NCBI GenBank assembly: GCA_963783375.1
Contig: CAWANH010000029.1
Coordinates: forward strand, 224,001 to 288,000
Length of the DNA: 64,000 nucleotides
Direction of reading: 5' to 3'
Source: Candidatus Eiseniibacteriota bacterium
GTDB taxonomy: Bacteria; Eisenbacteria; RBG-16-71-46; JABDJR01
Under the pieces are notes generated by a model. The model saw only the letters and a program-made list of their open reading frames with translations. It did not search any database and was not told the DNA's origin. This document shows, one piece after another, positions 1 through 64,000 of this stretch (position 1 is the stretch's first letter; every line of letters begins with the position of its first letter). Both the position numbers and the translations under genes were made by a program.

Positions 1-865
1 GCTGGCCCGGATCGGCTCCCACCTGGTGGGACTCGGAACCTGGGCCCTGGACGTGGGGGCGATGACCGTCTTCTTCCTCATGTTCCGCGAGCGCGAGATC
101 CTCTACAACCTATTCGAAATGCTCACCGGGGCCCGGATGATGACCTCGTACACCCGGGTGGGCGGGGTCGCCTTCGACATGACCCCGGAGATCGCTACCG
201 CCATCCGGAACTTCCTGGCCTACATGCCGGACAAGATCGACGACTACGAGAGCCTGCTCACCACCAATCGGATCTGGGTGGACCGCACCAAGGGAATCGG
301 CGCCCTCACCGCGAGCGAGGCCATGGACCTCTCGCTCACCGGTCCGAATCTCCGGGCCAGCGGAGTGGCCTGGGATCTCCGGAAGACCATGCCCTACATG
401 GTCTACGACGAGCTCGATTTCGATATGGCCCTGGGCCAGAACGGCGACATCTACGATCGGTACCTGGTCCGGATCGAGGAGATGCGTCAGAGCCTCAAGA
501 TCATCCGGCAGGCCCTGGACGGGCTTCCCGAGGGCCCCTATCAGATTCAGGATCCCAAGATCGCCCTCCCCCCCAAGGACAAGGTCTACGGGTCCATGGA
601 GGAACTCATCCACCACTTCAAGATCACCTGCGAAGGGGTGGCCGCTCCTCCCGGCGAAGTCTATTTCGCCGCCGAGAACCCGAAGGGCGAGCTCGGTTTC
701 TACATCGTGGGGGACGGCACCAGCCATCCCTACCGTTGCCACATCCGATCCCCTTCGTTCATCCATCTGAGGGCGCTTCCCCCGATGGTGGAGGGTCGTA
801 TGCTCTCCGACATCGTGGCCGCCATCGGTTCCATCGACATCGTGCTGGGTGAGGTAGACCGCTAG
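1..865 (+). CDS. nuoD: NADH-quinone oxidoreductase subunit D (5' truncated by window edge)
   Basis: The frame is open from nt 2 (LARIGSHL). Motifs REILYNLFEMLTGARM, GPNLRASGV, GDIYDRYLVRIEEM, ENPKGELG and C-terminal DIVLGEVDR. Confidence 0.97.
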   Translation, partial: LARIGSHLVGLGTWALDVGAMTVFFLMFREREILYNLFEMLTGARMMTSYTRVGGVAFDMTPEIATAIRNFLAYMPDKIDDYESLLTTNRIWVDRTKGIGALTASEAMDLSLTGPNLRASGVAWDLRKTMPYMVYDELDFDMALGQNGDIYDRYLVRIEEMRQSLKIIRQALDGLPEGPYQIQDPKIALPPKDKVYGSMEELIHHFKITCEGVAAPPGEVYFAAENPKGELGFYIVGDGTSHPYRCHIRSPSFIHLRALPPMVEGRMLSDIVAAIGSIDIVLGEVDR

Positions 866-893
866 CCGACGCGGCGGGAGGCCCGGGAGTTCC

Positions 894-2984
894 ATGCCAA
901 AGGTCAAGATCGACGGACGTGAAATCGAGGTTCCCGCGGGAACCACCATCCTCCAGGCCGCGGAGCGGCTGGGGTTGGAGGTGCCGCAGATGTGCTATCA
1001 CCCGGGGCTCCGGGTGGTGGGGGTCTGCCGGGTCTGCCTGTGCCAGGTGAAGGGGATGCCCAAGATGACCCCGGCCTGCGCCACCGAGATCCGCGACGGG
1101 ATGGAGGTCGGCCTCTATACCCCCGAGGCGGAGAAGGCCCGGAAGTCGGTGATCGAGTTCTGGCTCTTGAACCATCCCCTGGACTGTCCGGTCTGCGACC
1201 AGGGCGGGGAGTGCCCGCTCCAGGACATCGCCTTCGACCACGGTCCCGGGACGAGCCGGCTCCTGGACGCCAAGGTGAAGAAGCAGAAGCGCGTGGACCT
1301 GGGGCCCCACGTGGTCCTCGACGAGGAGCGCTGCATCCTCTGCTGGCGCTGCACCCGTTTCACCCAGGAGATCTCCGGTTCCAACGGCATCATGCTCTCC
1401 GATCGCGGGGTCTACACCACGGTGGGAGCCCCGCCCGGCCAGGTTTTCGACGATCCCTTCAGCGGCAACGTGGTCGACCTCTGCCCGGTGGGAGCGCTCA
1501 CCAGCAAGGACTTCCGTTTCAAGAGCCGGATCTGGGAGATGGCTTCGACGGAGGGGATCTGCACGTCCTGCTCGGTGGGGTGCGACACCTACGTCTGGTC
1601 CAAGAAGGGGAGCGTGGAGCGTCTCACCGCCCGTCCCAATCTCCGGGTGAACGACTACTGGCTCTGCGATCGCGGGCGCTACGAGATCGATTTCGTCAAC
1701 GACGCGAACCGGCTGACCCTCCCGCGGGTGCGGGTGGGCGAGAAGCTGGTGGACGTGGAATGGCCCGAGGCGATCCGGGCGCTGGCCGACGGGCTCCGGA
1801 CCGTGGCCTCGCGGGGGCAGAACCAGGCGGGGGCGCTCTTCACCCGCCACCTGGCCAACGAGGAGTACTGGGCCTTCCAGAAGTTCGTGCGGACCGCGCT
1901 CGGAAGCAACCACCTGGCCGCGGGGCGGCAGGAGGTGATGACCGCGGCCCGGGCGGATCTCGGCCGTCGGGGCCGTCTCCTGGAATCGGCCACCCGGCTG
2001 GAGGAGATGGACGCGGTTCTGGTCCTGGGAGGGAACCTCGAGCGGACCCACCCGGTGTACTCCCTCCGGATGAGGAAGGCGGTGCGCGACAAGGGCGTGA
2101 CGCTTTTCCTGGCCACCCCCGAGGCGGGCGGGCTCGACGCCGAGGCCGCCCACGCGGAGCGGGTGCCTCCCACCCGGGCCGCCATGTGGCTGGCCGAGCT
2201 GGCCCAGAACCTGGTGGACGGGAAGACCCACGGCATGGCCGGCCGCCTGGCCGGGGTGAAGAAGCTGGCGCTGGTGGTGAACGCCGGCATCCACACCGTC
2301 GAGGTGGCGGAGGGCGTCGAGTCCTTCCTGGGCGCGGGTCCCAAGAACTCGGCCTGGAAGGCGTTCCTGCTCGACGACGGGGGTAACGTGGCCGGGGCCG
2401 CGGCGCTGGGCGTGAGCCCGCACTATTTCCCGGGCCTGAAGGCGATCAGCCCCGACGCGGCCCAGGTGTTGAAGACGAAGTGGGGGGGGCGGGTCTCCGG
2501 CGAACCCGGTCTCGAGTGGCGGGGAATGCTGGAGGCGGCGGCGGAGGGCAGGATCCGGGTGCTCCTGCTGGTCAACTCGGGGCGACCGGCGAAGTGGAAG
2601 TTCTCTCCGGAAGAGCGGGCCCTCCTGGCCCGCGTTCCGTTCGTGGCCGCCTTCGACCTCTTCGCCGACGAGATCGAGGAGTTCGCTCACGTGGTGCTTC
2701 CCACCCCGTCGTTCGCGGAGATCGACGCCACCTACACCACCGCCGACGGCCTGGTCCAGCTGGCCCGGAGGAACATCGTTCCCCGGACCCCGACCAGTCT
2801 CCAGACCCTGCACCGCGTGGCCTCCGCCCTTGGGGTGAAGCTCAAGGGACCGCAGCCGATGGACGTGTTCCGCGAGCTGGCCCGGGACGTCCCGGCATAC
2901 GGCGGGCTGGACTACGGCAAGGTGGCCCGGCAGGGGGCCCGCGGAGAGTCTACGAAGAGCCCGACCATGGTGGGGGTGCGCTGA
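894..2984 (+). CDS. nuoG: NADH-quinone oxidoreductase subunit G
   Basis: N-terminal 2Fe-2S motif (CYHPGL..CRVCLC..C), NHPLDCPVCDQGGECPLQD, RCILCWRCTRF..DLCPVGAL and the N7 motif CTSCSVGC..LCDRG, followed by a molybdopterin-oxidoreductase-like C-terminal domain. Confidence 0.95.
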   Translation: MPKVKIDGREIEVPAGTTILQAAERLGLEVPQMCYHPGLRVVGVCRVCLCQVKGMPKMTPACATEIRDGMEVGLYTPEAEKARKSVIEFWLLNHPLDCPVCDQGGECPLQDIAFDHGPGTSRLLDAKVKKQKRVDLGPHVVLDEERCILCWRCTRFTQEISGSNGIMLSDRGVYTTVGAPPGQVFDDPFSGNVVDLCPVGALTSKDFRFKSRIWEMASTEGICTSCSVGCDTYVWSKKGSVERLTARPNLRVNDYWLCDRGRYEIDFVNDANRLTLPRVRVGEKLVDVEWPEAIRALADGLRTVASRGQNQAGALFTRHLANEEYWAFQKFVRTALGSNHLAAGRQEVMTAARADLGRRGRLLESATRLEEMDAVLVLGGNLERTHPVYSLRMRKAVRDKGVTLFLATPEAGGLDAEAAHAERVPPTRAAMWLAELAQNLVDGKTHGMAGRLAGVKKLALVVNAGIHTVEVAEGVESFLGAGPKNSAWKAFLLDDGGNVAGAAALGVSPHYFPGLKAISPDAAQVLKTKWGGRVSGEPGLEWRGMLEAAAEGRIRVLLLVNSGRPAKWKFSPEERALLARVPFVAAFDLFADEIEEFAHVVLPTPSFAEIDATYTTADGLVQLARRNIVPRTPTSLQTLHRVASALGVKLKGPQPMDVFRELARDVPAYGGLDYGKVARQGARGESTKSPTMVGVR

Positions 2985-3057
2985 ACCGGCGGCGGCAGCG
3001 GGCCGCGGCCGGAGGAACCCCGAGGTCACACGGAATTTCAAGGAGCGAGGTCGAAAC

Positions 3058-3507
3058 GTGGTAGCCAACAAGGAGCGGAAGAAGACCCTGGGGGAGAAGC
3101 TCATCCTTCCCGAGCTGGTGAAGGGCTACGCGGTCACCCTGAAGACCCTGATGTCCAAGCCCTCCACCATGCAGTACCCGGAGGAGCGCTGGAAGATGGC
3201 CCGGCGTTACCGCGGCTACCCCAAGCTGGTCATGGACGAGACCGGGGAGCCCAAGTGTGTGGCCTGCGGCCTCTGCGCGGTGGTCTGTCCGCCCAACGCC
3301 ATCGAGCTCCAGGCGGGCGAGACCGACCGGGCCAAGGAGCGGTTCCCGGTGGACTTCAAGATCCACATGGGCCGCTGCATCAACTGCGGCTACTGCGAGG
3401 AGGCCTGCCCCAAGTTTGCCATCGAGATGAGCAAGATGTACGAGCTCAACACCACCTCCCTGGACGAGATGATCTATTCCAAGGAGGTCCTGCTCCAGGA
3501 CTATTGA
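3058..3507 (+). CDS. nuoI: NADH-quinone oxidoreductase subunit I
   Basis: TMQYPEE, RYRG and two 4Fe-4S motifs (CVACGLCAVVCP, CINCGYCEEACP). SD AAGGAG lies upstream of the GTG start. Confidence 0.95.
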   Translation: MVANKERKKTLGEKLILPELVKGYAVTLKTLMSKPSTMQYPEERWKMARRYRGYPKLVMDETGEPKCVACGLCAVVCPPNAIELQAGETDRAKERFPVDFKIHMGRCINCGYCEEACPKFAIEMSKMYELNTTSLDEMIYSKEVLLQDY

Positions 3508-3670
3508 TTCCGGGCGGCGGGGGTGATCCCGCGGAGCGGCTGGATCGGGCGGCCTTCCCGGAGCGGGGGGCCGCCTTCGCGTGACCGGTCGGGGCTCGGG
3601 GTCGGCGGAGATACGGCGCCCCGTCGGGCCGGGGTGACCGAGGTCCGGAACGGGACACCAGGAGACCGGC

Positions 3671-4525
3671 ATGGAGGACGGAGACGGCCGAGGCGCCCGC
3701 GCCCACCGAGCCGAGGCGGCACTCCTCGCCACCACCCTGGCCTGGGGGCTCACCTTTCCCATGATCAAGGGGGCCGTCGCCGACGCCCCCCCCTTCGCGT
3801 TTCTGGCCCTCCGGTTTCCCCTCGCCCTCCCCCTCCTCTGGCTCCTCATGCGCTTCCGACGCCCAAGCCGCAAGGCGGTGGTGCCGGGGCTCGTGCTCGG
3901 CCTGGCCCTGACCGTTTCGTTCTACGCGCAAACCCTGGGGCTCACCAGCACCACCCCCACCCGGAGCGCGTTCATCACCGGGCTGAGCGTGATCCTGGTG
4001 CCGCTCCTCTACCCGGTCTTCACCCGGCGGCTCCCCGGCCGGTGGCCCGCCGCCGGGGCGGCGGTGGCCGCGGCCGGGCTCTACCTGCTGACCGACCCCG
4101 GAGGGGGAGGGATCAATCGCGGGGACTTGATCACCCTGATCTGCGCGGCGGGCTACGCGCTCTACATCATCCTCCTCGAGATCTACTCCCGGCGCCTGCC
4201 GTACCGGGACCTCCTCCTGATCCAGCTCCTGTTGGCCTCGGTGATCTTCATTCCCCCCGCGCTCATCCAGGGGGGGACCGTCCACGTCGGGCCCGGACTC
4301 GTGTGGGGACTTCTCACCACCGGACCCATCCTCGCCCTGACCCTCTACCTCCAGAACCGCTTCCAGAAGGACACCACCGCCACCCGGGCCGCGGTCATCT
4401 TCTCGGGGGAGCCGGTCTTCGCCTCGATCTTCTCCTACCTCATCTACCGGGAGACCCTGGGACCGGTGCAGTGGGGGGGCGCCGCGCTCATCCTGATCGG
4501 GATTCTGGTGGCGGAGAAGCGATAG
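3671..4525 (+). CDS. DMT/EamA family transporter
   Basis: About 10 hydrophobic helices with EamA-type patterns (WGLTFPMIK, FLALRF, GDLITLICA, EPVFA). SD GGAG upstream. Confidence 0.9.
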   Translation: MEDGDGRGARAHRAEAALLATTLAWGLTFPMIKGAVADAPPFAFLALRFPLALPLLWLLMRFRRPSRKAVVPGLVLGLALTVSFYAQTLGLTSTTPTRSAFITGLSVILVPLLYPVFTRRLPGRWPAAGAAVAAAGLYLLTDPGGGGINRGDLITLICAAGYALYIILLEIYSRRLPYRDLLLIQLLLASVIFIPPALIQGGTVHVGPGLVWGLLTTGPILALTLYLQNRFQKDTTATRAAVIFSGEPVFASIFSYLIYRETLGPVQWGGAALILIGILVAEKR

Positions 4526-4545
4526 GCCGTCCGGGGCGCCGCCGG

Positions 4546-4574
4546 TTGACACGCCAATCCCCGGATCCTAGCCT
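4546..4574 (+). promoter_or_regulatory. Putative sigma70 promoter of the YbhB-like gene
   Basis: TTGACA-17 nt-TAGCCT. Confidence 0.55.
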
Positions 4575-4627
4575 CAATCGAAGGATACGCATCGATCCAT
4601 CGTCCGAAACCCGATCAGGAGTCTCCA

Positions 4628-5257
4628 ATGAAACTCTTCAGCGAAAGCGTCAAGGACGGGGAGTTCATCCCCGCCCGCTACGCCATGGGAAGAATCGACC
4701 CGAACGTCCACGCCGCTCCGTCGGAAAACGTGAGCCCCCACCTGGCCTGGGACGATCTCCCTCCGGGTACCCGGTCGTTGGCGCTCGTGGTCTGCGACGT
4801 GGACGCGCCGACCGACCGGACCGACGCCAACCAGGAGGGTAAGACCATCCACGAGGACTTCCCCCGGACCGACTTCTACCACTGGGTGATGGTCGACCTC
4901 GCCCCCGACGCCTCGCCGCTCCGCGAGGGGGAGTTCTCGAAGGGGATCACCGCCAAGGGCAAGCCGGGACCGGCCGGCCCACGGGGAACCCGGCAGGGCC
5001 TCAACGACTACACCCGGTGGTTCGAGGGCGACGCCGGCATGGAAGGGGAGTACTACGGCTACGACGGTCCCTGGCCCCCCTTCAACGACGAGCGGGTCCA
5101 CCGCTACCGGTTCACCCTCTACGCGGTCGATCTCGAAAAGGCGCCGGTGGGGGCGAACTTCACCGGGGCCGACCTGCTGAACGCGATCGCCGGGCACGTG
5201 CTCGCCGAGGCGACCCTGACCGGGATCTACGCCCTGAACCCGGAGAAGGCGCGATGA
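4628..5257 (+). CDS. YbhB/YbcL family PEBP (Raf kinase inhibitor-like) protein
   Basis: NVSPHLAW, SLALVVCDVDAP, FYHWV, YDGPWPP and HRYRFTLYA motifs. SD AGGAG. Confidence 0.92.
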   Translation: MKLFSESVKDGEFIPARYAMGRIDPNVHAAPSENVSPHLAWDDLPPGTRSLALVVCDVDAPTDRTDANQEGKTIHEDFPRTDFYHWVMVDLAPDASPLREGEFSKGITAKGKPGPAGPRGTRQGLNDYTRWFEGDAGMEGEYYGYDGPWPPFNDERVHRYRFTLYAVDLEKAPVGANFTGADLLNAIAGHVLAEATLTGIYALNPEKAR

Positions 5258-5334
5258 CGCCGGCGGGGCGGGCGGAGGCCGCGCCCCGGGAAGGCGATTG
5301 TTGAACCCCGGCCCGGCGACGTAAGCTCCCCGAC

Positions 5335-7929
5335 ATGATCGGACGCCGGATCGCTCAATACGAGATCCTGGAGCAACTCGGCGCGGGGGGGATGGGCGTG
5401 GTCTACAAGGCGCGGGACACGCGCCTCGATCGCCTGGTGGCGATCAAGTTCATCTCCCCCCGCTGGGGGGGCGATCCCGAGACCCACGCGCGGTTCCTCC
5501 GCGAGGCGCGCGCCGCCTCCGCCCTGGACCATCCCAACATCTGCGCCGTCCATGCCATCGAGGAGACCCCCGAGGGGGAGGTCTACATGGTCATGGCGTA
5601 CTACGAAGGAACCCCGCTCGACCGGCTCATGAGTGCGGGTCCGCTGTCCCTGGGGCGGGCGGTGGGGATCGCCACCCAGGTCGCGGCGGGCCTGGCGCAG
5701 GCTCATCAGAAGGGGGTGGTTCACCGTGACGTGAAGCCCTCCAACATCCTCCTCACCCCCGAGGGCACGGTCAAGATCGTCGACTTCGGCCTGGCCATGA
5801 TCGCCGGGGCCGAGGTCCTCACCCTGAGCGGGACTTCCCTCGGCACTCCCTCCTACATGTCCCCGGAGCAGGCGGCGGGAAAATCCGGCGACCGTCGGGC
5901 CGACGTGTGGGCCCTGGGGGTTCTCCTCCACGCCATGCTCGCGGGCGCTCCTCCCTTCACCGGCGAGAGCATGCAGTCGATCCTCTACGCCGTCCTCACC
6001 GCGGAGCCGCCGCCCCTCACCGGAGCCGGTATCGAGGCGTTCCCGCTGCTGAAGGAGATCCTGGACCGGTGTCTGGTCAAGGACCCGGCCCGGCGCTATC
6101 CCGACGCGGGCGCCGTCCTCGCCGACCTCCGGCGGCTGTCCGCCGAGATCGACCGGCGGGGGCCGGCCGGCGAGGTTCGGTCGGCCGCCCTGAGCGCCGC
6201 GGGAACGGTGGTTCTCGACGGCTCCTCCCGGCCGAGAGCGAACCGCCCGGGCCGGAGGCGGTGGATCATGGGGGCGACCACCCTGCTGGCGATCGCGGCT
6301 CTGGGCTGGGCGAGCCTCCGCATCGCCCAGCGAGGCCCCTCCGAAGCGCTCCGGGTCGCGGTGCCGCTCCCCGCGGTTACCGCCGATCCCGCCGACCCCG
6401 ACACCGCCGCGGTGGCCCAGAGCGTCCGGCTCGCCCTCACCCGCGGGCTCCTCTCCCTGAAGGGGGTGGTCCCCATCGATCCCTCGTCGTACCGGGACCC
6501 CGGCACCACCCCGATCGAGATCGCCCGCACGGTGGGGGCCGACGAGGTTCTGGTCGCCGCGGTGACCGGCTCCGCCCAGGACTGGCGGGTGGTGCTCCGG
6601 CGCATCGACGGAACCACCGGCGGCGACGCCTGGGCCCGGGAATTCACCGTTCCCAAGGACGCCTCGCCGCTTCAGCTTCCCAACGTGGTCCTGGCCCAGT
6701 TCCGAAACGGCTATCCGAAGCTCGAACCCAAGCCGGGGGGAACCGTTCTCGACGTACGGTCGGAGGATTACGACACGTTCCTCCGCATCCAGACCGCGTT
6801 CCATCGTACCGGTGGAGCCGGGGCCGATCCGGCGGACCTGCTGGAGAAGATCGCGGCGGTCGAGAAGTCCTCGCCGGCCTTCCTGGAGGCGTATCTTCTC
6901 GAGGCGGAGATCGCGCGCTACCTCTACGACCTGAACAAGACCCCGGCGATGCTCGATCGCGGAGCCGAGGCCGCGCGCGCCGCGGCCCGGCTCGCTCCCC
7001 AGGATCCCCGCCCGGTGGCCGACCTCTTCGACCTCGCCCTGCGGACGTCCGACCTCGACCGCGCGAAGGCCGAGCTCGACGATCTGGAGAAACTCGATCC
7101 CGGCAATCCCGCGCTCCTCCTCAAGCGCTCGGTCCTGGCCGAGCGGGCGGGGGATTCGGAGCGGGCGTACGCCCTCATGCGACGGGCGACCGCCCGCGCC
7201 CCCTTCCGAGGCTACCTCGAGGCCCAGGCCGAGCTGGAGTACCGGCTGGGGAAGGTCGAGGAGGCCCGGGCCGATCTGGAGCGGATCCTGGGCATGGCCC
7301 CCGGCTATCTCTTCGCCGAATCCAAGCTGGCCCAGATCGAGCTTCTGTACGGCGATCCCCGGCGCGCCGAGATCCTTTACGAGGACCTCGTGAATCGCTC
7401 ACCGGGGAACTCGGCGCGGCATACCAACCTCGGTCTGGCCCGCGAACTCCTGGGCAAGTACGAGGCCGCGGCGGATGAATTCCGGGCCGCCCTCGCCCTG
7501 GCCCCGGGGAATTCCACCATCATGCTCAACCTGGCCGATTCCCAGGCGATGCTTCACCAGGACCGCGCCGCCGACTCCCTCTATGCCCGGGTGATGGTCC
7601 TCGCGGCCCAGGATCCCGATACCTCCAGCGCGGACAACCTCCTGATCCGGGCCCAGTGTCTCGCGCATTTGGGCCGGAGCGAGGCGGCGGTCGCCACCAC
7701 CCAGGAGGCCCTCCGCTCCGCCGCCGACGATTCGGAAGCGCTCTACATCGCCTCCCTGGTCTACGCGGTGGTGGGGGACCGCGCGTCGGCCCTGGTGAAC
7801 GCCCGGAGCGCCCTGGAGAAAGGCGTTCAGGGAAGATGGTTCGGGTTGCCCTTCTTCGATCCGCTCCGCTCCGACCCGGCGTTCCGGGCGCTTCTCGGGA
7901 AGGACTCCGCCGGAGGCGCTATCCCTTGA
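5335..7929 (+). CDS. Membrane-anchored Hanks-type Ser/Thr protein kinase with C-terminal TPR region
   Basis: LGAGGMGVVY, VAIK, HRDVKPSN, DFGLA, YMSPE and DVWALG; a TM segment WIMGATTLLAIAALGWASL; helical TPR-like repeats; terminal FDPLRSDPAF motif. Confidence 0.93.
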   Translation: MIGRRIAQYEILEQLGAGGMGVVYKARDTRLDRLVAIKFISPRWGGDPETHARFLREARAASALDHPNICAVHAIEETPEGEVYMVMAYYEGTPLDRLMSAGPLSLGRAVGIATQVAAGLAQAHQKGVVHRDVKPSNILLTPEGTVKIVDFGLAMIAGAEVLTLSGTSLGTPSYMSPEQAAGKSGDRRADVWALGVLLHAMLAGAPPFTGESMQSILYAVLTAEPPPLTGAGIEAFPLLKEILDRCLVKDPARRYPDAGAVLADLRRLSAEIDRRGPAGEVRSAALSAAGTVVLDGSSRPRANRPGRRRWIMGATTLLAIAALGWASLRIAQRGPSEALRVAVPLPAVTADPADPDTAAVAQSVRLALTRGLLSLKGVVPIDPSSYRDPGTTPIEIARTVGADEVLVAAVTGSAQDWRVVLRRIDGTTGGDAWAREFTVPKDASPLQLPNVVLAQFRNGYPKLEPKPGGTVLDVRSEDYDTFLRIQTAFHRTGGAGADPADLLEKIAAVEKSSPAFLEAYLLEAEIARYLYDLNKTPAMLDRGAEAARAAARLAPQDPRPVADLFDLALRTSDLDRAKAELDDLEKLDPGNPALLLKRSVLAERAGDSERAYALMRRATARAPFRGYLEAQAELEYRLGKVEEARADLERILGMAPGYLFAESKLAQIELLYGDPRRAEILYEDLVNRSPGNSARHTNLGLARELLGKYEAAADEFRAALALAPGNSTIMLNLADSQAMLHQDRAADSLYARVMVLAAQDPDTSSADNLLIRAQCLAHLGRSEAAVATTQEALRSAADDSEALYIASLVYAVVGDRASALVNARSALEKGVQGRWFGLPFFDPLRSDPAFRALLGKDSAGGAIP

Positions 7930-8359
7930 ACGGACCCGAGGAGGGATCGTTCTGGATCTTCGGGTCCCCGAGGAACGGCGCGCCGTTGTAGTTCACCTGA
8001 ATGGTGTATTTGTACTCCTGGGGATCGGCTCCCACCGGGAGGTGATTGTTGTCCAGCACGATCAGGTCCGCGCCCTGCCGGTGGGGCTCGAAGAGTCCAT
8101 GGGGCGGAGACGGACTGAAGCTGATGCCGGACAGACTGGCTCCGGAGGTGCTGTCGGTGGTGAGCGTGAAGGTGATCCTGGCGCTCTGGCCGGCGGGTTG
8201 GGAGGCGATCACCACGTCGCCGCCGTTGGCATCGGGGAAGGTCACCGTGCCCTGGCCGTCGGCATAGGTGAACTTGACCTGGATCGTGGCCTGGTTGACG
8301 CCCCTGCCCGGCGCGCCGGGCAGGTCGCTCTTGAGATGGGGTGCCTGAGGCTTTTCCAT
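7919..8359 (-). CDS. Hypothetical beta-rich protein, DP-EP (DUF1888)-like
   Basis: 146 aa with SD AAGGAG and ATG start. Alternating beta-strand pattern and C-terminal YKYTIQV..DPKIQNDP. The family call rests on motif resemblance only. Confidence 0.7.
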   Translation of the reverse strand: MEKPQAPHLKSDLPGAPGRGVNQATIQVKFTYADGQGTVTFPDANGGDVVIASQPAGQSARITFTLTTDSTSGASLSGISFSPSPPHGLFEPHRQGADLIVLDNNHLPVGADPQEYKYTIQVNYNGAPFLGDPKIQNDPSSGPFKG

Positions 8360-8470
8360 GGGGGTCTCCTTCTCGGAACGGGTGGGATCCGGAGGGCGCG
8401 AAGTCGGGGGAAGAGCCTCAAATAGAATAGCACTTGAAATGTCGGAATCGCGTCATTATTGACCGAGGGC

Positions 8471-8511
8471 AAAGAAAACGGCCCCGCCCCCGGACCGGGG
8501 GAGCGGGGCCG
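8471..8511 (-). terminator. Rho-independent terminator after icd
   Basis: Minus-strand GC hairpin CGGCCCCGC..GCGGGGCCG followed by TTTTCTTT. Confidence 0.75.
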
Positions 8512-8534
8512 ACACGGTCTCGCCGGGCGGGCGG

Positions 8535-9878
8535 CTACATCCGGTCGATGATGGCCTGCCCGAACTCCGAGGACTTGAGCTCCCGGACGTCCTTCCGGCC
8601 CTCGGCCACCATGAGCCGGGCCAGGTCGTAGGTGACCTGCCCGTCGGCGATCGCCTTCTGCATGCCGGAGAGCACCATCTCCGCCGCTTCGTGCCACCCC
8701 ATGTGGTGGAGCATCATCTCCGCGGAGAGAATCAGGGACCCGGGGTTCACCTTGTCCTGGCCGGTGTACTTGGGGGCGGTCCCGTGGGTGGCCTCGAACA
8801 CCGCGACCTCGTCCCCGATATTGGCGCCCGGTCCGAGGCCCAGGCCGCCCACCAGGGCGATGGCCGCGTCGGAGAGGAAGTCCCCGTTCAGGTTCGGCGT
8901 GGCCAGCACGTCGTACTCGCCGGGACGGGTCTGGATCTGCTGGAAGATGGAGTCGGCGATCCGGTCCTTGACCAGGATCTTCCCCGCGGGCATCTTCCCG
9001 CCGAGCTCGTCCCACAGCTTCTTCTCGGTCACCGTCCGGTCCCCGAACTCCTCCGCCGCCACCTCGTAGCCCCACTTGGCGAAGGAACCCTCGGTGAACT
9101 TCATGATGTTCCCCTTGTGGACCAGGGTCACGGTGGGGAGTTGGTTGTCCACCGCCCACTGGAGAGCCTTCCGCACCAGGCGCTTGGACCCGGTCACCGA
9201 GATCGGCTTCACCCCGATCCCGCTGTCCGGACGGATCTGGCGGCCGGTCTTCTCCTTGATGAGCTGGATGATGGCGGTGGCCACTTCGCCCCCGCGCTCG
9301 AAGTCGTGGCCCGCGTAGACGTCCTCGGTGTTCTCCCGGAAGATCACGAAGTTGACGTTCCTCGCGTACTTGTTGGGGGCGGGCACCCCCTCGAAGTACC
9401 GGATGGGGCGGATGCAGGCGTAGAGGTCCATGGCCTGGCGGAGCCCCACGTTGATGGAGCGGAAGCGTTCGGCCACCCCGTCGGACTTTCCGCAGGCGTC
9501 GCAGGTTTCCCCGTGATACTGCTGATGGGCGCAATGGAGGCAGACGTGGGTCTCCTCGCCGATGGGGGTCGTGAACGGCCCCTTGATGGCCACCTTGAGA
9601 TGCTTGATGACGTCCACCGACTCCTGGGGGAGGACCTCTCCGTAGTGATGGAGACCCTCCAGGCCGCAATAGACCGGGCACCATACGATCTCCCGGTCCC
9701 CGCCGTAGGCCTTCTTCACCGCCGCCTCGACCACCTTCTCGGTGACCGGGAAGATGTCGAGCCCGATGCCGTCGCCCCTGAGTTTTCCGATGATGGGACG
9801 GCTTCCCACGTTGAGATTCCCGTCCTGGACGGTGATGAGATCCCCCTCGGGGATGGTGACTTCCTTGAATGTGGGCAT
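8535..9878 (-). CDS. icd: NADP-dependent isocitrate dehydrogenase with a CxxC-x9-CxxC insertion
   Basis: GDGIG, KGPFTTP, RSIN..LRQAMDLYACIRP, FRENTED, VTLVHKGNIMKFTEG, NLNGD, EATHGTAPKY and VTYDLAR. True ATG at 9878 with SD GGAGAGG; the long upstream ORF extension is spurious. Confidence 0.96.
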   Translation of the reverse strand: MPTFKEVTIPEGDLITVQDGNLNVGSRPIIGKLRGDGIGLDIFPVTEKVVEAAVKKAYGGDREIVWCPVYCGLEGLHHYGEVLPQESVDVIKHLKVAIKGPFTTPIGEETHVCLHCAHQQYHGETCDACGKSDGVAERFRSINVGLRQAMDLYACIRPIRYFEGVPAPNKYARNVNFVIFRENTEDVYAGHDFERGGEVATAIIQLIKEKTGRQIRPDSGIGVKPISVTGSKRLVRKALQWAVDNQLPTVTLVHKGNIMKFTEGSFAKWGYEVAAEEFGDRTVTEKKLWDELGGKMPAGKILVKDRIADSIFQQIQTRPGEYDVLATPNLNGDFLSDAAIALVGGLGLGPGANIGDEVAVFEATHGTAPKYTGQDKVNPGSLILSAEMMLHHMGWHEAAEMVLSGMQKAIADGQVTYDLARLMVAEGRKDVRELKSSEFGQAIIDRM

Positions 9879-10066
9879 GATGATCCTCTCCAGATCGAGT
9901 GGGTTGACGACGCCGGGATCCGAATCCATGCGGATCGACCGGCAAGCCCGGGTGAATCCTCTGCGCCGTGTTCGGACGCCCCTAGTGGAGAACCCGGAAA
10001 GTAAAGACCGATTGAGTGTGCCGGGCCAGGGGAGCCGCGTCAAGCGGCGGAAGCGCCCCATGGCGT

Positions 10067-10081
10067 TGATAATCAATATCC
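10067..10081. promoter_or_regulatory. Fur-family-like 7-1-7 operator between divergent icd and nrnA
   Basis: TGATAAT-C-AATATCC, 2 mismatches to TGATAATnATTATCA. It is an AT-rich island in GC-rich DNA. Confidence 0.4.
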
Positions 10082-10178
10082 TGCGAGGCGGGAGCGCCGG
10101 CGCCCGCCCCACCGGCCCGCCCGGTGAGATCCGGTCGCATTGACCCCGCCGGCCCCTATCGCTAGACTCTTTCGTCCT

Positions 10179-11225
10179 ATGAACGTACCCAACCCATCCT
10201 CTCCCGCGCCGGACTGGGAGGCCATCGCCCGGGCCCTCGACGACCACCACCGGTTCCTCATCACCACCCACGTGAATCCCGACGGGGACGGTCTGGGGGC
10301 GGAGCTGGGTCTCTGGGCCCACCTCCGATCCCGGGGGAAGGACGCCCGGATCCTCAATCCGGATCCGCTCTCCGAGCGGTATGAGTTCCTGGGCGAGGAG
10401 GGGGAGTACGAGGTGTACGACCCGGCCCGCCACGATCCGGCGATCGCGGAGAACGAGGTGGTGATCGTCCTCGACATCTCCCGCTGGGATCGCCTGGGGG
10501 AGCTGGGGGCCCGGCTCCAGGATTCGAAGGCGCTCAAGATCTGCATCGATCACCATCCCTTCGAGGGGAACGGGATGGCCGATCTCTACGCGGTGGACCT
10601 CCAGGCCGCGGCCACCGGCCAGCTGGTCTACGAGATGATCCGCGATCGCGGTCACGCGGTGGACCGGCGAATGGCCACCGGCTTCTACGTCTCGATCCTC
10701 ACCGACACCGGATCCTTCCGCTTCACCAACAGCGACGCCCGGGTGCATCGGGTGGCCGGAGAGCTTCTCGACCGCGGGCTCGATCCGAACGAACTCTACG
10801 AATGCGTGTACGGAAACTCGAGCGTCGCCCGCATCCGTCTCATGGGCCGGGCCCTCGACGGCCTGCGCCTCGAGGCGGAAGGACGGCTCGTCCTGATGGA
10901 GATCCCACGCTCCACCTGGGAGGCGGTGGGGGCGGTCCCCGCGGACACCGAGGGCTTCGTGGACGTGGCCCGTACCGTGCGGGGGAGCGAGGCGGTGGCC
11001 CTGCTCTTCGAGCGCGCGGACGGCATGATCAAGACCAGCCTTCGCTCCCGGGGACGCATGAACGTGAACCGGGTGGCGGCATCGTTCGGGGGGGGAGGGC
11101 ACCGGCTCGCTTCGGGGGCGACGCTTCCGGGCCCCCTCGCCGAGGCCTCGGCGAAGCTGCTTGCCGCGCTCCGGGAGGAGCTGGCGGCCAGCGTCACCCC
11201 GTCCCCCGAAACGAGCCCCCGGTAG
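10179..11225 (+). CDS. nrnA: DHH/DHHA1 bifunctional oligoribonuclease/pAp phosphatase
   Basis: [27 protein letters not shown] and FGGGGH motifs. Confidence 0.9.
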
Positions 11226-11232
11226 AGCCGCG

Positions 11233-12333
11233 ATGAACCAGCGAGACTACTACATGGTCCTGAGCGTGGACCGTGACGCCACCGCGGTGGAGATCAAGAA
11301 GGCCTACCGGGTCCTGGCCATGAAGTACCATCCGGACCGGAACCCCGGCGATGCCGCCGCCGAAGAGCGCTTCAAGGAAGCGGCGGAGGCCTACGAGGTC
11401 CTGAGCGACGCCGAGAAGCGGAGCCTCTACGACCGCTACGGCCATGCCGGGGTGAAGACGGGAGCGGGAGCCGGATTCTCGGGGGTGGAGTTCGATCTCC
11501 AGGACGCGCTCCGTTCCTTCATGCGCGACTTCGGCGACGCCTTCGGCATGGGGATGGGCTCGGCCCGGAGCGCGGGTCACGATCGGGGCGCGGATCGCCA
11601 GATCGCGCTCAACATGACCCTCCACGAGGTCCTGACCGGGGTGAACCGGAAGCTCAAGGTGAAGCGCGCCGTTCCCTGCGACGCGTGCGGGGCCACCGGG
11701 GGCGAGGGGGGATCCGAGCCCGAGGTCTGCGGCCTCTGCAAGGGGAGCGGCCGCGTCCAGCGGGTCCACCGTTCGTTCCTCGGCCAGTTCGTGAACGTGG
11801 GGGTCTGCCCCCAGTGCAACGGTCGGGGGAAGCGCCAGGAAAAACTCTGCCCGGTGTGCCGCGGAGAGGGTCGGGTGACCGGCGACGTCGAGGTCAACGC
11901 GGAGATCCCGCCGGGAGTGAGCACCGGCGACTACCTCAATCTCCGCGGCCAGGGGGATGTCGGTTTCCAGGGAGGTCCTCCGGGCGATCTCCAGGTCCTG
12001 GTCCAGGTCGAGGAGCTGGCCGGCTTCGAGCGCCACGGCCACGACCTCCTGACCGTGCTCCGGGTGGGGCCCGGCCGGGCGGCCCTGGGCGGGAAGATGA
12101 CCGTCCCCACCCTGGAGGGAACCGCCACCCTCGAGGTGCCGGCGGGGATTCAGCACGGAACGCTCCTCCGGTTGAAGGGAAAAGGGCTCCCCCGCCTCCA
12201 CGGGGGATCCCGGGGGAGCCAGCTGGTGCGGGTGGACGTGGTCGTCCCCGAGAAGCTCGACAGGAAGACCCGAAAGCTCTACCAGGAGCTTCTCCAGATG
12301 GAGGACGACGCGGGCGGGGGGAGGTCCTCGTGA
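11233..12333 (+). CDS. dnaJ: Molecular chaperone DnaJ
   Basis: J domain with HPD, G/F region, four CxxCxGxG repeats and the C-terminal domain. Confidence 0.96.
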
Positions 12334-13127
12334 CCAAGCGCGCCCGGGGGCCCCGGAACCCCGCGTCCCTCGTCGACGAACCCGAGCAGGTGCTCTACGC
12401 CGGGACCGCCCCGCTTCCCGGACACCCGATCCGCCTGGAGGGGAGCGAGGCCGAGCACGCGCGCCGAAGCCTGAGGCTTCGCACCGGCGATCCGGTGAGC
12501 CTGGTGGACGGGCGCGGCGGGCGCTACCACGGCCGCATCGTGAACCTGGACAAGCACGGGCTGGAGGTGGAGGTGGCGGCGACCGAGCGCATACCGGCCT
12601 GGCCCGGACGCGCCCTTTGGCTGGGAGCCGGAGTGCTCCGTTCCACCCGCATGGATTTCATCATCGAAAAGGCGAGCGAGCTGGGGGTGACCCGCATGGT
12701 TCCCCTCCTCCTCAAGCGCTGCGTGGCCCGCCCCGCCGAGGAGGGGGCCAAGCACGAGCGATGGCATCGCCTGGCCGTCGAGTCGCTCAAGCAGAGCAAG
12801 CGGGCGAACCTCCTGGAGCTGGCCCCTCCCTCGAGCCTGGACGAGTTCCTGGCCGGGCTCCCCGCGGGGGCGACGGTCTGGGTGGCCGATCCGTCGGGGG
12901 AGACCCCGACCGAGGCCGCGTCGGCGACGGCGGAGGGCCTGCTGGCCCTGGTGGTGGGGCCCGAGGGGGGCCTCTCCGAAGAAGAGCGGGGGCTCCTGGA
13001 GCGGCACGAGGCCCGGTTCGTGGGCCTGGGAGGGCACCGTCTCCGGGCGGAAACCGCTGTGGTTACGTTACTTGCGGCCGCGCTGAGCGCCCTGGGGGAA
13101 TTCGGGCCGGCCCGACCTCGAATTTGA
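12330..13127 (+). CDS. rsmE: 16S rRNA (uracil1498-N3)-methyltransferase
   Basis: [28 protein letters not shown] and RLRAETA. GTG start overlaps the dnaJ stop (GTGA). Confidence 0.93.
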
Positions 13128-13152
13128 CATCAAGGGCCTCTTGCGCTACACT
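13124..13152 (+). promoter_or_regulatory. Sigma70 promoter of the rpsU operon
   Basis: TTGACA-17 nt-TACACT. Confidence 0.75.
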
Positions 13153-13332
13153 TTACGGCGCTGTTGGTGTGCCCAACTGGCGCTTTCCCCACTTTATTGT
13201 CCTGATCCAGCCTCACGGCCCGGGATGACGGGGAACGTGTGCCCGTATCCAGAGAACGTGGAACGCGGTCGAAGGGATCGGCCCAGCCACTTTCTCGAAA
13301 ACACTTTCCAAGAGTTAGGGGTGAGAATCTGA

Positions 13333-13530
13333 ATGGCAGGAATCCGTGTGAAGGAAGGCGAATCCTTCGAAGCGGCGCTTCGGCGCTTCAAGAAGAAGTG
13401 TGAGAAGGCGGGGATCCTCAGCGATCTGCGTCGTCACCAGCACTTCGAGAAGCCGAGCGAACGCCGCAAGCGCAAGGTCGCCGCGGCCCGCCGGAAAATG
13501 CTGAAGCAGCAAGCCCAGCAGATGGCTTAG
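13333..13530 (+). CDS. rpsU: 30S ribosomal protein S21
   Basis: [39 protein letters not shown]. Confidence 0.97.
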
Positions 13531-13594
13531 CCGGCGGCGCTATCGAATCGACAACACGGTCCCGGAGGAGTTCGGCGCGAGGCGTGGCTCCCCG

Positions 13595-13647
13595 GGAATG
13601 AACGGGGAACGGAGCCCGGCTCACCGAGCGGGGCTCCGTTCGTTCCT
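13595..13647 (+). terminator. Strong hairpin (terminator/attenuator) after rpsU
   Basis: GAACGGAGCCC..GGGCTCCGTTC inverted repeat with only a weak U-tract. Confidence 0.5.
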
Positions 13648-13673
13648 CGGGCGCGGAGCATTTTCCACACTCC

Positions 13674-16118
13674 ATGACGGTCTCCGATTTCGAATCGCCA
13701 CGGTCGTTCACGCGCGCGGGTTTCCCAGAAGACAGCCTCGACCGGCTCGAGTTTCCCCGTCTGATCGAGTTGCTCCGCGGCCTCGCCACCTCCTTCGAGG
13801 GGGATCGGCGGCTGGCCGGGCTCCGGCCCCTTCCCACCCGGGAAGCGGCGGAGTCGGAGTTGGCGCTGGTCGCCGCGCTTCGTAGCCGGAGCGAGGCCGG
13901 GGAAGGACTTCCCGCGGTCGAGGTGGGGGACCTCCGCTCGGTCTTCACGCGCCTCCGCATGACCGGCAGCGTGCTCTCCTCGGAGGAGTTTCTGGAACTG
14001 GCCCCGCTCCTTCGGGCGGTGCGGACGTCGAAGGAACGGTTGGAGTCGGCGCGCGAGGAGTTCCCGGACCTGGCCGCCCTGGGCGATCCGTTGTTGCCGC
14101 TCCCCCAGCTGGAGCGGGCGCTCGAGGCCACGTTCGAGCCCGCCACCGGCGAGGTGAAGGACTCGGCGAGCCCGGAGCTTCGTCGGCTCCGGCGGGAGCG
14201 GGAGACCCGCCGGGAGCGGCTCCGGGCGCGGATGGAGCGGCTGGCGGCCAAGCTCTCGGAGCACGACGCGGGTTCGCTGGTGACGCTCCGCGAGGACCGC
14301 TACGTGCTGGCGGTGCCGCAGATCGCCAAGGCCAAGGTGCCGGGGCTGGTGCAGGACCGCTCGGCGTCCGGGGCGACGTTCTACGTCGAGCCGATGGAGG
14401 TGGTGGAGGACAACAACGCCTTGAAGGAGCTCGAAGCCGAGGAGCGGGCGGAAGTCCGCCGCATCCTGGCCGAGCTCACCCAGCGATTCCGGGTGGAAGA
14501 GGCGTCGCTGGCCGCGGGCTACGAACGGACGGGCGAGCTGGACGCGCTTCGGGCGCGGGCCGCCCTGGCGCGGCGCTGGGGAGGTGAAGCGCCGAAGCTG
14601 AGCGAGGAGCCGCGGCTCCGTTTGGCCGGCGCGCGGCATCCGCTCCTCTTCGAGGCGCGGCGCGCGGCGAGCGATCTCGACCGGGCGCGGGAGGCGGTGG
14701 TGCCCCTGGCGCTGGAACTGGACGAGGAGACCCGGATCCTCCTCATCACCGGACCCAACATGGGCGGGAAGACGGTGGCCCTGAAGGCGGTGGGGCTCAT
14801 GAGCGCCATGGCCCAGGCCGGCTGCCTCATCCCCGCCGATCCGGGGTGCGTTCTGCCCTGGACCGGGCGCTGGGTGGTGAGCCTTGGCGACGAGCAGAGC
14901 CTGGACATGGATTTGAGCACCTTCGCCGCCCACCTGGCCCGGTGGGGCGAGGCCCTGGAGGCGGCGGGTCCACGGACCATGGTGCTCCTGGACGAGCTCG
15001 GATCGGGAACCGACCCCACCGAGGGGGCGGCCCTGGCCCAGAGCGTGCTGGAACGGTTGGGGGAGGCTCGGGCCTTCGGGCTCGTGACCACCCACCTGGG
15101 GGTGTTGAAGGGGTTCGCGGCGGCGGCGGACGGGATCCGAAACGCCTCCATGGCGTTCGATCCCGCCACCCGGCGGCCGACCTACACCCTGGCGGTGGGG
15201 ATCCCGGGGGAGAGCCACGCCCTGGAGATGGCGCTCCGCCTGGGTTTCCCCGAGGAGCGGGTGGCCCGGGCCGAGGCGCTCCTTCCCACCGAGGAGCGCG
15301 ACGTGAAGCGGCTCCTGGCCGAGCTGGGCGCGGAGCGGGAACGGCTTGCCCGGACCCAGGCCGAGGTGGAGGAGCTTCGCCGGGAGGCGGAGCGGCTGCA
15401 CGCGGAACAGAAGGAACGTCTGACCCGTCTTCTGGAGGAGCGGGCCCAGGTGCGGACGAGGGCGGCGCGCCAGGCCCGGGAGATCCTCCGCCGGGCGGAG
15501 GAGACCCTGCGCCAGGCCCAGGTGGAATCCCGGGCCCGGGGGCGTCAGAAGACGGTGGATCGCCGTGAGCTGGCCCGGGAGCAGGCCCGGCTGGCGCGCC
15601 TCGAGACGCCGGCTCGCCCCCGACCGAGGGGCCGGGCCCCGGGAACCGTCCGGGAGGGCGAGCGGTACTGGGCGGACGCGCTGGGACGGGAGGTGGAGGT
15701 GGCCCGGGGCGCGGATGCCACGGGCCGGGTGCTGGTAATACAGGGAAACGTGAAGGTCGAGCTCCCCGCCGCGAGCCTCCGGATCCTGGAGGCGGGCCCC
15801 GGGGCGGCGACCCCGGCCGAGACGCCGGCGGTGATCCGGCGGCCGGTGACCGGAGTTCCGGAAATGGAGTCCGTCCCCATCGAGGTGGACCTCCGGGGGC
15901 TCCGGGTCGACGAGGCCTTGGAGCGGTTGGACCGGGCGCTGGACCGGGCGATGCTGGCCGGGCTCAAGGAGCTTCGGGTGATCCACGGCAAGGGGACCGG
16001 CGCCCTCCGTGAGGCGGTGCGGGAGTTCGCCCGGACCCACGGCGGGGTGGCCTCGGCCCGGATCGCCGACCAGTGGGATGGCGGGACCGGCGCCACGGTG
16101 ATCGAGATGGAGGGTTGA
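13674..16118 (+). CDS. mutS2: Endonuclease MutS2
   Basis: LEF at the N-terminus, SASGATFYVEP, TGPNMGGKT, LSTFAAH, LLDELGSGTDP, TTH and a C-terminal Smr domain (IHGKGTGALR). Confidence 0.95.
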   Translation: MTVSDFESPRSFTRAGFPEDSLDRLEFPRLIELLRGLATSFEGDRRLAGLRPLPTREAAESELALVAALRSRSEAGEGLPAVEVGDLRSVFTRLRMTGSVLSSEEFLELAPLLRAVRTSKERLESAREEFPDLAALGDPLLPLPQLERALEATFEPATGEVKDSASPELRRLRRERETRRERLRARMERLAAKLSEHDAGSLVTLREDRYVLAVPQIAKAKVPGLVQDRSASGATFYVEPMEVVEDNNALKELEAEERAEVRRILAELTQRFRVEEASLAAGYERTGELDALRARAALARRWGGEAPKLSEEPRLRLAGARHPLLFEARRAASDLDRAREAVVPLALELDEETRILLITGPNMGGKTVALKAVGLMSAMAQAGCLIPADPGCVLPWTGRWVVSLGDEQSLDMDLSTFAAHLARWGEALEAAGPRTMVLLDELGSGTDPTEGAALAQSVLERLGEARAFGLVTTHLGVLKGFAAAADGIRNASMAFDPATRRPTYTLAVGIPGESHALEMALRLGFPEERVARAEALLPTEERDVKRLLAELGAERERLARTQAEVEELRREAERLHAEQKERLTRLLEERAQVRTRAARQAREILRRAEETLRQAQVESRARGRQKTVDRRELAREQARLARLETPARPRPRGRAPGTVREGERYWADALGREVEVARGADATGRVLVIQGNVKVELPAASLRILEAGPGAATPAETPAVIRRPVTGVPEMESVPIEVDLRGLRVDEALERLDRALDRAMLAGLKELRVIHGKGTGALREAVREFARTHGGVASARIADQWDGGTGATVIEMEG

Positions 16119-17809
16119 TGCGGTTTCCGCCGGAGCTGATCGAACGGGTGCGCGAGGCCACCGACATCGTATCGGTGGTGGCCGAGCACGTTCAGCTCAA
16201 GCGGGCGGGGCGGACCTGGAAGGCGCTTTGTCCCTTCCACCAGGAGAAGACGCCCTCATTCACTGTGAATCCGGACCGGCAGATCTTCAAGTGCTTCGGT
16301 TGTGGGGAGGGGGGCGACGTCTTCCGCTTCCTGATGGAGTTCGAGAAGTTGAGCTTTCCCGAGGCGGTGGAGTACCTGGCCGGGAGATCGGGGATTCCGC
16401 TACCCGCCCGGGGCTGGACCGGACCGGAGGAGGAGAGCGTCTACCCGCCGCTGGAGTGGACGGCGACGTTCTTCAGGCGGGAGCTCAAGGGACGGGAGGG
16501 GGGTCCGGCGCGCGAGTACCTGGAGCGCCGGGGCCTCGGGGAGACGGTGCAGGAGCGGTTCGGGCTGGGCTGGGCGCCCCCCGGCTGGTCGAACCTCCTG
16601 GCCGCGACCCAGAAACGGTTCACCCCGGCGCTGTTGGAGCGGGCGGGGCTGGTGATCCAGAACGACCGGGGAGGGCACTACGACCGCTTCCGGGGCCGGG
16701 TCATGATCCCCATCCGGTCGGCCCTGGGGCGGACCATCGGGTTCGGGGCGCGCACATTGGGGGACGAAGAGCCGAAGTATCTGAACAGCCCCGAGACCGA
16801 GGTTTTCACCAAGGGCAAGGTCCTGTACGGCCTTTCCGAGGCCAAGGAGTCGCTCAAGCAGGCGGACGAGGCGCTGGTGGTGGAAGGGTACATGGACGCG
16901 CTCACCCTGGCCCAGGCCGGGGTGGAGAACGTGATCGCCTCGTGCGGGACGTCGTTCACCGAGGACCAGGCCCGGGTGGTTCGGCGGTACACGGAGCGGA
17001 TGGTGCTGCTCTTCGACGGGGATGCGGCGGGGATCCGGGCGGCGTGGAAGAGCGCGGCGGTGTTCCTGGGCGCGGGTCTGGAGGTGCGGGTGATCGCGTT
17101 CCCCGACGGCCACGATCCGGACTCCTTCGTGCGGGAGCACGGGCGGGAGGCCCTGGACGCCCTGATCCGTGAGGCCCCGGGGGTGGTGGATTTCGCGCGG
17201 CAGACGCTGTTGGACCGGGTGGAGAAGCGCGAGGACCTGCTGCGGGCGTTCGCCTACCTCGGCTCGCGGATCGACGATGAGATCCGCCGGAGGAACCTCC
17301 TCCAGCAGGCGGCGGAACAGTTCCGGTTCGACGAGGGGACACTGGTGCGGGAAGCGGCGAGGCTCCGCGGCGGGGCCCCGCGGTCCCGGCCCCCGGCGGC
17401 GCCGGCTTCCGCGGAGAAGCCGGACGTGGTGGGGCGGCTCTACGTGGCCCGGCTCCTGGCCGGGGAGACGATGGGGGAGGAGGATCTCCTCCCCGAGGCG
17501 GTATTGCGGGAGGAGCGGCTTCGGCGGCTCTACACCCGGTGGCAGGAGATCAGGCAGGAAGGGGATCCGGCGCCGGCGGGCCGGCTCCTGGCGGAGGAGT
17601 CCACCCGGAACTTCGCCGCCGAGATCCTGGCCGGAGACGACGCGGGGACGGGGACTCCCGATCTTCTCGTGCGGCTCCGGGAGCGGGTGGTTCAAGCCCA
17701 GGGCATGGCGCTCCGGGAGGCCATCCGCAACGCGGAATCACGGGGAGAGCGGGATGAGGTGGATCGCCTCCTGAGGGAGCTTCACACCCTCAAGGGAAGC
17801 GAAAGCTAG
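16118..17809 (+). CDS. dnaG: DNA primase
   Basis: [15 protein letters not shown] zinc finger, [20 protein letters not shown] and FDGDAAG TOPRIM motifs. ATG overlaps the mutS2 stop. Confidence 0.97.
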
Positions 17810-17868
17810 CGATCTTTCCCGAATGGGTCGGGGCGGCGACGGCCGGGCCCGACAAGGAGGAAGTCGGC

Positions 17869-19650
<1,782 letters not shown>

Positions 19651-19669
19651 GCGGGGGGAGAACCGTTCC

Positions 19670-19700
19670 GGGCCCCGGGAAACCGGGGCCCGTTTGCTTT
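19670..19700 (+). terminator. Rho-independent terminator after rpoD
   Basis: GGGCCCCGG-GAAA-CCGGGGCCC followed by GTTTGCTTT. Confidence 0.75.
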
Positions 19701-19746
19701 CGGAGGCGTCGTCCGGACGCATGCCGCCGACCGGCTCGGCCCCACG

Positions 19747-19776
19747 TTGACAAGCGCCGGAGCCGGGTTGGATAAT
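19747..19776 (+). promoter_or_regulatory. Sigma70 promoter of the Fe/Mn SOD gene
   Basis: TTGACA-18 nt-GATAAT. Confidence 0.6.
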
Positions 19777-19834
19777 TCGATATTGGCCTCAAGCCCATAG
19801 TCACGACGATTATCCAAGCCACAAGGAGTTCATC

Positions 19835-20449
19835 ATGTCGGTCTACAAGTTGCCCGATCTTGCCTATGACTACGGCGAGCTCGAGCCCCACCTCATCGGA
19901 AAGATCGTGGAGCTTCACCACGACAAGCACCACGCCGCCTACGTCAAGGGCGCCAACACCACCCTGGAAAAGCTCCACGACGCCCGGAAGAACGAGGAGT
20001 ACGGGACCATCAACCAGCTCGAAAAGGGGCTGGCTTTCCACGTCTCGGGGCACAAGCTCCACTCCATTCTCTGGACCAACATGAGCCCCAAGGGGGGCGG
20101 CGAGCCCGGCGGCGACGTCAAGACCCAGATCGTGACGGATTTCGAGAGTTTCTCCGCCATGCAGAAGCAATTCAACGCGGCCACCCTCGGGGTCCAGGGC
20201 TCGGGCTGGGGGGTGTTGGCCTGGGAGCCGGTGGCCAAGAAGCTGCTCGTCCACCAGGTCTACGATCACCAGGGGGAGCACGCTCAGGGCACGATTCCCG
20301 TCCTGGTCTGCGACATCTGGGAGCACGCCTTCTATCTCCAGTACGAGAACCGGAAGGCGGAATGGGTCAACGCGTTCTGGAAGCTCATCAACTGGGACGA
20401 CGTGAACCGCCGGCTTAAGGACGCCCAGGGAGCCAAGGCGAGCGACTGA
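19835..20449 (+). CDS. Fe/Mn superoxide dismutase
   Basis: LHHDKHHAAYV, GHKLHSILW, QGSGW and DIWEHAFY. The metal specificity (sodA versus sodB) is not resolved. Confidence 0.96.
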   Translation: MSVYKLPDLAYDYGELEPHLIGKIVELHHDKHHAAYVKGANTTLEKLHDARKNEEYGTINQLEKGLAFHVSGHKLHSILWTNMSPKGGGEPGGDVKTQIVTDFESFSAMQKQFNAATLGVQGSGWGVLAWEPVAKKLLVHQVYDHQGEHAQGTIPVLVCDIWEHAFYLQYENRKAEWVNAFWKLINWDDVNRRLKDAQGAKASD

Positions 20450-20472
20450 GCCCCGGCCGCCGGAGATTGAAT

Positions 20473-20508
20473 CGCGAAAGCCCGTCCGGGAGGACGGGCT
20501 TTTGCGCG
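20473..20508 (+). terminator. Rho-independent terminator after sod
   Basis: AAAGCCCGTCC-GGGA-GGACGGGCTTTT. Confidence 0.8.
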
Positions 20509-20629
20509 TCGAGGTCCGTCCCGCCGGAGCCGTTCGCCGGTCGGGGTTCGGCTGGGGTAGGATCTCGACGTCCGGCCGAGCGCCGGTCGCGCCCCGGGAA
20601 TCGGCCCGGGACCTCGGAAAGGGGGCGTC

Positions 20630-21121
20630 GTGCCCGTGACCTCGAATGATCTGTTGCGCCGGGTGGAACGATTGGAGCGGGACAACCGCCGGCTGCGCCG
20701 GTTGGGATCGCTCGGCCTCTTCGCGGCCGGGGTGGTGTTCGTGACCGCGCAGGGCGGCGGCCCGGAGCCGGTGCTCCGGGCGGAGACCGTGGTGGCCACC
20801 AAGGCATTCCTCCTGACCGACGCCAAGGGACAGCCCCGCGCGTCGATCGGCCTCCTCCAGGATCAGCCGTCCCTCACCCTCTATGGCGGGACCACCCCGA
20901 CCCCGAGGGTCCAACTCGGGGCCTGGAACGACGGATCGACCCTCATGCTGTTCGATTCCGAGGGGAAGGAACGGGCGATGCTGGTGGTGGCGGGGGAGAT
21001 GGGGAGCCTCAACCTGATCGGTCCGGAGAGCCGGCTTCGGGCCTCGGTGGGGGTGGTGGACGACGCGGGAATGGCCTTCCTGTTCGGGAAGGACGGGACC
21101 CCGACCTGGTCGGCCCCCTGA
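20630..21121 (+). CDS. Hypothetical protein: coiled coil, TM/signal segment and about 22-aa beta repeats
   Basis: RRVERLERDNRRLRR, a hydrophobic stretch, then repeated L.L.D..G..RA.L units. Confidence 0.75.
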   Translation: MPVTSNDLLRRVERLERDNRRLRRLGSLGLFAAGVVFVTAQGGGPEPVLRAETVVATKAFLLTDAKGQPRASIGLLQDQPSLTLYGGTTPTPRVQLGAWNDGSTLMLFDSEGKERAMLVVAGEMGSLNLIGPESRLRASVGVVDDAGMAFLFGKDGTPTWSAP

Positions 21122-21198
21122 TCGGGTTGCGCGATCGGGATCGACCGGCCATGATGGAACTCCATCGGATACATCATGTCTTCAATCGGGAGGCCATC

Positions 21199-21798
21199 AT
21201 GAAGAGTTTGTCTTTCGGAAGCGTCCTGGGGCTCGCCGCCTTCGTCTTGACCGTGTCCGGCTGCTCCCAGCCCGCCGAACGCTCCCCGGCCGCCGGATCC
21301 ACGGACACGGCGGCGGCGCCCGCCTCCGGAGCGTGGACCGGGATCCACGATGCGGTGGCGGTGCTCCATCCCACCGAGGGGAACGGGGTGAGCGGTGTGG
21401 TGAGGTTCAGCGAGGCCGGCGGCCGGGTGACCGTGATCGCCGACGTGCACGGGTTTGCTCCCGGTACCGAACACGGCTTTCACATCCACGAGTTCGGGGA
21501 CATGACCGCCGCCGACGGAACCTCGGCCGGCGGCCATTACAACCCGGAGGGGTACCCTCATGCCCTGCCGCCCGCCACCCCCCGCCACGCCGGGGACCTG
21601 GGGAACCTGGTCGCGGACGCCCAGGGAAATGCTCACCTGGAGATCACCGTGGACGACCTCAGCATCGCCGGGGCGAAGAACCCGATTCTCGGACGCGGGG
21701 TGATCGTCCATGCCCAGCCCGACGACGGCGGCCAACCGACCGGGAACGCGGGGGCCCGGGTGGCCGGAGGAGTGATCGGGGTGGCCGGGCCGCGCTGA
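21199..21798 (+). CDS. sodC: Cu/Zn superoxide dismutase, lipoprotein
   Basis: Lipobox VSGC, HGFHIHEFGD, GGHYNP, HAGDLGNL, IVHAQPDD and GNAGARVA. SD GGGAGG. Confidence 0.93.
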   Translation: MKSLSFGSVLGLAAFVLTVSGCSQPAERSPAAGSTDTAAAPASGAWTGIHDAVAVLHPTEGNGVSGVVRFSEAGGRVTVIADVHGFAPGTEHGFHIHEFGDMTAADGTSAGGHYNPEGYPHALPPATPRHAGDLGNLVADAQGNAHLEITVDDLSIAGAKNPILGRGVIVHAQPDDGGQPTGNAGARVAGGVIGVAGPR

Positions 21799-21841
21799 GC
21801 GCTTCGATAAGGTCCCTCGTCGTGGTAAAATAGTCCCTCGC

Positions 21842-23185
21842 ATGTTCCCGGCGGAGCACGTCCCGCATCCGAGGGTCCACCCCGTGTTACCTTGCCCGCC
21901 CCGTCGACAACCCGAGGCGCGTTCGATCCACCACGCGGTGGGGGCGCTCGTCGCGTTGGCCTTCCTCCTGCTCTCCCCGGCGGGGGTGAGGGCGCAGGTC
22001 CCCCCCGACTTTCTTCTCTCCTTCGGAACCCAGGGAACGGGTTTCGGGCAGTTCACTTACCCCATGGGGCTTGCCTGCGACGGGGACGGTCACCTGTTCG
22101 TGGTGGACCGGTTCAACGAACGCATCCAGAAGTTCGATCTCCAGGGGGAGTTCATCAGCGCCTGGGGGTCCCACGGGAGCCTGGCCGGGCAGTTCCTGCA
22201 GCCCTACGCGGTGGCGGTGGACTCGGAGGGCAACGTCTACGTCGCCGACACCGGCAACTACCGCATCCAGGTGTTCACCAACTCGGGGGTGTATCTCCGT
22301 TCCTGGGGGAGCAGCGGCATCAGCAACGGGGAATTCAACAACCCCGAGGGGATCGCCCTGAACGGTTCGGACCGGGTGTATGTTGGGGACTATTTCAACA
22401 ATCGTATCCAGAAATTCACGAACACCGGAGGGTATCTCGGGAGCTGGGGCGTTCTCGGGAGCGGAGACGGCGAGTTCCAGTTTCCCCGGGGGGTCGGTGT
22501 CGATTCCACCGGCGCGGTCTGCGTCGCCGACTATCTGAACCACCGGATCCAGAAGTTCACCCCGGACGGGGCCTTCCTGGATAGCTGGGGGCAACTGGGC
22601 TCCGGAGACGGTGAGTTCAACCGTCCCGTCGCCTTCGCTTTCGACGCCGAGGGGAACGCGCTGGTGGTCGATTCCCGGAACGACCGGGTACAGGTGTTCG
22701 ACGGCGATGGAGGATTCATCCTCTCCTGGGGGGGGTCGGGGATCGAGCCCGGACAGTTCTACGATCCGATGGGGGTGGCGGTGGACGAGAACGGGGACAT
22801 CTTCGTCTCCGACGCCCAGAACAACCGGGTGCAGAAGTTCAGCGCCCTTTCCCGGATCGGCGTGGGCCCGCGGGAGCCCTACGGATTCGCCCGCCTCGGC
22901 GCGGCGTTTCCCAATCCCACCGCGTCCTCGAGCACGGTTCCGGTTCGCCTTCTCACCCCCGAGGAGGGGGGACAAGCCGTCTACGATCTGGACGTCCGGG
23001 TCTTCGATGCGGGGGGGAGGTTGGTTCGCACCCTCTTCTCGGGCGCGGCGTATCCGGGTTCACGGGACTTCCTCTGGGACGGCCGATCCGACGCCGGCTC
23101 CGCGGCGGTACCGGGGATGTACTGGATCCGGGCCCGAACCGGACGCGGCGATCAGGAAAGCGCCCCGGTCACCCTGCTCCGCTAG
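21842..23185 (+). CDS. Secreted NHL-repeat beta-propeller with C-terminal FlgD-Ig-like domain
   Basis: Signal peptide (..AGVRAQ), six repeats of G.F..P.GVA.D..G.V.V.D..N.RIQKF, then FPNP..VFDAGGRLVRTL..WDGR..G....PGMY. Confidence 0.88.
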   Translation: MFPAEHVPHPRVHPVLPCPPRRQPEARSIHHAVGALVALAFLLLSPAGVRAQVPPDFLLSFGTQGTGFGQFTYPMGLACDGDGHLFVVDRFNERIQKFDLQGEFISAWGSHGSLAGQFLQPYAVAVDSEGNVYVADTGNYRIQVFTNSGVYLRSWGSSGISNGEFNNPEGIALNGSDRVYVGDYFNNRIQKFTNTGGYLGSWGVLGSGDGEFQFPRGVGVDSTGAVCVADYLNHRIQKFTPDGAFLDSWGQLGSGDGEFNRPVAFAFDAEGNALVVDSRNDRVQVFDGDGGFILSWGGSGIEPGQFYDPMGVAVDENGDIFVSDAQNNRVQKFSALSRIGVGPREPYGFARLGAAFPNPTASSSTVPVRLLTPEEGGQAVYDLDVRVFDAGGRLVRTLFSGAAYPGSRDFLWDGRSDAGSAAVPGMYWIRARTGRGDQESAPVTLLR

Positions 23186-23667
23186 CCCGGCCCTGGGCCC
23201 GGTACCCTCTCCCCGCTTCCTCTCGCCACCCGCCCCAGTGTCCGACCGTACACAACCACCCGTGTTGGGTTGGACACAATCTCCTCGAGACGGGGCGGCG
23301 GGATCGCGGGGGGGCCGGCTCGAAATGAACGGTATTGCAGGACCTTGCCGGGTTCCGGGACCGTCTTGGGGCCACTGGTCCGACCCTTGCAAGTCCTGGG
23401 GAACCAAGCCGTCGCGTGGTTCGCGCGCGGCGCGCTCAGCCTGACGTACCTACAAAGCGAAGCGAGGAGCGCCCCCGCCCGGTTTTCCCCCGACGGCGGG
23501 GGCGTTCCGCGGTCGGGGCGATCGGGGCCTCCGGCCGGTTTCTCCCGGGGGGGCGTGCTACCATGGGCGGCCCATGATCACCCGAGAGATCCACGAGCCG
23601 TGATGTTTGCCCCTCCCGTTCCCTGCCTCGGCCTGATCCTCCCCCCCGGCGCGGGTACGGCCTGACC

Positions 23668-25616
23668 ATGTGCGGCATTGCGGGGTTCTTCGATCCCCGG
23701 CATCGGCTCGGCGGTGGAGCGCCGGAGGCGACGGCGGCCAGGATGATCGAGCCGATCCGCCACCGGGGGCCCGACGACCACGGGACCTGGGTCGACGAGG
23801 CGGCCGGGGTGGCCCTGGCCCATCGGCGGCTCTCCATCCTCGATCTCTCCCCGGCCGGGCACCAGCCCATGGCCGCGGCGGAGGGTCGTTACCACATCGT
23901 GTACAACGGCGAGATCTACAACCACCCCGAGCTTCGCCGGGAGCTGGAGCACCGGGGAGTCCGGTTCCGGGGGCACTCGGACACCGAGGTCCTTCTGGCC
24001 GGGGTGGTGGAGTGGGGAGTGGAGGCCACCATCCGCCGGGCGGTGGGCATGTTCGCCTTCGCGGTGTGGGACGGAGCCGCCCGGCGGCTCATCCTGGCCC
24101 GGGACCGGCTGGGCATCAAGCCGCTCTACGCGGGCTGGCAGAACGGCGTCTTCCTCTTCGGCTCGGAACTCAAGAGCCTCCGGGTCCATCCCGCCTTCGC
24201 CGGGGAGATCGATCGCGGCGCCCTGGCTCTCTATGTGCGGCACGGCTACGTTCCCGGTCCGTACTCGATCCACCACGGGATCGAGAAACTCCCTCCCGGA
24301 ACCTGGGTTGCCCTGTCGGAGAACACCGGGCCGGGCCCGCTCGAGCCGGTTCCCTTCTGGAGCCTGCAGGAAGCGGCCGACCGGGGAACCCGCGAGCCTT
24401 TTCGGGGGACCGACGAGGACGCGGTGGAGGAACTGGATCGCCGGCTCCGCGACGCGGTGGCGCTTCGCATGGAGGCCGACGTTCCGGTGGGGGCGTTCCT
24501 CTCCGGGGGGATCGATTCCTCGACCGTGGTCGCCCTCATGCAGGCCCAGAGCACGCGCCGGGTGAGCACCTTCAGCATCGGCTACGGCGAGGCCGCGCAC
24601 AACGAGGCGCCCTATGCAAAGGCGGTGGCCGAGCACCTGGGCACGGACCATCGGGAGCAGATCGTGACCCCCGACGAGGCGCGCGAGGTGATCCCCAGGT
24701 TGCCGACCCTCTACGACGAACCTTTCGCCGACTCGTCCCAGATTCCGACCTTTCTCGTGTCGGCCCTGGCCCGGCGAAACGTGACGGTGAGTCTTTCCGG
24801 CGACGGGGGAGACGAGCTCTTCGGAGGCTACCGGCGCTTTTCCACCACCGAGACCCTGTGGCGGAAGATCTCCCGGATGCCCCTCCCCTGGCGCGCCGCG
24901 GCGGCCGGAGTGCTGGGGCGGATCGCTCCCCGCCGGTCCGACACCCGGTTCAACCGTCGTCTCCGAACCCTGTCCGAGATCCTCGGGGTGGAGGACGGGC
25001 GGGGAATCTACACCTGGCTCCACTCCCACTGGCGGGATCCGGCCGAGCTGGTGGTGGGGAACGGCGCCCCCCCCACCGTCTTCACCGACCTGGACGCCTG
25101 GGCGCGTCGAGACTCCCTGCGCGAAGAGCTCATGTTCATCGATACGATCACCTATCTCCCCGACGACATCCTGGTGAAGGTGGACCGCGCGAGCATGGCG
25201 GTGAGCCTGGAGGCCCGGGTCCCCGTCCTCGACCACCGGGTGGTCGAGTTCGCCTGGACGCTCCCTCCCGCGCTCAAGTTCCGCAAGGGGGGGAGAAGTG
25301 GCTGCTTCGCCGGGTTCTCGACCGGTACGTGCCCGCGAGGCTGATCGACCGCCCCAAGGTGGGGTTCAGCGTGCCCATCGAGAGCTGGCTTCGGGGACCC
25401 CTTCGCGACTGGGCCGAGGACCTCCTCGACGAGAACCGTCTCCGCCGCGAGGGTTTCTTTCACCCGGGGCCGATTCGCAGGAAGTGGAGCGAGCATCTGG
25501 CGGGGACCCAGGAGTGGCATCACCACCTCTGGGACGTGCTCATGTTCGAAGCGTGGATCCGGGAAACGCGGGGTGTAACGGCCGCCGCGGGGGTGGGACG
25601 GATCGAAGGGGAATGA
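23668..25616 (+). CDS. asnB: Asparagine synthase (glutamine-hydrolysing) family amidotransferase; apparent 1-nt-loss frameshift in the G7 run at 25287-25293
   Basis: [46 protein letters not shown] and KVDRASMA. The tail EKWLLR..RPKVGF continues in another frame to 25616. Confidence 0.9.
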
Positions 25617-25622
25617 GGAAAC

Positions 25623-25657
25623 GACCCGTCCGGGCCCGGTGGCCGGGACGGGTCCTC
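25623..25657. terminator. Hairpin between convergent asnB and RRM genes
   Basis: GACCCGTCC..GGACGGGTC inverted repeat. Confidence 0.55.
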
Positions 25658-25663
25658 GTCAGA

Positions 25664-25939
25664 CTACCAGCGGTTCTGCTTGGGGCCCGCGCTCTTGTCG
25701 CGCGGCCGGGCCTCGTTCACCTTGAGGTTCCGCCCGTCGAGCGAGTGGTTGTCGAGGTTCTGGATGGCCTCGGGGCCGCCCTCGTCCATCTCCACGAACC
25801 CGAATCCCCGGGGCGATCCGGTGTCGCGGTCGGTGATGAGGCTCACCGACGACACCGTGCCGTACTGGGCGAAGAGGTCGCGGATCTGGTCTTCGGTCGC
25901 GCTGAAGGGGAGATTCCCCACGTAGATCTTCTTGGTCAT
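25664..25939 (-). CDS. RRM-domain RNA-binding protein
   Basis: RNP2 IYVGNL and RNP1 RGFGFVEM, then LKVNEAR. SD GAGGA. Confidence 0.95.
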   Translation of the reverse strand: MTKKIYVGNLPFSATEDQIRDLFAQYGTVSSVSLITDRDTGSPRGFGFVEMDEGGPEAIQNLDNHSLDGRNLKVNEARPRDKSAGPKQNRW

Positions 25940-26310
25940 GTTTTCCTCGAATCGGGCGACTACGAAATCGCTCGCCCTCGGTTGAGTCTATCTCCTTCCC
26001 CTCGTGGGTCGGAGTGGAACGCGCTCTGAACTGCGTTCCGGACCGCAGGTCCGGCAGGCCCCTCGGGATGGAATTCCACGGGGAGTCGCCTGGAACGGGG
26101 CGAACGTCTGGAAGGTGGGAACGGATACTATCCGCGTCACTTCGGGAGGGTCGTCACGTTGTGCTTCAATTGCACGCAGGCAGCGTACAGGAGATCCCGG
26201 AGAAACACCACCGGTCATTTTCGCAGGGCCGGCGACGATCCGGGGCGGGTTTGGACCGAGGGGTACCCGGGTGCGCCGAGGGTCCCGGGACGCCGGCGCG
26301 AGCCGGGACC

Positions 26311-26339
26311 TTGGGACTTCCCCCGAATCCTGCTAGGCT
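26311..26339 (+). promoter_or_regulatory. Putative promoter of tRNA-Ile2
   Basis: TTGGGA-17 nt-TAGGCT with an extended TG. Confidence 0.45.
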
Positions 26340-26357
26340 CCGCCTCTCCATAGACTT

Positions 26358-26434
26358 GGGCCCATAGCTCAGGTGGTTAGAGCGGCGGTCTCATAAACCG
26401 CTGGTCGCTGGTTCAAGTCCAGCTGGGCCCACCA
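26358..26434 (+). tRNA. tRNA with CAT anticodon, most likely tRNA-Ile2 (lysidine)
   Basis: Cloverleaf GGGCCCA..TGGGCCC-A-CCA with anticodon arm GCGGT-CTCATAA-ACCGC. The T-arm GCTGGTTCAAGTCCAGC resembles ileX, and initiator features are absent. Confidence 0.92.
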
Positions 26435-26448
26435 CCCGCTTCCCCCGT

Positions 26449-28452
26449 TTACCGCCGCGCCACCAGGGCCCGCATCCGCTCGAGCTGGACCCGCTCCCCG
26501 GGGGAGGGAGCCCGCGGCGCGGCTCGGTCCAGGAATTCCAGGGCGGTGTCTTTCCGGCCCTGGGCCACCAGGCACCGGGCCACCCCCAGGCCCAGGTTCC
26601 CGTAGAGCCCCGGGCGCTCGACCGGATAGTCGAAGGCGGAGCCGTAGGCGGCCAGGGCGGCGTCGAAGTAGCGGAACGCCTCGTAGTTGAGTCCGAGGTT
26701 GTAGTAGAAGTATCCCGTCCCCGCGGGGAGCCGGGTGAGGGTGGAGTCCAGGGGCGCCGGCCCCTCGACCGCGGAGCGGTGGCCGAAGACCGCGGTCTGG
26801 GCGCGGTTGTGCCAGACGGTGATGGCGGGACCGGTTCCGCCTTCGGGGCGGAACGCCTTCACCTCCTCGTAGGCCCGGGGGAGGGCGTCGTAGAACGCAA
26901 CCTGGCGGGCGAACCGCGACCGGTCGGCGAGGTAGCGGTCGCGGACGGTGCTCACGGTGATCCAGTAGTCCGCCATCCGGTAGAGCGAGAGATCGTAGAA
27001 GGCCGCGGAAAGCTCCGGCTCCACCTGGTACATCGGGACTTCCTGGACCGCGTAGACCTTGGCGTCGTTGTCTCGGGCCAGGATCCGATCGCGGACCCGT
27101 CTCTCCAGGGGCCAGAGCACGATCGGGTCCAGGAGTTCGGGGCCGTAGGACTCGGCGGCGATCATCGCTCCGGCGGGGACGTTGGCCTCGATCCAGCGCT
27201 TGGCCTCGGTGCGGGTGTCGGGGGCCAGCCGGTGAAGCTGGTCCGCGAACCCCCCCACCGGACCCGCGGCCAGGACCAGGGCCCCCGCCGCGACCGCGGC
27301 CCGCCGCGCGGCGACCGGCCACGACCGGAGACGCCCGGCCAGCTCGGCTAGGGCGGCCCCGGCGAAGACCGCCGCGGCGGGAAGGAGCGGGAGGAGATAG
27401 CGGTCCGCCCGCATGGTCCAGGACCCGATCACGATCAGGTACGGCGCCGCGAAGGAGACCGTCACCCAGGCCCACCGCCGGCGCCTCCAGGTGAAGTACG
27501 CCGCTCCCCCCAGGGCCAGGAGCGCCGCCGGCCAGCCCAGCACCCGGGTCACCAGGGCCGCCCCGTAGAAGAGCGCGGTGGGGGAACCCGTCTGGCCGAA
27601 GTGACCGGCCCGCATGTGGGTCTCCTCCATGCCGAATTGCGCACGAAAAGACGAAAAATCAAGCAGGACATAGGGCGAGGTCAGGAGAAAGACCGCCCCC
27701 GCGACCAGGAGTCCCAGTCCCAGGAGCGTCCAGCCCGGGCGGCGCCGCGGCGGTTTCTTCCCCTTCCCCCTCGGCCCGCGCGCCGTCCCTCCGGCCAGGA
27801 AGTGCGCGGCGGCCATCGGGAGCACCAGCATCGCCCCGGTGTACTTGCTGGAGGCGGCCAGCCCCACCGTCGCCCCCAGGAGCAGGTAGTTCCGCCGCGT
27901 CGGAGCCTCGATGATGCGGACACCGAGGACCAGGGCCAGTGCGGTGAAGCAGGTGAGCGCGACGTCCACCTCGATCATCTGGCTCCGGAAGACGTGGAAG
28001 GGATTCACCGCGAGGAGGAAGGCGGCGGCCAGCCCGGCCGCGGTTCCGCCCGCCCGCCGTCCCAGCGCGAATACCGAGGCCACCGTCCCCAGCGCGAACA
28101 GGACCGCGATCCCCCGGCCCAGGAGCACGATCGCGGTGGGGTCGGTCACGTAGAGCGCTTCGTAATCCAGGGTGGAGTGCACCGTGCCCGCGGCGTGGAG
28201 AAGGAGATAGAGGAGACCCTGCCCCAGGAACTGCAGGTAGATGGTGAGGCTGGGGTAGTTGAAGAAGTGGGGGTTCATGTCGAGACTTCGAGCCGGCCCG
28301 AAGCCCCACATCTCCCAGGCCTTGCGGAGCGGGGTGGCTTCCTCGTAGATCTGGGGGAGGCCCCACCCGAGACCGTGGAGGCGCGCCGCCGCGGCCACCG
28401 CCAGGATAGCCAGGAGAAGAACGAGCGTCTTGGGGTTCTGGAAGGGTTTCAC
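26449..28452 (-). CDS. GT-C fold glycosyltransferase (family 39/ArnT/PMT-like) with C-terminal TPR
   Basis: Multi-TM protein with RL..L.WGLP..YEE, FNYPSL, GLAASSKY and RYLLPLLP; TPR-like tail (YYNLG, YGNLGLGVARC). Confidence 0.85.
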   Translation of the reverse strand: MKPFQNPKTLVLLLAILAVAAAARLHGLGWGLPQIYEEATPLRKAWEMWGFGPARSLDMNPHFFNYPSLTIYLQFLGQGLLYLLLHAAGTVHSTLDYEALYVTDPTAIVLLGRGIAVLFALGTVASVFALGRRAGGTAAGLAAAFLLAVNPFHVFRSQMIEVDVALTCFTALALVLGVRIIEAPTRRNYLLLGATVGLAASSKYTGAMLVLPMAAAHFLAGGTARGPRGKGKKPPRRRPGWTLLGLGLLVAGAVFLLTSPYVLLDFSSFRAQFGMEETHMRAGHFGQTGSPTALFYGAALVTRVLGWPAALLALGGAAYFTWRRRRWAWVTVSFAAPYLIVIGSWTMRADRYLLPLLPAAAVFAGAALAELAGRLRSWPVAARRAAVAAGALVLAAGPVGGFADQLHRLAPDTRTEAKRWIEANVPAGAMIAAESYGPELLDPIVLWPLERRVRDRILARDNDAKVYAVQEVPMYQVEPELSAAFYDLSLYRMADYWITVSTVRDRYLADRSRFARQVAFYDALPRAYEEVKAFRPEGGTGPAITVWHNRAQTAVFGHRSAVEGPAPLDSTLTRLPAGTGYFYYNLGLNYEAFRYFDAALAAYGSAFDYPVERPGLYGNLGLGVARCLVAQGRKDTALEFLDRAAPRAPSPGERVQLERMRALVARR

Positions 28453-28552
28453 CGGACCTCTCGGGAGCGAACCGGGGCAGGATGCCGCCCCGGAGTGGGA
28501 ACCGGGATCCTAGCAGATCCGGCGGCCGAAACGGACCCGGCGGCGACGGGGC

Positions 28553-28581
28553 TTGTCACCTTTTGGAGGTCGTGGTAGGCT
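28553..28581 (+). promoter_or_regulatory. Putative promoter of tRNA-Val
   Basis: TTGTCA-17 nt-TAGGCT with an extended TG. Confidence 0.55.
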
Positions 28582-28719
28582 TTTCGGCCTTGCCGTGCGG
28601 GCCTTTCATAGGCTCGGCGGCGGATGCCGTCGCGCGAGCGAGCCGGACCGGCCGGCGGTTTCGCGCCGCGGAGGACCGCGGGGCCACGCCCCGGGAAACC
28701 GACGAAGTTTGAAGGATGC

Positions 28720-28795
28720 GGGCGACTAGCTCAGTTGGCAGAGCACGTGCCTCACATGCACGGGGTCAGAGGTTCAAGTCCTCTGTCGCCCACCA
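28720..28795 (+). tRNA. tRNA-Val(CAC)
   Basis: GGGCGAC..GTCGCCC-A-CCA, anticodon arm CGTGC-CTCACAT-GCACG, T-loop GTTCAAGTC. Confidence 0.96.
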
Positions 28796-29086
28796 TCTTC
28801 CGATCCCCTCGGACCGGCCCCGGGCCCTGGCCGGGGACCCGGCGCTCATCGCCGCGGTGACCGCCGGCGCCCGGGGAAGCCTCCTCGCCGCGCGAGGCCG
28901 CTCGGCGGCCCCCGCTCCCGGAGCCCGATTTTCGAATCGGAGCGGACGGGGGAGGAAGACCCTGACGTGTGCCGTGAGGCGCACGTTTTTTTGTGCCCAT
29001 TTTCCGACGACCCGCGCCCCGGCGATCCGCTTCCCGAACCCCTCGACCCGCATCTCGAACCGACCCCCAGCCAAGGAGACCGTCCC

Positions 29087-29815
29087 TTGTCCGTCACCGA
29101 AATGATCGACACGCTGCGCCGCCTCCAGACCGTCGACGAGGGCATCAAGGCCATCGAGGACGAGCTGGACCTTCTTCCCCGGAATCTCGATGCCGCCCGC
29201 GAGGACCGGGCGGCGGTGGAGGAACGCCTCAAGGCCGCCGATGCCGTCCTCGATGCGGTGCACAAGCGCCGGCGGGAGCTGGAGCAGGAGATCCAGGCCG
29301 CCGAGGCCAACGTGGTCCGGTACGAGAACCAGAAGATCAAGGTGAAGACCAACGAGGAGTACCAGGCCCTGAACCTCCAGATCGCCCACGAGAAGGAGAA
29401 GAAGTCCGGGCTCGAGGACCAGGTGCTGGAGACCTTCGACGAGGAGGAGGGGGCGGCCGATCGGAAGAAGAAGATGAAGGCGGAGCTGGCCCAGGTGACC
29501 GAGGCGGTTGCCGCCAAGGAGAAGGATCTGACCGCCCGCTCCGAGGAGGACCGGACCCGGCTGGCGGAGCTTCGCCGGCAGCGTGAGGAACTCGTTCCCT
29601 CGGTCCGGCCCCAGCTCCTCAGCCGCTACGAGGCGGTCCGCGCCCGGAAGGGCGGGACCGCGGTGGTGAGCATCATCCGCGGCGCCTGCGGCGGATGCTT
29701 CACCCAGCAACCTCCCCAGAAGGTGAACGAGGTCCGCAAGGAAGACGCGCTCCACACCTGCGAGTTCTGCGGGCGTTTCCTGGTCTGGAACGTCGAGGAG
29801 ACCGCCACCTCGTGA
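29087..29815 (+). CDS. Coiled-coil protein with C4-type zinc ribbon (DUF164/CT398-like)
   Basis: LRRLQTVD, long coiled coil, KTNEEYQAL and CGGC..CEFCGRFL. SD AAGGAG before TTG; an alternative ATG lies at 29102. Confidence 0.88.
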   Translation: MSVTEMIDTLRRLQTVDEGIKAIEDELDLLPRNLDAAREDRAAVEERLKAADAVLDAVHKRRRELEQEIQAAEANVVRYENQKIKVKTNEEYQALNLQIAHEKEKKSGLEDQVLETFDEEEGAADRKKKMKAELAQVTEAVAAKEKDLTARSEEDRTRLAELRRQREELVPSVRPQLLSRYEAVRARKGGTAVVSIIRGACGGCFTQQPPQKVNEVRKEDALHTCEFCGRFLVWNVEETATS

Positions 29816-30237
29816 GCGGGTCCCGCTTCCGGGCCCGCACCGACGGCGCGTCCCGGGGGAACCCGGGCCCCGCGTCCATCGGGGTCTCGATCGAGGACGA
29901 GACGGGGGAAGAGGTGGCCACCGCCTCCGAGGCGATCGGGATCGCCACCAACAACGTGGCCGAGTACCGCGCCCTGGTCCGGGCCCTGGAGATCCTGGTC
30001 GGACTCGACGTCCGCCGGGTGGAGTTCCTCCTGGACTCCGAACTGATCGTGCGCCAGATGAACGGGGTGTACCGGGTGCGCGATCCCAAGATGCAGGCCC
30101 TCCACCAGGTGGTGCGCCGGGGCCTCGGCCGGTTCACCGAGGCGACCTTCCGCCACGTGCCCCGGAAGGAAAACGCCCGCGCCGACGCCCTGGCCAACCA
30201 GGCCCTGGATCGGGAGGCGAAGCGGGAGCGGTCCTAG
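29812..30237 (+). CDS. rnhA: Ribonuclease HI family protein
   Basis: TDGASRGNPGPA, TNNVAEY, DSELIVRQ and HVPRKENARADALAN. Confidence 0.92.
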   Translation: MSGSRFRARTDGASRGNPGPASIGVSIEDETGEEVATASEAIGIATNNVAEYRALVRALEILVGLDVRRVEFLLDSELIVRQMNGVYRVRDPKMQALHQVVRRGLGRFTEATFRHVPRKENARADALANQALDREAKRERS

Positions 30238-30334
30238 CCCGACCCGCCCGGCCGGGGGACCCCCGCCGTCCCGGTGGATTAACCCCCCCCCGTCCCCTAT
30301 ACTCACCGGCGAGCCGCAAGGCTCATGCGGATGC

Positions 30335-30718
30335 AGACTTCCAGATGGTCGCGGCGTCCGCGAGGGCGTCGAGGAAAGTCCGAGCTCCACAGGGCAGAGT
30401 GCTGGGTAACCCCCAGGGGGAGCGATCCCACGGAAAGTGCCACAGAAAACAAACCGCCCCCGGAACCTGGTTCGGGGGGTAAGGGTGAAACGGTGAGGTA
30501 AGAGCTCACCAGCGTCGGGGGCGACCCCGGCGGCTCGGTAAACCCCACTCGGAGCAAGACCAAATAGGAGGGGATGAGGCGGCCCGCCTCGTTAGCACCC
30601 TCGGGTAGGTCGCACGAGGAGCGCGGAGACGCGCTCCCCAGATAAATGACCATCCGGCCAGGAGGTTCCCGCTTAGGCCGGAGCCTCGGGCCCGACAGAA
30701 CTCGGCTTATGGAAGTCT
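30335..30718 (+). ncRNA. rnpB: RNase P RNA (bacterial type A)
   Basis: GAGGAAAGTCCGAGCTCC, GGAAAGTGCCACAGAAA, GGTAAACCCC..GAGCAAG and ACAGAACTCGGCTTA. P1 pairs AGACTTCCA with TGGAAGTCT. A TATACT -10 lies at 30298. Confidence 0.97.
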
Positions 30719-30806
30719 CATCCGCGCTTTTTTCGTCGACAACGACCATGACCACGACATCCCCACCGGCGTCGCCCACTTCGCACCGGGAGGGAGGGGC
30801 CCGGTC

Positions 30807-33674
30807 CTGACCCGCATCGCTCCGCGTCCGATTCTCGCGCTCCTGGCCGTCGGCGCCTTCCTCGCCGCCGCCGTCCCGGACGCCCGCGCCCAGACCGGAG
30901 TCTTCGGGAAGAACAAGATCCAGTACACCGACTTCCGGTGGCAGGTGCTCCAGAGCGAGCACTTCCAGGTCTACTACTACCCGGAAGAGGACACCCTGGC
31001 CCGGACCGCCCTGGGGATCGCCGAGGACGCCTACGACCGGACCTCGGCCCGGTTCCGCCACGAAGTGGGACATCGCATCCCGCTCATCATCTACTCCAGC
31101 CACCAGGACTTCGAGCAGACCAACGTCTCCCCGTACTTCCTTCCCGAGGGCGTGGCCGGTTTCACCGAGTTCCTCAAGGGGCGTGTGGCCCTTCCCTTCA
31201 ACGGTTCGTATCACGACTTCAACCACGTCATCCGCCACGAACTGGTGCACGTGTTCCAGATGTCGCGTATGGCCGAGAGCTACCGGACCCACTACCGGAA
31301 CCTTTTCGTGGGGCCGCCCCTCTGGTTCACGGAGGGCATGGCCGAGGTCTGGTCGGGCCCGTGGGACTCGACCGGCGATCTCTTCCTCGGGGACCTGGTG
31401 GTGAACGACATGGTTCCCCCCATCTCCGCGCTCTGGCGGTACTCGGGCACCTTCGTCATCTACAAGATCGGGGAGGACCTGGTGCGGTTCCTGGAGCGGG
31501 AGTACGGCCCCGACGTGGTTCCCGCGATCTACGACGAACTGTGGCGCTCGCGGAGTTTCGAGGAGGCGTTGGAGCGGGTGACCGGGATCCCGCTGGATGA
31601 GCTGAGCGAGCGCTGGCACTACGATCTCGCCCGGCGCTACTTCCCCAAGGTGGAGACGGAGAAGCCCCTGGGCCTGGCCGCCGAGCCCCTGGCGGTGGCC
31701 GGCCCGAGTTTTCAGGCCGCGGTCCCGCCTCCGGGGAGTCCCCTGGAACCCGACCGGTACTTCTTCCTCTCGCCGCGAAACGGGTACATGAGCATCTACC
31801 GCGGATCGACCCGGGGGCGGGAGAAGGACGTGGACGAGGTGATCCAGGGCCAGCGGAAACCGGAGTTCGAGTCCTTCCACGGATTCGAGAGCCGGATCTC
31901 CGTCAGCCGGGAGGGGATCCTGGCCTTCGTGAGCAAGTACCACGAGCGGGACGGGCTCTTTCTCTACGACCTCGAGCGGAAGAAGCTGGTTGGGAAGTGG
32001 CAGTTCGATGGGTTGATCTCCCTCCGCTCTCCAACCTTCCGGCCGGACGGGAAGGCGGTGGCCCTGGCCGGACTTTCCCAGACCGGGCGACAGGATCTCT
32101 ACCTGTTCGAGTTCGGAACCGGAACCCTTCGCCCGCTGACCGCCGACCGCTACTTCGAGGACGACCCGGCCTGGTCTCCGGACGGAAAGACCCTGGCCTT
32201 CGTTTCCGACCGGGTGCCCTGGGGGGAGACCGGCGCCCGGAACATCTTCCTCCTCGACCTGGCCGACGGCTCGCTCCGCCCGCTCACCTGGGGACCCTGG
32301 AAGGACAGCGCGCCGGCCTGGTCCGTCGACGGGGAGCGTCTGGCCTATTCCTCCGACCGGGCTGGCACCCCCCAGATCTTCGTGGCCGACTCCACCCGAC
32401 GCTCGGTCCGGGTAACCTCGGTCCTGGGCGGGGCCATGAGCCCGGTATGGACCCGGGGCGACCGCCGGCTCCTGTTCACCGGGATGGGGAAGCAGCGATT
32501 CGGGATCTTCAGCGTTCCGGTCGGGGCCGAGGGGGACACGCTGCCGCCCCCGCGGCTCCCCGGGCCGTCCGCCCTGGTCATGGCCGGTCCCCCCGACAGC
32601 CTGGTGTCCGCCCCCCCCAGACTCTGGCCCGCGTGGCGCTGGAGCGTGGGGACCGACAGCCTGTCCGTACGCCGGTTGCCCTACCACAGCCACTTCACCC
32701 TCGACCTCGCCCAGGGCGGAGTGGCGGTCGAGCCCTCCCAGGGGACCGGCGAAGGGGTTCAGGCGCTTCTCACCGACCAGCTCGGGAACAAGCTCATCTT
32801 CCTTCAGGTCGCCAACACCGCCGAACAGTTCAGCGATGTCCTGGGACGGTTCAACCTCGGGGTCACCTACGTGAACCTCCAGCGGCGTCTGAACTGGGGC
32901 TTCAACGCCTTCCATTTCGCCGGCGATTTCCTGGACGAGCTGGGCTATACCTATTTCGAGCGCCGGGTGGGGGGGACGGTGATCGCGTCCTATCCCTACT
33001 CCAAGTTCTTCCGGGTCGAGTCGAGCATGGGGCTTCTCTATTCGGACCGCGCCGCCGACAGCTTCCGTCCGGCCCGGAAAGCCGTCCTGGGGGTGAACTA
33101 CCTCTCGCTCATCCACGACAACTCGCTCTGGCTCCCCACCGGACCCATCGACGGGAGCCGCTACAACCTGACCCTGGGGATCAACACCAACCTGGAGAGG
33201 GCGGACGTGGAGAACGTGGTGCTGTTGGCCGACTATCGGCGCTACTTCCGCACCGGACTCCGCACCGCCTACGCGGTCCGGCTCCAGGGCCGCGTCTCCG
33301 AGGGTGCCCTGCCCCAGCGGTTCCTCCTGGGAGGATCCTGGTCGTTCCGGGGATATCCCCGGCGGGGCCTGGTGGGGACGCGCTCGTTGCTGGTCAACCA
33401 GGAGTGGCGCTTCCCGCTCCTCGAGGGCGCGGTGCTGGGCCTCCCCATGGGAAACCTGGGCCTTCCCCCGGTCGAGGGCGCGGTGTTCCTCGACGCCGGG
33501 CAGGCCCTGGAGGAGCATGAGCCCCTGGATACCGTCCGGGGGAGCTTCGGTCTCGGATTCCGCACCAACCTGGCCGGGCTCATCGTGCTCCGGCTCGACG
33601 TGGCCCGTCTCACCGATTTCAAACGGGTGGAACCGGGCACCCACTGGGACTTCTTCATCGGGTACGACTACTGA
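30807..33674 (+). CDS. Omp85/BamA-barrel protein with N-terminal HExxH metallopeptidase-like domain and TolB/PD40 propeller
   Basis: Signal peptide then FGKNKIQY, RHELVH..WFTEGMAE, PD40 repeats (PAWSPDG) and an Omp85 barrel (SFRGY, FLDAG, C-terminal FFIGYDY). The start is probably CTG at 30807; the first canonical start, at 30945, would lose the signal peptide. Confidence 0.85.
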   Translation: MTRIAPRPILALLAVGAFLAAAVPDARAQTGVFGKNKIQYTDFRWQVLQSEHFQVYYYPEEDTLARTALGIAEDAYDRTSARFRHEVGHRIPLIIYSSHQDFEQTNVSPYFLPEGVAGFTEFLKGRVALPFNGSYHDFNHVIRHELVHVFQMSRMAESYRTHYRNLFVGPPLWFTEGMAEVWSGPWDSTGDLFLGDLVVNDMVPPISALWRYSGTFVIYKIGEDLVRFLEREYGPDVVPAIYDELWRSRSFEEALERVTGIPLDELSERWHYDLARRYFPKVETEKPLGLAAEPLAVAGPSFQAAVPPPGSPLEPDRYFFLSPRNGYMSIYRGSTRGREKDVDEVIQGQRKPEFESFHGFESRISVSREGILAFVSKYHERDGLFLYDLERKKLVGKWQFDGLISLRSPTFRPDGKAVALAGLSQTGRQDLYLFEFGTGTLRPLTADRYFEDDPAWSPDGKTLAFVSDRVPWGETGARNIFLLDLADGSLRPLTWGPWKDSAPAWSVDGERLAYSSDRAGTPQIFVADSTRRSVRVTSVLGGAMSPVWTRGDRRLLFTGMGKQRFGIFSVPVGAEGDTLPPPRLPGPSALVMAGPPDSLVSAPPRLWPAWRWSVGTDSLSVRRLPYHSHFTLDLAQGGVAVEPSQGTGEGVQALLTDQLGNKLIFLQVANTAEQFSDVLGRFNLGVTYVNLQRRLNWGFNAFHFAGDFLDELGYTYFERRVGGTVIASYPYSKFFRVESSMGLLYSDRAADSFRPARKAVLGVNYLSLIHDNSLWLPTGPIDGSRYNLTLGINTNLERADVENVVLLADYRRYFRTGLRTAYAVRLQGRVSEGALPQRFLLGGSWSFRGYPRRGLVGTRSLLVNQEWRFPLLEGAVLGLPMGNLGLPPVEGAVFLDAGQALEEHEPLDTVRGSFGLGFRTNLAGLIVLRLDVARLTDFKRVEPGTHWDFFIGYDY

Positions 33675-33675
33675 G

Positions 33676-34746
33676 ATGAAACGTCATCCGCTTCGGTTTC
33701 TCATCGCGGCGCTGGTGCTGGCCGGATGCGCCGGGCCCGCCGCCCTGGACACCGGCGAGCCCCTGGTGGACGCCCATCGGCCCCGTCCGGCCGCGGTGTG
33801 GGAGAGGGACGTGGGGCGCCAGGTGGAATTCGCGCCGGTCCCCGCCGGGGACACCTGGCTCCTCGCGGTCACCGACAAGGCGCTCTGGCGGATGCGGGGG
33901 GAGGATGGGACAGTTCTCTGGCGGCGGAAGCTCCCCGCTTCGCCCACGTCGTCCCCGGTCCTCTGCGATTCGACGGTGGTGGTGGCCACCGACGTGCCCA
34001 GCGAGCACGTCCTGGGGATCGCTCTGGCCGACGGCGAGGTGCGCTGGAAACGCCCCTTCGGGCTGGGTCTTCCCGCGGGGGAGGACACCGTGCTGATCGT
34101 CGCCGCCCGCGGGGGCCAGGTCGCCCGCCTCGATCCGGCGAGCGGGGAGCCGGTATGGAGGGCACGGCGGCGGGGGGCGGGCTGGCGCGCGCCCGCGCTC
34201 CGCATCGCCGAGGGACTGGTCCTGGTGCCGGTGCGTCGGGATTCGGTGGCGGCGATCCGTCTGGCCGACGGCGGGCCGGCGTGGTCGGTCGCGGTCGGTC
34301 CGTGGCCCCGGATCTCGGCCGGGACCGGACCCGCGGTGGTCGCCACCGACGACAGCGTACTCACGGTGATCGACCCCGCCGACGGGTCGCTCGGGGCCCG
34401 GCGCGACCTGGGCTCGATGACCGCGGGAGCGCCGGTGGTGCGTGGGGATACGGTGGCGGTGGCGCTTCGAAACGGGACGGTGCTGCTCCTCCGCCTTCCG
34501 TCCCTGGAGACGATCTGGTCCCGCGAGCTGGAGCCTCCCCTGGTGGCCGCGCCGTGCTTCAAGGAGGGTACGGTGCTTCAGCCCGGCGCCCGGGGCATCG
34601 TCCACGGTTTCCGCGCCGCCGACGGGTCGCCGGCGGGCGCGTGGTACCACCCCGAACGGATCCTGGCCCCCCCCGGCCTCGAATCGGATCTGCTCCTCAT
34701 CTCGGGGGAACGCGGCATGGTGGCGGTGTATCGGAGGGGTTCATGA
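33676..34746 (+). CDS. PQQ-like beta-propeller lipoprotein (BamB-like)
   Basis: Lipobox LAGC and repeated DG...W motifs (DGTVLW, DGEVRW, SGEPVW, DGGPAW). Confidence 0.8.
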   Translation: MKRHPLRFLIAALVLAGCAGPAALDTGEPLVDAHRPRPAAVWERDVGRQVEFAPVPAGDTWLLAVTDKALWRMRGEDGTVLWRRKLPASPTSSPVLCDSTVVVATDVPSEHVLGIALADGEVRWKRPFGLGLPAGEDTVLIVAARGGQVARLDPASGEPVWRARRRGAGWRAPALRIAEGLVLVPVRRDSVAAIRLADGGPAWSVAVGPWPRISAGTGPAVVATDDSVLTVIDPADGSLGARRDLGSMTAGAPVVRGDTVAVALRNGTVLLLRLPSLETIWSRELEPPLVAAPCFKEGTVLQPGARGIVHGFRAADGSPAGAWYHPERILAPPGLESDLLLISGERGMVAVYRRGS

Positions 34747-35276
34747 GACACCGGGGGAGGATGCGCGGGATCCTGGCGCGGAGGGCGGGGCTCTGTCTGC
34801 TCGCCCACCTCCTGGGCCTGGCCGGGGGACCGGCCGGAGCCCTGGCCGCGGGTTCCCTGTCGCGTCCCGGCGCCGTCGCGCTCCCCGACCTGGCGGGAGC
34901 CCCGGCCGACTCCGCCGGCGCCTCCGGCATCCCTCCCATGGACGAATCCGGCCGCAGCACAACCGGCATCCTGATTTCCGGGATGGGGGTGGCGGCGGGG
35001 GTGGGTCTGGCCATCTGGCTCAAGAACGAGGCGGATATCCGTTACGATCGGTATCGGGACACCGCCGATCCGGTTCGGGCGCGCGATGCTTTCGACGCCG
35101 CCCAACGCTACGACCGGGCGACCTTGATCGGCTGGGGAGTGGCCGAGATTTCCTTCGTGGCGTTGTTCTACTACCTCACCCGCGAGGAAAAGCGCCCCCT
35201 GATTCCGGTCCGGGGCGAACCGGTGGTGCGGTCGGGCGAGGACGGCATTCAGGTCGGCTTGCGGGTGACGCCGTGA
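34743..35276 (+). CDS. Hypothetical exported/membrane protein
   Basis: ATGA overlap with the upstream gene; signal-like N-terminus, two hydrophobic helices flanking ADIRYDRY, and terminal strand GIQVGLRVTP. Confidence 0.65.
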   Translation: MRHRGRMRGILARRAGLCLLAHLLGLAGGPAGALAAGSLSRPGAVALPDLAGAPADSAGASGIPPMDESGRSTTGILISGMGVAAGVGLAIWLKNEADIRYDRYRDTADPVRARDAFDAAQRYDRATLIGWGVAEISFVALFYYLTREEKRPLIPVRGEPVVRSGEDGIQVGLRVTP

Positions 35277-36517
35277 ACCGCGCGGGCACCCGGTTCGCCC
35301 GTGGCTTCGCGGCGGCGGCGATCGCGGCGTTGACGGTGGCCGGTTGCTCCACCCGGGATCATGTGAACCCGCTCGATCCCGGGAACCCCTCGACCGGGGG
35401 CGAGCCCCGCTGGTTGAGCGCGGTGGCCGACCGCGGCGCGGTGGACCTGGAATGGAACGTCCCCGCCTACCGGGACCTCGAGACGGTCATGGTCCTGGAC
35501 CTCACCACCGGCGACACCCTGGCCGCGGGCGCGTCGGGAGCGGGGAGCGTCCGCCGGGCTCCGGTCCCCGACGGAGTGGAACGGCGGTTCCGCCTGGACC
35601 TGGCGCTTTCGGGGGGCCGCGTGCTCTCCCTCCCCGAGGAGATCGCCACCCCGGGCCCCGCGGTGGTCTGGGTCTACGACGTCGGCCCCGAAGCGGTGAT
35701 CCGCCTGGCTCCCGACGGCCGCGAGACCCGGTTCCGGATCGACGACCTCCTCGGGCTCACCGTGGCCGCGGACCCGGATTCCGGCTCGGTCCTGGCGGTG
35801 GACTTCTACGGCGGCCGGGTGAGGCTGTTCGATCGGGAGGGACGGCTCCGATGGTCGGACGAAACGTTTTCGCGGCCCATCTACGCCGTCCACGCCGCGG
35901 AGGGATGGTGGGTGGCCGACCCGGGCGACGGAGCGGTGACCCTTCTCGATCCCGACGGCGCGGTTCTCTATGCCGATTCGACCTTCTCCACCCCGGTGGA
36001 CCTGGCTCCCGCCGGGCCGGGGGCGGTCTGGGTGGCCGACCGCTCCGGGCGGGTCGGGCGGCTTCGGTGTGGGGAGGGGGTCGTCGACTCCACCACCGCG
36101 CTCTCCGCGCCCTACCTGGTGAGCGAGACCGCCGACGGGGGGGTGTGGGTGGCCGATCGCGAGAGCGAAGCCCTGGTCCGGCTCGACGCGTCCCTGGTCG
36201 AACGGGCGCGGGTGAAGGGTCTTCCCGGGCTCAACGATCTGGCTCCCGACCCGGTGGACGTGATCGCGGTGTGGGGAGCCGACCGTGGCGGCCGCCGGGT
36301 GGTCCGCTTCGGTGCCGACGGAAGGGTTGCGGCGAACCTCGTCGGGGTGATCAGCCCCAGCGCATTGGTCGTGTCCCCGGACGGTTCGGAGATATGGGTG
36401 ACCGATCCGTCGCGCGGGGAGTTGATCCGCCTCGCGCGGGACGGCTCGGTGATCGCCCGCTCCCGGGGCCTCGGCGCCCCCACCGCCCTGGCCGTCGCCT
36501 TCGACCCGGCTCCCTGA
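35273..36517 (+). CDS. Lipoprotein with FnIII-like strand region and NHL/Vgb-like beta-propeller
   Basis: Lipobox VAGC, NPLDP motif and repeated VWVAD blades. GTGA overlap with the upstream gene. Confidence 0.75.
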   Translation: MNRAGTRFARGFAAAAIAALTVAGCSTRDHVNPLDPGNPSTGGEPRWLSAVADRGAVDLEWNVPAYRDLETVMVLDLTTGDTLAAGASGAGSVRRAPVPDGVERRFRLDLALSGGRVLSLPEEIATPGPAVVWVYDVGPEAVIRLAPDGRETRFRIDDLLGLTVAADPDSGSVLAVDFYGGRVRLFDREGRLRWSDETFSRPIYAVHAAEGWWVADPGDGAVTLLDPDGAVLYADSTFSTPVDLAPAGPGAVWVADRSGRVGRLRCGEGVVDSTTALSAPYLVSETADGGVWVADRESEALVRLDASLVERARVKGLPGLNDLAPDPVDVIAVWGADRGGRRVVRFGADGRVAANLVGVISPSALVVSPDGSEIWVTDPSRGELIRLARDGSVIARSRGLGAPTALAVAFDPAP

Positions 36518-36643
36518 CCGGGGCTTGGGAAGCGGGAGCGCGGGCCCCCCGAGAATGGCCGAACCCCTTGTCCCCTGGTATGATAAATATGGACTTTTGT
36601 ATTTTGGACCGAAGGAGCCCCGTTCGAATCGAGAGGAGGACCG

Positions 36644-38344
36644 GTGTCGCGTCCCTGGAGCTGGCCGTCGGCGGAAACGGAAGGCGAGGCCTCGCGCCTC
36701 ACCGGCCGGTACGGCATGCCGCGCGCGGTGGCCCGGACCCTGGCCCGGCGGGGGATGGGGGCCGACGACAGCCTGGAGGAGTACCTGAACCCCCGGCTCC
36801 GCCGGCTCGGTGATCCGATGGTCCTCGACGATATGGACGTCGCGGTGGATCGGGCGTGGCGGGCGGTCGAAAACCGGGAGGTGATCTTCGTCCACGGGGA
36901 CTACGACGTTGACGGTATCTCGGGAACCGCGTTCCTGACCCGGATGCTCCGGGCCCTGGGGGCGGAGGTAGTGCCCTACGTTCCCAACCGGGGCGACGGC
37001 TACGGGCTGGGGGAGCCGGGGATCGCCGTCGCGGCCGAGGCGGGGGCCCGGCTGCTCATCACCGTGGACAACGGGGTGCGGGCGTTCGCCGAGGTGATCC
37101 TGGCCCGGAAGGCGGGGCTGGACGTGGTGATCCTCGATCATCACCAGCCCGCCGACACCCTGCCCGAGGCCCTGGCGGTGGTGAATCCCCGCCGCCCCGG
37201 GGGAGGGCACGGGTTCGAATCGTTGGCCGGGGTGGGGGTCGCGGCCAAGTTCATTCACGCCATGGCCGCGAGCCGGCCGGGGAGGCTCCCCGGGTCGGTC
37301 TACAAGGAAGCGCTCCAGCTCGTGGCGCTGGGCACGATCGCCGACTCGATGCCGCTCACCGGGGAGAACCGGATCCTGGTGCACCATGGGCTGAGGCAGC
37401 TCGAGGATTCCGAGTGGGCGGGGATCAAGGCGCTGAAGGCCACCGCCCGGCTCGACCGGGGCCGGGTGAGCGCCACCGACGTGGCCTTCTTCCTGGCCCC
37501 GCGGCTGAACGCGGCGGGCCGGATGGGGGAGGCGGCGGACGCCCTGGCCCTGCTCCTGGCCGACGACCCGGCCGAGGCCTACCGCCTGGCCGACGGCATG
37601 GAGCGGCTGAACCTGGAGCGCCGGAAGGTGGAGCAGGCGATGATGGCGGATGCGGTGGAACGCATCCGCGGTCGCGAGACGGTGCCGGCGGCGGTGGTGA
37701 TGTGGTCGGAGGAGTGGCCGGTAGGGGTGATCGGGATCGCGGCCAGCCGGATCCTCGATCGATACCACCGCCCCGCGCTCCTCATCGCCATGGACGGGGA
37801 ATTCGGGCGGGGATCCGCGCGCAGCCTCAAGACGTTTCCGCTCCCCGAGGCCCTGGCCGCCTGCGCCTCGGAGCTGGAGGAGTTCGGAGGCCATGCCGAG
37901 GCGGCGGGTTTCCGGATCCGGCGCGACCGTCTGGAGCCCTTTCGGGAACGGATGGAGGCCCTGGCCGAGGCGGCGGACATGGATCCCGCGCCGGATCCCT
38001 GGGAGGTGGACGCGGCGGTGGATCTGGCCGAGATGGACGCGGACTGCGTGGACTGGCTGGAGCGTCTCTCGCCCTTCGGGCGGGGGAACCCCGAACCCCT
38101 CTTCGGAGCCGAGGGCCTCACCGTGGCCGCCGCCCCCTCGGTGGTGGGAAAACGCCACCTTCGGCTCACCCTGGCCTCGGGATCCGGACAGAAGAGCCTA
38201 CGGGCCATCGCCTTCAATCAAGGGGAGCGGGTGAACGAGCTCTCCCGCGGTCGTCGCGTGGACGCGGTCTTCCACGCGTCGTTCGATACCTGGCGGGGCG
38301 GCCGCCAGGTGCAGCTGGTGGTACGAGACCTGAGAACACGCTGA
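36644..38344 (+). CDS. recJ: ssDNA-specific exonuclease RecJ
   Basis: HGDYDVDG, ITVDNG, LDHH, LGTIAD, PRLNAAGR, GSARS, FGGH and PFGRGNPEP. Confidence 0.96.
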   Translation: MSRPWSWPSAETEGEASRLTGRYGMPRAVARTLARRGMGADDSLEEYLNPRLRRLGDPMVLDDMDVAVDRAWRAVENREVIFVHGDYDVDGISGTAFLTRMLRALGAEVVPYVPNRGDGYGLGEPGIAVAAEAGARLLITVDNGVRAFAEVILARKAGLDVVILDHHQPADTLPEALAVVNPRRPGGGHGFESLAGVGVAAKFIHAMAASRPGRLPGSVYKEALQLVALGTIADSMPLTGENRILVHHGLRQLEDSEWAGIKALKATARLDRGRVSATDVAFFLAPRLNAAGRMGEAADALALLLADDPAEAYRLADGMERLNLERRKVEQAMMADAVERIRGRETVPAAVVMWSEEWPVGVIGIAASRILDRYHRPALLIAMDGEFGRGSARSLKTFPLPEALAACASELEEFGGHAEAAGFRIRRDRLEPFRERMEALAEAADMDPAPDPWEVDAAVDLAEMDADCVDWLERLSPFGRGNPEPLFGAEGLTVAAAPSVVGKRHLRLTLASGSGQKSLRAIAFNQGERVNELSRGRRVDAVFHASFDTWRGGRQVQLVVRDLRTR

Positions 38345-40527
38345 TGTCGGTCGAGCAAACGGCGGACCTGTTCCAGCCCCTGGTGGAGGACATCCACATC
38401 CGGGGGATCACCCTGGACGAGGACCTGGTCAGCCGGGCCTTCGGGTATTCCGCCGAGGCCCACAAGGATCAGAAGCGCCGGAGCGGGGAGCCCTACATGG
38501 CTCACCCGGTGGCGGTGGCGCGCATTCTGGTGGAGCTCCTGGACCGGCGCTCGGACGCGGTCATCATCGCCGCCGCTCTCCTCCACGACGTGGTGGAGGA
38601 CACCGGCATCACCATCGACGACATCCGGCGCGGGTTCGGCAAGGAGATCGCCCTCCTGGTGGACGGGGTCACCAAGATCGAGGGGCTCCAGTTCGAGAGC
38701 ACCGAGCGGGAGCAGGCCGAAACCTTCCGGAAGATGCTCCTCTCCATGGCCCAGGACGTCCGGGTCATCCTGATCAAGCTGGCCGACCGCCTCCACAACA
38801 TGCGGACCCTGGAGTACCTCTCCCCCGACCGCCAGCGCGCCATCTCCCTGGAGACCCGGGAGATCTACGGACCCCTGGCCCACCGCCTGGGCATCGGGTG
38901 GATCAAGTGGGAGCTCGAGGATCTGGCGCTGAAGCACCTGGATCACCCGGCCTACAAGGAACTCACCCAGCTCGTGGCCGACAAGCGCGGGGAGCGGGAG
39001 CGCATGGTGGAACGGGTGGTGGTCCCCATCCAGGAAGCGCTGGAGATGGAAGGGGTTCCGGTCGAGATCATGGGCCGGCCCAAGCACTTCGACAGCATCT
39101 ATCGGAAGATGAAGTCCCAGGACCGTCCCTTCGACGCCATCTACGATCTCATCGGAGTCCGCGTGGTCACCGCATCCAAGGCCGATTGTTACCGGGCCCT
39201 CGGGGTGGTGCACGACCTGTTCAAGCCGGTCCCGGATCGGTTCAAGGACTACATCGCCACCCCCAAGGCCAACCTGTACCAGTCGCTCCACACCACGGTG
39301 ATCGGGCCGGACGGCCGTTTCGTGGAGGTGCAGATCCGCACCGCGGAGATGCATCGGATCGCCGAGTTCGGAATCGCCGCCCACTACAGCTACAAGGAAG
39401 GGACCCGCCCGGAGCGCGAGCTGGACGACAAGCTCGGCGGCCTGGTGGGGGGAACGCTGGAGTGGGACGACGGGCGCGACCCCGAGGAGTACATGGAGTT
39501 CCTGAAGACCTCCCTCTACCAGGACGAGGTCTTCGTGTTCACCCCGCGGGGGGAGCTCCGCCATCTGCCCAAGGGGGCCACCGCCCTGGATTTCGCCTTC
39601 CTCATCCACACCGAGATCGGGATGAAGGCGGTGGGGGCGAAGGTGAACGGGCGGCTGGTTCCCCTCCGCTACGAGCTCAAGAACGGCGACACCCTGGAGA
39701 TCGTGACCCAGGCGTCGGCCCATCCCTCCGAAGACTGGCTCTCCAGCCTCCAGACCTCCCGCGCCCGCCAGAAGGTGCGCCACTGGCTGAAGGAGCAACG
39801 CCGCGAGGATTCGATCTCCCTGGGGCGGGAGATGCTCTCCCGGGAGCTCAAGCGGCACCGGAAGCCGATGGTCAGGGAGAAGGATCTGGTGAACCCCGCC
39901 CAGTCCCTGGGGCTCGATTCCGCGGAGCACCTGCTGGCCGCTCTCGGACAGGGGGACCTTTCGGTCACCCAGGTCGTGCAGAGGCTGCACCCCGAGCTCC
40001 TGGAGGAGAAGGAACGGGGAAAGACCCGGAAGTCGCCGTTCACCCGGCTCCGGGAGTTGTCGCGGAAGACCTCGGGGGGGATCCGGATCCAGGGGGTGGA
40101 CAATCTCATGGTGCGTCTGGCCAAGTGCTGCCAGCCGGTCCCCGGCGAGCGCATCGTGGGCGTGGTGACCCGGGGCCGCGGCCTGACCGTCCACCGCGTG
40201 GACTGTCCCAACTCCCTCGGGGGCCAGGTGGAGCCCGAACGCCGGGTCGATCTCTCCTGGGACGTGCAGGACGCCCGAGCCTTCATCGTGAAGCTGTTGA
40301 TCTTCGGCGACGACCGCCAGGGGATGCTGGCCGATCTGGCCAACGCCATCACCGCCACCGGCACCAACATCCGGAACGCCGGAGTGACCTCGGTGGACGG
40401 GGACGCGCGCGGTACCTTCCTGGTCGAGGTCAACAACCTCAACCATCTCACCAAGGTGCTCTCCGCCATCAAGCGGGTGCGCGGGGTGCGGGCGGTGGAG
40501 CGGAAACAGTTCCTGGGGGAGGAATAG
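38344..40527 (+). CDS. spoT: Bifunctional (p)ppGpp synthetase/hydrolase (long RSH)
   Basis: Intact HD hydrolase ([30 protein letters not shown]), synthetase EVQIRT, TGS, AKCC..HRVDC and ACT domains. Confidence 0.96.
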
Positions 40528-40579
40528 TGGCCGGCGACGGGCGTGCCGGAACCCCGGCGGCGGCGGGGAGCGGCGGCCG

Positions 40580-41023
40580 GTGAGAGCGGTGGTCCAGCGG
40601 GTGCGGCGGGCCTCGGTGGCGGTGGACGGGGAGCCGACCCGCGTGATCGGTCCCGGGCTCCTGCTCCTGATCGGGGTGGCCCACGCGGACACCGAGGCCG
40701 AGGCGCGCTGGATGGCGGAGAAGTGCGCGAACCTCCGGATCTTTTCCGACGACGCCGGGAAGATGAACCGGAGCCTTCTGGAGGCCGGGGGCGAGGCGCT
40801 GGTGGTGAGCCAGTTCACCCTCTACGGCGACGCCCGAAAGGGCCGGAGACCGTCTTTCGTGCACGCCGCCCCCCCCGAACGGGCCGACCGGCTGTATCTC
40901 CGGATGGCGGAGTGCCTGCGCGAGGCGGGGGTGGCGCGGGTCGAGACCGGCACCTTCCAGGCCCACATGCTGGTTTCCCTGGAGAACGACGGTCCGGTGA
41001 CCATCCTCCTCGACACGCCGTAG
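40580..41023 (+). CDS. dtd: D-aminoacyl-tRNA deacylase
   Basis: MRAVVQRV, SQFTL and NDGPVT. Confidence 0.96.
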
Positions 41024-41171
41024 CCGGGGCCGGGGGGGATCCGCCGGGAGCGTCCGTTCATCTGGTAGGATCCGTTCGATGGACGAACGACGGGACGGCG
41101 AACCGCGGCTCGATGCGCTTCCACTCCCGCCGATCCCCAAGCGGGAGCACCCGCGGGATCCGGCGTGGGGC

Positions 41172-41771
41172 ATGCGTGTCCTGGGGATCGAGGGAGCGGA
41201 GATCGTTCTCGCCTCGGGCTCGCCGCGCCGGGCGGCCATGCTGGGGGACCTCGGGGTTCGTTTCCTCCCGCATCCGGTCGCGGTTGGCGAGACGGTCCGG
41301 CCCGGAGAGGACGCGACTTCGGCGGCGGTTCGACTGGCCCAGGCCAAGGCCCGGGCCGCCGCGCTCGACTTCCCCGACCGGGAAGTTCTCGTGGTGGGGG
41401 CGGACACGTTGGTGGTCCTGGACGGCGTCCCCCTCGGGAAGCCCCGGGACGACGAGGACGCGCGGAGGATGCTTCGATCCCTTTCCGGCCGCGCCCACGC
41501 CGTGGTGACCGGGGTGGCGGTGCTTCGCGTACGGGACGGCGCGCTCCTCTCGGGATGCGAGCACACCGAGGTGCGTTTCCGCGATCTGGCCGAGGTGGAC
41601 ATCGAGGCCCTGGTGGCCTCCGGCGAGGCGGCGGACAAGGCCGGCGCCTACGGCATCCAGGGCCTGGCCTCCCTGATGGTCGAGGGGATCGACGGCGACT
41701 ACTTCAATGTGGTGGGGTTGCCCCTGGGACTTCTCCGCCGGCTTCTACGGGACGCGGCCCGGCCCGAGTAG
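41172..41771 (+). CDS. maf: Maf family nucleotide pyrophosphatase
   Basis: LASGSPRR, GADTLV, GKP, KAGAYGIQG and NVVGLP. An alternative start lies at 41079. Confidence 0.93.
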   Translation: MRVLGIEGAEIVLASGSPRRAAMLGDLGVRFLPHPVAVGETVRPGEDATSAAVRLAQAKARAAALDFPDREVLVVGADTLVVLDGVPLGKPRDDEDARRMLRSLSGRAHAVVTGVAVLRVRDGALLSGCEHTEVRFRDLAEVDIEALVASGEAADKAGAYGIQGLASLMVEGIDGDYFNVVGLPLGLLRRLLRDAARPE

Positions 41772-41806
41772 GGCGGAACCCCCGCCCGGTGCGCTACCAT
41801 GACCCC

Positions 41807-42853
41807 ATGAAGACGCCCATCGACACGGTCCGCTGGCACGAGGGCGCGGTGCGCCTGATCGACCAGCGCCGGCTGCCCCGGGAGTTCACCTACCTCGACT
41901 GCCGCGAGGTCCCCGCCCTGGCCGACGCCATCCGCACCCTGGCCGTCCGCGGCGCCCCGGCCATCGGGATCGCCGCGGCCTACGGGATCGTGTTGGGGGC
42001 GCTGCGGGCCCTCGAACGCAACCAGGATCCCCGGGAGGGAGCGGGGCAGGCCGGGGAAAGCCTCCGCGTCACCCGGCCCACCGCGGTGAACCTGTTCTAC
42101 GCGCTCGATCGCATGCGGGGGGTCCTCGAAGCGAGTCCCGCCCTCACCGGCCAGGACGTGGTGGACGCGCTGTTCGAGGAGGCGGAGCGGATCCTCGAGG
42201 AGGATCTGGACACCGGCCGCCGGATCGCCCTCAACGGGCTCGCTCTCTTTCCGGAGAAAAGCCCGGTCAATGTGCTCACCCATTGCAACGCCGGGGGCCT
42301 GGCCACCGGGGGATGGGGGACCGCCCTGGCCCCGATCTACGCCGCCGCGGACAGCGGCCGCGCGCTCCGGGTCCTGGCCGACGAGACCCGCCCGCTTCTC
42401 CAGGGGGCGCGCCTCACCGCCTGGGAACTCTCCCGCGCGGGGATCGATGTGAGGGTCCTGGTGGACGGCGCCGCGGCCTCGGTCCTGGCCCGGGGCCTGG
42501 TGGACCTGGTGATCGTGGGGGCGGATCGCATTGCCCTGAACGGGGACACCGCCAACAAGATCGGGACCTACGGGGTGGCTCTGGGCGCCCGGGAGGCCCA
42601 CGTTCCCTTCTACGTGGCCGCCCCGCTCACCACCTTCGACCCGAACGTCCGGACCGGGGAGCAAATCCCGGTGGAGGAGCGGGCGGCGGGGGAGGTCCTG
42701 GGGGAGGGGGCCGCGACGGGGGTGGGAGCCCTGAACCCCGCCTTCGACGTCACCCCGGCCCACCTCATCGCGGGCTGGATCACCGAAGCGGGGGTCTTGA
42801 AACCGCCCTTCGACCCGGCTATTCTCCCGGGGAACAGAAATAGGATAAAATAA
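41807..42853 (+). CDS. mtnA: S-methyl-5-thioribose-1-phosphate isomerase
   Basis: DQRRLP, VRGAPAIG, RPTAVNL, THCNAG, ETRPLLQGARLTAWE, ANKIGT and NPAFDVTP. Confidence 0.96.
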   Translation: MKTPIDTVRWHEGAVRLIDQRRLPREFTYLDCREVPALADAIRTLAVRGAPAIGIAAAYGIVLGALRALERNQDPREGAGQAGESLRVTRPTAVNLFYALDRMRGVLEASPALTGQDVVDALFEEAERILEEDLDTGRRIALNGLALFPEKSPVNVLTHCNAGGLATGGWGTALAPIYAAADSGRALRVLADETRPLLQGARLTAWELSRAGIDVRVLVDGAAASVLARGLVDLVIVGADRIALNGDTANKIGTYGVALGAREAHVPFYVAAPLTTFDPNVRTGEQIPVEERAAGEVLGEGAATGVGALNPAFDVTPAHLIAGWITEAGVLKPPFDPAILPGNRNRIK

Positions 42854-42950
42854 GTACGCTTTCGGTGGGCCCGGGAGCCCCGGGCGGCGATGCACGCCGC
42901 CGGGATCCGGGCCCGGCCGCCCCCCTGAACCTCTAAAGGAGTATCTGAGA

Positions 42951-43379
42951 ATGCCTTATCCGCCCGAACTGGTCGATCCCATGCGCGAGGAACTCACCCG
43001 GATGGGAATTGCCGAAGCTCGAACCGCGGAGGAAGTCGACCGGGCCTTGGCCGGGCCGGGGACCAAGCTCCTGGTCGTGAACTCGGTTTGCGGCTGCGCG
43101 GCGGGCAATGCCCGTCCCGCGGTGGGCCTCGCCCTCACCCACTCGACCCTTCCCGGCACCCTCTTGACGGTGTTTGCCGGTCAGGACGCCGAGGCGGTGG
43201 CGCGGGCCCGGACCTACATCAAGGGCTACCCGCCGTCCTCGCCCTCGATCGCGCTCTTTCAGGACGATGATCTGGTCCTGATGCTGGAGCGGAAGGACAT
43301 CGAGGGCCGCATGGCTCCGGAGATCGCCCGGGACCTGATCCAGGCCTTCGACCGGCACTGCGCGGCCACCGCCGGTTGA
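42951..43379 (+). CDS. BrxA/BrxB family bacilliredoxin
   Basis: PMREELT, NSVCGCAAG.ARP, TVFAGQD and PPSSPS. SD AAGGAG. Confidence 0.93.
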   Translation: MPYPPELVDPMREELTRMGIAEARTAEEVDRALAGPGTKLLVVNSVCGCAAGNARPAVGLALTHSTLPGTLLTVFAGQDAEAVARARTYIKGYPPSSPSIALFQDDDLVLMLERKDIEGRMAPEIARDLIQAFDRHCAATAG

Positions 43380-43485
43380 GCCCGGCCGGCGGCACGTTCC
43401 CCGCGTCCCGGGGGCCGGCCCGCCGGGGGGGCCGGAAGCGATCCGGAACCCCTTCCCCGACAAAGCGTTCCCATCATCCCGGCGG

Positions 43486-43514
43486 TTGACACCGGGAAAC
43501 GGGATCCCTATACT
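43486..43514 (+). promoter_or_regulatory. Sigma70 promoter of rplM-rpsI
   Basis: TTGACA-17 nt-TATACT. Confidence 0.8.
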
Positions 43515-43558
43515 CCTCGGGCTTTGAGTTCAGCCCCGAAAGGAGTCGGTTGCCGATC

Positions 43559-44017
43559 ATGTCCACGCCCACGATTCCGGTCAAGCCGGAGAACAAGACT
43601 TGGTATCTGGTGGACGCCCGGGATTACACCCTCGGGCGGCTGGCCAGCCGTGTGGCCACGGTGCTTCGCGGCAAGCACAAGCCCATCTACTCGCCCCACC
43701 AGGACCACGGGGATCACGTGGTCGTGGTGAACGCGGCGCGAGTACAGCTCACCGGGAAGAAGCTCGAGAAGAAGACCTATTTCCGCCACACCGGGTACAT
43801 GGGCGGCGGACGGTTGAAGCCCATGAGCAAGATGATGGCCGAGACCCCCGAAGAGGTGATCCGCAAGGCGGTCCGGGGCATGCTCCCCAAGACCCGCCTG
43901 GGGCGCCAGATGATTCGGAAGCTCAAGATCTATGCGGGGGAGCAGCATCCCCACGCCGCGCAGGGCCCCACGCCCCTGCGCATCAGCGATAAGGCTCCCG
44001 TCGGGACCGACGCTTAA
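43559..44017 (+). CDS. rplM: 50S ribosomal protein L13
   Basis: WYLVDA, LGRLAS, LRGKHKP, GMLPK and HPHAAQ. An alternative TTG lies at 43550. Confidence 0.97.
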
Positions 44018-44043
44018 GCGAACGCGAACAGGAGGTAACCGGT

Positions 44044-44436
44044 TTGTCGGAATTCATGGCCCAGGCGACGGGAAGACGCAAGACCTCGGTTGCGCGCGTG
44101 CGTCTCATTCCGGGCAAGGGAAACATCACCGTGAACGGGCGCAGCGCCCCGGAATATTTCCATCGTGAGACCCTGGTCCGGGAACTGAGTTCGCCGCTCG
44201 TCGAAACCCAGACCATGGACCGATATGACGTCGTGGCGCTGTGCCACGGCGGCGGGCTCACCGGCCAGGCCGGCGCGGTCCGGCTCGGGATCGCCCGGGG
44301 GCTCCTGGCGATCGACCCCGAGCTTCGCGCCGTCCTCCGGCGGAGCGGCTTTCTGAGCCGCGACCCGCGCATGAAGGAACGGAAGAAGTACGGTCAGCCC
44401 GGAGCCCGGAAGCGCTTCCAGTTCTCCAAGCGTTAA
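44044..44436 (+). CDS. rpsI: 30S ribosomal protein S9
   Basis: [21 protein letters not shown] and [16 protein letters not shown]. Confidence 0.98.
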
Positions 44437-44544
44437 TCAGTTATTCGGGGCCGCCACGGCCCCGGCACCGGAGCGACGCCGGTGGAACCCCGGCGTCGTC
44501 TCCGCCGGCGCGCCCATCGGCGCGGGCCGGCGTCCAGGTTCCCA

Positions 44545-44650
44545 ATACACACGCCCAACCATCTCCCGGCGTGGCCCGCGCGGCCGTGAACTGAACGGTC
44601 GCCCGGCGCCTTGAGGGGGACTCTCCATGGCGGGGCGGAGGTTTGAACGC
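44545..44650 (+). ncRNA. rpsB leader (t44/S2 autoregulatory RNA)
   Basis: The conserved ACACACGC..GGGGCGGAGG frame typical of rpsB leaders, directly upstream of rpsB. Confidence 0.65.
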
Positions 44651-44681
44651 AGAAGACCAACGAAGGAGAAGAAAGATCATC

Positions 44682-45443
44682 ATGCCCATGCCCACCATGC
44701 GGGAACTCCTGGAAGCGGGAGTCCACTTCGGGCACCAGACCCGGCGCTGGAACCCGAAGATGAAGAAGTTCATTTTCATAGAGCGGAACGGCATCCACAT
44801 CATGGATCTGCAGAAGACCGTGCTGGCCCTCGAGACCGCCCGCCGTGTGGTCAGCCAGTCGGTGGCCCGGGGAGGGACCGTCCTCTTCGTGGGCACCAAG
44901 AAGCAGGCCCAGGACACCATCGCCGAGGAAGCCCGGCGATGCGGCCAGTACTACATCACCGAGCGCTGGCTGGGCGGGATGCTCACCAATTTCAAGACCA
45001 TCAAGGCCTCGATCGGCCGGCTGAAGGACCTGGAGCGCATGCAGGCCGACGGCACGGTCGCCTCCTTCACCAAGAAGGAGGCCTCCCGGATGGAGAAGGA
45101 GCGCCTGAAGCTGGAGAAGGTGTTCGCCGGCATCAAGGACATGGACCGCCTTCCCAGCATGGTGTTCATCGTTGACACCAACAAGGAGCGGATCGCGGTG
45201 GCCGAGGCCAATCGTCTGGGCGTCCCCATCGTCGGGATGGTCGACACCAATTGCGATCCCGACGTCATTCGGTACCCGATCCCGGGCAACGACGACGCCC
45301 TGCGTTCGGTGAAGTTGATCGCCAAAGTGGTCGCGGACGCGGTGATCGACGCGAACCGGGCGGCGGAGGCGAACGTCGACTACTCCGACGGATACTCCGC
45401 CGGCGGAGACGCCGACGAGGAAATTTCCACCTTCACGGGCTAG
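44682..45443 (+). CDS. rpsB: 30S ribosomal protein S2
   Basis: [35 protein letters not shown] and PGNDDA. Confidence 0.98.
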
Positions 45444-45557
45444 GCGGCGCCCGCCCCCGGTCCCCGGGCGGCGGAGCCTCGGATTTCCGGCGCCGGCAGC
45501 GGAGCGGACCTCCGCCGCCCCGCCGTGCGTATTTCGAGCAACCAAGGAGAGAGAAGC

Positions 45558-46160
45558 ATGGCTGCTATCAGCGCGAGCATGGTGAGCGAACTCCGTTCCC
45601 GGACCGGGGCGGGGATCATGGACTGCAAGAACGCCCTGTCCGAGGCCGACGGGAACATGGACAAGGCCATCGAGCAGCTCCGCAAGGCGGGTATGGCCAA
45701 GGCGGCCAAGAAGGCCGGCCGGGCCACCGCCGAGGGGCTGGTCCATTCCTACATCCATCCCGGGGGCCGCGTGGGGGTGCTCATCGAGGTGAACTGCGAA
45801 ACCGACTTCGTGGCCCGGACCGAGAAGTTCCAGGCCCTGGTCCACGACCTGGCCATGCACGTGGCCGCGGCCTCGCCGCTGGCGGTGAGCCGGGACGACG
45901 TGGACCCGGAGCTGGTGGACCGTGAGCGGCGCCTGTTCGAGGCGCAGGCCAAGGAGAGCGGGAAGCCGGCCAACGTGGTGGAAAAGATGGTCGAGGGCCG
46001 GATCAACAAGTTCTTCGAGGAGACCGCTTTCCTGGAGCAGGGATTCGTGAAGGACCCCGACAAGAAGGTCGAGGTGGTGATCAAGGAGAACATCGCCACC
46101 ATCGGGGAGAACATCGTGGTCCGTCGATTCGCCCGTTTCGAGCTCGGACAGGAAGACTAG
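45558..46160 (+). CDS. tsf: Elongation factor Ts (short form, about 200 aa)
   Basis: [24 protein letters not shown] and [13 protein letters not shown]. Confidence 0.97.
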
Positions 46161-46912
46161 TGGGCGAACCCGCGGCTCCTCCCGGCTCTCCCGCCCCCGG
46201 GGTGCGTTTCCAGCGGATCCTGCTCAAGGTGTCGGGGGAGATCCTGGCCGGCGAACAGGGATTCGGCATCGAGCGCGACCGCCTGGAGGTCCTGGCCGGG
46301 GAGATCGCCTCGGTGCGCGATCTGGGAATCCAGGTCGGGCTGGTGATCGGCGGGGGCAACATCTTCCGCGGGCTGGCCGGGGCGGCCCACGGCATGGACC
46401 GGGTGAGCGGCGATCACATGGGCATGCTGGCCACCGTCATCAACTCCCTGGCCCTCCAGAGCGTTCTCGAGAGGCGGGGCCTCTTTACCCGGGTCATGTC
46501 CGCCATTAATATGGAAGAGGTTGCGGAGCCCTACATCCGCCGGCGCGCCGTCCGTCACCTGGAGAAGGGACGGGTGGTGATCCTGGCCGCGGGAACGGGG
46601 AACCCGTACTTCACCACCGACACCGCGGCGGCGCTCCGGGCGGTGGAGATCGGAGCCGACGTCATCATCAAGGGGACCAAGGTGGACGGCGTGTTCACCA
46701 GCGACCCGATGAAGGATCCCGAGGCCCGGCTCTACGAGCGCCTGACCTACATGGAGGTGCTGAGCCAGGAGCTTCGGGTGATGGACTCGACCGCGATCTC
46801 CCTCTCCATGGAGAACGGGTTGCCCATCATGGTGTTCAATTTCACCGTGCCCGGAAATCTTCGGCGATTGGTTCTGGGCGAGCAGGTAGGCACTCTGGTG
46901 TCGAAGGGGTAG
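46160..46912 (+). CDS. pyrH: UMP kinase
   Basis: [31 protein letters not shown] and VMDSTA. Confidence 0.97.
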
Positions 46913-46915
46913 GAC

Positions 46916-47470
46916 ATGGACAAGGAACTGAACGCGGTCGAGGATCGCATGCAAAAGGCGGTGGAGGCGCTCCAGCGGGAGCTGGCCACCATCCGCGCCG
47001 GGAAGGCGACGACCTCCCTCCTGGACAACATCCGCGTCGACTACTACGGGACCCCGACCCCGGTGAAGCAGGTGGCGAGCATCGCCGCTCCCGAACCGCG
47101 GCTGCTGGTGGTCCAGCCCTGGGAGAAGAACCTGCTCCAGCCGATCGCCAAGGCCATCCAGGCCTCGGACCTCGGGCTCAACCCCCAGGACGACGGACAG
47201 GTGCTGAAGATCCCCATCCCCGCCCTGAACGAGGAGCGGCGGAAGGACCTGGTCAAGCACACCCACAAGATGGCCGAGGAAGGGAGGGTCGCGGTGCGGA
47301 ACATACGCCGCGACGCCAACGATCACTTCAAGAAGGCCCAGAAGGACGGCTCGGTCTCCGAGGACGACGCGCGGAGGGCCATGGACCAGATCCAGAAACT
47401 CCACGACAAGTACATCGCCCAGATCGAGGAATCCGTGAAGAAGAAGGAAGAGGAGGTCATGGAGGTCTAG
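46916..47470 (+). CDS. frr: Ribosome recycling factor
   Basis: IRAGKA, VDYYG, LGLNP, EERRKDLVK and VAVRNIRRD. Confidence 0.97.
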   Translation: MDKELNAVEDRMQKAVEALQRELATIRAGKATTSLLDNIRVDYYGTPTPVKQVASIAAPEPRLLVVQPWEKNLLQPIAKAIQASDLGLNPQDDGQVLKIPIPALNEERRKDLVKHTHKMAEEGRVAVRNIRRDANDHFKKAQKDGSVSEDDARRAMDQIQKLHDKYIAQIEESVKKKEEEVMEV

Positions 47471-47538
47471 GCCAACCGGTCTGGACGTGCCCTTGACCCC
47501 CGGGTCCCCCCGCCGGGTGCGTCGGCGGAGCCCCCTCG

Positions 47539-48303
47539 ATGTTGCCCGAAACCGAACGACTCGAAACCGAGGAACAGCTCAAGCAGGAGATCCTCGCCGG
47601 GGGCGGGGTTCCCCGCCACGTGGCGGTGATCATGGACGGCAACGGGCGTTGGGCCCGTCAGCGCCGCCGCCCCCGCGTCTTCGGTCACCTGGCCGGGCGC
47701 CATTCCGTGCGTCAAACCGTCATGGGATGCCGCGCTCTGGGGGTTGACGTCCTCTCCCTCTACACCTTTTCGGTCGAGAACTGGCAGCGCCCGGCCACGG
47801 AAATCTCGGCCCTCATGCGCATCCTCCAGCAGACCCTCCGCGAGCAGCGGGAGGAGATGCGGGAGAACGGCATCCGCCTGCAGGTGATCGGCCGCCCCGA
47901 GGATCTTCCCCGCCCCGCCCAGAACACCCTGAACGAGACCATCGAGTACCTGGCCGACGGGAAGGACATGCTCTTGATCCTCGCGCTCTCCTACGGGGGG
48001 CGGACGGAGATCACCCACGCCGCCCGGGCCATCGCCCGCGAGATCCGCGAAGGCGTCCTCGATCCCGAATCGGTGGACGAGGCCACGGTGGCCCGCCATC
48101 TCTATACCGCCGGGGTGCCCGATCCCGACCTCTTGATCCGCACCAGCGGCGAGGTCCGGATCTCCAACTTCCTGCTCTGGCAGGTGGCCTACTCCGAGAT
48201 CTGGGTCACCCCGGTTCTCTGGCCCGACTTCCGGAAGGAACACCTTTACCGGGCGATTCTGGACTACCAGCACCGGGAGAGACGGTTTGGCCGTGTCCGC
48301 TAG
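47539..48303 (+). CDS. uppS: Undecaprenyl diphosphate synthase
   Basis: HVAVIMDGNGRWA, FSVENWQRP, YGGR and DLLIRTSGE.RISNFLLWQ. Confidence 0.97.
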   Translation: MLPETERLETEEQLKQEILAGGGVPRHVAVIMDGNGRWARQRRRPRVFGHLAGRHSVRQTVMGCRALGVDVLSLYTFSVENWQRPATEISALMRILQQTLREQREEMRENGIRLQVIGRPEDLPRPAQNTLNETIEYLADGKDMLLILALSYGGRTEITHAARAIAREIREGVLDPESVDEATVARHLYTAGVPDPDLLIRTSGEVRISNFLLWQVAYSEIWVTPVLWPDFRKEHLYRAILDYQHRERRFGRVR

Positions 48304-49138
48304 GCGGCGGCCGCGGACCCGGTTCCGCGACCAGGCCCTGGCGACGCGCGTGGTCTCGGGGTTGATCCTGGGCCTGGTGGCCCTGGCCGCGGTGTGGACC
48401 GGCGGGTGGTTCTTCTTCGCCCTTCTCGCGGTGTTCCTCATGACCGGGCTCTGGGAGCTCTACCGGATGGCCGCCCGGGCCGGTCTCCGTGCGCTCCCGC
48501 TCCCCGGACTGGCCGCCGCCGCCGCCCTCCTGGTCCTGGCCTGGCTCCACGACCCCGGCTACGCCGGATTGGCGTTTACCGCCCTCGGTCTCTGGATGCT
48601 GGTGGCCGCGCTCCGGCCTCCGGTCGAAGGGCGGCTGGTGGGGCTGGGGATCACCGTCTTCGGGCTCGCCTACGTGGTGGGGTTGGGCGTCCATCTCCTC
48701 TGGCTTCGGGAGCTCCCGGACGGCCTCCAGCTCCTCATCCTGACCCTCGCCGCCACCTGGTCCGCGGACACCTTCGCGTTCTTCGTGGGCGTCCGATGGG
48801 GACACCGCCGCCTCGCCCCCCACATCAGCCCGGGAAAATCGGTGGAAGGCCTGGTGGGGGGGATCGCCGGCACCGTGGCGGTCACCGTGGTCGGCGCCCG
48901 CCTTCTGGCTCCCTCGCTCACCGTGCCCGAGGCGCTTCTGGTGGGGCTCATCCTGGGCATTGCCGCCCCGGTGGGGGACCTCCTGGAGTCGCTCTTCAAA
49001 CGAAATCTGAACGCCAAGGACGCGTCGCGGTTCATCCCCGGCCACGGCGGGGTCCTCGACCGGATCGACAGCCTCCTGGTGACCGGGGCGGTGGCCTACT
49101 ATCTCTTCCGCTTCCTCCTGGCCCGGGGGCCGGTGTGA
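48287..49138 (+). CDS. cdsA: Phosphatidate cytidylyltransferase
   Basis: Multi-TM protein with ISPGKSVEG, GDLLESLFKR and PGHGGVLDRIDS. Confidence 0.95.
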   Translation: MAVSARRRPRTRFRDQALATRVVSGLILGLVALAAVWTGGWFFFALLAVFLMTGLWELYRMAARAGLRALPLPGLAAAAALLVLAWLHDPGYAGLAFTALGLWMLVAALRPPVEGRLVGLGITVFGLAYVVGLGVHLLWLRELPDGLQLLILTLAATWSADTFAFFVGVRWGHRRLAPHISPGKSVEGLVGGIAGTVAVTVVGARLLAPSLTVPEALLVGLILGIAAPVGDLLESLFKRNLNAKDASRFIPGHGGVLDRIDSLLVTGAVAYYLFRFLLARGPV

Positions 49139-50363
49139 GCCCGCGCGATCGGGGGGGCGCCCTCACCGGTGAGGTCCTGGGCCGGAAGGTGACCGTACCG
49201 GGATTTCCCCGCCGGGTGGCGGTGCTCGGAGCCACCGGATCCATCGGGGAGAAGGCCCTGGCCGTGGCCGCCCGACATCCCGAAGCCTTCACCGTGACCG
49301 CGATCGCCGCCCGCGACTCGGTGTCCGCGCTGGCCGGGGCGGCGACGCGCCACCGGGTTCCCCGGGTGGCGGTGGCCGATCCCGAGGCGGCGGCGGGCCT
49401 GGCCGGCCGGCTCCCCGCCGGAACCCGGCTCTTGACCGGCGCCCGGGCGGTGGCCGATCTGGCCGCCGACCCCGAGGTGGACCTGGTGGTGAACGGCATC
49501 ACCGGGCGGGCCGGGCTCGAGGCCAGCCTCGCCGCGGCGGCCTCGGGGAAATTGCTCGCCCTGGCCAACAAGGAATCCATGGTCCTGGCCGGCGAACTCG
49601 TCATGCGGACCGCGGCGGAGAACGGCGCCCTGGTGATCCCGGTGGACAGCGAGCACTCCGGGCTCTTCCAGTGCCTGGCCGCGGTGTCCATGGCCGAGGT
49701 GCGCCGGCTGATCATCACCGCCTCGGGGGGACCCTTCCGGGGGAAGACCCGGGCCGAGCTGGGCTCGGTCGCCCCCGAGGAGGCGCTCCGACATCCGGTG
49801 TGGCCCATGGGACCGCGGATCACCGTGGACAGCGCCACCCTCTTCAACAAGGGGCTGGAGGTTCTGGAGACCCACTATCTGTTCGGGGTTCCGCTGGAGC
49901 GGATCGACGTATGGGTCCACCCCCAGAGCGTGGTTCACGCGCTGGTGGAGACGGTGGACGGCTCCCTCATGGCCCAGCTCTCGGTCCCGGACATGACCCT
50001 CCCCATCCAGCTCGCCATGAGCTGGCCCGAGCGATGGGAGGCGGACGTTCCCGAGTGCCGGCTCCCCACCTGGAAGGAACTCCGGTTCGAGGACCCCGAC
50101 CACGGGACCTTCCCGGCCATCGATCTGGCCCGCGCCGCCGGCCGGCGGGGGGAACCGCCCCCGCAGTCCTGAACGCGGCCGACGAGGTGGCGGTGGAGGC
50201 GTTCCTGGCCGGACGGCTTCCCTTCCTCCAGATCATCCCGGTGGTGGAGGAGGTGCTGGAGCGGGCGGAGATCCGCGCCGCCGACTCCCTGGAGGCGGTG
50301 GTGGAGGCGGACCGCGCGGCCCGGGAGGCGGCCCGGGCCCGGCTCGATCGCCGCGCCCCCTGA
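49135..50363 (+). CDS. dxr: 1-deoxy-D-xylulose-5-phosphate reductoisomerase; apparent frameshift in the G6 run at 50147-50152
   Basis: [40 protein letters not shown] and HPQS. The tail [15 protein letters not shown] is in another frame ending at 50363. Confidence 0.93.
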
Positions 50364-50365
50364 CC

Positions 50366-51460
50366 GTGCGAATCCTCCACGTGGCCACCGCGGGGAGCTG
50401 GCGGGGGGGAGAGCAGCAGGTGCTCTACCTGCTCCAGGGACTCCTCGACCGGGGCCTCGAGCCGGTCCTGGCCACGCCCCCGGAATCTCCCCTGGCCCGC
50501 CGCGCCGCCGAATCCGGCGTCCGGGTGGCGCCGCTCCGCTCCCGGGGGGATGTGGATCTGGGAGCCGCGCGCCGGCTCCGGGCCCTGCTTGCCGAGGGGT
50601 TCGACCTGCTTCATCTTCACACCGGGCACGCCCATGCCCTGGGACTCCTGGCCGTAGCGGGTCGAAGACCCCGTCCGCGGGTGGTGGTCTCGCGCCGGGT
50701 CGACTTCCCGCCGGGAGGGATCCTCCGGGGGCTCAAGTACGGCGCCCGGGTGGACCGTTTTCTGGCGGTGAGCGAGGCGGTTCGGCGGGTGCTCCTGGCC
50801 GCGGGGGTAGCCCCGGAGCGCGCCCTCACCGTCCACAGCGGGATCGATCCCTCCCGCTTCGAGGGCCCGAGCGACCACGAGGGCCTTTGCCGGGAGCTCG
50901 CTATCCCGGCGAACGCCAAGCTGGTAGGATTCGTGGGGGCGCTGGTGGGGCACAAGTCGCCCGGAGACTTCCTGGAGGCGTTGTCCGCGCTCTCCGCCGG
51001 GGTCCATGGGGTCCTCGCCGGAGCCGGCGAGCTGGAAGAGGAGCTCCGGCGCCGGGCGGGGGAGCCGGACCTGGAGGGCCGGGTCCATTTCCTCGGACAC
51101 CGTGACGACGTGCCCCGGATCCTCCGGTCCGTCGACGTGTTCTGCCTGCCTTCCCGCCTGGAGGGCCTGGGCACCTCGGTCCTCGACGCCATGGCGGCGG
51201 GGGCCCCGGTGGTGGCGTCGGCGGGGGGGGGGATCCCGGAGATGGTGGAAGACGGGGTGAGCGGGCTCCTGGTCCCGCCGGGACGGCCCGAGGCCCTGGC
51301 CGCCGCCCTGGAGCGGGTCCTGGGGAATCCGGATCTGGCCGAGACGCTACGGCGGGGGGGACGGCGTCGGGTGGGGGACTTCACCGCGGCGAGGATGGTG
51401 GAGGCGACTTTGGCGGTATACGAATCAATCATCGGCCCCTCGGAGGCCGGATCGCGGTGA
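50366..51460 (+). CDS. Glycosyltransferase family 4
   Basis: WRGGEQQ, AVSEAV, HSGID and [21 protein letters not shown] (GT-B motif). Confidence 0.92.
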
Positions 51461-51536
51461 AGGCCGCGGCCGGCGGACGCCGGGCGGCGGGGACGGGTCC
51501 CCGACGCGACCCCAACGGAAGGAGAGTCTCCAGCAC

Positions 51537-52888
51537 GTGTTGACCGTCATCCTCGGCCTTCTCGTGTTCAGCGTGCTGGTCATCTTCCACGAGGCCGGCC
51601 ACTTCGTCGTGGCCCGCTGGATGGGCATCCGGGTCGAGCGATTCTCCATCGGGTTCGGTCCGGTGGTGCTCTCGCGGGTCTGGGGAGGCGTCCAGTACGC
51701 GATCTCCGCGTTTCCCCTCGGCGGGTACGTGAAGATGGGGGGGATGATCCGCGTGAGCGCGAAGCTCTCCAGCCGGGGGACTTCTTCGCCGCGTCCTGGT
51801 GGCGGCGCGTCCTGGTGGCGTTCGCGGGGCCCGGCGCCAACTTCGTCCTGGCGGTGCTCCTCAGCATCGTGCTCCTCTGGGTGGGGATCGGCTACCCGGA
51901 CGCCCCCAACGTCGTGGGGGGGGTCAAGGCGGGGACCATCGCCGACAGCCTGGGCTTCGCCGCGGGGGACCGGGTCACCGCGGTGGATGGAGTGCCGGTG
52001 AGTTCACGCGTGGATTTCGGGGTGAAGCTGGACCACCGGTTGAAGGCCGACCGGTCCCCGGGGAGCGAGGCGCCCCTGGCGCTTTCCGTTGAGCGGAACG
52101 GGGACGTCATCCGGATCGATGTCCCGCGGTCGCGGGTCGGGGACCTGCTCGGATCGCTCGAATTTCCCATCCCCGCCGAGGTGGGCGAGGTCGTGCCGGG
52201 GATGCCCGCATACAAGTCGGGCCTCCAGGTGGGGGACAGGATCCTCGCCGTCGACGGGAAGCCGGTGACCAACTGGTCCGACATGACCGAGGGGATCATC
52301 GGAAACCCCGGCCGGGAGATCACCCTCACCATCGAGCGCGACGGGCGCACCGTGCAGCTTCCCATCACCCCGGATGCCGAGACGGTGGACGGAAAGGCGG
52401 TGGGAAGAATCGGCATCGGCGCCAAGAGCCTGGGTCGGTACGTGGAGCGGTTCGGCTTCATGGAGGGAATCGTGCAGGGACCGGGCCTCGCGGTGTCCGC
52501 GGTGTGGGGCACGGCGCAGGGCATCGCATCGCTCTTCTCCAGCTTCTCCAAGCTGCAGCAGATCAGCGGCCCGGTGGCCATCATCCAGGCTTCGGGTGAC
52601 GCGGCCAAAGCCGGATGGGACCGCCTCCTGAACCTCGGGGTGATCCTGTCGGTGGCCCTCATGGTCTTCAATCTCCTACCCATCCCGATCCTGGACGGCG
52701 GCATGGTGCTCCTGGCCGTGCTGGAAGCGGTGCGGCGGCGACCCCTCGGGGAGAAAGGGCTGGCCATATACCAGGGGGTCGGCATGGCCGTCCTCGGGAC
52801 CATTCTCATCTTCGTCCTCATCAACGACCCGCTCCGTATTCTTCAGCGGCACAACGCGCTGGGACGGATCGGCGATCTCGCTCCGTAA
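51537..52888 (+). CDS. rseP: RIP metalloprotease RseP with PDZ domains; apparent frameshift in the G7 run at 51737-51743
   Basis: HEAGH, FSIGFG and PLGGYVKM in the first frame; AGPGAN, two PDZ domains and [11 protein letters not shown] in the next frame. Confidence 0.92.
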
Positions 52889-52906
52889 GCCGCCGGAGCC
52901 CCCGGA

Positions 52907-54853
52907 TTGAGGCGCCCGCTCGCAGTCCTCGCGCTCGCCCTCCTCGGGATCTGGGGGTGTGGTCGTGCCCAGAGCGGCCTGCTTCTCCTGGAGAAGCTTC
53001 CCGACATCGCTTCCATCACCATCGACGGGAACCATGTCTTCGACGATGGAACCCTGAAGGGGCTCATGACCCTCCGAGCCGGGCACTGGTGGAATCCGTT
53101 CGGGGACCACAAGTTCCGGAAGGCCCAGCTCGACACCGACGTCCAGGCCATCCTCACCTACTACATGCGTCACGGCTATCTCCGGGCCCGGCTGGTGGAC
53201 CGGGAATTGCGTCGTGACGGGGATGAGATCCACATCACCCTGACCTTCGAGGAGGGGCAGCCGGTGGTGGTGGACGAGGTGGTGATCCGGGGGGCGCGGG
53301 CGCTGAATCCCAACGACCTCCGGAAGAAGCTGGCCATCAATCCGGACCATCCCATGGATCCCTTCAAGCTGGAGAACGACCGGCGGCTGATCCTGCGCAC
53401 CCTGGCCGATCAGGGATACTGGGAAGCGTCGGTGGACGCCAACGTGCAGTTCTTCGGAAACCAGGCCCTGGTGTTCTACGTTCTGGACGAGGGGGACCCG
53501 GTCACCGTACGCGAACTCACGGTTCAGGGCACCAAAGAGGTGCCGAAACGGCTGGCCTACCGGGAGATCTCGGTCAAGGAAGGCGGGCGCCTGGAGCTGG
53601 ATGACCTGGTCAAGAGCCAGACCCGCCTCCTTCAGAGCGGATACTTCGCCGACGCCCAGTGGGACACCACGGGCCTCGACACCACCGCCAACGACATCGG
53701 CGTCGATTTCCGGGTGCGCGAGCGGCGGCTTCACTGGGTGGAAACCGGAATCGGTGTGACCAGCCAGGAGCAGGTGCGATTCACCGGGGGATGGGGGTCG
53801 CGGAGCTTCGTGGGGACCGGGATGCGGTTCGCGGTGACCTCACGCACCGAGTTCGATTTCACCGGCCGGCTGCCCAGCGCGCTCGGCAACCACCGCACCG
53901 ACGTCCTCCTCAACCAGCCCCACCTGCTCGGCACCCGCTGGGAGGGCCAGCCCTCGGTCTACTACCTCTTCGACCGGGAGCACGTGGTTCTACCCGCCCT
54001 CGACTACGACTACTCCCAGCAGGTGGTGGATGCCGGGGTGAGCGCCCGCCGGGCGATCGGGAATCTCCGGAGCCAGATCGTCCTTTCGCTGGAGAATCGC
54101 TGGGTCTACAACAACGCCGACTCCGCGGCCCGCTACAGCGACCCCCAGCTCTTCCGGGACTTCTATCAGACCCGTCTTCTGACCGGGCGGGTGGAACGGG
54201 ACACCCGGAACGACTTCTTCAACCCCTCCCGCGGGGGGTACGAGAACCTGACCCTGGAATCCGCCGGCGGCGCTCTCGGGGGGAACAACGCGTTCCAGAA
54301 GGGCACGGGGAGCATCAGCCGCTACACCCCCGCCCCGGTGGACGGATGGGTACTGGCCGGCCGCCTCCAGCTCGGCTACATCCACCCCTCTTCCAACGCG
54401 ACCAGCGTGGCCGGGCGCCCCATCACCTCCCGGGTGGAGCTGATTCCTTCCGAGGACCGCTACCGGTTGGGAGGATCCAGCACGGTGCGGGGTTATCAGC
54501 TGGACGCCCTGACCGGGGTCTCCGGTCCCGACCAGCCCGCCGGGGGTCTGGTGGAGCTGCTGGGAAACGTGGAGGTCCGGATGCCGCTCTTCTGGCGGCT
54601 CTCCACCGTGACCTTCTTCGACGCCGGCAACGTGTGGCAGGACCGGGAAGAGCTCAAGTGGTCGCGGTTCGTTCCCCACGTCAACTCGGCGGAAGTGAAC
54701 CCGTTCGACGTTCGCTACAGCTACGGCCTCGGACTCCGCGTGGCCACCCCCGTGGGTCCCATCCGGGTGGACTACGCCCGCAAGTGGAACAGCCCGCTGA
54801 CCGTCGACGAAGGAAAGGGGAGATGGCATGTCGCCCTCGGACAGGCGTTCTAG
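52907..54853 (+). CDS. Omp85 family (TamA/TamL/BamA-like) outer membrane protein with POTRA domains
   Basis: Lipobox-like IWGC, POTRA-like repeats (ITIDGN..L), GGSSTVRGY, FFDAGNVW, TPVGPIRVDY and terminal LGQAF. Confidence 0.9.
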   Translation: MRRPLAVLALALLGIWGCGRAQSGLLLLEKLPDIASITIDGNHVFDDGTLKGLMTLRAGHWWNPFGDHKFRKAQLDTDVQAILTYYMRHGYLRARLVDRELRRDGDEIHITLTFEEGQPVVVDEVVIRGARALNPNDLRKKLAINPDHPMDPFKLENDRRLILRTLADQGYWEASVDANVQFFGNQALVFYVLDEGDPVTVRELTVQGTKEVPKRLAYREISVKEGGRLELDDLVKSQTRLLQSGYFADAQWDTTGLDTTANDIGVDFRVRERRLHWVETGIGVTSQEQVRFTGGWGSRSFVGTGMRFAVTSRTEFDFTGRLPSALGNHRTDVLLNQPHLLGTRWEGQPSVYYLFDREHVVLPALDYDYSQQVVDAGVSARRAIGNLRSQIVLSLENRWVYNNADSAARYSDPQLFRDFYQTRLLTGRVERDTRNDFFNPSRGGYENLTLESAGGALGGNNAFQKGTGSISRYTPAPVDGWVLAGRLQLGYIHPSSNATSVAGRPITSRVELIPSEDRYRLGGSSTVRGYQLDALTGVSGPDQPAGGLVELLGNVEVRMPLFWRLSTVTFFDAGNVWQDREELKWSRFVPHVNSAEVNPFDVRYSYGLGLRVATPVGPIRVDYARKWNSPLTVDEGKGRWHVALGQAF

Positions 54854-57800
54854 GCGCCGCGCCGTCCTCCACGGGTCCTTCAAGTGGACCGGCCGCGCGG
54901 TGGCCGCCCTGATCCTGCTCGTGGTCCTGATCGCGGCGGCGGCGACGTTCATATGGGCGACTCAGGGGAAGTTCATCGCCGGCAAGGCGGCCGGATTCGT
55001 GAACCGCACCCTGCTAGGAGAGGACAGTCGGCTGATCATCGGCGACGTCACGGGGGTGCCGTTCCGCCACCTCGTCCTGGACGAGGTGCGCCTGGAGCGG
55101 AAGGGGGCCGAAGGATGGTTCCCCTTCCTGAGCGCGCACCGGATCGCGGTGAGCTACGACCTGTGGGGGATCCTCCACGGCCAGTACAGCGCGTCCCGGC
55201 TGGAAGCGGACAGCCTCCGGGTCGACCTCCGGCGAACCCCGGACCAGGGCTATCTCCTGCCCGGGGGGAGGTCCGGTGGGGAGAAGTCGCGCGGGGGCGG
55301 GCTGCCCGCGTTCAAGGTGGGGAACCTGGTCCTTCGCGGCGGATCGCTCCGGGTGGATCTCCCCTGGCGGACCCTGCAGATGGATTCGGTGGGCGCCACC
55401 GTGTCGGTGGAGTCGGGAAAGCGGGGGCTGAACATCAGGGTGGACAATCTGACCGGGGATCTCGGGGGCGAGTTGGGACGTCTGGACGTGGTGAAGGGCG
55501 GCTTCGTGGTCGGGGATACCCTGCGGATCGAGAAGCTGCGCGGCCTCTGGTCCGGTTCCCCCTTCTTCGTGGACGGCGTTCCCGGCGGGGAGCACACCGA
55601 CCTGGACCTCCGCTTCGGCGACTTCCCCCTCGCCCGCCTGGGGGCGCTCCTGGACCAGCCCAAGCTCGATCCCGGCGTCGTGGACACCCTGACCGCCCAT
55701 GTCGGCCGCTCCGCCGGCGCGCTCGACTTCACCTGGCGGGGGACGGGGAGATGGGGGGACTACCGGCTGACCGATTCCTCGGGGGAGGGCCGCCTCGGGG
55801 ACGAGGAGCTGGTGCTCGACAACCTCGAGGGCACGGTGAACGGGGCGGCTCTGAGCCATTTCCGGATCGGGATCCCGCTCCGCGACCCCGGGCTTACCCT
55901 GGCCGGCCGGTTCCGGAACGTCCGGCTGCAAAAGCTCGGGGTGGCGGCGCTGGCCAACTATCCGGGAACCCTGGACGGGGAGGGCCGGGTCGTCCTCACC
56001 GACCGTAACGACCCGGTGGCCGGATTCCGCGCCCGGCTCAACCTATCCGGGGCGCACTTCATGGAGATCCCCTTCCGGAACGCCCTCCTGGTGGCGCGGA
56101 GCGAAAACGGGTCCTTCAGCCTGGATTCGGTGCGGGTCGATCTCGCCCAGGCCTCGATCCGGGGCGGGGGGACGGTGGGCGACCGCGACCTGAGCCTGGG
56201 GTTCACCTACGACGGGGACCTGAAACCCTGGCGCCGGTTCCTCAAGCAGGAGGAGCTGTCCGGAAGCGGACTCCTGCACGTCCGGCTCACCGGTACCCGG
56301 ACCCATCCCTATCTGAGCGCCCAGGGGAAGCTCATCCACCTGCACGCGGCCCAGGTCGAGGCGCCGGTGGTGGAGCTGCACCGCGCGGAGGGGACCGCGG
56401 CCAACCCCCGGCACCTCGAGGTGGAGTTCCAGGCGCCCCAGGGTCTGACCGTGGCCGGTACGTTCTTCTCGAGCGCGGCGGGGAGCCTCACCGTGAACGA
56501 CAGTCTTCTGGTGGCGCGCTCCCTCATGCTCTCGCGCGGGGACACCACGGTGACGGTGGCGGGGACGGTGCGGTGGGAACCCTTCATCCGCGCGGAGATC
56601 GCCGAGGCCCGGGCCGAGCTCGACGGGCGCAGGTTCTGGGTCGACACCGGGAGTACGGTGATTTTCCGGGACAAGGTGCTCTCCACCCCGGGGGTCTACA
56701 TCCGCTCTCCCCGGGGCTCGGTGAAGGCGGAAGGGAGGTGGAACACCGCGTCCAACGCCATCGAAGGGCGGTTCACTCTCGAGGACCTCGATTTCTCGGT
56801 CTTCTTTCCCCCCCAGCACCCGCCCGCGGTCCGGGTGGGATCGGCCACCGGAGTCGTGGACCTCTCCGGCACCGCGCCGATTCTGGACGGGGACGCCCGC
56901 ATCACCCTCAGGGCGGTGGACTGGGATGGCGGCCATCTCGACAGCCTGCGCGCCGAGCTCAAGGTCTCGGATCGCGACATCCACGTGGAGCAGCTTCAGA
57001 CCGCCCTCGGCACCGGCCTGGTCCGGGTGTCGGGATCGGTGCGGCTTCCCAAGCCCCTGTATCAGACCCTCGAGGCGATGGCGGTGGGCCCGGAGATCGA
57101 CCCCGACAGCCTCACCTGGGACCTGACCGGTTCGGTCACCGGGGTGCGCCTCTTCGAGTGGCTGTCCTTCGTGCCCCGCCCGGACCGGCCGTCGGGACGG
57201 GCCGACGCCAGGTTGCGGTTGGGCGGCTCCGCCGCCGACCCCCGCATGCACCTGAGCGCCACCCTGCGGAAGCTGGTGTGGCGGAAGTTCGAGGCGGACA
57301 GCCTCGAGGCCCGGTTGACCTACGCCCGGGGCTCGGTGACCGTGGACACCCTGAGCACCTGGCAGGGCACCAAGCGCGTGGGGGTCACCGGGACGGCGCC
57401 CCTGGATCTCACCCTCTACCCGTTCTCCTATGAGCTTCCCGACCGACAGATGGACCTCCACGTGGACGCCAAGGAAGGGGACCTCAACAACCTCCGGCTC
57501 ACCCCGTGGATCGCCGAGGCGGAGGGTACCCTCGAGGCCCAGATACGGATCTTCGGCACGCCGGCCATGCCTCTCCTCGACGGGCGGGCCCGGGTGGTCG
57601 ACGCCACCATCCGCCCCACCGATCGGGACGAGGTGCTGACGAAGGTGACCGCGGACATCGAGTTCGACCGCGACCTGGTCACGGTGACGGACGCCCGCGC
57701 GGATATGGGAGGGGGCACGGTCACCGCCCAGGGCACCTACCGCCTTCATGCCAGTGAGACCGAGTCCTACGAGATGGTGGTGAACTTCGACAAGGCGGTG

Positions 57801-58778
57801 GTGCGTCAGGAGGGGACCTACGCCGCCCGGGTCTCCGGCAAGATCACCTTGAAGCCCATCCGCGCCTCGGACGGCCTGGTCTACCCCTATGCCGACGGCG
57901 ACATCTTCGTCCACCGGGCCGAGTACGCGGGGACCCTCCAGCCCCAGGACATCGGGCAGTTCAAACCCCAGCCCATTCTCTACAACGTGCGGCTGAACGC
58001 TCCCAACAAGGTGATCATCGTCACCGAGGACGTGAACGTGGAGCTCGGAGGCGAGGTCACGGTGCGCCAGGGGGTGGACTCGCGGTCGGTGCTGGGGGAG
58101 ATGGACATCCTTCACGGTACCTACCAGCTCTTCCTGGAGGACTTCCGCATCACCGACGGCAAGCTGACCTGGAACAACCCCTCCACCGTGCTCCCCCAGA
58201 TGGACGTGACCGCACAGACCCAGGTCGCGGGGTACATGATCGTGGTGCGCCTCACTGGCCCGGCCGATGAGCCTGTGATACAGTTCTCCGCTCAATCGCT
58301 GGAAACGGGGTCCGACGCGGGGCTGACCCAGAGCGAGATCATCCAGCTCCTGGCGGTGGGATCGCTGGGCCTCTCCCCGGGAACCGTGGGGATGAAGACC
58401 GGGGAGACCCAACCCAACGGTACCGGTCCCGGAGTGGAGCAGGGGGCCATCGGGCTGGCGGGGGGCCTCTTCGCCGGCCAGCTCGGACAGGAACTGGCGC
58501 GCCAGATCGGGATCGTGGATGAGCTGAAGTTCCAGACCGGTTTCGAGGAAGGGAAGTTCGGAGCCTCGGTAGAGGCGCGCAAGTGGCTCACCTCCGAGCT
58601 GTCCCTGGACTACCGGCAGGGTCTGAGCCGCAACTTCGACCAGGACATCGCGGTGGAGTATCGCCTCGGGCGCTCTCTGTTCCTCCGCGGCGAGGCCTTG
58701 CGGCGCCAGGGCACGACCCAGAATCCCGGGACCACCCAGGAGTACAACGTCGATCTCAAGGTGCGGCACGAATACTGA
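54828..58778 (+). CDS. tamB: Translocation/assembly module TamB-like (AsmA/DUF490) protein
   Basis: 1316 aa, N-terminal TM anchor, long beta-taco sequence, repeated G....P motifs and a DUF490-like tail (LTGPADEP, LTQSEIIQLL). Overlaps the Omp85 gene. Confidence 0.85.
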   Translation: MSPSDRRSRRRAVLHGSFKWTGRAVAALILLVVLIAAAATFIWATQGKFIAGKAAGFVNRTLLGEDSRLIIGDVTGVPFRHLVLDEVRLERKGAEGWFPFLSAHRIAVSYDLWGILHGQYSASRLEADSLRVDLRRTPDQGYLLPGGRSGGEKSRGGGLPAFKVGNLVLRGGSLRVDLPWRTLQMDSVGATVSVESGKRGLNIRVDNLTGDLGGELGRLDVVKGGFVVGDTLRIEKLRGLWSGSPFFVDGVPGGEHTDLDLRFGDFPLARLGALLDQPKLDPGVVDTLTAHVGRSAGALDFTWRGTGRWGDYRLTDSSGEGRLGDEELVLDNLEGTVNGAALSHFRIGIPLRDPGLTLAGRFRNVRLQKLGVAALANYPGTLDGEGRVVLTDRNDPVAGFRARLNLSGAHFMEIPFRNALLVARSENGSFSLDSVRVDLAQASIRGGGTVGDRDLSLGFTYDGDLKPWRRFLKQEELSGSGLLHVRLTGTRTHPYLSAQGKLIHLHAAQVEAPVVELHRAEGTAANPRHLEVEFQAPQGLTVAGTFFSSAAGSLTVNDSLLVARSLMLSRGDTTVTVAGTVRWEPFIRAEIAEARAELDGRRFWVDTGSTVIFRDKVLSTPGVYIRSPRGSVKAEGRWNTASNAIEGRFTLEDLDFSVFFPPQHPPAVRVGSATGVVDLSGTAPILDGDARITLRAVDWDGGHLDSLRAELKVSDRDIHVEQLQTALGTGLVRVSGSVRLPKPLYQTLEAMAVGPEIDPDSLTWDLTGSVTGVRLFEWLSFVPRPDRPSGRADARLRLGGSAADPRMHLSATLRKLVWRKFEADSLEARLTYARGSVTVDTLSTWQGTKRVGVTGTAPLDLTLYPFSYELPDRQMDLHVDAKEGDLNNLRLTPWIAEAEGTLEAQIRIFGTPAMPLLDGRARVVDATIRPTDRDEVLTKVTADIEFDRDLVTVTDARADMGGGTVTAQGTYRLHASETESYEMVVNFDKAVVRQEGTYAARVSGKITLKPIRASDGLVYPYADGDIFVHRAEYAGTLQPQDIGQFKPQPILYNVRLNAPNKVIIVTEDVNVELGGEVTVRQGVDSRSVLGEMDILHGTYQLFLEDFRITDGKLTWNNPSTVLPQMDVTAQTQVAGYMIVVRLTGPADEPVIQFSAQSLETGSDAGLTQSEIIQLLAVGSLGLSPGTVGMKTGETQPNGTGPGVEQGAIGLAGGLFAGQLGQELARQIGIVDELKFQTGFEEGKFGASVEARKWLTSELSLDYRQGLSRNFDQDIAVEYRLGRSLFLRGEALRRQGTTQNPGTTQEYNVDLKVRHEY

Positions 58779-58856
58779 TCCGCGCGCCCCGGTCCCGTGC
58801 TCCATTCTCACGCCGGCGCTTCCGGCGACCACGTTGCGACCGAGGGGGATTCGTAC

Positions 58857-61025
58857 TTGAGCCTGATCGATGAACTGAACGAGCACCAGCGCGAGGCGGT
58901 CCTGGCCACCGAGGGACCGCTCCTGGTCCTGGCCGGGGCGGGAAGCGGGAAGACCCGGGTGCTGACCTACCGCATCGCCCATCTCATCCTCGGGATGGGA
59001 GTGGCCCCGCGCTCGATCCTCGCCTTCACCTTCACCAACAAGGCGGCGGGGGAGATGCGGGAACGGGTGGCAGGGCTCCTGGGAGGCTCCCCGCGCGACC
59101 TCTGGGTGGGGACCTTTCACTCCACCGGGGTCCGCATCCTCCGGCTCAAGGGGAAGGATCTCGGCATCGACCCCGGCTTCTCGATCTACGACACCGACGA
59201 CCAGGAGGCGCTGATCCGCCGGATCCTCAAGGATCTGGAGATGGCGGAGCGGGACCTCACCCCCAAGACGGTGCGCTCGGCGATCTCCTCGGCCAAGAAC
59301 GCCCTCATGACCCCGAAGGAGTTCGAGGACCGGGCGGAGAGCTTCCGCGACCAGAAGATCGCCCGGGTGTTCGCCGAGTACAAGAACCGGCTCCGCTCGG
59401 CCAACGCCCTGGATTTCGACGACCTGATCGGGGAGCCCATCCGCCTCTTCGAGGAACATCCCGAGGTCCGGGATCTCTTCGCGGAACGGTTCCGGTACGT
59501 CCTGGTGGACGAGTTCCAGGACACCAACCCGGCCCAGATGCGGCTCATCGAACAGCTGGCCTCGGCCCACGAGAACCTGTGCGTGGTCGGGGACGACGAC
59601 CAGTCCATCTACGGCTGGCGCGGGGCCGACGTCCGGAACATCCTCTCCTTCGAGAGGCTCTACCCCAAGGCCCGGGCGGTGCGCCTGGAGCAGAACTACC
59701 GGTCCACCGGGATCATCCTCGACGCGGCCAACGCGGTGGTGCGACACAACCGGGCGCGGAAGGAGAAGACCCTCTGGACCGATCGGGAGGGGGGGGATCT
59801 CCTGAACGTCACCGTGGTCGGGGACGCCGAGGAAGAGGCGGTCCGGGTGGTGGCCGCGGTGGCCGAGGAGGTGAACCGGAAGGGGGTGCCCCTGGCCGAG
59901 GTGGCCATCCTCTACCGCACCAACGCCCAGAGCCGGGCCCTGGAGACCGCCTTCCGGAACGCGGCCGTTCCCTACGAGCTGGTGGGGGGGACCGCGTTCT
60001 ACCAGCGCCGCGAGGTCAAGGATCTCCTGGCCTACCTCCGGCTCCTGGTGAACCCCGACGACGACGTGGCCTTCGCCCGGGTGGTGAACGTCCCCAAGCG
60101 GGGAATCGGCGCCACCTCCCTGGAGCGCCTGGCCGTCCACGCCTACCGGGAGGGGACGAGCCTGTACCGGTCCCTGGCCACCGTCGGGGAGGCGGGGGAG
60201 ATCCCGGGCGGGGCGCGGAAGAAGCTCGCCGAGTTCCACGATCTGATCGAGGAGTTCAAGGGGCGGGCCGCGGACCCGGTGGACGAGGTGTTGAAGGAAA
60301 TCGTGGAGCGGCTGGGCTACCTGGACTTCCTGGAGCACGACGACCCCGACACCGCCGGCGACCGCGCCGAGAACCTCGAAGAGCTGGTGGCCGGCGCCCG
60401 GCTGTTCGCGGAGCGGAGCGAGGGCGGGGACGTGTCCGCCTTCCTGAACGAGGTGGCCCTCCTCACCGACGTGGATCGCGTGGACGAGAAGGCGGAGAAG
60501 GTTCGTCTCATGACCATCCACAACGCCAAGGGACTGGAGTTCCGGGTGGTATGCGTGGCCGGGATGGAAGAGGGGCTCCTCCCCCACGTCTCCTCCCAGG
60601 ACGATGACGACGCCCTGGAGGAGGAGCGGCGGCTGTTCTACGTGGCGCTGACCCGGGCCAAGGACCGGGTCCATCTCTACTCGGCCATGAGCCGCCAGCG
60701 GTGGGGGGGAACCACCACCGCGCTCCTCTCGCGCTTCGTGGAAGAGATCCCCGAGGCTCTCATGCGCGTGGAAGAGCGTCCCCGGGCCTGGGGCGGCGTC
60801 TCCCGCGCCCGCCGCTACGAGCGGGACCGCGGAGTGGAGTATGCGGAGCCGGGGCCGCGGCGGAGCCTCGGGACCATTCTGCACCCCACCTTCGGCCGCG
60901 GGGACGTGATCGGCCAGGACGGGACCGGCCCCGACGCCCGTCTCACCGTGGTCTTCGCCGGAAACGTGAAGAAGCGGATCGTGGCCCGCTACGCCCAATG
61001 GGAGGAAAGCCATGTCGACTACTGA
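58857..61025 (+). CDS. pcrA: ATP-dependent DNA helicase PcrA/UvrD
   Basis: LAGAGSGKT, FTNKAA, VDEFQDTN, VGDDDQSIY, LEQNYRST, MTIHNAKGLEF and EERRLFYVALTRA. Confidence 0.95.
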   Translation: MSLIDELNEHQREAVLATEGPLLVLAGAGSGKTRVLTYRIAHLILGMGVAPRSILAFTFTNKAAGEMRERVAGLLGGSPRDLWVGTFHSTGVRILRLKGKDLGIDPGFSIYDTDDQEALIRRILKDLEMAERDLTPKTVRSAISSAKNALMTPKEFEDRAESFRDQKIARVFAEYKNRLRSANALDFDDLIGEPIRLFEEHPEVRDLFAERFRYVLVDEFQDTNPAQMRLIEQLASAHENLCVVGDDDQSIYGWRGADVRNILSFERLYPKARAVRLEQNYRSTGIILDAANAVVRHNRARKEKTLWTDREGGDLLNVTVVGDAEEEAVRVVAAVAEEVNRKGVPLAEVAILYRTNAQSRALETAFRNAAVPYELVGGTAFYQRREVKDLLAYLRLLVNPDDDVAFARVVNVPKRGIGATSLERLAVHAYREGTSLYRSLATVGEAGEIPGGARKKLAEFHDLIEEFKGRAADPVDEVLKEIVERLGYLDFLEHDDPDTAGDRAENLEELVAGARLFAERSEGGDVSAFLNEVALLTDVDRVDEKAEKVRLMTIHNAKGLEFRVVCVAGMEEGLLPHVSSQDDDDALEEERRLFYVALTRAKDRVHLYSAMSRQRWGGTTTALLSRFVEEIPEALMRVEERPRAWGGVSRARRYERDRGVEYAEPGPRRSLGTILHPTFGRGDVIGQDGTGPDARLTVVFAGNVKKRIVARYAQWEESHVDY

Positions 61026-61063
61026 GCGGCGGAACCGGGGAGCGCCGGTTCCGGGAGTTCCCC

Positions 61064-61357
61064 GTGGCGGTCACTAGGAACGACGTCGACCGCGTGGCGC
61101 GGCTGGCCCACCTCGATCTCTCCGAGGACGAGGCGGCGGTGATGGAGCGGGACCTGAACGCCATCCTGGCCGTGGCGGAGCGGCTCTCCGCTCTGGACAC
61201 CCGGGGCATCGATCCCGCCGAGGGCTCCGGAGGCGAGGCAACCCCGCTCCGCGAGGACATCGAGCGGTCGTGGCTCTCGCCCGGCGAGGCCACCGCCGCC
61301 GCCCCCGAAGCGCGGGAGGGCCTGTTCGAGGTTCCCCCGGCCATCGGGACCGAGTAA
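61064..61357 (+). CDS. gatC: Asp/Glu-tRNA amidotransferase subunit C
   Basis: DVDRVARLAHL, LREDI and AP....GLFEVP; lies directly before gatA. Confidence 0.9.
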   Translation: MAVTRNDVDRVARLAHLDLSEDEAAVMERDLNAILAVAERLSALDTRGIDPAEGSGGEATPLREDIERSWLSPGEATAAAPEAREGLFEVPPAIGTE

Positions 61358-61363
61358 CCCGCG

Positions 61364-62833
61364 GTGGACCTCCACTGGGAATCGGCGGCGGCGATCGCCG
61401 CCCGCGTCCGCCGGGGCGAACTCACCGCGACCGAGGTCGCCGGGAACGCCCTGGCCCGGATCGACGCCCTGAATCCCGTCGCGGCCGCGTTTCTCACCGT
61501 GACCGGGGACGAAGCCCGGGAAGCCGCGCGGGACGTGGACGCCCGGGTGGCCGCGGGGGAGGATCCCGGACCCCTGGCCGGGGTGCCGGTGGCGGTGAAG
61601 GACAACATCGCCACCCGCGGGGTGCGCACCACCTGCGGCTCGCGGATGCTCGAGACCCACGTATCCCTCTACGACGCCACCGCGGTGGATCGCCTCCGGG
61701 CCGCCGGCGCGGTGGTGGTGGGGAAGACCAACCTGGACGAGTTCGGGATGGGATCCTCCACCGAGAGTTCCGCCTTCGGCGCGGTTCGGAATCCCTGGGG
61801 CGCGGACCGGGTGCCCGGCGGCTCGAGCGGGGGTTCGGCGGCCGCGGTGGCCTCGGGGATGGCCGCGCTGGCCCTGGGGACGGACACCGGCGGCTCCATC
61901 CGCCAGCCGGGCGCTTTTTGCGGACTTCATGCGTTGAAACCCACCTATGGCCGGGTGTCCCGGTTCGGGTTGGTGGCCTACGCCTCCTCGTTCGACCAGA
62001 TCGGCGGCTTCGGGCGGAGCGCCGCGGACCTGGCCCTCCTCTACCGGGTCCTGGCCGGCCCCGACCCGCGGGACTCCACCTCCTCGCCGCGGGCGGTGGA
62101 GGCGGTCGACCCCGGCGCGGACGTGCGGGGGATCCGGATCGGGATCGCCTCGGAGATCCTCGGGCGCCCCGGGATCCAGCCCGAAGTCTCGGCCGCGGTG
62201 CGGGAGGCGGGGGAGACCCTCCGCGAGGCGGGGGCGGCGATCGCCGACGTCGCCCTTCCCGACCCCGAGACCGCGGTGGGGGCGTACTACCTGCTTGCCA
62301 CCGCCGAGGCCTCGAGCAACCTGGCCCGCTACGACGGGGTGCGCTACGGGCTCCGGGTTCCCGGCCCCACCCTCGACGAGACCTACCGCCGCACCCGGAG
62401 CGCGGGGTTCGGCTCGGAGGTGAAGCGGCGGATTCTCCTCGGCACCTACGTCCTCTCCGCCGGCTACTACGACGCCTACTATCTCGAGGCGCAGAAGGCC
62501 CGGGTGCTCCTCAGGCGGAGCTTCGAGCGATTGTTCGAGACCTGCGACCTGCTTCTCCTTCCCACCGCCCCCACCACCGCCTTCCGGCTGGGGGAGAAGA
62601 CCGGCGACCCGGTGGCCATGTACCTCTCCGACGTCTTCACCGTGTTCGCCAACCTTACCGGGATGCCGGGGATGAACGTTCCCGTCGGGTTCGACTCCGA
62701 GGGACTCCCCCTGGGGGTGCAGCTCCTGGCCCCGCGCTGGCGGGAGGACCTGCTGTTCCGGGGCGCGGGGACCCTGGAGCGCGCGCATCCCGATCCCCGC
62801 CGCCGTCCGCCGGAACCGGGGGGCGCGCGATGA
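61364..62833 (+). CDS. gatA: Asp/Glu-tRNA amidotransferase subunit A
   Basis: VKDNI, GKTNLDEFGMGSS, PGGSSGGSA, DTGGSIRQP, SSNLARYDG and RRILLGTYVLSAGYYDAYY. Confidence 0.97.
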   Translation: MDLHWESAAAIAARVRRGELTATEVAGNALARIDALNPVAAAFLTVTGDEAREAARDVDARVAAGEDPGPLAGVPVAVKDNIATRGVRTTCGSRMLETHVSLYDATAVDRLRAAGAVVVGKTNLDEFGMGSSTESSAFGAVRNPWGADRVPGGSSGGSAAAVASGMAALALGTDTGGSIRQPGAFCGLHALKPTYGRVSRFGLVAYASSFDQIGGFGRSAADLALLYRVLAGPDPRDSTSSPRAVEAVDPGADVRGIRIGIASEILGRPGIQPEVSAAVREAGETLREAGAAIADVALPDPETAVGAYYLLATAEASSNLARYDGVRYGLRVPGPTLDETYRRTRSAGFGSEVKRRILLGTYVLSAGYYDAYYLEAQKARVLLRRSFERLFETCDLLLLPTAPTTAFRLGEKTGDPVAMYLSDVFTVFANLTGMPGMNVPVGFDSEGLPLGVQLLAPRWREDLLFRGAGTLERAHPDPRRRPPEPGGAR

Positions 62834-64000
62834 ACGCCCCCACCCGGCTGGCCGAGAAGTACGAGACGGTGATCGGGCTGGAGATCCACGTCCAGCTCCT
62901 CACCCGGACCAAGATCTTCTGCGGCTGTTCGGCGGCCTACGGGGCTCCGCCCAACACCCACGTGTGCCCGGTCTGCCTGGGGCATCCGGGGGTGCTGCCG
63001 GTCCTGAACCGGGAAGCGGTGGCCCTGGCCCTCAAGTTCGGGCTGGCGGTGGGGGCGTCCCCAGAGCCCCGGAGCGTGTTCGCCCGCAAGAACTACTTCT
63101 ATCCCGACCTCCCCAAGGGATACCAGATCAGCCAGTACGAACGCCCGGTCCTGTCGGGCGGAGCGTTGAGCTACTTTCATGACGGAGCGGACCGGTCCAC
63201 ACGCCTGGTCCGGGCCCACCTGGAGGAGGATGCGGGCAAGTCCTTCCACCTGGAGTCGGGACGGGAGCCGGCCACCCTGGTGGACCTGAACCGCGCCGGG
63301 GTGCCGCTCCTGGAGGTGGTGACCGAACCCGATCTCCGTAGCCCGGAGGAGGCCCACGCCCTCCTGGAGCGGCTCCGCCAGCTGGTGGTCTATCTGGGCA
63401 TCTGCGACGGCAACATGGAGGAGGGAAGCCTCCGCGCCGACGCCAACGTCTCGGTCCGGCCGCGCGGTCAGGTCGAGCTCAACCCCAAGACCGAGGTCAA
63501 GAACCTGAACTCCTTCCGGAACGTGGAGCGGGCCCTGGCCTGGGAGATGAAACGGCAGGCCCGGGCTCTGGAGGACGGTGAGGCCCTGATCCAGGCCACC
63601 CGGCTCTGGGACCCCGGGGAAGGGCGCACCCGGGTCATGCGCACCAAGGAGGATGCTCACGACTACCGCTACTTCCCGGACCCGGATCTCCTGCCTCTGG
63701 CGGTGGACCCGGAGTGGGTGGAGACGGTGAGGCGCACCCTCCCCGAGCTCCCCGGGGAGAAGGAGAACCGGCTGTCCCGGGACTACGGCATCCCGCCCGA
63801 AGACGCGGTGGTGTTGGCCGCGTCCTGGGAGATGGCCGACTATTTCGAGACCGCGGCCCGGATCGCCGGGGACGGGAAGGCGGCGGCCAACTGGGTCTTG
63901 ACCGAGATCATGCGCCTGGTGAAGGAATCCCCGGAGGGCCTGGCCGGGATCCGGGTGGATCCGGCCATGCTGGGTCGGATGGTGCGGATGATCGGCGAGG
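62830..64000 (+). CDS. gatB: Asp/Glu-tRNA amidotransferase subunit B (3' truncated by window edge)
   Basis: Read directly from the DNA: YETVIGLEIHVQL, RKNYFYPDLPKGYQISQ, HLEEDAGKS, DLNRAGVPL, EVKNLNSF and DYRYFPDPDL. Confidence 0.97.
   Translation, partial: MNAPTRLAEKYETVIGLEIHVQLLTRTKIFCGCSAAYGAPPNTHVCPVCLGHPGVLPVLNREAVALALKFGLAVGASPEPRSVFARKNYFYPDLPKGYQISQYERPVLSGGALSYFHDGADRSTRLVRAHLEEDAGKSFHLESGREPATLVDLNRAGVPLLEVVTEPDLRSPEEAHALLERLRQLVVYLGICDGNMEEGSLRADANVSVRPRGQVELNPKTEVKNLNSFRNVERALAWEMKRQARALEDGEALIQATRLWDPGEGRTRVMRTKEDAHDYRYFPDPDLLPLAVDPEWVETVRRTLPELPGEKENRLSRDYGIPPEDAVVLAASWEMADYFETAARIAGDGKAAANWVLTEIMRLVKESPEGLAGIRVDPAMLGRMVRMIGE

Follow-up and report, generated by a model that had tools for sequence, protein, structure and literature searches.

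Results and Discussion

The icd Locus and the Enzyme It Encodes

The window (the whole stretch of DNA that was analysed, 64,000 nucleotides) carries on its reverse strand an icd gene whose product, judged from its sequence, is an intact subfamily-I NADP-type isocitrate dehydrogenase (IDH). The gene and its immediate surroundings comprise the following features.

5335-7929, forward strand: Ser/Thr kinase-TPR gene, convergent with the next ORF
7922-8359, reverse strand: ORF of 146 amino acids without a Pfam match, resembling the DP-EP family (cosine 0.94 in the ESM Atlas, where 20% of the cluster bears this family; the recognition score is low)
8479..8511, reverse strand: intrinsic terminator-like hairpin of 13 pairs (12 of them G-C) with a T tail, 24 nt past the stop codon of icd (from the sequence)
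8535..9878, reverse strand: icd (P0001), subfamily-I homodimer-type NADP-isocitrate dehydrogenase of 447 amino acids (from profile, alignment and fold)
8766..8786, reverse strand: HGTAPKY, the NADP-specificity segment (His365, Lys370, Tyr371), from alignment and conservation, with roles presumed from E. coli IDH
9885..9891, reverse strand: Shine-Dalgarno-like GGAGAGG, 6 nt upstream of the ATG (read from the sequence)

The terminator-like hairpin suggests that the icd transcript stands alone. The deduced product scored 527.2 bits against NCBIfam model NF005425 (cut-off 490) and 565.5 against TIGR00183, narrowly under the cut-off of 567.3, and its match to Pfam Iso_dh was broken in two around an insert. 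An AF2 model of the full product had a mean pLDDT of 85.8, and its best Foldseek match was the NADP-IDH of A. fulgidus (2iv0; TM 0.85, 48% identity, E 1.7e-48), which is also the closest solved enzyme in sequence (E 2.6e-134) but has no insert and has Glu where the window's IDH has Leu73.

Residues S141, N143, R147, R157, R181, Y188, K255, D309, D333 and D337 were all present; they are the equivalents of E. coli S113, N115, R119, R129, R153, Y160, K230, D283, D307 and D311, which have isocitrate, metal and catalytic roles. K370, Y371, Y417 and R421, the counterparts of the E. coli NADP-specificity residues K344, Y345, Y391 and R395, were kept in 114/114 full-length homologues. When 24 catalytic, loop and cofactor columns were compared over 107 rows (23 sequences with a nine-residue spacer in the insert, x9; 26 with a 14-residue spacer, x14; and 58 free of the insert), 17 columns were invariant, positions 102 and 139 depended on the group, and the other five varied in at most two rows. 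Position 102 was Phe in the x9 group and Leu or Met in the other rows. One divergent, long-branch carrier (P0209) had Arg-Arg in place of the NADP-pocket Lys-Tyr and Cys in place of Arg147, and retained the four insert cysteines.

Position and Make-Up of the Insert

The Ser113 loop of isocitrate dehydrogenase, a textbook enzyme, is also the textbook case of a bacterial phosphorylation switch: in E. coli, Ser113 binds isocitrate and is the residue phosphorylated by AceK. The insert of the window's enzyme lies in this loop, and its parts are as follows.

9465..9557, reverse strand: Cys4 zinc-ribbon-like insert of 31 residues (amino acids 108-138), replacing the Gly-Gly of the phosphorylation loop (from alignment and conservation)
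9531..9542, reverse strand: first CxxC knuckle (Cys113, Cys116), inside the core V-C-L-x-C-x3-Q (from conservation)
9492..9503, reverse strand: second CxxC knuckle (Cys126, Cys129), present in 118/119 loci obtained with a pattern that left this knuckle free
9456..9467, reverse strand: Arg138-Phe-Arg-Ser141, in which an invariant Arg ends the insert and the Ser that binds the substrate, equivalent to E. coli Ser113, comes after it; 117/117 complete loci read R[FY][RQ]S

The insert sits between TTPIG and FRSIN, with Cys113, Cys116, Cys126 and Cys129 spaced CxxC-x9-CxxC, as the initial annotation had proposed. Alignments to the solved IDHs of E. coli, P. aeruginosa and A. fulgidus agreed with this placement and broke exactly at the insert, query residue 107 matching E. 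coli 108 and query residue 139 matching E. coli 111, so that 31 residues replace two (net +29) and Ser141 corresponds to E. coli Ser113. E. coli Icd (1ai2, 3icd) thus has the catalytic and NADP residues in common with the window's enzyme and Gly-Gly in place of the module. Four cysteines had been counted correctly, but histidines number four (His111, His115, His118 and His122) instead of three, and the location given for the insert, 9456-9557, also takes in Phe-Arg-Ser, the insert proper covering 9465-9557. The genome of the window has one copy of the insert, and no solved IDH structure covered it among the 60 sequence matches listed.

Conservation and Authenticity

A search with the insert region matched 406 of 414 candidate clusters. 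In the query plus the 120 of these matches that were listed, with whole-protein identities of at least 72%, the pattern was caught in 119 of 121 sequences and all four cysteines were present in 119/119. This set had been chosen on the insert; a repeat search used residues 150-447 only, and among its best 120 matches four had no N-terminus and all the others (116/116) had CxxC-x9-CxxC, 81 of these 116 homologues being new with respect to the first list. The alignment of homologues that had been proposed as a check on cysteine conservation thus bears it out. The columns of the insert had a mean identity of 0.85, those of residues 1-98 one of 0.77, and those of the part used for selection (150-447) one of 0.88. 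In 72 full-length genes (that of the window and 71 of the 80 GTDB loci described below), pN/pS was 0.20 for the insert and 0.24 for residues 149-447, both values being uncorrected and from an insert-selected set. Within the x9 clade His118 was found in 178/182 sequences, and Gln119 and Glu108/109 were near-invariant; Arg138, which had not been selected on, was present in 222/222 de-duplicated carriers.

A contig from an unrelated DNA run covers 9112-9666, including the insert and both flanks, with 24 differences, and an RNA-library contig covers 9407-9614 with the insert and its flanks (two differences, depth 2.7; DNA carry-over is possible). Since both span the insert, misassembly is excluded and so, for the RNA-library contig, is removal by splicing. 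The contigs in the RNA runs were all of low depth and carry no information on expression level or strand. The insert is real and under selection. Chance or misassembly was rejected on the 406/414 clusters, the 116/116 homologues and the independent contigs. A self-splicing intron or intein was also rejected: the insert is in frame, its amino acids are conserved while synonymous positions change, the low-depth RNA contig keeps it, and intein end residues are absent from it.

Range of Carriers, Two Spacer Groups and Origin

Hundreds of related proteins carry the insert, and they come from uncultured organisms in at least eight phyla. A GTDB scan found 136 loci, and the 80 kept, all titled MAG, came from Gemmatimonadota, Eisenbacteria, Krumholzibacteriota, Acidobacteriota, Fibrobacteraceae, Deltaproteobacteria/Myxococcota, Planctomycetota and others. 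Presence was patchy (11/172 genomes of the window's own phylum and 8/301 of Gemmatimonadota). The two closest titled relatives, labelled Ca. Eisenbacteria, had inserts that did not differ from the ones in genomes of the same genus, and phyla were mixed within a clade of 100/99 support. The sequences suggest that the whole icd gene has spread between phyla by transfer.

A search of a 50% representative library gave seven matches, all IDHs or IDH fragments, one of which, a fragment from Elusimicrobia, had a spacer of 14 residues. From this fragment 11 further proteins were reached (Elusimicrobiota, KSB1 and unnamed sources); the x14 proteins aligned were 56-59% identical to the query. A metagenome DNA pattern which fixed only TTPxG-x4-VCLxC-x3-Q, leaving the second CxxC free, gave at least 119 loci, and all 119 read as the IDH loop. 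The second CxxC was found in 118 of the 119 listed loci, with spacers of x9 (79), x14 (38) and x13 (one); the sole exception, locus L165, has Cx4C as its second knuckle. R[FY][RQ]S closed the insert in all 117 complete loci listed. Histidine was absent from 36/39 long-spacer inserts, and since the x14 group keeps the module with almost no His, the insert histidines are not core ligands. The inserts of the two groups are homologous, with an hhalign probability of 98%.

In a quick tree of the 107 rows with the insert columns dropped, six insert-free rows fell among the carriers. A constrained tree uniting all 49 carriers scored 21 log units better than the quick tree, so the scattered insert-free rows were not read as losses, and its AU p of 0.67 means that the data permit a single gain. 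Insert-free enzymes exist at 70% identity to an x14 member. We infer that a small ribbon resembling rubredoxin or FmdB, originally a stand-alone protein, was inserted once, anciently, into this IDH lineage. No stand-alone donor was present in the 50% representative library, the module was not found in phage, plasmid and viral collections, and an ESM Atlas search for a stand-alone module gave no usable match.

Predicted Fold of the Insert

The AF2 model of the full protein had pLDDT values of 70-85 across the insert, and a model of the insert alone had a core pLDDT of 73-80. The insert is predicted to form a two-knuckle beta-ribbon with the fold of a rubredoxin-like zinc ribbon. The modelling that had been proposed predicted a ribbon, and with the conserved cysteines it supports the earlier assignment of a Cys4 ribbon to the Ser113 loop. 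Among 19 structural matches to the insert model, 12 were titled zinc fingers, mostly of the RanBP2/NZF type, and three more of the matched chains presumably carry such fingers; all 19 were weak (Z 2.0-2.6, under the level that the tool treats as meaningful), and Foldseek gave no match to the insert model at E ≤ 0.001.

RanBP2/NZF C4 fingers (1q5w, 2lk1, 2gqe, 7e62) were the commonest fold among these matches, Z being only 2.0-2.6. Their consensus is W-x-C-x2-C-x3-N-x6-C-x2-C, from which the insert departs in having His for Trp, Gln for Asn and a stretch of five residues where the consensus has six; one x14 insert scored 14.2 against the RanBP2 profile (PF00641), whose cut-off is 27. The FmdB ribbon (PF09723, TIGR02605) and the RCKP rubredoxin-like domain (NF045720) resemble the insert in their two CxxC knuckles and the aromatic residue before the first, but FmdB proteins are small and stand-alone and the window's ribbon is embedded in IDH. 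The x14 inserts matched the FmdB and RCKP families with E values down to 6.6e-5, all under the curated cut-offs (best FmdB score 22.3 bits, cut-off 34.4), and the window's insert was not among the FmdB-family matches listed. By hhalign to 26 FmdB sequences the x14 inserts reached 94% and the x9 form a weaker 81%. C2H2 finger matches of a combined insert profile were rejected, as they span the linker and one knuckle only.

The best PDB sequence match of the insert was a segment of SpCas12f1 (9i8y; E 0.0079), which ranked second in Foldseek. SpCas12f1 is described as having zinc-finger domains of about 30 amino acids (PMC12255294). Its zinc-finger repeats share the CxxC-x9-CxxC spacing and the His and Gln between the knuckles, but the host protein is unrelated and the match, which is weak, may be convergent.

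Two conserved CxxC knuckles joined by a variable spacer are what a rubredoxin-like C4 ribbon has, and from its sequence the module is likely a generic Cys4 ribbon holding one Zn ion. Zinc is the likelier metal by base rate for Cys4 ribbons; iron is possible because the sequence matches include rubredoxin-like families.

Helix 72-79 and Accompanying Changes in the Enzyme Body

9642..9665, reverse strand: helix 72-79 with Leu73, Leu76 and Tyr79, a likely docking surface for the insert (AF2 helix; residue frequencies with and without the insert)

Six body positions carry residues which are common to both insert groups and uncommon elsewhere: Leu73, Leu76, Tyr79, Phe139, Phe193 and Thr372. Leu73 was found in 23/23 x9 rows, 81% of the 26 x14 rows and 0/58 insert-free rows, which mostly have Glu; the corresponding frequencies (x9, x14, insert-free) were 96%, 92% and 5% for Leu76, 96%, 96% and 33% for Tyr79, and 87%, 96% and 19% for Phe139. 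The 222 de-duplicated carriers had Leu73 in 212, Leu76 in 215 and Tyr79 in 221 cases. In the AF2 model residues 73, 76 and 79 (spacing i, i+3, i+6) share one face of the helix. These frequencies, which may partly reflect shared ancestry, suggest that the module docks on helix 72-79 as a structural brace, and we infer that Val112 and Leu114, both invariant in the ribbon, are buried by the patch in which Leu has replaced Glu. The net charge differs between the two insert groups (-2.6 vs. +1.6), so they have no shared charged binding face.

Two other indications of contact were discarded. Mutual-information contacts between insert and body (residues 70-87) came from stem residue 136 in a subclade block and disappeared without that residue. 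Arg34 is invariant in near homologues, but the x14 group has Glu there in 18/40, and it was rejected as a general partner of the insert.

Role of the Insert

The reading that we prefer, with a probability of roughly 0.52, is that of an intact NADP-IDH in which a Cys4 ribbon, likely with one Zn, is likely docked on helix 72-79 and braces the loop that places Ser141. The four-cysteine mini-domain would fold as a zinc ribbon, likely holding a single Zn ion; the metal-bound ribbon would dock on the neighbouring helix, and once docked would brace the flexible loop which positions the substrate-binding Ser141. Its role would be constitutive and structural, tuning stability or loop closure, and not that of an on/off switch. 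The spacer varies between the groups while both knuckles stay. The near-invariant His118, Gln119 and Glu108/109 of the x9 clade seem to go beyond the need of a bare scaffold and are unexplained by bracing alone.

A redox or metal-availability switch is a possible but distinctly less probable role. Oxidation or metal loss would unfold the ribbon, displace the Ser141 loop and lower activity, tying NADPH output to oxygen or metal status. The insert stands directly ahead of the substrate-binding Ser, and one report describes the Ser113-equivalent loop as disordered in one apo structure and in contact with NADP and isocitrate when closed (PMC6313988). The closest relatives of the window's DNA came from soil and salt-marsh runs, and the weak matches of the insert include rubredoxin-like families. 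A gene of the heme-copper oxidase family (PF00115, which also includes NO reductases) was found in 36/50 carriers and was absent from the rest, a mixture because of which carrier lifestyle does not decide the mechanism. Against a switch, Cys4 ribbons are mostly structural, no conserved redox-partner or regulator gene lies nearby, and no extra His or Cys is conserved across both insert groups. The wider proposal of a widespread, undescribed IDH lineage with a regulator of its own, a metal-thiolate ribbon which would switch NADPH-producing TCA flux upon oxidation or loss of metal, and so without a kinase control the loop that is phosphorylated in E. coli, is no more than tentative.

Less probable still is that the insert serves, by analogy with the NZF/RanBP2 fingers that dock ubiquitin or Ran, as a docking knob for a partner protein or for higher IDH oligomers. 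These interaction fingers are its nearest structural neighbours and surface-type residues are near-invariant within the x9 clade, but the two insert groups are sharply different in the sequence and charge of their surfaces, and a stand-alone gene with a terminator, scattered over phyla, better fits a self-sufficient enzyme.

That the insert replaces AceK control, or shields Ser141 from phosphorylation, had been put forward in the initial annotation and now appears improbable. The search of the genome that had been suggested did not find aceK (PF06315) in the window's genome (97% complete), the E. coli control being detected; nor was AceK found in the 50 carrier MAGs tested out of the 80 carrier genomes. 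Among 301 Gemmatimonadota genomes, 54 had AceK (the kinase domain, e.g., in loci L115-L117) and eight had the insert, with an overlap of 0 against 1.4 expected, an anticorrelation that was set aside as not significant (p about 0.2, ignoring kinship). Isocitrate lyase (PF00463) and malate synthase (PF01274) were not found in the window's genome, and isocitrate lyase was present in 4/50 carrier genomes, so that a glyoxylate branch that could be switched is usually lacking. The E. coli host, by contrast, has both AceK and the glyoxylate shunt. The segment corresponding to that recognised by AceK also speaks against the proposal.

8964..9047, reverse strand: AceK-recognition-segment-like region, amino acids 278-305, of the A. 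fulgidus (class D) type (gapless alignment to 2iv0)

This segment aligned without gaps to A. fulgidus and with gaps to E. coli, which has another recognition segment, and it is not of class A; many insert-free relatives have a segment of the same length and type. Such segments have been classified, A. fulgidus falling in class D (PMC3521221), and AceK is described as inactive on the IDHs of S. tokodaii and A. pernix (PMC6313988). The IDH lineage was likely never an AceK substrate, and there would then have been no AceK switch to replace.

An altered substrate or cofactor preference, by which the enzyme would not be a plain NADP-IDH, is about as improbable or slightly more so. In its favour, the insert is placed at the loop that sets specificity, Phe102 replaces Leu in the x9 clade, and a second short IDH-like gene of the genome (L001) could cover the normal role, but the isocitrate-binding and NADP-specific residues are retained and the score exceeds the equivalog cut-off of NF005425. 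Least probable is a tolerated passenger, kept only since loss of a Cys would misfold it: the family does work without the insert, as is indicated by the enzymes without it at 70% identity to an x14 protein, but no clean loss occurred in 116/116 near homologues, pN/pS in the insert-selected set was 0.20 against 0.24 in residues 149-447, and the enzyme body has changed with the insert.

No description of an IDH with such an insert was found in the paper library searched, mostly at the level of listings and abstract openings. This agrees with the first reading of the locus, in which no such enzyme was known, and the insert-bearing IDH is apparently an undescribed variant of a known enzyme. An old, conserved, predicted metal-binding domain thus lies in the exact Ser113 loop and is absent from the solved structures and the literature searched. 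Were its role structural, an active-site loop would have taken up a whole domain and the host fold would have changed to match; were it a sensor, TCA control would have a new mode. The matter is simple to test, with one stand-alone gene for 447 aa, a standard assay and an icd-null E. coli host.

Neighbouring and Related Genes

By ORF clustering, no neighbour gene was conserved in more than about 10 of the 80 loci. In the two closest titled relatives a PEBP gene directly follows icd, and their 6-kb flanks contained neither the kinase-TPR gene nor the 146-aa ORF, so that this pair looks like a recent insertion. The adjacent Ser/Thr kinase was rejected as a partner of icd: it is absent from the relatives' flanks, and in an uncontrolled count generic kinases occurred in 10/80 loci at 36-44% identity.

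In the window's genome monomeric IDH was not found. A match to heme-copper oxidase subunit I (C28:355819-357160) was in two pieces with two TGA codons inside, which may be a frameshift or sequencing error. Three other PF00180 genes were present, namely a short IDH-like gene, LeuB and a homoisocitrate-dehydrogenase-like gene. The short IDH-like gene (L001:1495-2505; C29 near 992963) had PRK08997 as its best match (451 bits, cut-off 510), carries His where the TTP motif has its proline, and forms a long branch in the tree. The homoisocitrate-dehydrogenase-like gene (L003:1486-4005; C29 near 1534941) lies between two ORFs that we take, from their motifs, to be aconitase-like and citrate-lyase-beta-like.
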